IMG/VR virus record: IMGVR_UViG_3300002307_000211
Location: 1-25,412 of that record
Source of the DNA: a virus
Taxonomy: Duplodnaviria > Caudoviricetes
Length of the DNA stretch: 25,412 nt
Reading direction: 5' to 3' (one strand)
The position numbers and the translations under genes were made by a program. The notes under the pieces are model-generated. The model saw nothing but the letters and a program-made list of their open reading frames with translations. It was not told the origin of the DNA and made no database searches. Below are positions 1 to 25,412 of the stretch, one piece after another (positions within the stretch are counted from its first letter, which is position 1; the number at the start of each line of letters is the position of its first letter).

Positions 1-882
1 AGCACTATAACCCAAACCCGTATTACCATTAGCAATAGTATTTCTAAGTGCTTGATAGCCCAATGCCACATTATTATTATTGGTATTATTAGCAAATAAT
101 GAACCTGATCCAACAGCAGTATTCGAACTACCAGTTGTGTTTGTCTGCATGGTTTGGTAACCGATGCCCACATTATTTGCACCAGATGAGGTAAATACAA
201 GAGAATTATAGCCAAATGCAGAATTGTAATTACCTGTGCAAGATAAAAGTGATTGATAACCAAATGCTGAATTACTAGCTCCAGTCAAATTATTATATAA
301 AGCAATATATCCAAAAGAAGCGTTATAGTTTCCTGTAGTATTTTTATATGATGCTTGATAGCCATACGAAGCGTTATAAGCACCAGTTGTATTTGCATTT
401 AATGCTTGATAACCTGTTGCAGTATTTGTTGCTACTTGTCCATTACCTAAGCCTACTGTAAGCGTATTAATAACTGCATCACCACCTAATCGAACTGCCT
501 TTGCATCTTGCCAAGCCATTGTACCTAGATACTGATTCAGGGGAATTTGGTTTGCGTTTGTGCCTACATCTTTTTGTGCTACTGCACTATATGCTGGGTA
601 GTCACAAAAGACATCTTTAGTACCTGCAGTAAAATTAACAAGAGCATTACTGTTTGAGGAAGCATAAATAACATCTCTACTAAGAACACCTGAAGTTACT
701 GTACCACTACCAACTTCCCAGTTATTACCTGATTGGTCAGCAATGGTATAGTATGTTTGATTATTTAAGCCGATACCAGAAGCAAATGTCTGATAACCAG
801 TTACAGCACCTGCGAGAGTTATAGATCCAGTACCCGTAGTAGTAGTAGTTTCTCTAACACGACTTGCTAGTATAAATGACAT
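1..882 (-). CDS. Tail fibre / receptor-binding protein with beta-roll repeats (partial, runs off left edge)
   Basis: Not in the ORF track; translated by hand from ATG at 882 (SD-like AAAGGT upstream): MSFILASRVRETTTTTGTGSITLAGAVTGYQTF...DVGTNANQIPLNQYLGTMAWQD..., then at least 9 repeats of 16-17 aa (NTATGYQAL, NASYGYQAS, NSAFGYQSL, NTAVGSGSL, NVALGYQAL), YadA-head-like. Open to base 1. Confidence 0.8.
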   Translation of the reverse strand, partial: MSFILASRVRETTTTTGTGSITLAGAVTGYQTFASGIGLNNQTYYTIADQSGNNWEVGSGTVTSGVLSRDVIYASSNSNALVNFTAGTKDVFCDYPAYSAVAQKDVGTNANQIPLNQYLGTMAWQDAKAVRLGGDAVINTLTVGLGNGQVATNTATGYQALNANTTGAYNASYGYQASYKNTTGNYNASFGYIALYNNLTGASNSAFGYQSLLSCTGNYNSAFGYNSLVFTSSGANNVGIGYQTMQTNTTGSSNTAVGSGSLFANNTNNNNVALGYQALRNTIANGNTGLGYSA

Positions 883-890
883 AAATACCT

Positions 891-1265
891 TTAACTAAAT
901 TGAACTTTAATAGTAAATTGAATACTATCACCACTGCTTAAAGTAATACCTGTAAAATCACCTTTTACAAATAAATTACCAGAAGAAGATGTAACGGTAT
1001 CAAACGTACCTGCATTAGTAATTGTAGTAGTTCCACTAGCAGTTAATGTACCTACAACTTGTAAAGTATCATTAGTGGTAGTAGTAGTTTGTTGTGTGGA
1101 TGTACCCGCAACACGAGTACCCGTTTCAGTAAATAATGTAGTATCGGAAATAGAAGCCGTTCCTGCTCCAGTACCCCATGCTATATACTTAGGTTGTGTA
1201 GCAGAACCACCATTAAGATAGTTTGTTACAATTGCTTTACCAGTATTTACTAGTACTGTAGCCAT
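891..1265 (-). CDS. Virion structural protein (Thr/Gly-rich, tail/fibre-associated)
   Basis: YIAWGTG...DTTLFTE...ITNAGTFD...GDSIQFT pattern typical of phage tail-associated beta proteins; position in late operon. Confidence 0.55.
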   Translation of the reverse strand: MATVLVNTGKAIVTNYLNGGSATQPKYIAWGTGAGTASISDTTLFTETGTRVAGTSTQQTTTTTNDTLQVVGTLTASGTTTITNAGTFDTVTSSSGNLFVKGDFTGITLSSGDSIQFTIKVQFS

Positions 1266-1405
1266 TTTTTAATTCTCCATAAAAATCGTTTAAAGGGGTT
1301 TTGACTCCAATATTGGATGGTACCCTGATCTTCAACTGTACCATCAGCACGTATAATCTTAGCAGATATTTGTAATGATTTTACATTACCTTGAGCCATT
1401 TCCAT
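1250..1405 (-). CDS. Small hypothetical protein, 51 aa
   Basis: Hand-translated MEMAQGNVKSLQISAKIIRADGTVEDQGTIQYWSQNPFKRFLWRIKKWLQY. ATG overlaps the upstream stop (TAATG) and the ORF fills the gap between neighbours. Confidence 0.7.
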   Translation of the reverse strand: MEMAQGNVKSLQISAKIIRADGTVEDQGTIQYWSQNPFKRFLWRIKKWLQY

Positions 1406-1794
1406 TATTGAGTTCCTTGTTTAACCATCTCTAATACTACAGAAAATATTAATGTTCCAGTTGTATAACCTGTTGTTAAAATATTAATCTTACCGCTAGG
1501 GTTTGTAGCATTATCTGTTAGACCTCCAAAGTTATGGAAACTCATTTTACCTCGACCTGCTATAGGTAAGATATCTAATGGAGTTGCTGCATCCCATTGT
1601 AACCTAACCTCTAACGGATCTGAAATAGAATAATCTAAATGATCAATACGAAACCCTGTTGGTACTCCTGAGAAATTAGCTGGGTCAATAATAGTAGTAC
1701 TAGCTACGTTACTTGTATCTAGTACTCCCGTAATCTTGACTACAGCATTTCTTTTACCATCAATTAACACTTGTGTGTTGACTACGTTGGCCAT
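1405..1794 (-). CDS. Hypothetical virion protein
   Basis: 129 aa, GGAG SD upstream, in structural operon. Confidence 0.6.
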   Translation of the reverse strand: MANVVNTQVLIDGKRNAVVKITGVLDTSNVASTTIIDPANFSGVPTGFRIDHLDYSISDPLEVRLQWDAATPLDILPIAGRGKMSFHNFGGLTDNATNPSGKINILTTGYTTGTLIFSVVLEMVKQGTQ

Positions 1795-1805
1795 TTAAAT
1801 CTCCA

Positions 1806-2516
1806 TTACCTAGTAACTTCTTGAGCTGTACCTACAAAATCAACAGTCATTGTTTCTGTTGCAACTGGAGTAATCTGAAAGACTTGTCCAATAACAGCAT
1901 TAGTTAATGTAGTAGAAGAAGATCCTATTGTAGGAGATGTAACTCTAGCTACTAAAGTACTATTAGCATATACTAATAAATCAGTACCATCATAATAAAA
2001 ACCTACTTCAACATAAGTATCAGCAACAGCTGTTGCTACGTTTGCTACTAAAGTAGTGGATGTAGAGTTTACTGTAGATACTAAACTGATTGCTGTTGTA
2101 GACGCTGCTTTAGTAAACCAAATACCATCTGTTGCAGATGAGCCATTTCGTAAACCTACATAATAGGCAATGCTTCCAGATACTGCAGAAACTTTAAATC
2201 TAGCTGAATACCAAAAACGATTACCTGAAATAAATTGAAAAGAAGGAGCTGCTTTATAAGAAGCAGAAGCTGTAGTAGTGCCTCCTGGAGTTAGTACGGC
2301 AATACCGCCTACGCCAGAAGCTAATGCAAATGTAGAACTTGCACCTGAAACAGTAAAGTCTGTTCCAATTAATGTATTAAAGTCATTCATGTAGCTTGTG
2401 CTACCTAATGCTTGTGTACTTCCTGTATGGAAGGGATCAGGATATGGATAGCTATAAAATACTTCATTTTGATAGGCTGTTGATAGTCCTGCTTGTAATC
2501 TTGTGGGATTTCCCAT
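1806..2516 (-). CDS. Putative virion structural protein (beta-rich, Ser/Thr/Gly-rich)
   Basis: 236 aa, AAGGA SD, directly downstream of the major capsid gene. Confidence 0.55.
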   Translation of the reverse strand: MGNPTRLQAGLSTAYQNEVFYSYPYPDPFHTGSTQALGSTSYMNDFNTLIGTDFTVSGASSTFALASGVGGIAVLTPGGTTTASASYKAAPSFQFISGNRFWYSARFKVSAVSGSIAYYVGLRNGSSATDGIWFTKAASTTAISLVSTVNSTSTTLVANVATAVADTYVEVGFYYDGTDLLVYANSTLVARVTSPTIGSSSTTLTNAVIGQVFQITPVATETMTVDFVGTAQEVTR

Positions 2517-2569
2517 TGTATTTCCTTAACGTGAATTAGTCACGCCCATAGGGCGTTAAGGTGTTGTTA

Positions 2570-2607
2570 AAATAGATATAGAGGAGTTCCACAATGGATC
2601 CCCTCTA
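2570..2607 (-). terminator. Stem-loop after major capsid gene (probable weak intrinsic terminator)
   Basis: Minus strand TAGAGGGGATCC-attgt-GGAACTCCTCTA (one G.U, one mismatch) then TATCTATTTT. Second hairpin ACGCCC-ata-GGGCGT at 2542-2556. Confidence 0.55.
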
Positions 2608-2626
2608 CATTAAGTCTTAATTAATA

Positions 2627-3553
2627 TTAAGGACCGTTTGAACCATAGATTGCACGTGGGTCTGTCCAGCCAAAGCTGTAACGCTCATAGCCTTTAGCCT
2701 TAGCATTCATTGTATCAAAATCATTATCTTGATCAAACATAATGCCTACACGTTCGTAGTATTTTAAACCATCACGTACGTTAGTTCTAATGAACCAAGC
2801 ATGTGGTGCTGTAAAATAGTGGTTAACAATTGCACCACCTGGGAATACATTGTTTGCCTTGAGAATGTTCAAGTCATTATTTGCATTACCTGGTTGTGAT
2901 ACAGTTTTTAGAATACGTCCAGCATTATAGATTTCTTGACGTGCAATATGTAATGATTTAGGCATTACATTAATTAACAAACCACGGTCATCTTGAAATC
3001 CCATAAGAGCAATAGTTGCATCTTCTAAAGCTGCTTCAGACAAATCTGCATCAACTGTTAGTTTGTTTGAGAATGTTCCACCAGATGTATTTGGGTGAGC
3101 TGTAGAGCATAAAGCTTGTCCATCTCCACCAGCGTACTGTAGGTTGGTACCAGTAGTAAACGCACGGTTATAAATATTAGCTCCAACGTTTTCTTTCGTT
3201 TGACGGAAAGACATCGCTAAAGCACCAGAACGCTTCTTAGAGACTTGCTCATAGAGGTTGTCGTCTAGTTCTTCTTTAGTTACAATATAACCCAATGCAT
3301 AAGCAATGTGTGTGTAACGAGTTGTAAAACCCTGAATCTCAGAGTCGTATTGAACTCCCATGCCTTCAGATTTTTGTGGTACAAGTCCGAAGCCAGTTAA
3401 CTGGACATCTTCTTCGTAGTTTTGATGTGATGTATCTTTATCAAAAAGAGTTACGTACTCTTCTGGATGTTCATCGTATGCTTGACCCCACCAAGCTTTA
3501 ATGCCTGGCCATAGTGCTTTTGGATGGGTACCTGTGGTAATTACGCCTGCCAT
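2627..3553 (-). CDS. Major capsid protein
   Basis: 308 aa; KALWPGIKAWWG, YALGYIVTKE, DADLSEAALEDA, C-terminal KGYERYSFGWTDPRAIYGS typical of HK97-fold capsids; downstream of portal/scaffold and followed by a hairpin. Confidence 0.85.
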   Translation of the reverse strand: MAGVITTGTHPKALWPGIKAWWGQAYDEHPEEYVTLFDKDTSHQNYEEDVQLTGFGLVPQKSEGMGVQYDSEIQGFTTRYTHIAYALGYIVTKEELDDNLYEQVSKKRSGALAMSFRQTKENVGANIYNRAFTTGTNLQYAGGDGQALCSTAHPNTSGGTFSNKLTVDADLSEAALEDATIALMGFQDDRGLLINVMPKSLHIARQEIYNAGRILKTVSQPGNANNDLNILKANNVFPGGAIVNHYFTAPHAWFIRTNVRDGLKYYERVGIMFDQDNDFDTMNAKAKGYERYSFGWTDPRAIYGSNGP

Positions 3554-3572
3554 ATTATTATTCCTTTAGTTA

Positions 3573-4199
3573 TTAAGCTGTGCCTTGAGCTTGTTTATAT
3601 TGATGTCTATTAAAGATTACTTGTATGTTTGAATAAGCACCCGGTGCATTATCAGGACGTAATGAGATACCTGTAATAGTTAAAGGTAATGCTAAAGAGC
3701 CAGAAGTACCTTGAGCCTTTAATGTTGAAGCTGCTAGTACAGTACTAGATAGTGGGCTTGATTGTGTTAGCGTAGATGTTTGATCTGCAGTAATAGTCAT
3801 ACCAACGTTTTTATTAACGTCAGCAGCACTAATACCTGTAGCATCAGATTCAACTTCAAAAATAACATTAGGATCTGTAACTACATATACATAGCGTAAA
3901 CCTGAGCTTAAGCTAATATATAATTTAGTTAGATCTAAAGTTGTTCCTTGAAGGGAAACACCATAGTCAGCTACACGAGTAGCTACAATAACTCCTACTG
4001 GAATATCAGTAGAAGCTGCTTTTGTTACATATGCAATACCATTCGTATCTGCTCCAGTACCTAACTTAACAACATCGCCAATAGCGTAGGTGTTAGAAGA
4101 GTCTGATGCGATAGCGAATAATTGTCCTTGTTGGTTCCAAGCTGCACCTGTAATAGTACCTACAGGGCTTAGACCACGTGGGGCATTAAAATTTGCCAT
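3573..4199 (-). CDS. Putative capsid decoration / minor head protein
   Basis: MANFNAPRGLSPVG...IGDVVKL...VGVIV...VTDPNVIFEVE, immediately upstream of the capsid gene. Confidence 0.55.
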   Translation of the reverse strand: MANFNAPRGLSPVGTITGAAWNQQGQLFAIASDSSNTYAIGDVVKLGTGADTNGIAYVTKAASTDIPVGVIVATRVADYGVSLQGTTLDLTKLYISLSSGLRYVYVVTDPNVIFEVESDATGISAADVNKNVGMTITADQTSTLTQSSPLSSTVLAASTLKAQGTSGSLALPLTITGISLRPDNAPGAYSNIQVIFNRHQYKQAQGTA

Positions 4200-4210
4200 T
4201 TAAAGTCCTT

Positions 4211-4726
4211 TTAAAATTTGTTACTCATTGTGGATTTAATTCCAGCATCATAGAAACCAGTAGTGTCAACTTTGTCGCCACCTTTACCACGTTTGATAGA
4301 TGCATCTGTTTTATTGTTTCGTGCTTGTAGTTCGGCTTGATCTTCTTCCCACCACTCCTGTCGAATCTTTAATAAGATCTGTTGTTGTGGATGTCCTAGT
4401 TCAGATTTCATACCTAGTACACTAACTCTATTTGCTAGATCTACATTATTATTAGTAACGTTACTAGCTTGATATCCTACCTCATCTGGAGCTACAAATT
4501 CCCAACCAGCCTCTAATGCGGCAGCAATACGACCTGGTTCATCATTAAAAAAGTACAAGTGATACCCTTGAATTAAGTTTCCTACTTGCAGTTTACCTCT
4601 AGTCCCGTTAAACGCCCCCTTTTTACGGCGTACTGGTTTCTCAATAAGATTAGTGGTAACTAAATCGTTTGTTGATTTTACTTCTTCTTCTTTTGTTTTA
4701 GGCTCTTTGTTATTGCTTGTTGTCAT
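4211..4726 (-). CDS. Hypothetical head-module protein
   Basis: 171 aa, GGAG SD; GYHLYFFND-x2-GRI-x6-GWEFV core; between scaffold and head genes. Confidence 0.6.
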   Translation of the reverse strand: MTTSNNKEPKTKEEEVKSTNDLVTTNLIEKPVRRKKGAFNGTRGKLQVGNLIQGYHLYFFNDEPGRIAAALEAGWEFVAPDEVGYQASNVTNNNVDLANRVSVLGMKSELGHPQQQILLKIRQEWWEEDQAELQARNNKTDASIKRGKGGDKVDTTGFYDAGIKSTMSNKF

Positions 4727-4741
4727 ATCTATCTCCAGTAA

Positions 4742-5587
4742 TCACTCAGACCAATCATACGATTGGATATATTCATCTTTAGTCATTAGACCTTGTTTTA
4801 CAAATCTATCACAAGCTGCTTTAGCATCACTTGGTAGACTCTCATAAGTTCGTTTACCTCTAGGTTGTCTTCCAGAAGCAGAAGTATTTAAAGCTTCTCC
4901 ATCCATAGGATTCTTAGGTTTTTGTTTTCCAAACTTAGCAGGTAATACGTCACTTAACTCTTCATCTAACTTTTGTAAAAAAGCCTGACCTTGTAGTCCA
5001 GGATTTTCTAATCTAATAGCTTCTGCTAATCCATTTGCAATACCAGTTGTACGTTTATCAATACCAAACCAATCATTCTTGTCTAACCAATTTTGTAAAT
5101 TGACATCAACTACTTGATCTTGTTTAGCTGGTTCTATGGGTTTAACAACAGCTGCTTCTTTAGCTTTTTGAATATCAGCTTTAAGGACATCTGTCATATC
5201 GTCTAATTCAACTACCCGATCACCATCACCAGAATTAATAGCTTCTTTCTTTGCTTGTTTAACCAAAGATAGTTTCTCTTCTAATTCTTGTGCTTTTCTT
5301 TCGTACTGTTCCTGTTGGAACTTTTGAAATTCTTTTGCTACCGCTTTAGCTTCTTGAGCATCTCGTTTAGCTTCGTTTAATTCTTTAAGAAGCTTTTCAT
5401 TGTTCTTGCGAACAATAGGCAAGATCTCTCTACCACGTCTAACAAAAGTTTCTGCATCAACCCAGTCACGTTCATCACTACGAAACTCTTCTTTAGCTAC
5501 CCACCCTTGGGCTCTTGCTTCAGATTCGTAATTTGTTGTATCTGTGGGTTGTCCATTCTCTGTTTGTTGCAAATTGTCATCGCTCAT
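4742..5587 (-). CDS. Putative capsid scaffolding protein
   Basis: 281 aa, charged, long coiled-coil-like stretch; lies between portal and capsid. Confidence 0.6.
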   Translation of the reverse strand: MSDDNLQQTENGQPTDTTNYESEARAQGWVAKEEFRSDERDWVDAETFVRRGREILPIVRKNNEKLLKELNEAKRDAQEAKAVAKEFQKFQQEQYERKAQELEEKLSLVKQAKKEAINSGDGDRVVELDDMTDVLKADIQKAKEAAVVKPIEPAKQDQVVDVNLQNWLDKNDWFGIDKRTTGIANGLAEAIRLENPGLQGQAFLQKLDEELSDVLPAKFGKQKPKNPMDGEALNTSASGRQPRGKRTYESLPSDAKAACDRFVKQGLMTKDEYIQSYDWSE

Positions 5588-5943
5588 TATTTAATTCCTT
5601 TAGCTAAGTGTGGATCTACTATGTCCATGTCAGGATCTAGGATACCTGTAATGTCATCATGATTAACCATTCTATATTTAATATTATCTCTACCTACATA
5701 CATTAATCCAGCGTATTTGGCAATAATAACTTTATCACCAACTTTAATTGGACACTCTTTGTATTCATCTATAAAAGCAGTAGGACCGATTGCCATGACT
5801 TCACCAGTAGTGTTGCCTAGTTGCTCTCGTTCATTCATCTCGTCTGATGATACTATAATACCGCTAGTTGTTTTATTAATGACTACTAATGGTTTTAATA
5901 AGACCCTATTAAGAATTGGGTTAATACCTGTTACATTGCTCAT
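5587..5943 (-). CDS. groES: Co-chaperonin GroES/Cpn10-like protein
   Basis: INPILNRVLLKP, mobile-loop TTSGIIV, GEVMAIGP, IKVGDKVIIAKYAG, DDITGIL match Cpn10 signatures. Confidence 0.85.
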   Translation of the reverse strand: MSNVTGINPILNRVLLKPLVVINKTTSGIIVSSDEMNEREQLGNTTGEVMAIGPTAFIDEYKECPIKVGDKVIIAKYAGLMYVGRDNIKYRMVNHDDITGILDPDMDIVDPHLAKGIK

Positions 5944-6158
5944 TACTTATTTCCTGTTAACGATTGTGTTATATCTTCATATGACATTTCTATAATAGAT
6001 CTAATAGCAACAGCCCGACCACGTAAGTTAGCATCGTCGTCTGTTCCAGCTAAGATCATTTCTTTTAAGTATTCCCTGTCGTTAAACAGGGCTTTCATAA
6101 AAGCTAAAGTAATTGGATGTTGTCTCCAATCTTTAAATTCTTCCTCAGTTACTATCAT
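5943..6158 (-). CDS. Small hypothetical protein downstream of portal
   Basis: 71 aa (EEFKDWRQHPIT...), abuts portal stop, TAATG-coupled to groES. Confidence 0.65.
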   Translation of the reverse strand: MIVTEEEFKDWRQHPITLAFMKALFNDREYLKEMILAGTDDDANLRGRAVAIRSIIEMSYEDITQSLTGNK

Positions 6159-8165
6159 TTATTCCTTTTCCTCTGATTTCTTATCAGCTTCTGTCAGCAA
6201 CATTAGTGCCTCTATAGACTGCATAATACCGTCGTTTTTAGCTTTGTGTAAAGCTATTGCAGCATTCAATTCTGCTATAGCGTGGCCTTTAGCTACGCCA
6301 CCCGCTTCTTCTAATGCTCTAATTGCTTCTGCTTCCATCTTAGCTATTTTAGCTTGGTTCAACTCATGTTCGTTCATTAACTTTAATGTAGCGACCTTAG
6401 TAGTCATCTCCAAGTCCATCTGTTTACCTTGTAACTTCATTTGTTCTATTTGAACTTTAGGATCCGGTCTAGGAGGAATTGCATTAGGTCCTTTAGGATC
6501 TGGTAATATTTGCTCAATGTTTGTTACTTTAATTGCTTCTAAATATCTTTTTTTAACATTGTACATATTCATATCAGGTCCAGCAATAGCTAGGATAGCT
6601 TGAGCTTGTTGGACTCTTTGTGAATCTGATACTATGTTTGGATCTGCTGCTGGTTTAATGTCTGAAGCAGGTCCATTATAATCATCTGCAAAGATATTAA
6701 AATCGCCTAGATCAGATTGAAACGCATCATCATCCATATACAACTGATTAAGTCTATATAGCTTTTTAAACTCTTGTGCTAAACTTCTGTATGTTCGTTT
6801 AAAGATTCCAGAGAAGATTTTCTGTCCTTGCTCTGCCATAGTACGTGTAGTTTCAGCTGCTGTATTTTGTCCTGGGTTTTCACCTACAAGAATATCAACA
6901 GAGCCACCAATACGTTCACCGTAGTTAATAAGCATACCCATAAGAGTAAACATAACCTGACTAGGTTCACGAACAGGCAAGGGTACAATACCTTTACGAA
7001 GATCATCACCAGTTGAGTCTACGTGTTTCCATTCTAATGGAGCAAAGTTTGTATTGCCTCCACGGATTTTAATACCTCTACTTAAAAATCCACCTGCTGT
7101 AATAGACATAGTTCCAGCATCAATAAGCTGGTTAATAATTGTATCAATACTTTGATTTAAAGGTCCTAGTAATACGCCAAACCCTAAATCATAAAAGCCA
7201 CCATCAGGTGACGGAATAAACGGAAACTTAGTAAAGTAGTTTTCTGGAGTAATACAAAGAACTTTACCTTTGTTATTATATTCTATTGACGATTCAAAAT
7301 ATCTAGACACAATACGCAAAACTTGTTTGTTAGATCTGTTAATCCAAACAATATAAGGTTCAGCATATCCGTCTTGATCAAAGTCAATATAACAATGCTG
7401 TTCTAGGATTTCAAAAGGTGTACTAGTATCTACTGCCATTGGAGCATCGATACCTTGTGCTTTGTTTCTAGTTAACGTTAATGTTGATTGTACAATTGCT
7501 TTTGGTGTCTCGTCTTTTAACTTTAAAAACAATCCACGAACAGTGCGTTCATATAATTGATTACTGTCCATGTATTGTACATGCGTAACTCTTGGTGCCT
7601 TGTCTAGACTTTTGGTCCAGTAATTCACAACAAGGTCCTGTGCCAAAATGTACTCTGACTCAGGTCTACGCATGATTGGGTGATAATAACTTTTCTTAAA
7701 TGCACAACCAATAATAGGTTGTGTAATAAGCACTCGATCCATTTCTTCTTCCCAGTCTTGGTCTTGTTCTAAGATCTGATAAGACATATGGGCTGATACT
7801 CGATCTGCTCTTCTTTGTTTTTCGCCATCTGGATCTAATCCTATTACTCGGCATTTAACAGGTTGATCTCCACTAACTAACACAGGATAGCTTCTAGCAT
7901 GATACTGTAAAGCTGCAATAGTAATAAGTGGAAACTTTACATTTGATGCATTAGGCCATGGAAAAGATTTTTGTTCTACTACTTGTAATGCAAGTTTCAT
8001 AGACTCTTCTGTTTTCTTTTCCCAAGTAGATCTACTTAAAAGATCTAACTCAAAGCCATGAACACAGTCATGTCCTATTTTATTTAAGTCAGCTTCGTCT
8101 AACAGTTCTGCTATGTTTGGACAAGCAACAAGGTCTGTTAGGTTTAATTTAGTTAATTCTGTCAT
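6159..8165 (-). CDS. Portal protein
   Basis: 668 aa right after terL; FPWPNASNV, GCAFKK, DFDQDGYAEPYIV, DGGFYDLGFG, NQLIDAGT, helical C-terminus as in large podovirus portals. Confidence 0.85.
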   Translation of the reverse strand: MTELTKLNLTDLVACPNIAELLDEADLNKIGHDCVHGFELDLLSRSTWEKKTEESMKLALQVVEQKSFPWPNASNVKFPLITIAALQYHARSYPVLVSGDQPVKCRVIGLDPDGEKQRRADRVSAHMSYQILEQDQDWEEEMDRVLITQPIIGCAFKKSYYHPIMRRPESEYILAQDLVVNYWTKSLDKAPRVTHVQYMDSNQLYERTVRGLFLKLKDETPKAIVQSTLTLTRNKAQGIDAPMAVDTSTPFEILEQHCYIDFDQDGYAEPYIVWINRSNKQVLRIVSRYFESSIEYNNKGKVLCITPENYFTKFPFIPSPDGGFYDLGFGVLLGPLNQSIDTIINQLIDAGTMSITAGGFLSRGIKIRGGNTNFAPLEWKHVDSTGDDLRKGIVPLPVREPSQVMFTLMGMLINYGERIGGSVDILVGENPGQNTAAETTRTMAEQGQKIFSGIFKRTYRSLAQEFKKLYRLNQLYMDDDAFQSDLGDFNIFADDYNGPASDIKPAADPNIVSDSQRVQQAQAILAIAGPDMNMYNVKKRYLEAIKVTNIEQILPDPKGPNAIPPRPDPKVQIEQMKLQGKQMDLEMTTKVATLKLMNEHELNQAKIAKMEAEAIRALEEAGGVAKGHAIAELNAAIALHKAKNDGIMQSIEALMLLTEADKKSEEKE

Positions 8166-9683
8166 TTAGTATCCAGTAACTGCGGATCGACCTCGTTGGT
8201 CGTATCCATGTTCGTGTAAAGCTTCTTGATACTCGTCCTCATTCTGTTCTTCTTGAGTGGGAGCTTCAATAAGTTTATCAAGCATCATACCTAGATAAGC
8301 TAGGCAATCTACTTGGTCATCATGTCTGTCTCTAGGAAAACGCACACACTCATCTTCAAGTGTCTGGTACCAATCTGCTTCTTTATCAAACTTAACACCC
8401 TTGGCACGCATCCTAGCTTGAATGCTTCTGCCTCTTGCAATCTTATCTTTACCCCCATGTTTAAGTGGTATAAGATTAATAAAGGTATTAGTCTTAAACA
8501 TCTCTTCCCGTAAGAACGGTCCTATAGATTTAGATACTTGCATATCTTCTACACCAAAAGCTTCTGGAGAATGTATCCTTTGTAAAGCTAGTATAGTGTC
8601 TACAATCTCTTGTCCATCTAAACGTTCACGTATAACTTGTACTACATGTATACGCTTGTTCTCATCTACACCAGCAACCAAAAACACACTGTAATCAGCT
8701 TGATTGTTTTGAGCAATAGCTAAGTCAGCTGTAATGTAATAGTTTAACTTTAACCGTTTGTCTTCTTCCGTAATAGGAACAAAGTCTACTTTTTTAAAGT
8801 ACGCTGAGGCTTCGTCAAGAGGTATGTTAAGTATCTCTTGAGAATATACATCTGGCATACCAAGACGAATACACTCATTTCTGTAATCCATAAACCATTG
8901 TGCTGTCTTTTTTTCTGGCCATAATATCTTTGAAAAGTCATGATTGTGTCCTCTGTATTTAACAGACTTCCACATACCACGACCAAGGTTATACATCTTA
9001 AGATCTTCTACTATAGTCTTTCTATCCCCTTCACGAGGCATTAGAGACTCTAGGAGGCTGTCCATATGTAAGATGGTACCTACCATCCTAACAATTCCGT
9101 TATCGCTTAAGCAGGGCAATAGAGCCCCAAAGAACCACCTTCTAAACTTTTTCCTACGATCAGAGTTCATAACGGCTTCATCGTTTTCCATGTCATCACA
9201 AATAACAATGTCAGGACGACTACCATTCCAGATAAGACCACGCATTTTTTGTTCACCACCTTTGGCAATAATACGAAACTTATCTCCGTTTTCAAACTCT
9301 ACAATTATATCTGTTTCTGTTTCTTTAACAAACTTAACAACACCTTTCTCATCACGTTTAATTCCAAACATGTTGATAAGGTCTTCATTTTCTGTTAACT
9401 GCTGTTTAATTGCTCCAAGGAATAAAGATGACTGAGATTCAGTGTCAGACACCAATAACATAAACTTTCTTTCTCGGAACAAGAGGGTAGCTAATCCATA
9501 TCCCATCGTGACCGCTGTTGATTTTGCGTGCCCCCGTGGTGCAGATATAGCTACATACTTGTCTGGTCCACAACACAAATCCCACCATTCTAAATGGCAT
9601 ACAGGTGTTGCTACAGCATCCCCAAGGTTAGAGGAGAGCACAGAGCCCATCAACCCATAAACAATTTCCTTGGTTACTTTCAT
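8166..9683 (-). CDS. terL: Terminase large subunit
   Basis: Walker A SAPRGHAKST, Walker B DIVICDDMEN, motif III VGTILH, nuclease acidic motifs YITADLA and HDDQVDCLAY. Confidence 0.93.
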   Translation of the reverse strand: MKVTKEIVYGLMGSVLSSNLGDAVATPVCHLEWWDLCCGPDKYVAISAPRGHAKSTAVTMGYGLATLLFRERKFMLLVSDTESQSSLFLGAIKQQLTENEDLINMFGIKRDEKGVVKFVKETETDIIVEFENGDKFRIIAKGGEQKMRGLIWNGSRPDIVICDDMENDEAVMNSDRRKKFRRWFFGALLPCLSDNGIVRMVGTILHMDSLLESLMPREGDRKTIVEDLKMYNLGRGMWKSVKYRGHNHDFSKILWPEKKTAQWFMDYRNECIRLGMPDVYSQEILNIPLDEASAYFKKVDFVPITEEDKRLKLNYYITADLAIAQNNQADYSVFLVAGVDENKRIHVVQVIRERLDGQEIVDTILALQRIHSPEAFGVEDMQVSKSIGPFLREEMFKTNTFINLIPLKHGGKDKIARGRSIQARMRAKGVKFDKEADWYQTLEDECVRFPRDRHDDQVDCLAYLGMMLDKLIEAPTQEEQNEDEYQEALHEHGYDQRGRSAVTGY

Positions 9684-10258
9684 TCATTTACCTCTACGTC
9701 TATAATCTCATCTTGATTAATAGCCCGGTTTAAATCTTGTTTTGTCATAGTAGCAAACTCAGCAAACTTCTTAGCCAAGAACTCTAACTGATTGTTAGCA
9801 CTTACTGACTCTGTTCTAGATGTAGGTTTACCGTTTAATAGATTCCTTTTATCAATCATGTCAACAGCAACTTTGTGTGCATCTTTTAAGTTTACAGGTT
9901 TACGGAATATTTCACCAGTCTTCTGGTTAAATCCAAAATCACCATGCTCAAGTCTATCAGCTACAGTAGCCATACTCTTTTCAATGATCTTAGCAACATC
10001 AGCATTAATACTATCATCCTTTTCTTCCTGGAGTTGAACAACAAGTTCTTTCCACCAAGGTTGATATCTCCAAATATGTAAAGTAGCTTTAGGTACACCG
10101 GTAGCTGCTGCTGTCTTTGTTTCACTACCAGTAGCCAAATAAGTTAACACAGCTTCAATCTTTTGTTGTTGTGACCAATGCTTGCCTGGTTTACCAACAG
10201 CACGACGACGTTTAGGAGCATTACTTAAATTACTTATTGATGCTTTTGTTTTTTCCAT
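9680..10258 (-). CDS. terS: Terminase small subunit (HTH)
   Basis: HTH-like WSQQQKIEAV...TAAATGVPKATLHIWR; ATGA overlap with terL; first gene of the late arm. Confidence 0.7.
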   Translation of the reverse strand: MEKTKASISNLSNAPKRRRAVGKPGKHWSQQQKIEAVLTYLATGSETKTAAATGVPKATLHIWRYQPWWKELVVQLQEEKDDSINADVAKIIEKSMATVADRLEHGDFGFNQKTGEIFRKPVNLKDAHKVAVDMIDKRNLLNGKPTSRTESVSANNQLEFLAKKFAEFATMTKQDLNRAINQDEIIDVEVNE

Positions 10259-10287
10259 TTATCTATCCTTTTCTACTATATACTAAT

Positions 10288-10316
10288 ATTATACCACACT
10301 TTTAACAAAAAGTCAA
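10288..10316 (-). promoter_or_regulatory. sigma70-type promoter for late/structural arm
   Basis: Minus strand TTGACT-17 nt-TATAAT with extended -10 TG; AAGGA SD and terS ATG just downstream. Confidence 0.8.
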
Positions 10317-10393
10317 GCTTTATAGTAACTATTTTTACAACCCTGTAGTATTCTTATTAACACGTATAGTATATAATTATTTACAAGTATGTA

Positions 10394-10422
10394 TTGACAA
10401 TATTAACAAAGTATGATATAAT
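10394..10422 (+). promoter_or_regulatory. Perfect-consensus sigma70 promoter firing into the non-coding region
   Basis: TTGACA (10394-99), 17 nt spacer, TATAAT (10417-22), TG at 10414-15. Confidence 0.8.
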
Positions 10423-10503
10423 AAAATATATTATATATATTACATATATTATATATATTAATTATTATTATTATAGTTATTATATATTATATATATTAAT
10501 ATA
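10416..10503. repeat. A/T tract with three exact 17-mers
   Basis: 88 nt with only 2 G/C; ATATATTATATATATTA at 10426-42, 10444-60 and 10482-98. Confidence 0.85.
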
Positions 10504-10761
10504 GTAGACAGGGGAGACGAGACAGTCGTCGACCCCGACGAAGGAGAGGCACTAAGCCGAGGGGAGACACGAATATACAATATTATTTAAACATGATTAA
10601 AGGGCCCTACAAGGCCATAACAAAGTATACATAGTACCCTAGCATCACTTAGGTAAGATAGTGGCCTCCTAAGGCCTCTACAGTCTATCCCCCCTTATAT
10701 TTAAAAATTATATAAAATATAGTAATGTGTCCCTTCCAATTTTATTTGTTTTTTAATTTGA

Positions 10762-10870
10762 CCCCCACCCCCCTTATAATAGACTATGTAGTCCATCCCA
10801 AACCAGGCCCCACCCCCCTACTATCTTACTATCTTCTGCTATCTTACGCTAACATGCCCACATCTTACGT
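10762..10870. repeat. C-run direct repeats and short CTATCTT repeats (candidate terminus/packaging region)
   Basis: CCCCACCCCCCT at 10763-74 and 10808-19; CTATCTT three times in 10821-10845, and CATCTTAC at 10861. Confidence 0.6.
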
Positions 10871-10897
10871 TAATTGTTGTTAAAACAATACCAATGT

Positions 10898-10910
10898 TAT
10901 CAACAACTTA
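10898..10910 (+). promoter_or_regulatory. IHF-binding consensus
   Basis: TATCAACAACTTA is an exact match to WATCAANNNNTTR. Confidence 0.45.
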
Positions 10911-11082
10911 CAACATGCCCATAGTGTATGATGTCTTGTCCAACTCAATACACATCTTAATACCTATTAACATCCAAACAGATACAATCTAACCTAGAAC
11001 AATCCAAACACTTTATACTATATAGATGTGTAGCTACATATTTTGCAGTCGAGGAGCAAAGAAGCTCCTCTTTGTGCGAGGT

Positions 11083-11111
11083 AAAAATACCCTACTATCG
11101 TAGGGTTTTTT
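11083..11111 (+). terminator. Intrinsic terminator-like hairpin (possibly bidirectional)
   Basis: AAAAATA-CCCTAC-tatc-GTAGGG-TTTTTT. Confidence 0.5.
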
Positions 11112-11145
11112 AAAATATGTAGAACTTAGGTGTTATGATATGCAT

Positions 11146-11710
11146 AGAGGCGATGGCGTATACAAACCCACGCTCTGCGTGGCTGTGTCTCCTCGAATGC
11201 CATCGCAAAGACAATTAGACGATTCGTTAAAAGCTATATATAGGCTCTGCCTATGTTGACTTATTGCTTACGCTATCCCGACGGCCCGTGGCCGGACGGG
11301 GCTTAAAGCAATCCAAATGCCACCGAATCTCCCCACACACACACACTAAGAGTCAAGCCTACTCTGGTTTATTTATTTTGTTCTTATTTGAAAATGCTTG
11401 CTTACGCAAGTAAACTAAGAAACGCTTCTCCCTTTAATTGTAATTAATAGATATGTGCGAAGCGTACCAAAACGACTTTTACTATTTGTGTTGCTATCGC
11501 AACTGGTCGGATAAAAGCAAGACACCACTGCGGGAAAAACGATAAAACTGTTTTTGTCCTCGCTTGACTAAGTAAGCAGACTTACCCATCGCATAATATC
11601 TGCCGGACGGCGTCAGATATTCTCCAATGGAGTCCTGCTAACTTATTCAGTCTTGAGCAAAACAATAAGCCACAGAGTAGACCCGACTCCGTCGTGTCCG
11701 TGATGTGGAT
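11146..11710. ncRNA. Candidate large structured non-coding element (RNA or ssDNA), family unknown
   Basis: Nested inverted repeats incl. 11351-11383 with 11655-11688; GC-richer than flanking genes; no convincing ORF. Confidence 0.4.
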
Positions 11711-11773
11711 TGTGACTTCCTTGACACGATATTGTTTCTATTTTTTTTTAACTTCAAATACAAAGGCAACACC

Positions 11774-11926
11774 ATGAAAAACAAAAACAACTTCTGGGAT
11801 ACATTCATCCCTGAAATAGACTGGGACTTCAGAATCCCTCAACCAATGTGGTTAATTGTAGTAGAGTGGGTTTCTGCTACAATTTTTGCAGTAATAGCAG
11901 GTGTAGTAATAGCATTAGCAATATAA
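11774..11926 (+). CDS. Small membrane protein, 50 aa
   Basis: ATG at 11774 after AAAGG; hydrophobic C-terminus WLIVVEWVSATIFAVIAGVVIALAI. Confidence 0.65.
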   Translation: MKNKNNFWDTFIPEIDWDFRIPQPMWLIVVEWVSATIFAVIAGVVIALAI

Positions 11927-11932
11927 CTACCA

Positions 11933-11977
11933 AGAAAGACGGAGGGCGTCTCTTGCGAGCCCTCCGCTTTCTCTTTT
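11933..11977 (+). terminator. Intergenic hairpin (terminator or processing site)
   Basis: AGAAAG-a-CGGAGGGC...GCCCTCCG-CTTTCT then CTTTT. Confidence 0.6.
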
Positions 11978-12006
11978 AAATTTAATTAATTAGTAAAGGA
12001 TTTATC

Positions 12007-12414
12007 ATGTTATATAACATCATCAGCAACAAAGAATTAAAATCTACATACGCAATACCTGAAACAGAAGGTGGTATCAACGATATCGCATTCGAAAACA
12101 ATTGGAGAATACTGCAACATGCAGTTAGTGGTAAATACGTAGTTAGGTATCTTCGTAATAGAGAATACCAAGTAATAGCAGATGTACCGCAATTAGTAGT
12201 AAATGATGTTTGTTACAGTTTTTTAACAACAGATGAGTGGAATAACTTGATTCAGACTATGTATACACCTGAAGAGAGTTTGTTGTTGGTAGATTCGCCA
12301 ATGTTCTCACAATACGTTGAAGAACAACCTGACGAAGAAGATGAGTTTGACGAAGACTCAATGAACTCTCTAGATGACCCATCAGAAAATGCAGATGAGT
12401 TAGTAGAACTGTAG
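12007..12414 (+). CDS. Hypothetical early protein with acidic tail
   Basis: AAGGA SD; ends EEQPDEEDEFDEDSMNSLDDPSENADELVEL. Confidence 0.75.
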   Translation: MLYNIISNKELKSTYAIPETEGGINDIAFENNWRILQHAVSGKYVVRYLRNREYQVIADVPQLVVNDVCYSFLTTDEWNNLIQTMYTPEESLLLVDSPMFSQYVEEQPDEEDEFDEDSMNSLDDPSENADELVEL

Positions 12415-12420
12415 CCTCAC

Positions 12421-12458
12421 GGAAAGCACACCCCGCCCCTTGTGGGGGGTGTGTTTCC
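12421..12458 (+). promoter_or_regulatory. Intergenic GC-rich hairpin
   Basis: GGAAA-g-CACACCCC...GGGGTGTG-TTTCC, no U-tract. Confidence 0.5.
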
Positions 12459-12505
12459 TCTTAATTAATTAAATCAACTTAACATTAAAGAAAGCAATAA
12501 ATATC

Positions 12506-12805
12506 ATGGCAAACGAATTCAACTTTGAGCAGTACAACAAATTAATGGAAACAGCTAACACAGGTTTAAAAGTGTATTTAGTTACACAACTGTTAGGGGA
12601 CGTTGTAACAAATACAATCAGATACAAAAGCCCCCTAGCAAATGAGGCTATGGAAGTCTTACAAGCAGCAGAAGAGTTAAGAACTGGTTGGAAAATTCAA
12701 TCAGCTAAAGCAAATGCAGGTAAAGCAGGTCAAACACTGACATCCCCAAAAATGCCAAATACACCTGTTGCAGACATGAATCAATATGAAGCTGCTATAT
12801 TCTAA
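12506..12805 (+). CDS. Hypothetical early protein
   Basis: 99 aa, phage-like codon usage, followed by terminator. Confidence 0.7.
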   Translation: MANEFNFEQYNKLMETANTGLKVYLVTQLLGDVVTNTIRYKSPLANEAMEVLQAAEELRTGWKIQSAKANAGKAGQTLTSPKMPNTPVADMNQYEAAIF

Positions 12806-12822
12806 ATAATCAACAAACTCAC

Positions 12823-12859
12823 ACCAGATAGTGCTAGTACAGACTATCTGGTTTTTTTT
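12823..12859 (+). terminator. Rho-independent terminator
   Basis: ACCAGATAGT / ACTATCTGGT 10-bp stem then T-run. Confidence 0.75.
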
Positions 12860-13186
12860 AATGCGTGTCAAGTGCTTGCTTACGCAAGGTAAAATAAAAA
12901 CAATAGTCTCGCTTTGCTCGTCTATCGTTTAAAACCAACTCTAGAAAGTGATCCAATATGTACACAAAAACCCCTCTAGCAAATGTAACTATGATCAACA
13001 AACACCGTAGAGGGGCCTTACCCCTCTTACAACTCCCCGCTAGACAGTGGTTTATCGACCAACACCAGCCCTCGCTTCGCTCAGTAGAGCAGCCGCGGAC
13101 ATCCTTTTAAATAAAGGGGGGCGGGGAAACGCGTAGTTTTGTAAGTTTTTTCAATAATTTTACAAACAACATACAAGGAATTTAAT

Positions 13187-13642
13187 ATGTATAAAAACTA
13201 TTATGATGATAACATACCTCCAGAAAATTACGAGCCAGAAGTTTTATTAGAACTTAATATTGGTAAAATTGAAACAAAATTGTTATTTGAAGCAAAAGAA
13301 ATCGTAGAGCCTGTTGTTGTAAATAATGTAGACAATTCATCCTTTGAATCTCGTCTAGCAATACTAGCTGCACTCAAAAACCTTGATATTGGAATTGGTG
13401 CTGTTGTAACAAAAAGAGCTAACTATCCATCAACTCGTGTAATGCCTTTGTATTGGGGTATTGTAACTAATATGGTATGTTATATACACGATAAAATAAC
13501 ATATAGACCATATATGGTACGTTGGATTGACGGTACAATGTCATATCACATATATAATGAATTAATTTTAATTTCATATGCACCTGATGAAGATGACTTA
13601 GCGTTGATCAAACTAGAACCAGGAGCAAATAGTAATGTTTAA
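13187..13642 (+). CDS. Hypothetical protein
   Basis: AAGGA SD; C-terminal IGAVV...WGIVT...YMVRWIDG resembles a small SH3-like barrel (weak). Confidence 0.65.
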   Translation: MYKNYYDDNIPPENYEPEVLLELNIGKIETKLLFEAKEIVEPVVVNNVDNSSFESRLAILAALKNLDIGIGAVVTKRANYPSTRVMPLYWGIVTNMVCYIHDKITYRPYMVRWIDGTMSYHIYNELILISYAPDEDDLALIKLEPGANSNV

Positions 13643-13859
13643 TGATGCCATGTATTACCTTACAATCTATTTTCAAAACAAAATGTTTAATGTTATTGTC
13701 TCATTTATGACATTAGATGAATTCATAAAAGAATTTCATGTTAGATTTCATGATTTACCTAATATTGTATCAATAATCAATATTGATGAAGACGAATACG
13801 ACGTAATAGAATCACTAATTGACAACCAATCACAAATCTTTGAAGGAGAAGATAGATGA
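13635..13859 (+). CDS. Small acidic hypothetical protein
   Basis: AGGAG SD, overlaps both neighbours; IDEDEYDVIE...EGEDR. Confidence 0.65.
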   Translation: MFNDAMYYLTIYFQNKMFNVIVSFMTLDEFIKEFHVRFHDLPNIVSIINIDEDEYDVIESLIDNQSQIFEGEDR

Positions 13860-14041
13860 GTAACTTAGTAATCAAAAAAAGAACAAATAACCTATTTGAT
13901 GTATTTTTTGGAGTGGAGGGATGGAATGATTGGGCGTGTTTTAAACGAGAAAAGAAAAGCTTATTGCTTGTCAAAGGTTCACCAGTTCCTAGCAGTGTTT
14001 ACACTGAAATCTATAAACAAATCAACAACAACAAAGGTTAA
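13856..14041 (+). CDS. Small hypothetical protein
   Basis: AAGGAG SD, ATGA overlap; LFDVFFGVEGWNDWACF. Confidence 0.65.
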   Translation: MSNLVIKKRTNNLFDVFFGVEGWNDWACFKREKKSLLLVKGSPVPSSVYTEIYKQINNNKG

Positions 14042-14045
14042 ACCT

Positions 14046-14522
14046 ATGAAAAGATTCAAAGATACTGAAACATGGGCCTCAATATTTAGAGCTATGGAAA
14101 ACAATTCAACTGGTTATAAATTAGATGATCAACATGTAATAAATAAATATGGATATAATTTTAAAGTTAAAAAAATAAATAATGAAAATGACTGGGTAAC
14201 AATATTAAACTTTGAACTTTCAAACACAAGTTTTTGCTGTGGTGTTATGCAATTTGGTAACTTCGGAGAACGTGATCAAGCTAAAGATATCAGTGATGAA
14301 ACATTACTTATGATTTGGAAAATCCTTATCTCTTTCAGCAGAACTAGCTGTCATAAAGGTATTGTTAACGCATGGTTCTACAAGCCTAAAGGTCACACTA
14401 AATATCAACATCCAATTACTGAAAAAATGTTTAAATTAGGTGGTGCAAAAAGAATTGGAAGACAAAGTTATAATCCTAATTCACATAACCAAATCAAAGG
14501 TTATCAATTTACAATACTTTAA
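14046..14522 (+). CDS. Hypothetical protein, CCG/NxNSxN family copy 1 (158 aa)
   Basis: Start moved to ATG 14046 (AAAGGT SD); shares motifs with 15440-15922. Confidence 0.7.
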   Translation: MKRFKDTETWASIFRAMENNSTGYKLDDQHVINKYGYNFKVKKINNENDWVTILNFELSNTSFCCGVMQFGNFGERDQAKDISDETLLMIWKILISFSRTSCHKGIVNAWFYKPKGHTKYQHPITEKMFKLGGAKRIGRQSYNPNSHNQIKGYQFTIL

Positions 14523-14534
14523 AAGGTAGATAAC

Positions 14535-14822
14535 ATGAGAAATTTCTGGATAGTAATGAGAATGCCTACATTTGGCAACGAAGAAGTAGAAGATTCAATT
14601 AGACGTGGTAGAAACGACACCGTATTTACAATGAATAGAGATACCATTGTTAAAGACTTCTACATCACAGAAGAAGCTGCAAACAGGGCTTGTGCAAGAC
14701 TAGCAGGAGAAAATCCTCTAAAACCTTACACAGTAATGCAAATCAGTACAATCCTAGAAACAGGAACACCTACTGTTATAACTAAGAAATTTAACGAACA
14801 AGGAGAACTCGTAATTGCATAA
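14535..14822 (+). CDS. Hypothetical protein
   Basis: 95 aa, AAAGGT SD, in operon. Confidence 0.7.
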   Translation: MRNFWIVMRMPTFGNEEVEDSIRRGRNDTVFTMNRDTIVKDFYITEEAANRACARLAGENPLKPYTVMQISTILETGTPTVITKKFNEQGELVIA

Positions 14823-15453
14823 TAAAACACTAGCTATCGTACCTTTAGGTACTGGAGTTGCCGACGAAATTGCAGGATTATTTGAAAATATCGTAACTTG
14901 GCATCCCGAATTAGAATATGACGCTATTCTACTAGAAGGTGGTAGTGATATTCACCCATCTATTTACAACGACAACAACGTAGCTACTTCTGCTAGTGAC
15001 AACTTATCTAAAAGAGATACAGTAGAAGTTAAAGCAATGAACGATGCAATCTCCAAAAAAGCGTTAATCATTGGCATCTGTAGAGGTGCTCAATTAGCTT
15101 GTGCAATTGCTGGAGGTAAATTAGTACAAGATGTTAACAATCACCAAGGATCTCACGATGTCACAACTATTGATGGTAAGTCTTTCAGGGTATCTTCTGT
15201 ACATCACCAGCAAATGTACCCATGGATGGTTGATCATGAGTTATTGGCTTGGACTCCTAAACATCATTCAGACCGTTACATCGGTGATTCATTAGATGAA
15301 TCTAAACATGAAGTAGAACCAGAAGCAGTCTTTTTCCCTAAAATTAACGCCCTAGCTTTCCAATGGCATCCTGAATGGTATGCATCACAGGGAGAAATCG
15401 ACTTTACAATCACTAAAATTAAAGAAAGGTTATACTCCAATGTCACTAACTGA
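14815..15453 (+). CDS. Class I glutamine amidotransferase / peptidase C26 (PuuD-like gamma-glutamyl hydrolase)
   Basis: AILLEGGSDIHP, RDTVE, nucleophile elbow IGICRGAQL, SSVHHQ, FQWHPE (Cys-His-Glu triad). TTG start with AGGAG SD. Confidence 0.88.
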   Translation: MHNKTLAIVPLGTGVADEIAGLFENIVTWHPELEYDAILLEGGSDIHPSIYNDNNVATSASDNLSKRDTVEVKAMNDAISKKALIIGICRGAQLACAIAGGKLVQDVNNHQGSHDVTTIDGKSFRVSSVHHQQMYPWMVDHELLAWTPKHHSDRYIGDSLDESKHEVEPEAVFFPKINALAFQWHPEWYASQGEIDFTITKIKERLYSNVTN

Positions 15454-15922
15454 TCAGCGTATTATAAAAGTAAATGACAGTATGGATTTCAGAATAAGGT
15501 ATGAAAAACCTACTATGTGTATAAACCAATTTGAATTTAGAGATAACTTTAATAATCTTCTTTTAGAATTTGAAAAAACAGGCTATCCAGCTTGTTGTGG
15601 TATTAATATTCTGTATGGATTTACTTGTAATAGTTTAACTGTTTTCACAGAAGATATTTTTAAAACATTCTTTGAAAAAACAAGAGGAATGTGGCGTAAC
15701 AAAACACAATTCGTTGCTATAAAAGCAAAAGTAATTGGGTGGACTGAAGACGAAGAAGGTGATGAAATATCAGAAGTAATTGGATTCGAAAATAACTTCG
15801 ACTACAATAATTTTATTGAACCTCTGATTAAGTTTACAAAAGCAAAACTTATTTCAGAATTTGTAAATACAAATAGTGGTAATAAATGTTATGTTTATGA
15901 ATTTGACGGAGAAAAACTATGA
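15440..15922 (+). CDS. Hypothetical protein, CCG/NxNSxN family copy 2 (160 aa)
   Basis: Start moved to ATG 15440 (AAAGGT SD); shares motifs with 14046-14522. Confidence 0.7.
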   Translation: MSLTDQRIIKVNDSMDFRIRYEKPTMCINQFEFRDNFNNLLLEFEKTGYPACCGINILYGFTCNSLTVFTEDIFKTFFEKTRGMWRNKTQFVAIKAKVIGWTEDEEGDEISEVIGFENNFDYNNFIEPLIKFTKAKLISEFVNTNSGNKCYVYEFDGEKL

Positions 15923-16683
15923 ATGTACGCATCGGAAGTGACCCAGAAACCTTTTTAATCGACCAAACTGGTAAATTTATTAGCTCAGTAGGTCTTATTG
16001 GTGGTAGTAAAGACGAACCTATGAGTATTGGTGAAGGCTGTACAGTACAAGAAGACAATGTAACTGTAGAATTCAACACACCACCAACAAACGATGAAGA
16101 TAGCTTTGTTAAATCTATCAATTACAACTTAGAATGGATTACAAAACGAGCAAATCAACTCGGATTGACTGTAATGCATACTCCTTCAGCTGTGTTTGAC
16201 GATGAACAGCTTGACAGTGAGGGTGCTAAAACATTTGGGTGTGATCCAGACTTCAATGCTTGGAATTTCAGTAATCCAAATCCTCGTCCGTTAGCTAAAA
16301 ATGCAAACTTACGGTCAGCAGGTGGTCACATTCACATTGAAGCTCCAGAACTTGACAAAGAAGAATTAATCAAGGCTATGGACTTGTTTGTAGGTGTTCC
16401 TATGCTTGAGTTTGATAAAGATGCTAATCGTCGTAAATTATACGGTAAAGCTGGTGCTTATAGACCTAAAACTTATGGTGTTGAATATCGTACAGCATCA
16501 AACGCATGGCTACAAGACGACGACAAAAAACGTTGGGTATTCAAACAAACACAAAAAGCTGTTGAATTTGTAAAAGCTGGTAAACAAATCCCAGATGATA
16601 TGGGTGTTGTTATCCAAAAAGCAATTAACAAATCCAATATTACACTTGCTAAAACAGTTATGAATTGGAGTGCTACAGTATGA
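15919..16683 (+). CDS. phiEco32-like COOH-NH2 ligase type 2 (glutamine synthetase/gamma-glutamylcysteine ligase fold)
   Basis: IGSDPETFL, QEDNVTVEFN, FGCDPDFNAW, RSAGGHIH, RRKLYGKAGAYRPKTYGVEYRT. Confidence 0.88.
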   Translation: MNVRIGSDPETFLIDQTGKFISSVGLIGGSKDEPMSIGEGCTVQEDNVTVEFNTPPTNDEDSFVKSINYNLEWITKRANQLGLTVMHTPSAVFDDEQLDSEGAKTFGCDPDFNAWNFSNPNPRPLAKNANLRSAGGHIHIEAPELDKEELIKAMDLFVGVPMLEFDKDANRRKLYGKAGAYRPKTYGVEYRTASNAWLQDDDKKRWVFKQTQKAVEFVKAGKQIPDDMGVVIQKAINKSNITLAKTVMNWSATV

Positions 16684-17288
16684 ACCCCTCAGCTATTTTT
16701 GAAGATTTTGAAAAGAAATATCAGGGCAGCTTTGTTCAAGTTGAACTGGAAAACAAAGAACCACAGTTTTACCAATTACGAAGAATCCTTAAATCTAGCT
16801 CAAGATTTCCCCAATTAGAATTACTTTCTAATAAAACAGGTACTATTTTGTTAAACTATAATACAAAAGCACGTATTATATTTAAAGTACCAGAAGCAAG
16901 GTATATTCAAATAGGTAATGATGTTGCGTATTACTCTAGATTACCACAAAGACAATGGAAAAAAGGTTTAAATCCTAGCAATACTATTATTACAAACCCT
17001 TTAACTAATTTTATAACATATCGTAGTGATACAGAAGGTTTAAACTTCAAAAGTTTAGAATGTATTTATAACACCAAATATAGTACTAGAGAAGAAGCAT
17101 TTAAAAAACTAAGTAAAGAAAAGTATAAAGGTGTAGCATTAAGTAAAAACATAGCTGTTATATCAAACGAACGGTATAAACATTATATTATTTTCTACAG
17201 ATTTCATACTATTGGCACTATGTGTAAACTAACAGGTGCTATTACCACAAAAATGTTTGAAGACGAGGTTAATGATGAAGTTAAATGA
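16680..17288 (+). CDS. Hypothetical basic protein within ligase cluster
   Basis: ATG 16680 overlaps the ligase stop (ATGA), GGAG upstream; YSRLPQRQWKKGL. Confidence 0.7.
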   Translation: MNPSAIFEDFEKKYQGSFVQVELENKEPQFYQLRRILKSSSRFPQLELLSNKTGTILLNYNTKARIIFKVPEARYIQIGNDVAYYSRLPQRQWKKGLNPSNTIITNPLTNFITYRSDTEGLNFKSLECIYNTKYSTREEAFKKLSKEKYKGVALSKNIAVISNERYKHYIIFYRFHTIGTMCKLTGAITTKMFEDEVNDEVK

Positions 17289-18123
17289 AAGAGTAACGTA
17301 TCCTAACTTTGGACAAAACTATAAAATCACAACTCACAATGAACATAAACTTAATAGATTCTCAGCTCCTATAACAGGTATTGAAATAGAAGTAGAAAGT
17401 GTAGATAGAGATAGTGCAAGCGATAGAATTAACAATGCTTGGACAATAACTACAGATGGCTCATTACGCAATGGTGGGGCGGAATTTATTAGCAAACCAC
17501 TAAATCCAGAATATGTTGAATCAGCCTTACACTATCTATACACTAAGACATTTGACAATGAAATTCATTTTAGTCCTAGAACAAGTGTACATGTACATCT
17601 TGATTGTCGTAAATTAACTTTTAATCAAGTATATAATATTGTAATTTTATATCAATGTTTTGAAAGCCTATTATATAATTTTGCTGGTAAAGAACGTAGA
17701 AAATCTATTTATTGTGTACCTCTTAGCAACTCTATGTTTTATCTTGAATTTGCAAAAGCTATATCATTGTATGAATTCCCACAATGGAATAAATATACTG
17801 GATTAAATTTAGCAAGACTACATGAATTAGGTACTATAGAATTTAGACACTTACGTGGTACTTATGATTATAAAATTATCTGTACTTGGTTAGAAATACT
17901 GTATAAATTATATAATTTCGCTATTAATATAGATACATCAAAATTACAAGTATTAATTATAAATACAAGAAGTCATCTTACATTTCTTAATTTGATACAT
18001 AATGTGTTTGAAGAACATACAGAATTATTAATTAAAAATGAAAACTGGACTAAAGAAATGAAACAAGATTTATCCATAAGCAAATTGTTTATGTCTAAAA
18101 TAAACCTAGAAAGGGCTGCATAA
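17272..18123 (+). CDS. Putative amidoligase (Amidoligase_2-type COOH-NH2 ligase)
   Basis: GIEIEVE, DGSLRNGGAEFIS, RTSVHVHLD, KYTGLN, GTIEFRHLRGT. Start at ATG 17272 or 17275 after GAGGT. Confidence 0.85.
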   Translation: MMKLNERVTYPNFGQNYKITTHNEHKLNRFSAPITGIEIEVESVDRDSASDRINNAWTITTDGSLRNGGAEFISKPLNPEYVESALHYLYTKTFDNEIHFSPRTSVHVHLDCRKLTFNQVYNIVILYQCFESLLYNFAGKERRKSIYCVPLSNSMFYLEFAKAISLYEFPQWNKYTGLNLARLHELGTIEFRHLRGTYDYKIICTWLEILYKLYNFAINIDTSKLQVLIINTRSHLTFLNLIHNVFEEHTELLIKNENWTKEMKQDLSISKLFMSKINLERAA

Positions 18124-19484
18124 TGTGTGGAATTGTTGGAATAATGACAAAAGCAAAAGCTGGATTCTATCATACAGATTTAAATATGTTCAAAAACATG
18201 CTTGTTGTAGATAGTTTACGTGGTGAAGATAGTACTGGTGTGTATGGTGTATTTAAAAACTTACAAGCAAAAACAATTAAAGTTGCTGCAGAACCTCATA
18301 TGCTGTTTAGAACAGAAGAATGGCATGATTTCGAACGCAAAGCAGTAAATAGTATGCGTATTCTTGTAGGACATAATAGATATGCTACTAAAGGTGCTAT
18401 AACCAATAAAAATGCACATCCATTTGATGTAGGTAATATAGTACTAGTTCATAACGGTACAATTCATAATCAAAAAGACTTCAATAAAGAAGTAGAAGTA
18501 GATAGTCATGCTATTGCACACGCCTTAAATGAAAAACCAGCTGAAGAAGTTCTATCAGAAATTGATGGTGCTTTTGCTCTAGTCTGGTACAATCGTACAG
18601 AAGGTAAAGTGTTCTTTGCTAGAAATACACAAAGACCTCTATACTATGTAGATACAGATACTAATGTATACTTTGGATCAGAAGGTACTATGTTAGAATA
18701 TATTTTAAATAGAACAACCAGTTCTGTTGTATATAAAGCACATGCATTTCCTGTTGGTAAAATTATTTCATATGATACAAAAGGTACAAGTGAAACTAAA
18801 GACTTTGAGCTATTCTCCCCAAAGCTAAGTGGGGGGTACAGTCATACTTACCTCCCGAAACAAAAGCATGGGAACAATACTATCCAGAATACTACTGTTA
18901 ACTCTGATAATACTAGATTACCTTACAATACAAAAGTATTATTATCAATGACAAGTTTAAATACAAATGCTAAAGGATATGGTGGTTGTACTGGTAAATT
19001 AGTACACCCAGAAACTAATATTGATTTCTCAGGACAATTTGACACTAATCTTTTAGATAAAGAAATAGAAGAATTAGCTAATAGTGGTAGATATGCCGAA
19101 GGAATAATTTCAGGAAGTTTAAAAACAACCTGTGGATTATCCTACTATGTACAAAAAGTTAAACCAGCAGAAACAATAGCAATATATAATAAATCTAAAT
19201 TACCAAAAATATTATGGGAACATATTTGTAAAAACAACAAATGTGATAAATGTGGTTCAGAAATTCTAACACATGAAGCGGATATGACTAGTGTTAAAGT
19301 TAAAAACTTAACAAATAAATTTAGAGTAGTATGCAGTACGTGTGTAATGGAGGCATTAGATGAGAGAACAAACCCTAGCAACATCCAAAATAGCAATAGT
19401 CCCGTACAAGAATACCAGCAGATCAGCAAACACATTGAGAATTGGGTTGACGCAAGCAGTCAAGAAATCAGTATTATTCATTAA
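18123..19484 (+). CDS. Class II (Ntn) glutamine amidotransferase with C-terminal extension and Zn-finger
   Basis: N-terminal MCGIVG, RGEDSTG, GHNRYAT, NAHPF, HNGTI, VDS, DGAFA, RPLY; C-terminal CDKC...CSTC; no SIS or PRTase domain recognisable. Confidence 0.9.
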   Translation: MCGIVGIMTKAKAGFYHTDLNMFKNMLVVDSLRGEDSTGVYGVFKNLQAKTIKVAAEPHMLFRTEEWHDFERKAVNSMRILVGHNRYATKGAITNKNAHPFDVGNIVLVHNGTIHNQKDFNKEVEVDSHAIAHALNEKPAEEVLSEIDGAFALVWYNRTEGKVFFARNTQRPLYYVDTDTNVYFGSEGTMLEYILNRTTSSVVYKAHAFPVGKIISYDTKGTSETKDFELFSPKLSGGYSHTYLPKQKHGNNTIQNTTVNSDNTRLPYNTKVLLSMTSLNTNAKGYGGCTGKLVHPETNIDFSGQFDTNLLDKEIEELANSGRYAEGIISGSLKTTCGLSYYVQKVKPAETIAIYNKSKLPKILWEHICKNNKCDKCGSEILTHEADMTSVKVKNLTNKFRVVCSTCVMEALDERTNPSNIQNSNSPVQEYQQISKHIENWVDASSQEISIIH

Positions 19485-20160
19485 ACAAGAAAGATGTTAC
19501 AAAACAAAACCTACAAGAATATTAATTAACTGGGGTTCATCAAACCATAATATTAGTTATACAGACAGCAAAGTATATAATAGTCCATATGCAATACAAC
19601 TTGCAAGCAATAAAATATATACTCTTGCTCATTTTACACATAATAATGTACCATGTCCCGCATGGACTACTAATAAAAATACAGCATTAGGTTGGATTGA
19701 AGCAAATAAAACTGTAGTTTGTAGAAAAACAGTAACTAGCCATAGTGGTAATGGTATTGTTTTTGCTGAAACTGCAGAAAATTTAGAAAATATCAATGCT
19801 CCACTATACACAATGTATATCAAAAAAAGAAAAGAATTTCGTGTACATGTCTTTAACAACAAAGTAATTGATGTTCAAGAAAAAAGGAGAAACATAGATG
19901 TTCAAAATGTTGATTACCGTATTCGCAATCATAACAATGGCTTTGTTTTTTGCCGTACTGATGTTAATATCCCTGACAACTTGCATAATGTTGCTTTACA
20001 AGCTGTTTCTGCACTTGGGTTAGACTTTGGTGCTGTAGATATTGTCTGGAATGAAAACCAAAATGAATGTTATGCTTTAGAAGTTAACACAGCACCAGGG
20101 CTTGAAGGCTCTACCCTAGATGCATACACAAAAGCAATAATGGAGGTAGTATATGAATGA
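19360..20160 (+). CDS. ATP-grasp peptide ligase (RimK-like, phage type)
   Basis: LINWG, ASNK, SHSGNGI, EFRVHV, IRN, LGLDFGAVDIV, LEVNTAPGL; GGAGG SD. Confidence 0.88.
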   Translation: MREQTLATSKIAIVPYKNTSRSANTLRIGLTQAVKKSVLFIKQERCYKTKPTRILINWGSSNHNISYTDSKVYNSPYAIQLASNKIYTLAHFTHNNVPCPAWTTNKNTALGWIEANKTVVCRKTVTSHSGNGIVFAETAENLENINAPLYTMYIKKRKEFRVHVFNNKVIDVQEKRRNIDVQNVDYRIRNHNNGFVFCRTDVNIPDNLHNVALQAVSALGLDFGAVDIVWNENQNECYALEVNTAPGLEGSTLDAYTKAIMEVVYE

Positions 20161-20446
20161 AGATTTAATGTGGAAAAAAGAAAATGAAAATAATCCTAAA
20201 ATATATTCTGTAGGATTAACAAATAAAGCGTTTGAAATGTTAGGTCAAATATGGTCGATTGTACCTATCAACGATCGTAAAAGAAACTACAGTGAAAATG
20301 AAGCTTTGTTTACAGTAGAAGGTTCTGATAGTTTAACTACAATAACAGCACCTTTTAACATCAAACGAATGAATTATACTGAAAATGCTATAGAAAGGCC
20401 TGACGAATTAAATTCATCAACAGCTCTATTCTTTGCTGAGGTTTAA
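20153..20446 (+). CDS. Hypothetical protein
   Basis: GGAGG SD, 8-nt overlap with ATP-grasp gene. Confidence 0.65.
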   Translation: MNEDLMWKKENENNPKIYSVGLTNKAFEMLGQIWSIVPINDRKRNYSENEALFTVEGSDSLTTITAPFNIKRMNYTENAIERPDELNSSTALFFAEV

Positions 20447-20447
20447 T

Positions 20448-20627
20448 ATGAGATGTTTATCTTGTAACTGTGTATTAACAGACTTTGAAGCAACACGTAA
20501 AGGTGCTAATACAAATAACTATATAGATCTATGTAATAGGTGTTTTAAATCTATTGCAGAAGATATCGATGTAATTGAAAGATCAGACTTACAAACAGAA
20601 GGAGATTTAAATGGCAATGACAACTAA
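20448..20627 (+). CDS. Small Zn-finger protein
   Basis: ATG 20448 after GAGGT; MRCLSC...DLCNRC (two CxxC). Confidence 0.7.
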   Translation: MRCLSCNCVLTDFEATRKGANTNNYIDLCNRCFKSIAEDIDVIERSDLQTEGDLNGNDN

Positions 20628-20682
20628 ACAACCTGACACTATCATAACATTCCCACAACCTAAGGTTAAACATGTATACTGA
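20611..20682 (+). CDS. Candidate 23-aa microprotein
   Basis: AAGGAG, 6 nt, ATG; MAMTTKQPDTIITFPQPKVKHVY; overlaps both neighbours. Confidence 0.4.
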   Translation: MAMTTKQPDTIITFPQPKVKHVY

Positions 20683-21016
20683 TAAGATTATACCTAAAAA
20701 CTCTCTTGTAAGAGTTCTTAATAGTAAAAATCATCTTACATTTAGAGTAGTAGCATACAATGAAAAATCAAAATTGTACCTACTAGAAACAGCTAACAGT
20801 TTATATAAATCACATTTATATACACCTAGAAACAATATACAACGAATACATATGCCAAAAGCTAAAAAAGTAATTGTAAAACCAATAGAAAGGGTTAGTT
20901 TACCAGAAGCATTAAGAACTTTACTTAACCCAGAACGACAAACAACAACAAACATAGGAACAGATGCTAATAATTTTGGGGTTAATTTTAATAACAGCTT
21001 ACATACAATACCGTAA
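20672..21016 (+). CDS. Hypothetical basic protein
   Basis: 114 aa, AAGGT SD. Confidence 0.55.
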   Translation: MYTDKIIPKNSLVRVLNSKNHLTFRVVAYNEKSKLYLLETANSLYKSHLYTPRNNIQRIHMPKAKKVIVKPIERVSLPEALRTLLNPERQTTTNIGTDANNFGVNFNNSLHTIP

Positions 21017-21040
21017 AGATCAACTTAAAAATAATAAATA

Positions 21041-21739
21041 ATGGGTGTATTCGTAAAACATGAAAGTTGCCCAAAATGCGGTTCAAAAGACAATCTAGCT
21101 CGTTACGATGACAACTCCGCATACTGTTTTGGGTGTAAATATACAGAAAATAATACAAAATATATACCTAAACCTGAAGATAACACTGAACCTATCATCA
21201 AATTACCAGAAAATAGTACCACACAATTAGGTGAAAAAGCAATAAAATGGCTTGACAAATACGAAATTACACCTGAAGAACGTGTAAGATATCGTATGAT
21301 GTGGTCTCAAGAAAAAGAACAGCTAATATTCCCTATATTTAACGCAGATTCTACCGTACTTGCTTGGCAAGCTCGTAATTTTAGAGACGACGCTAAAAAT
21401 AAATACTTTAGTCAAGGTAAAATACACGACATTATCTATCTATGTGGTAATAAAAAAGCTCCTATCATTCTTGTAGAAGACCTTGTTAGTGCCATTAAAG
21501 TAGCTAGAGTATGCTCTGCTATGCCCTTGTTCGGTTCAGACGCTTCTACAACCCTTTTAATGCGTTTAAAACACCATACTGAGAGTATTATAGTATGGTT
21601 AGACAGCGATAAATGGAAAAACAGTCAAGATATTGTAAACAGAGCTAGATCTATAGGATTAACATCACTTGCGGTGTACACTACAAACGATCCTAAAGAA
21701 TATGATACAAATAAAATAAAATACTTCTTGACAAATTAA
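21041..21739 (+). CDS. DNA primase (T7-like Zn-binding domain plus TOPRIM)
   Basis: CPKCGSKD...YCFGC, WQAR, KY, ILVEDLVSA, VWLDSD, DPK. Confidence 0.85.
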   Translation: MGVFVKHESCPKCGSKDNLARYDDNSAYCFGCKYTENNTKYIPKPEDNTEPIIKLPENSTTQLGEKAIKWLDKYEITPEERVRYRMMWSQEKEQLIFPIFNADSTVLAWQARNFRDDAKNKYFSQGKIHDIIYLCGNKKAPIILVEDLVSAIKVARVCSAMPLFGSDASTTLLMRLKHHTESIIVWLDSDKWKNSQDIVNRARSIGLTSLAVYTTNDPKEYDTNKIKYFLTN

Positions 21740-21756
21740 AAAAACCTTGGTATAAT
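21728..21756 (+). promoter_or_regulatory. Perfect-consensus sigma70 promoter for helicase/polymerase genes
   Basis: TTGACA (21728-33), 17 nt, TATAAT (21751-56), extended -10 TG; AAGGA SD follows. Confidence 0.8.
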
Positions 21757-21777
21757 ATTAGTATAAAAGGAAAGAAA

Positions 21778-23004
21778 ATGATAGAATTACAAATATTAAA
21801 AAGTTTCTTAACAAAAAATACCTGGGTTGAATATAGAAAGTATATTAATAAAAAAGATTTAACTAAAGAATTAACAACACTGTTTGATATTTTAGATAGT
21901 CATCATGCAAACTTTGATACAGACTTAACTGAATCAGAATTTGAAGTTGTGTGTGAGATGAGTCACAAAATAGACAAAACACATAAAGAAGTGTTGAAAA
22001 CGATGACCGCCTGTCATGTGAGACCAGAGTTAGTTGGGGATTTGCTTACCGCCTATAAGCAAAAAAGTGTATTATCCCGACTTGCTCTGGCAGCTTACGA
22101 TGCATCAGAGGGGCGGAAATCTATCGATACAGTTAACAATATCATTAATGAACTAACAGACCCAAACACTGTAATAAAAGTAGAGGAGAACAACTTTGCT
22201 ACCGAAAACTTAGAAGAATTATACATCACAACTTATGCAAAGCCTGGACTAAGATGGCGTTTAGATACGCTAAATAAATCACTGGGATCTTTGCGTAAGG
22301 GTGACTTTGGTTTTATCTTTGCTAGACCAGAAACAGGTAAAACCACATTCTTAGCATCAGAATTAACACACATGGCTACTCAAACCACAAGACCAATCTT
22401 GTGGATTAACAACGAAGAACAATCTAACAAAGTTATGTTGCGTTGTTATCAAGCTTTATTAGGCCTTACAGACATTGAATTGTTCTCTGACATACCTAGA
22501 GCTCAAGCTGAGTACACTAAACTAATAGAAGGCCGTTTACGCATCTTTAACGGTGTATCTGCATCCGCTAATCAAATTGAAAAGTTATGCAGAGATATAA
22601 ATCCTGAATTAATTGTATTTGATCAAATTGATAAAATCGGTGGATTCAACAATGACCGTGAAGACTTGCGTCTCGGTGCCATTTACCAATGGGCACGAGA
22701 ACTTGCAAAGATTTATGGTCCTGTTATTGGAGTAACACAAGCTGATGGTAGTGGTGACAATCAACGCTGGTTAAATATGAACAACATTGCTAATGCCAAA
22801 ACATCCAAACAAGCGGAAGCTGACTGGATTCTAGGCATCGGTAAAGTTTATGATATAGGTTTAGAATACATTAGATTTCTTAACATATGTAAAAACAAGC
22901 TACAAGGAGATCCTGATACCAACCCAGAACTTCGTCACGGTCGTTTAGAGGTATTAATATCTCCTAGTATAGCTAGATACGAGGACTTAACACACAGTGA
23001 TTAA
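21778..23004 (+). CDS. Replicative SF4 (DnaB/T7 gp4-like) helicase
   Basis: Walker A ARPETGKTT, INNEE, Walker B IVFDQIDK, VTQA, EADWILGIG, CKNK. Confidence 0.9.
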   Translation: MIELQILKSFLTKNTWVEYRKYINKKDLTKELTTLFDILDSHHANFDTDLTESEFEVVCEMSHKIDKTHKEVLKTMTACHVRPELVGDLLTAYKQKSVLSRLALAAYDASEGRKSIDTVNNIINELTDPNTVIKVEENNFATENLEELYITTYAKPGLRWRLDTLNKSLGSLRKGDFGFIFARPETGKTTFLASELTHMATQTTRPILWINNEEQSNKVMLRCYQALLGLTDIELFSDIPRAQAEYTKLIEGRLRIFNGVSASANQIEKLCRDINPELIVFDQIDKIGGFNNDREDLRLGAIYQWARELAKIYGPVIGVTQADGSGDNQRWLNMNNIANAKTSKQAEADWILGIGKVYDIGLEYIRFLNICKNKLQGDPDTNPELRHGRLEVLISPSIARYEDLTHSD

Positions 23005-23500
23005 ATGGATAATTTTAGTACTAAGCTTCTTCCTAATGGTAAAACATGATCCCATACCACTAAAACAAACTGAAACAAAACCATATTATAATATAGTAAA
23101 ATACCTATCTAATAAATACAATAAAGATGAAAAACTAATACAAGAATATGTAAATATAGTTATAAGAGAAACTACAAAATATAACATTGATCCACTCCTT
23201 GTTCTTGCTATGATTGAGACTGAATCTGGTTTTAATAGTAGAGCTTATAATCAATCTGGTGCTATGGGTCTTATGCAAGTAATTCCAAGATATCACCCAG
23301 ATTTAATCACACAAGAACATCAAAGCTTGTATGATCCAAATATGGGTATTAATATTGGTGTTGCTGTACTTGTAAAATTCATACAAAAACATAACGGTAA
23401 CTTTGTAAAAGCAATAAATAATTATGGTGGAGATAGTAGCGGTAATTACTACAAAACAATTTATAGACATTTACAAGAAATAGAACAACATGACATCTAA
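22997..23500 (+). CDS. Lytic transglycosylase (SLT) with hydrophobic N-terminus
   Basis: IDPLLVLAMIETESGFN, SGAMGLMQV, LYDP-x3-INIG, AINNY; N-terminus MIKWIILVLSFFLMV; GTG start with GAGG SD. Confidence 0.88.
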   Translation: MIKWIILVLSFFLMVKHDPIPLKQTETKPYYNIVKYLSNKYNKDEKLIQEYVNIVIRETTKYNIDPLLVLAMIETESGFNSRAYNQSGAMGLMQVIPRYHPDLITQEHQSLYDPNMGINIGVAVLVKFIQKHNGNFVKAINNYGGDSSGNYYKTIYRHLQEIEQHDI

Positions 23501-23681
23501 AATAAAAAGAAAATACACACCATGTTATACTGTTATTCGTGTAGAAAATCCTTGTGTATTAGGAGTATTTGAATATCTAGATCAAGCAAAAGTATTTGCA
23601 GAAAATGTTCAGAAAATATACAATGATTATGACACACCTTTGACAGTAAAAATACAACCCTCTGACTATTGTCACTTCTAA
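23490..23681 (+). CDS. Small hypothetical protein
   Basis: 63 aa, VLGVFEYLDQAK; coupled to the pol gene by TAATG. Confidence 0.6.
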   Translation: MTSKIKRKYTPCYTVIRVENPCVLGVFEYLDQAKVFAENVQKIYNDYDTPLTVKIQPSDYCHF

Positions 23682-24793
23682 TGAAAGTACTATGCATCGA
23701 TGTTGAAACTACTATTAGTAATGGGGGCAATCCTTTTAATTGTAACAACAATCTTGTCAGCGTCGCTTATATTTGCGGCGATAATCAACACTGTAGTGGA
23801 AATTATTTTAGCAATACAATTCAAAGAGAAATTTCCGACGCGGATCGTATTGTTGGGTTTAACATTAAGTTTGATCTGCACTGGTTACGTCGCACTGGTT
23901 ATGACATTTCCATGGTCAATATTTGGGACTGTCAAATAGCAGAGTTTGTGCTATCTAGACAAAAAACTAAATACCCTTCTCTAGCAAACACACTTGCTAA
24001 ATATGGATTAGAACCTAAATTAGATATTGTTAAAACAGAATACTGGGACAAAGGCATTGACACTGATCAAATTCCTTGGGATATTGTTGCTGAATATAAT
24101 ATGCAAGATGTCAAACAAACATTAGAACTATATCATAAACAGCAAGAAATAGCGACACCTATACAAAAAAGATTAATTCACTTATGTTGTATGGATCTGC
24201 TAACACTGCAAGAAATGGAATACAATGGTATCTTTGTAGACTTAGACGAATGTCTTAATAGTTGTGTAGAAGTTAAACTAAAAATAGATTCTATCAAAAA
24301 TAAACTACAAACCAAATACCCACACATTCCTATCAACTTTGACAGCCCAGAACATCTTTCTGCCTACTTGTATGGTGGTATCATCAAAGAAGACAATAAA
24401 GAGCTTGTAGGGCTGTTTAAAACAGGTACAAGAGCTAACACACCTAAATACAAAAACATTGTAATTGAACATCCATTAGCTGGATTTACAAAACCAATAA
24501 CAGGTACTGAATTAAAAAAAGAAGGAGTATGGGGAACAGGTGAAAGTGTGCTACAACAACTAAAAGATAAATCAGGTACAGTAGAATTACTATTACAACT
24601 TGCTCAATTAACTAAAACTAAAGAATTCTTTGAAAGTTTTATTAAAATCAATAAAGACAACAACTGGCCTAAAAATAGAATACATGGTAACTTTAATCAA
24701 GTCAGCACATCAACAGGTAGATTGTCTAGTACTAAACCTAATCTACAAAACATGTGTCCTGAACTACAAACATTTGTAAGGAGTGAAAAATGA
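23681..24793 (+). CDS. polA: Family A DNA polymerase, N-terminal part (3'-5' exonuclease, thumb, start of palm); split gene
   Basis: ExoI CIDVET, ExoII GFNIKFD, ExoIII YNMQDV, EMEYNGI, INFDSPEHL, TSTGRLSSTKPNLQN, then stop; motifs A/B/C absent. Confidence 0.88.
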   Translation: MKVLCIDVETTISNGGNPFNCNNNLVSVAYICGDNQHCSGNYFSNTIQREISDADRIVGFNIKFDLHWLRRTGYDISMVNIWDCQIAEFVLSRQKTKYPSLANTLAKYGLEPKLDIVKTEYWDKGIDTDQIPWDIVAEYNMQDVKQTLELYHKQQEIATPIQKRLIHLCCMDLLTLQEMEYNGIFVDLDECLNSCVEVKLKIDSIKNKLQTKYPHIPINFDSPEHLSAYLYGGIIKEDNKELVGLFKTGTRANTPKYKNIVIEHPLAGFTKPITGTELKKEGVWGTGESVLQQLKDKSGTVELLLQLAQLTKTKEFFESFIKINKDNNWPKNRIHGNFNQVSTSTGRLSSTKPNLQNMCPELQTFVRSEK

Positions 24794-24978
24794 ATGAATG
24801 GATAAGTGTTAAAGATAGATTGCCAAAAAATAATGAAGAAATTATTGGTTTTGAAAAGTTAATTTTTTTTGGTTGGTATGATAACCGATTTGGGTTTCTA
24901 GATGTTGTTGAAGAATGTCATAGAGAAAAAACGACACATTGGATGCCATTGCCTAACCCACCAAAGGAGGTTGTATGA
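24790..24978 (+). CDS. DUF551-like protein
   Basis: EWISVKDRLP...THWMPLPNPP. Confidence 0.85.
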   Translation: MNEWISVKDRLPKNNEEIIGFEKLIFFGWYDNRFGFLDVVEECHREKTTHWMPLPNPPKEVV

Positions 24979-25187
24979 ATGAACCAATCGGAAATACCAA
25001 ACAGTTGCCTAAAGCAAAATTGTTACGAAAAAAACTAAAAAATGGCTTGATTATTGAGAAATGGGATTTAGTAACCATTATTGAAAAACAAGAAGAAGAA
25101 ATTAAACAATTAAAAGACGAATTAGAAGATTGCATTTGTCAAGGTGGTCACAGCAAACCATATTTAAAAGTAAAGGGAAAATTATGA
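24975..25187 (+). CDS. Hypothetical protein
   Basis: AGGAGG SD, ATGA overlap. Confidence 0.65.
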   Translation: MNEPIGNTKQLPKAKLLRKKLKNGLIIEKWDLVTIIEKQEEEIKQLKDELEDCICQGGHSKPYLKVKGKL

Positions 25188-25327
25188 CATTAGAAGATGT
25201 GGTAGATAGCATGATTGCTAATGCACAAAGATATAGGTATTTAAGAAATCATTGCTATAAATTAAGAAACCCTAATAGTGAATTTGATTCAGCAATGGAA
25301 GTCGAGGTGAGAAATGACTGCAAATGA
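25184..25327 (+). CDS. Small hypothetical protein (A-x-RYRYLR motif)
   Basis: ATG 25184 overlaps the previous stop; NAQRYRYLR resembles the common phage DAERYRWLR motif. Confidence 0.55.
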   Translation: MTLEDVVDSMIANAQRYRYLRNHCYKLRNPNSEFDSAMEVEVRNDCK

Positions 25328-25412
25328 ACTAATATCAAGTTATAAAAATTCTGACCTAGATTCTGAGCAAATCGAAGTTTGGTGCGAAGAAGCAGTGGAA
25401 TTGCTACGACAA
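25314..25412 (+). CDS. Hypothetical protein (partial)
   Basis: GAGGTG SD; MTANELISS...EEAVELLRQ, open at the window edge. Confidence 0.55.
   Translation, partial: MTANELISSYKNSDLDSEQIEVWCEEAVELLRQ

Follow-up and report, generated by a model that had tools for sequence, protein, structure and literature searches.

An intact amide-ligase cassette of the phiEco32/LUZ24/PA11 type on a viral contig, with predicted GNAT-fold and GcvH-like additions

The window (the whole 25,412-nucleotide stretch analysed) contains an intact amide-ligase cassette of the phiEco32/LUZ24/PA11 type. Such a cassette is commonplace among phages of this group, and its gene set has been known from many phages since 2009; the literature found identifies no product for it, in line with the first-pass annotation, which knew of none. 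Two predicted GNAT-fold proteins and a GcvH-like protein in which Asp replaces the lipoyl Lys appear, from sequences and models, to be additions of this lineage. The function that we tentatively favour is that of a cytoplasmic gamma-glutamyl assembly line possibly yielding a small amide or peptide during infection, rather than the write/erase tag initially proposed.

All five enzymes were identified by Pfam search on the + strand, in one tightly coupled block, as had been claimed: a C26/PuuD-like class I amidotransferase with a TTG start (14815..15453; PF07722, E 2.5e-16), a phiEco32-like COOH-NH2 ligase type 2 of the glutamine-synthetase fold (15919..16683; PF14395, E 1.5e-11; PHROG 3815, E 2e-70), a second glutamine-synthetase-fold ligase, Amidoligase_2 (17275..18123; PF12224, E 3.2e-9), a class II (Ntn) amidotransferase with an N-terminal Cys (18123..19484; PF13522, E 1.6e-21) and a RimK/MptN/LysX-type ATP-grasp ligase (19360..20160; PF08443, E 6.6e-11). 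Intergenic gaps from 13187 to 20446 range from -14 to +12 nt, with the sole exception of the ATP-grasp start, which lies 125 nt inside the amidotransferase gene and has its own GGAGG ahead. No terminator-like site was found on the + strand between positions 13187 and 21100, promoter-like sites were not enriched (48, versus 51.7 in shuffles), and searches for tRNAs and Rfam families gave no match. The proposed operon limits had to be revised: the coupled block begins at 13187 rather than 14046, and the proposed end, 20682, lies within a separate ORF (20672-21016). The block opens with three lineage-specific + strand ORFs of 151, 74 and 61 aa (13187..14041), in an order common to loci L001-L004 and L068/L071, and Pfam and PHROG provided no convincing family match for them. 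It also contains a 95-aa + strand ORF (14535..14822), kept in the close clade (4/61 ligase loci) and weakly matching T4 Y13H below the cut-off; a 59-aa CxxC...CxxC protein (20448..20627, + strand; 16/61 loci) is a clade marker before the primase. Four of the ORFs originally described as unknown can now be placed, three as the GNAT-fold protein, its likely paralogue and the GcvH-like protein and the fourth as a core cassette gene. The cassette proteins have no clear transmembrane or signal segment (maximum KD19 1.61). The primase/helicase lies directly downstream, placing the block among early/replication genes. This position would suit an auxiliary metabolic role, in which nitrogen from Gln, Glu or glutathione-type compounds is recycled for phage nucleotide and amino-acid synthesis, and the similar gene set of Phage-ZRK32 has been interpreted in this way in passages of PMC10945688; those passages concern tests of the whole phage rather than of its genes, and call the role speculative. 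Three ATP-consuming ligases would also be a costly route to free nitrogen, and we regard this role as quite improbable.

The family motifs are intact, as first noted. Every column conserved in at least 85% of sequences, among 50-57 homologues per enzyme, is retained in the five enzymes, except for one Gly of the ligase, which falls in an alignment gap. The C26 enzyme (Pfam 60.5 bits over a threshold of 20.5) has its C89/H185/E187 triad and nucleophile elbow, the amidotransferase its N-terminal MCG, the ATP-grasp D213/E227/N229, and both glutamine-synthetase-fold ligases the ExE/H-x-H/E-x-R residues (the metal/ATP residues in the COOH-NH2 ligase). The C-terminal domain of the amidotransferase carries two CxxC pairs, and at least two CxxC are present in 32/52 homologues.

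Gene-neighbourhood comparison bore out the predicted co-conservation across phages: the ligase is accompanied by the amidoligase, the amidotransferase and the ATP-grasp in 47/61 loci, many of them incomplete, and in 24 of 26 near-complete genomes. The COOH-NH2 ligase is present in at least 314 GenBank phage records. The protein encoded at 16680..17288 on the + strand (hereafter referred to as U207) is a core cassette gene, found in 48 of the 61 loci and upstream of the amidoligase in all 48; it lies between the two glutamine-synthetase-fold ligases, as in phiEco32/LUZ24/PA11-type cassettes, and has homologues in PA11 (E 4e-33) and IME267 (E 2e-5). Its model (pLDDT 91.6) has an SH3/Sm-like N-terminal barrel, and R86, R90 and G95 are conserved. 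Structure comparison assigned no family, the barrel being a common one (Z≤6.2, the best match having Z 6.2), and the Atlas gave no usable match. In predicted complexes, U207 with the amidoligase scored 0.53, a weak value, against 0.02 for the best control, and U207 is probably an amidoligase subunit. Fusion of U207 into long amidoligases was considered and rejected: the U207 profile did not match them and their N-terminal extensions are unrelated. The conserved arginines and Sm/SH3-like barrel, together with the adjoining replication genes, would also suit hypermodification of DNA or nucleotides, for example to glutamyl- or amine-thymine, but the scanned ORFs, from a contig lacking 46% of the genome, gave no match to a 5-hmdU pathway, nucleotide kinase or DNA transferase, and we consider this explanation very improbable.

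The C26 enzyme is present in 50/61 ligase loci, and the C26 version of the cassette is already known, being annotated in PA11 and TC6. The earlier observation that no cyclotransferase is recognisable held: gamma-glutamyl cyclotransferase (GGCT, PF06094) was not found on the contig, which is 54% complete, or in two near-complete close relatives (G001 and G002). Of 27 relatives at least 90% complete, 19 had C26 only, four GGCT only, four both and none neither, and a search with AIG2_2 (PF13772) revealed no further GGCT among these genomes; QDWS535 also has both. Fisher's test gave p 0.004 for this pattern when kinship was ignored, a value that we do not accept as proof because the phylogenetic test identified only one or two independent contrasts (one starred, two in total; sign test p 1). 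Replacement of the cyclotransferase by C26 is suggested by the absence of any near-complete relative lacking both genes (0/27), and is tempered by the small number of contrasts. Counts by organism name in GenBank, with records unmatched one-to-one, agree with the pattern: 121 Pseudomonas phages have the ligase, 105 GGCT and 16 C26, and 94 Escherichia phages have the ligase and 77 GGCT, with no C26 among the matches listed. The window fits, on its gene content, the PA11-like C26 subtype. The label of built-in gamma-glutamyl hydrolase is upheld at the level of the C26 family and its triad, and goes beyond the equivalog scores, which are far below cut-off for both PuuD (29.8 bits, cut-off 266) and gamma-glutamyl-CDP-amidate hydrolase (44.7 bits, cut-off 250). 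The labelled relatives include Lin1909 (E 1.3e-6) and PuuD (E 2.2e-5). A function like that of PuuD or of the amidate hydrolase may nonetheless apply, and these nearest labelled relatives are deprotection steps of gamma-glutamyl pathways. The activity common to the C26 and GGCT families is the cleavage of a gamma-glutamyl amide, and the presence of one or both in all 27 near-complete relatives fits a gamma-glutamyl amide that needs to be cleaved.

Gamma-Glu serves as a temporary handle in ligase-plus-hydrolase pathways, such as PuuA/PuuD, EgtA/EgtC and butirosin BtrJ/BtrG. The assembly line that we tentatively favour builds on what was observed, namely which genes are present, how their motifs are kept and how they are co-conserved, together with the fold of the 14046 protein and the C26/GGCT pattern; from these we infer all of its chemistry, its substrate and its purpose. 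In an ATP-dependent step, one glutamine-synthetase-fold ligase would couple Glu, through its gamma-carboxyl, to an amine of the host, either a polyamine or an amino acid, and the second, probably with U207 as a substrate-binding subunit, and the RimK-type ATP-grasp would attach further amide links. The Ntn enzyme would deliver Gln-derived ammonia or move a gamma-glutamyl-bound amine, and C26 (GGCT in other phages) would then remove the gamma-Glu handle, releasing the product, although C26 might be no more than a glutaminase that supplies ammonia. The best models for the ATP-grasp are the alpha-L-glutamate ligases MptN (E 2e-16) and RimK, all below cut-off (RimK equivalog 29.9/331 bits; rimK_fam 58.8/143.4), and substrate specificity cannot be read from equivalog scores so far below their cut-offs. 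The likely purpose would be to alter or neutralise a host metabolite pool in early and middle infection; passages of PMC9992862 describe how, in P. aeruginosa, intracellular polyamines inhibit the replication of phage genomes. Peptidoglycan precursors or proteins would also be compatible targets for these five families. Remodelling of cytoplasmic peptidoglycan precursors, by amidation or unusual stem linkages, against superinfection or to alter lysis, is somewhat unlikely. The cassette enzymes are cytoplasmic, as is precursor synthesis, and GatD, AsnB and D-Asp ligase are class I/II amidotransferases and ATP-grasps acting on stem peptides. However, no Mur-ligase partner, such as MurT, was detected in the block with Pfam or PHROG, the named hosts are mostly Gram-negative, the receptors of Gram-negative phages usually being LPS, porins or pili, and the constant retention of a gamma-glutamyl-removing enzyme is left unexplained. 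A "peptidoglycan modification cassette" has already been put forward in print, as a hypothesis only in the passages concerned (PMC5498523, PMC11945000, PMC10580990).

The protein encoded at 14046..14522 (+ strand) has a GNAT fold in its AF2 model (pLDDT 96): Foldseek returned 161 PDB matches at E≤1e-3 (best E 5.7e-6), all GNATs among the matches listed, and the many spermidine-acetyltransferase rows reflect PDB redundancy and tied E-values rather than specificity. It belongs to a "CCG ... NxNSxN" family without a convincing Pfam or PDB sequence match. The protein encoded at 15440..15922 (+ strand) matches this family with a leave-out HMM (E 2e-7), direct BLASTP against the 14046 protein being non-significant (E 0.033), and is likely to be its paralogue, with its fold predicted from that relationship. 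A motif scan found the acetyl-CoA motif A loop, Q/R-x-x-G-x-G/A, in neither protein; the pattern matches 3/26 family members, convincingly at the expected place only in L006. The Atlas linked the family to DUF1122, as a lead only. The GcvH-like protein (20153..20446, + strand) matches Pfam GCV_H with 23 bits (cut-off 22.2), and its profile matches 10 H-protein sequences in PDB (best E 3.7e-5). It resembles H-protein in sequence and fold and retains the Glu at -3, but Asp59 aligns on the lipoyl Lys of 2ka7/1zko, and the protein is shorter (97 aa), phage-encoded and without adjoining gcvT or gcvP. After exclusion of the long multi-stretch proteins P0010, P0012 and P0013 as spurious, this site is D/E in 39/41 homologues. 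Two diverged homologues have Tyr and Arg there. Wherever the upstream gene is visible in a clade member, it is the ATP-grasp. A tblastn search of GenBank phages gave no match, the copy in QDWS535 emerging only by profile, and for a long-tailed subfamily of 21 proteins, searches of GenBank phages and of viral, metagenome and genome collections confirmed no loci, a member being visible in genomic context only in L005. Improbably, the protein could be a carboxylate-handled carrier rebuilt from a host lipoyl-carrier domain, the ATP-grasp charging Asp59 with an amine or amino acid, both glutamine-synthetase-fold ligases (one a U207 heterodimer) extending it and C26/Ntn releasing it, or else a non-lipoylatable decoy trapping host lipoyl ligases or glycine-cleavage partners. 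The Tyr and Arg homologues and the presence of the gene in only 5/61 ligase loci argue against a covalent carrier. Glu or amide tags might instead be written on host or phage proteins, in a RimK- or Pup-like manner, and erased by C26/Ntn, with U207, the GNAT-fold and the GcvH-like proteins as adaptors or substrates. The PHROG of the ATP-grasp bears the label S6 glutaminyl transferase, and the COOH-NH2 ligases PafA/Dop have proteins as substrates; the binding barrel of U207, its weakly supported partnership with the amidoligase and the position of the GcvH-like gene after the ATP-grasp point the same way. However, the GcvH-like protein, given its rarity, cannot be a general substrate, the substrates of C26 and GGCT enzymes are mostly small molecules, and a writer and an eraser co-transcribed during the short infection of an apparently lytic phage would form a futile cycle, which is less parsimonious than pathway steps; we judge this tagging unlikely. 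In the gamma-glutamyl assembly line, the GNAT-fold and GcvH-like proteins would be accessories particular to this lineage, which more probably serve for binding or as decoys than catalyse essential steps of the pathway.

Ligase carriers include phages of E. coli, Pseudomonas and Vibrio that are under study as therapeutics, and in the literature found the role of the cassette is a hypothesis; our results narrow the target to a gamma-glutamyl amide, U207 with the amidoligase, and C26/GGCT interchangeability. A phage H-protein homologue without lipoylation capacity would, if functional, amount to a new means of host takeover or a new carrier device, and an Asp59 carrier, if real, would mean carrier-tethered non-ribosomal amide synthesis in a phage with a new kind of carrier. 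The kinship proposed at the outset is confirmed: phiEco32/kuravirus-, LUZ24/PaP3/tf- and RIO-1-type cassettes share the gene order ligase, U207 homologue, amidoligase, Ntn amidotransferase, ATP-grasp, but carry GGCT, whereas in the window C26 is present and GGCT is missing from the contig. In passages of PMC5498523 and PMC3890496, this type is described as a peptidoglycan modification cassette and credited to Iyer et al. 2009. As here, the Pseudomonas phages PA11 and TC6 (Pa11virus/Paundecimvirus) and QDWS535 have C26, COOH-NH2 ligase, U207, amidoligase, Ntn amidotransferase and ATP-grasp ahead of the primase/helicase, but in PA11 the amidotransferase precedes the ligase and 0/10 tested CDSs match the CCG or GcvH-like profiles. 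In PuuA/PuuD, EgtA/EgtC and BtrJ/BtrI/BtrG, similarly, the Glu attached by a ligase is taken off by an enzyme of the C26, Ntn or GGCT type, whereas the cassette has three ligases rather than one and no oxidoreductases or tailoring enzymes. Alcaligenes phage vB_Af_QDWS535 offers a cultured model in which the gene order is shared and the ligase is 55% identical; it has a CCG-family gene ahead of the ligase and a GcvH-like ORF behind the ATP-grasp, but differs in also carrying GGCT and in its GcvH-like ORF, which has Tyr rather than Asp and is unannotated.

All five cassette enzymes (C26, COOH-NH2 ligase type 2, amidoligase, Ntn (class II) amidotransferase and ATP-grasp) were recovered at the positions assigned to them in the first-pass annotation, with Pfam scores above the cut-off in every case. 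The cassette genes abut or overlap from 13187 through 20627 on the plus strand. In alignments of 50-57 homologues per enzyme, taken from 61 IMG/VR loci carrying the COOH-NH2 ligase (hereafter, ligase; several of the loci are duplicates and many have cut ends), the window keeps every column that is at least 85% conserved, except for one glycine at an alignment gap. The predicted conservation of these genes together across phages was also borne out: the ligase was accompanied by C26 in 50 of the 61 loci, by the gene hereafter referred to as U207 (16680-17288) in 48, by the amidoligase in 58, by the amidotransferase in 52 and by the ATP-grasp in 53, and 47 of the 61 loci had the complete four-enzyme core, as did 24 of the 26 genomes that are near-complete, far beyond chance. 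The window cassette is real and intact. Some loci have doubled genes within the cassette: ATP-grasp in L028, L030, L031, L033, L041, L057, L058 and L059, C26 in L016 and L060, and the ligase in L050/L061.

At 25,412 bases, the window takes in an entire virus record of the IMG/VR type, whose completeness is 54%. Head genes (terminase, portal, capsid and GroES) run on the minus strand from about 10258 downward and include a GroES-like co-chaperonin (5587-5943, minus strand; PHROG 3188, E 8e-17). The second arm, on the plus strand, extends from about 12000 through the cassette to genes for a primase, a helicase and a transglycosylase and to an ORF that carries DNA polymerase A domains. The SLT transglycosylase (22997-23500, plus strand) sits among the replication genes, not in a lysis module. 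The PolA-type ORF (23669-24793, plus strand) has only 374 amino acids, spanning the exonuclease and the start of the polymerase domain; the helicase region is followed by an ORF of equal length in loci L001 and L004 as well, so this clade probably has a split polymerase. The two best matches of the terminase were an uncultured Manatee Spring virus and Alcaligenes phage QDWS535, the latter also being the best match of the ligase (55%). Positions 10260-12000 form a stretch of about 1.7 kb with almost no genes, where the ends of the genome or a divergent control region may lie, and for which an Rfam search gave no match. Near-perfect putative sigma-70 sites lie back-to-back at 10394-10422 (plus strand, 12/12) and 10316-10288 (minus strand, 11/12), an AT-repeat tract at 10419-10498, and hairpins at 11089-11106 and 12431-12451. 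A non-coding 32-nt repeat in two copies (11392-11423 and 12870-12901, 78% identical; core TTGCTTACGCAA) is a candidate regulator site.

U207 belongs to the core of the cassette and is no mere filler. In all 48 loci that have it, the gene is found upstream of that for the amidoligase, the two being adjacent in 45, and it remains with the amidoligase where the ligase has been relocated (L040 and L057). Homologues are also present in phages IME267 and PA11, and residues R86, R90 and G95 are near-invariant. Loci lacking U207 mostly have a longer amidoligase, whose N-terminal extension is unrelated. Two such loci have amidoligases with long CxxC-repeat N-terminal extensions (L035:5623-7158 and L050:14799-16340). 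The predicted U207 model (pLDDT 91.6) gave structural matches limited to common SH3/Sm-like barrels (Z no greater than 6.2). Complex prediction for U207 and the amidoligase scored 0.53 (runs of 0.80, 0.53 and 0.52) versus 0.02 for the best control, with a contact agreement of at least 62% between runs and a partner pLDDT of at least 77. Of 157 solved pairs, 116 reached the mark for these scores, as did 2 of 215 mismatched pairs; scores reaching it without exceeding 0.60 came from only 18 solved pairs and from both mismatches, and 0.53 was therefore graded as weak. As this weak prediction is joined by the gene linkage, we consider that U207 and the amidoligase would, on balance, form a heterodimer.

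The cassette of the window also encodes a GcvH-like protein (20153-20446), scoring above the Pfam GCV_H cut-off, in which Asp59 falls on the lipoyl lysine in alignments with solved H proteins. Among 41 homologues (one being the near-identical record of the window, and three spurious long matches having been dropped), the residue at this site was Asp in 36, Glu in three and Lys in two. One Lys-bearing protein (P0014) scored well above the GCV_H cut-off and the other (P0017) has a canonical hairpin. The 39 acidic homologues form two subfamilies with 24% identity between them and invariant W7, G21, T23 and E56. The second subfamily comprises 21 long proteins (P0015-P0046), which have an ETND hairpin and end in long tails that are variable and rich in Pro, Arg and Ala; its gene context was seen in L005 only. 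Third codon positions varied more than first and second positions in four of four comparisons, as expected where selection acts on a protein. In the window, L001-L004, L068-L071, L005 and QDWS535, the gene comes after that for the ATP-grasp; because the loci tested on the tree fall into a single supported clade, this shared position is inherited and does not constitute independent evidence. In QDWS535, the 94-aa ORF (L062:12333-12617), unannotated in GenBank, lies between the ATP-grasp gene and a small CxxC gene. By the E-x-x-X register, the site is occupied by Tyr in QDWS535 and by Arg in L005 (with a Lys one position further on), which argues against a covalent Asp handle. All non-Lys forms have lost the lipoyl lysine and kept the Glu at -3, a pattern that fits a carrier no better than it fits a decoy or adaptor that cannot be lipoylated.

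Two further genes, named by their starts (14046 and 15440), have CCG and NxNSxN motifs in common. Direct BLASTP comparison of the two products was not significant. As the family seeds had been chosen by motif, a leave-out profile was built without the window and L001-L004; it detected 15440 (E 2e-7) and the L001 orthologue of 14046 (7e-8), with 14046 itself reaching only 0.053. The family is present in 16 of the 61 loci and in QDWS535. The predicted model of 14046 (pLDDT 96) has a GNAT fold (best E 5.7e-6; 161 matches at E≤1e-3). A motif scan revealed no motif A in either window copy; the family member in L006 has it. In L017, a weak leave-out match follows the ATP-grasp gene, and its GNAT Pfam match is below the cut-off. 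The pair probably represent either binding proteins or acyltransferases that have become degenerate, and a role for their twin cysteines is a matter of speculation.

The window C26 was used as the query against 27 genomes at least 90% complete, and gamma-glutamyl cyclotransferase (GGCT, PF06094) was sought in the genomes of 50 of the 61 loci plus five searched separately, the 11 others being duplicates, fragments or loci already tested. Among the 27 genomes, 19 had C26 only, four GGCT only, four both and none neither (Fisher p 0.004); on the ligase tree, this pattern shrinks to one starred independent contrast, or two in total, and loses its significance. GenBank counts, tallied by organism name and unmatched by record, ran in the same direction: Pseudomonas phages yielded 121 ligases, 105 GGCTs and 16 C26s, and Escherichia phages 94 ligases, 77 GGCTs and, among the matches listed, no C26. 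The pattern is what would be predicted if the pathway needed gamma-glutamyl-amide cleavage, supplied by either fold, and it is suggestive of such a need.

The cassette block encodes amide makers and amide breakers only, all predicted to be soluble. DNA modification is a very remote prospect, and nitrogen recycling (PMC10945688, in the text available) a highly improbable one. For the ATP-grasp, the closest labelled models were alpha-L-glutamate ligases; for C26, they were hydrolases that act in gamma-glutamyl deprotection. All scored below the cut-off. Protein tagging, in which proteins would receive Glu or amide tags, is unlikely. We tentatively favour a gamma-glutamyl assembly line that would make a small amide, every chemical step of it being inferred. 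Polyamines, reported in the accessible part of PMC9992862 to inhibit the replication of phage genomes in P. aeruginosa, would be a concrete candidate substrate, and their capture by the cassette is distinctly doubtful.

In the available text of the literature covered, most subscription journals falling outside it, we found neither an identification of the cassette product nor a report of a phage H-protein lacking its lysine. A jumbo-phage review, in the passages covered, offered nothing further about the cassette. The accessible portions of PMC5498523, PMC11945000, PMC10580990 and PMC3890496 describe a hypothesised peptidoglycan-modification module in phiEco32, LUZ24, PaP3, tf, PA11, CW02 and RIO-1; peptidoglycan precursors would be a rather unlikely target of the cassette. 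A second, class I amidotransferase is listed for the cassette version in a TC6 figure legend (PMC6209634, consulted in part), and PA11 likewise has one according to its annotation. The window cassette belongs to this known phage module, as the C26 variant resembling that of PA11. The additions made here are the GcvH-like and GNAT-fold genes specific to the clade, the protein that is probably a subunit of the amidoligase, and the pattern of C26 and GGCT occurrence.
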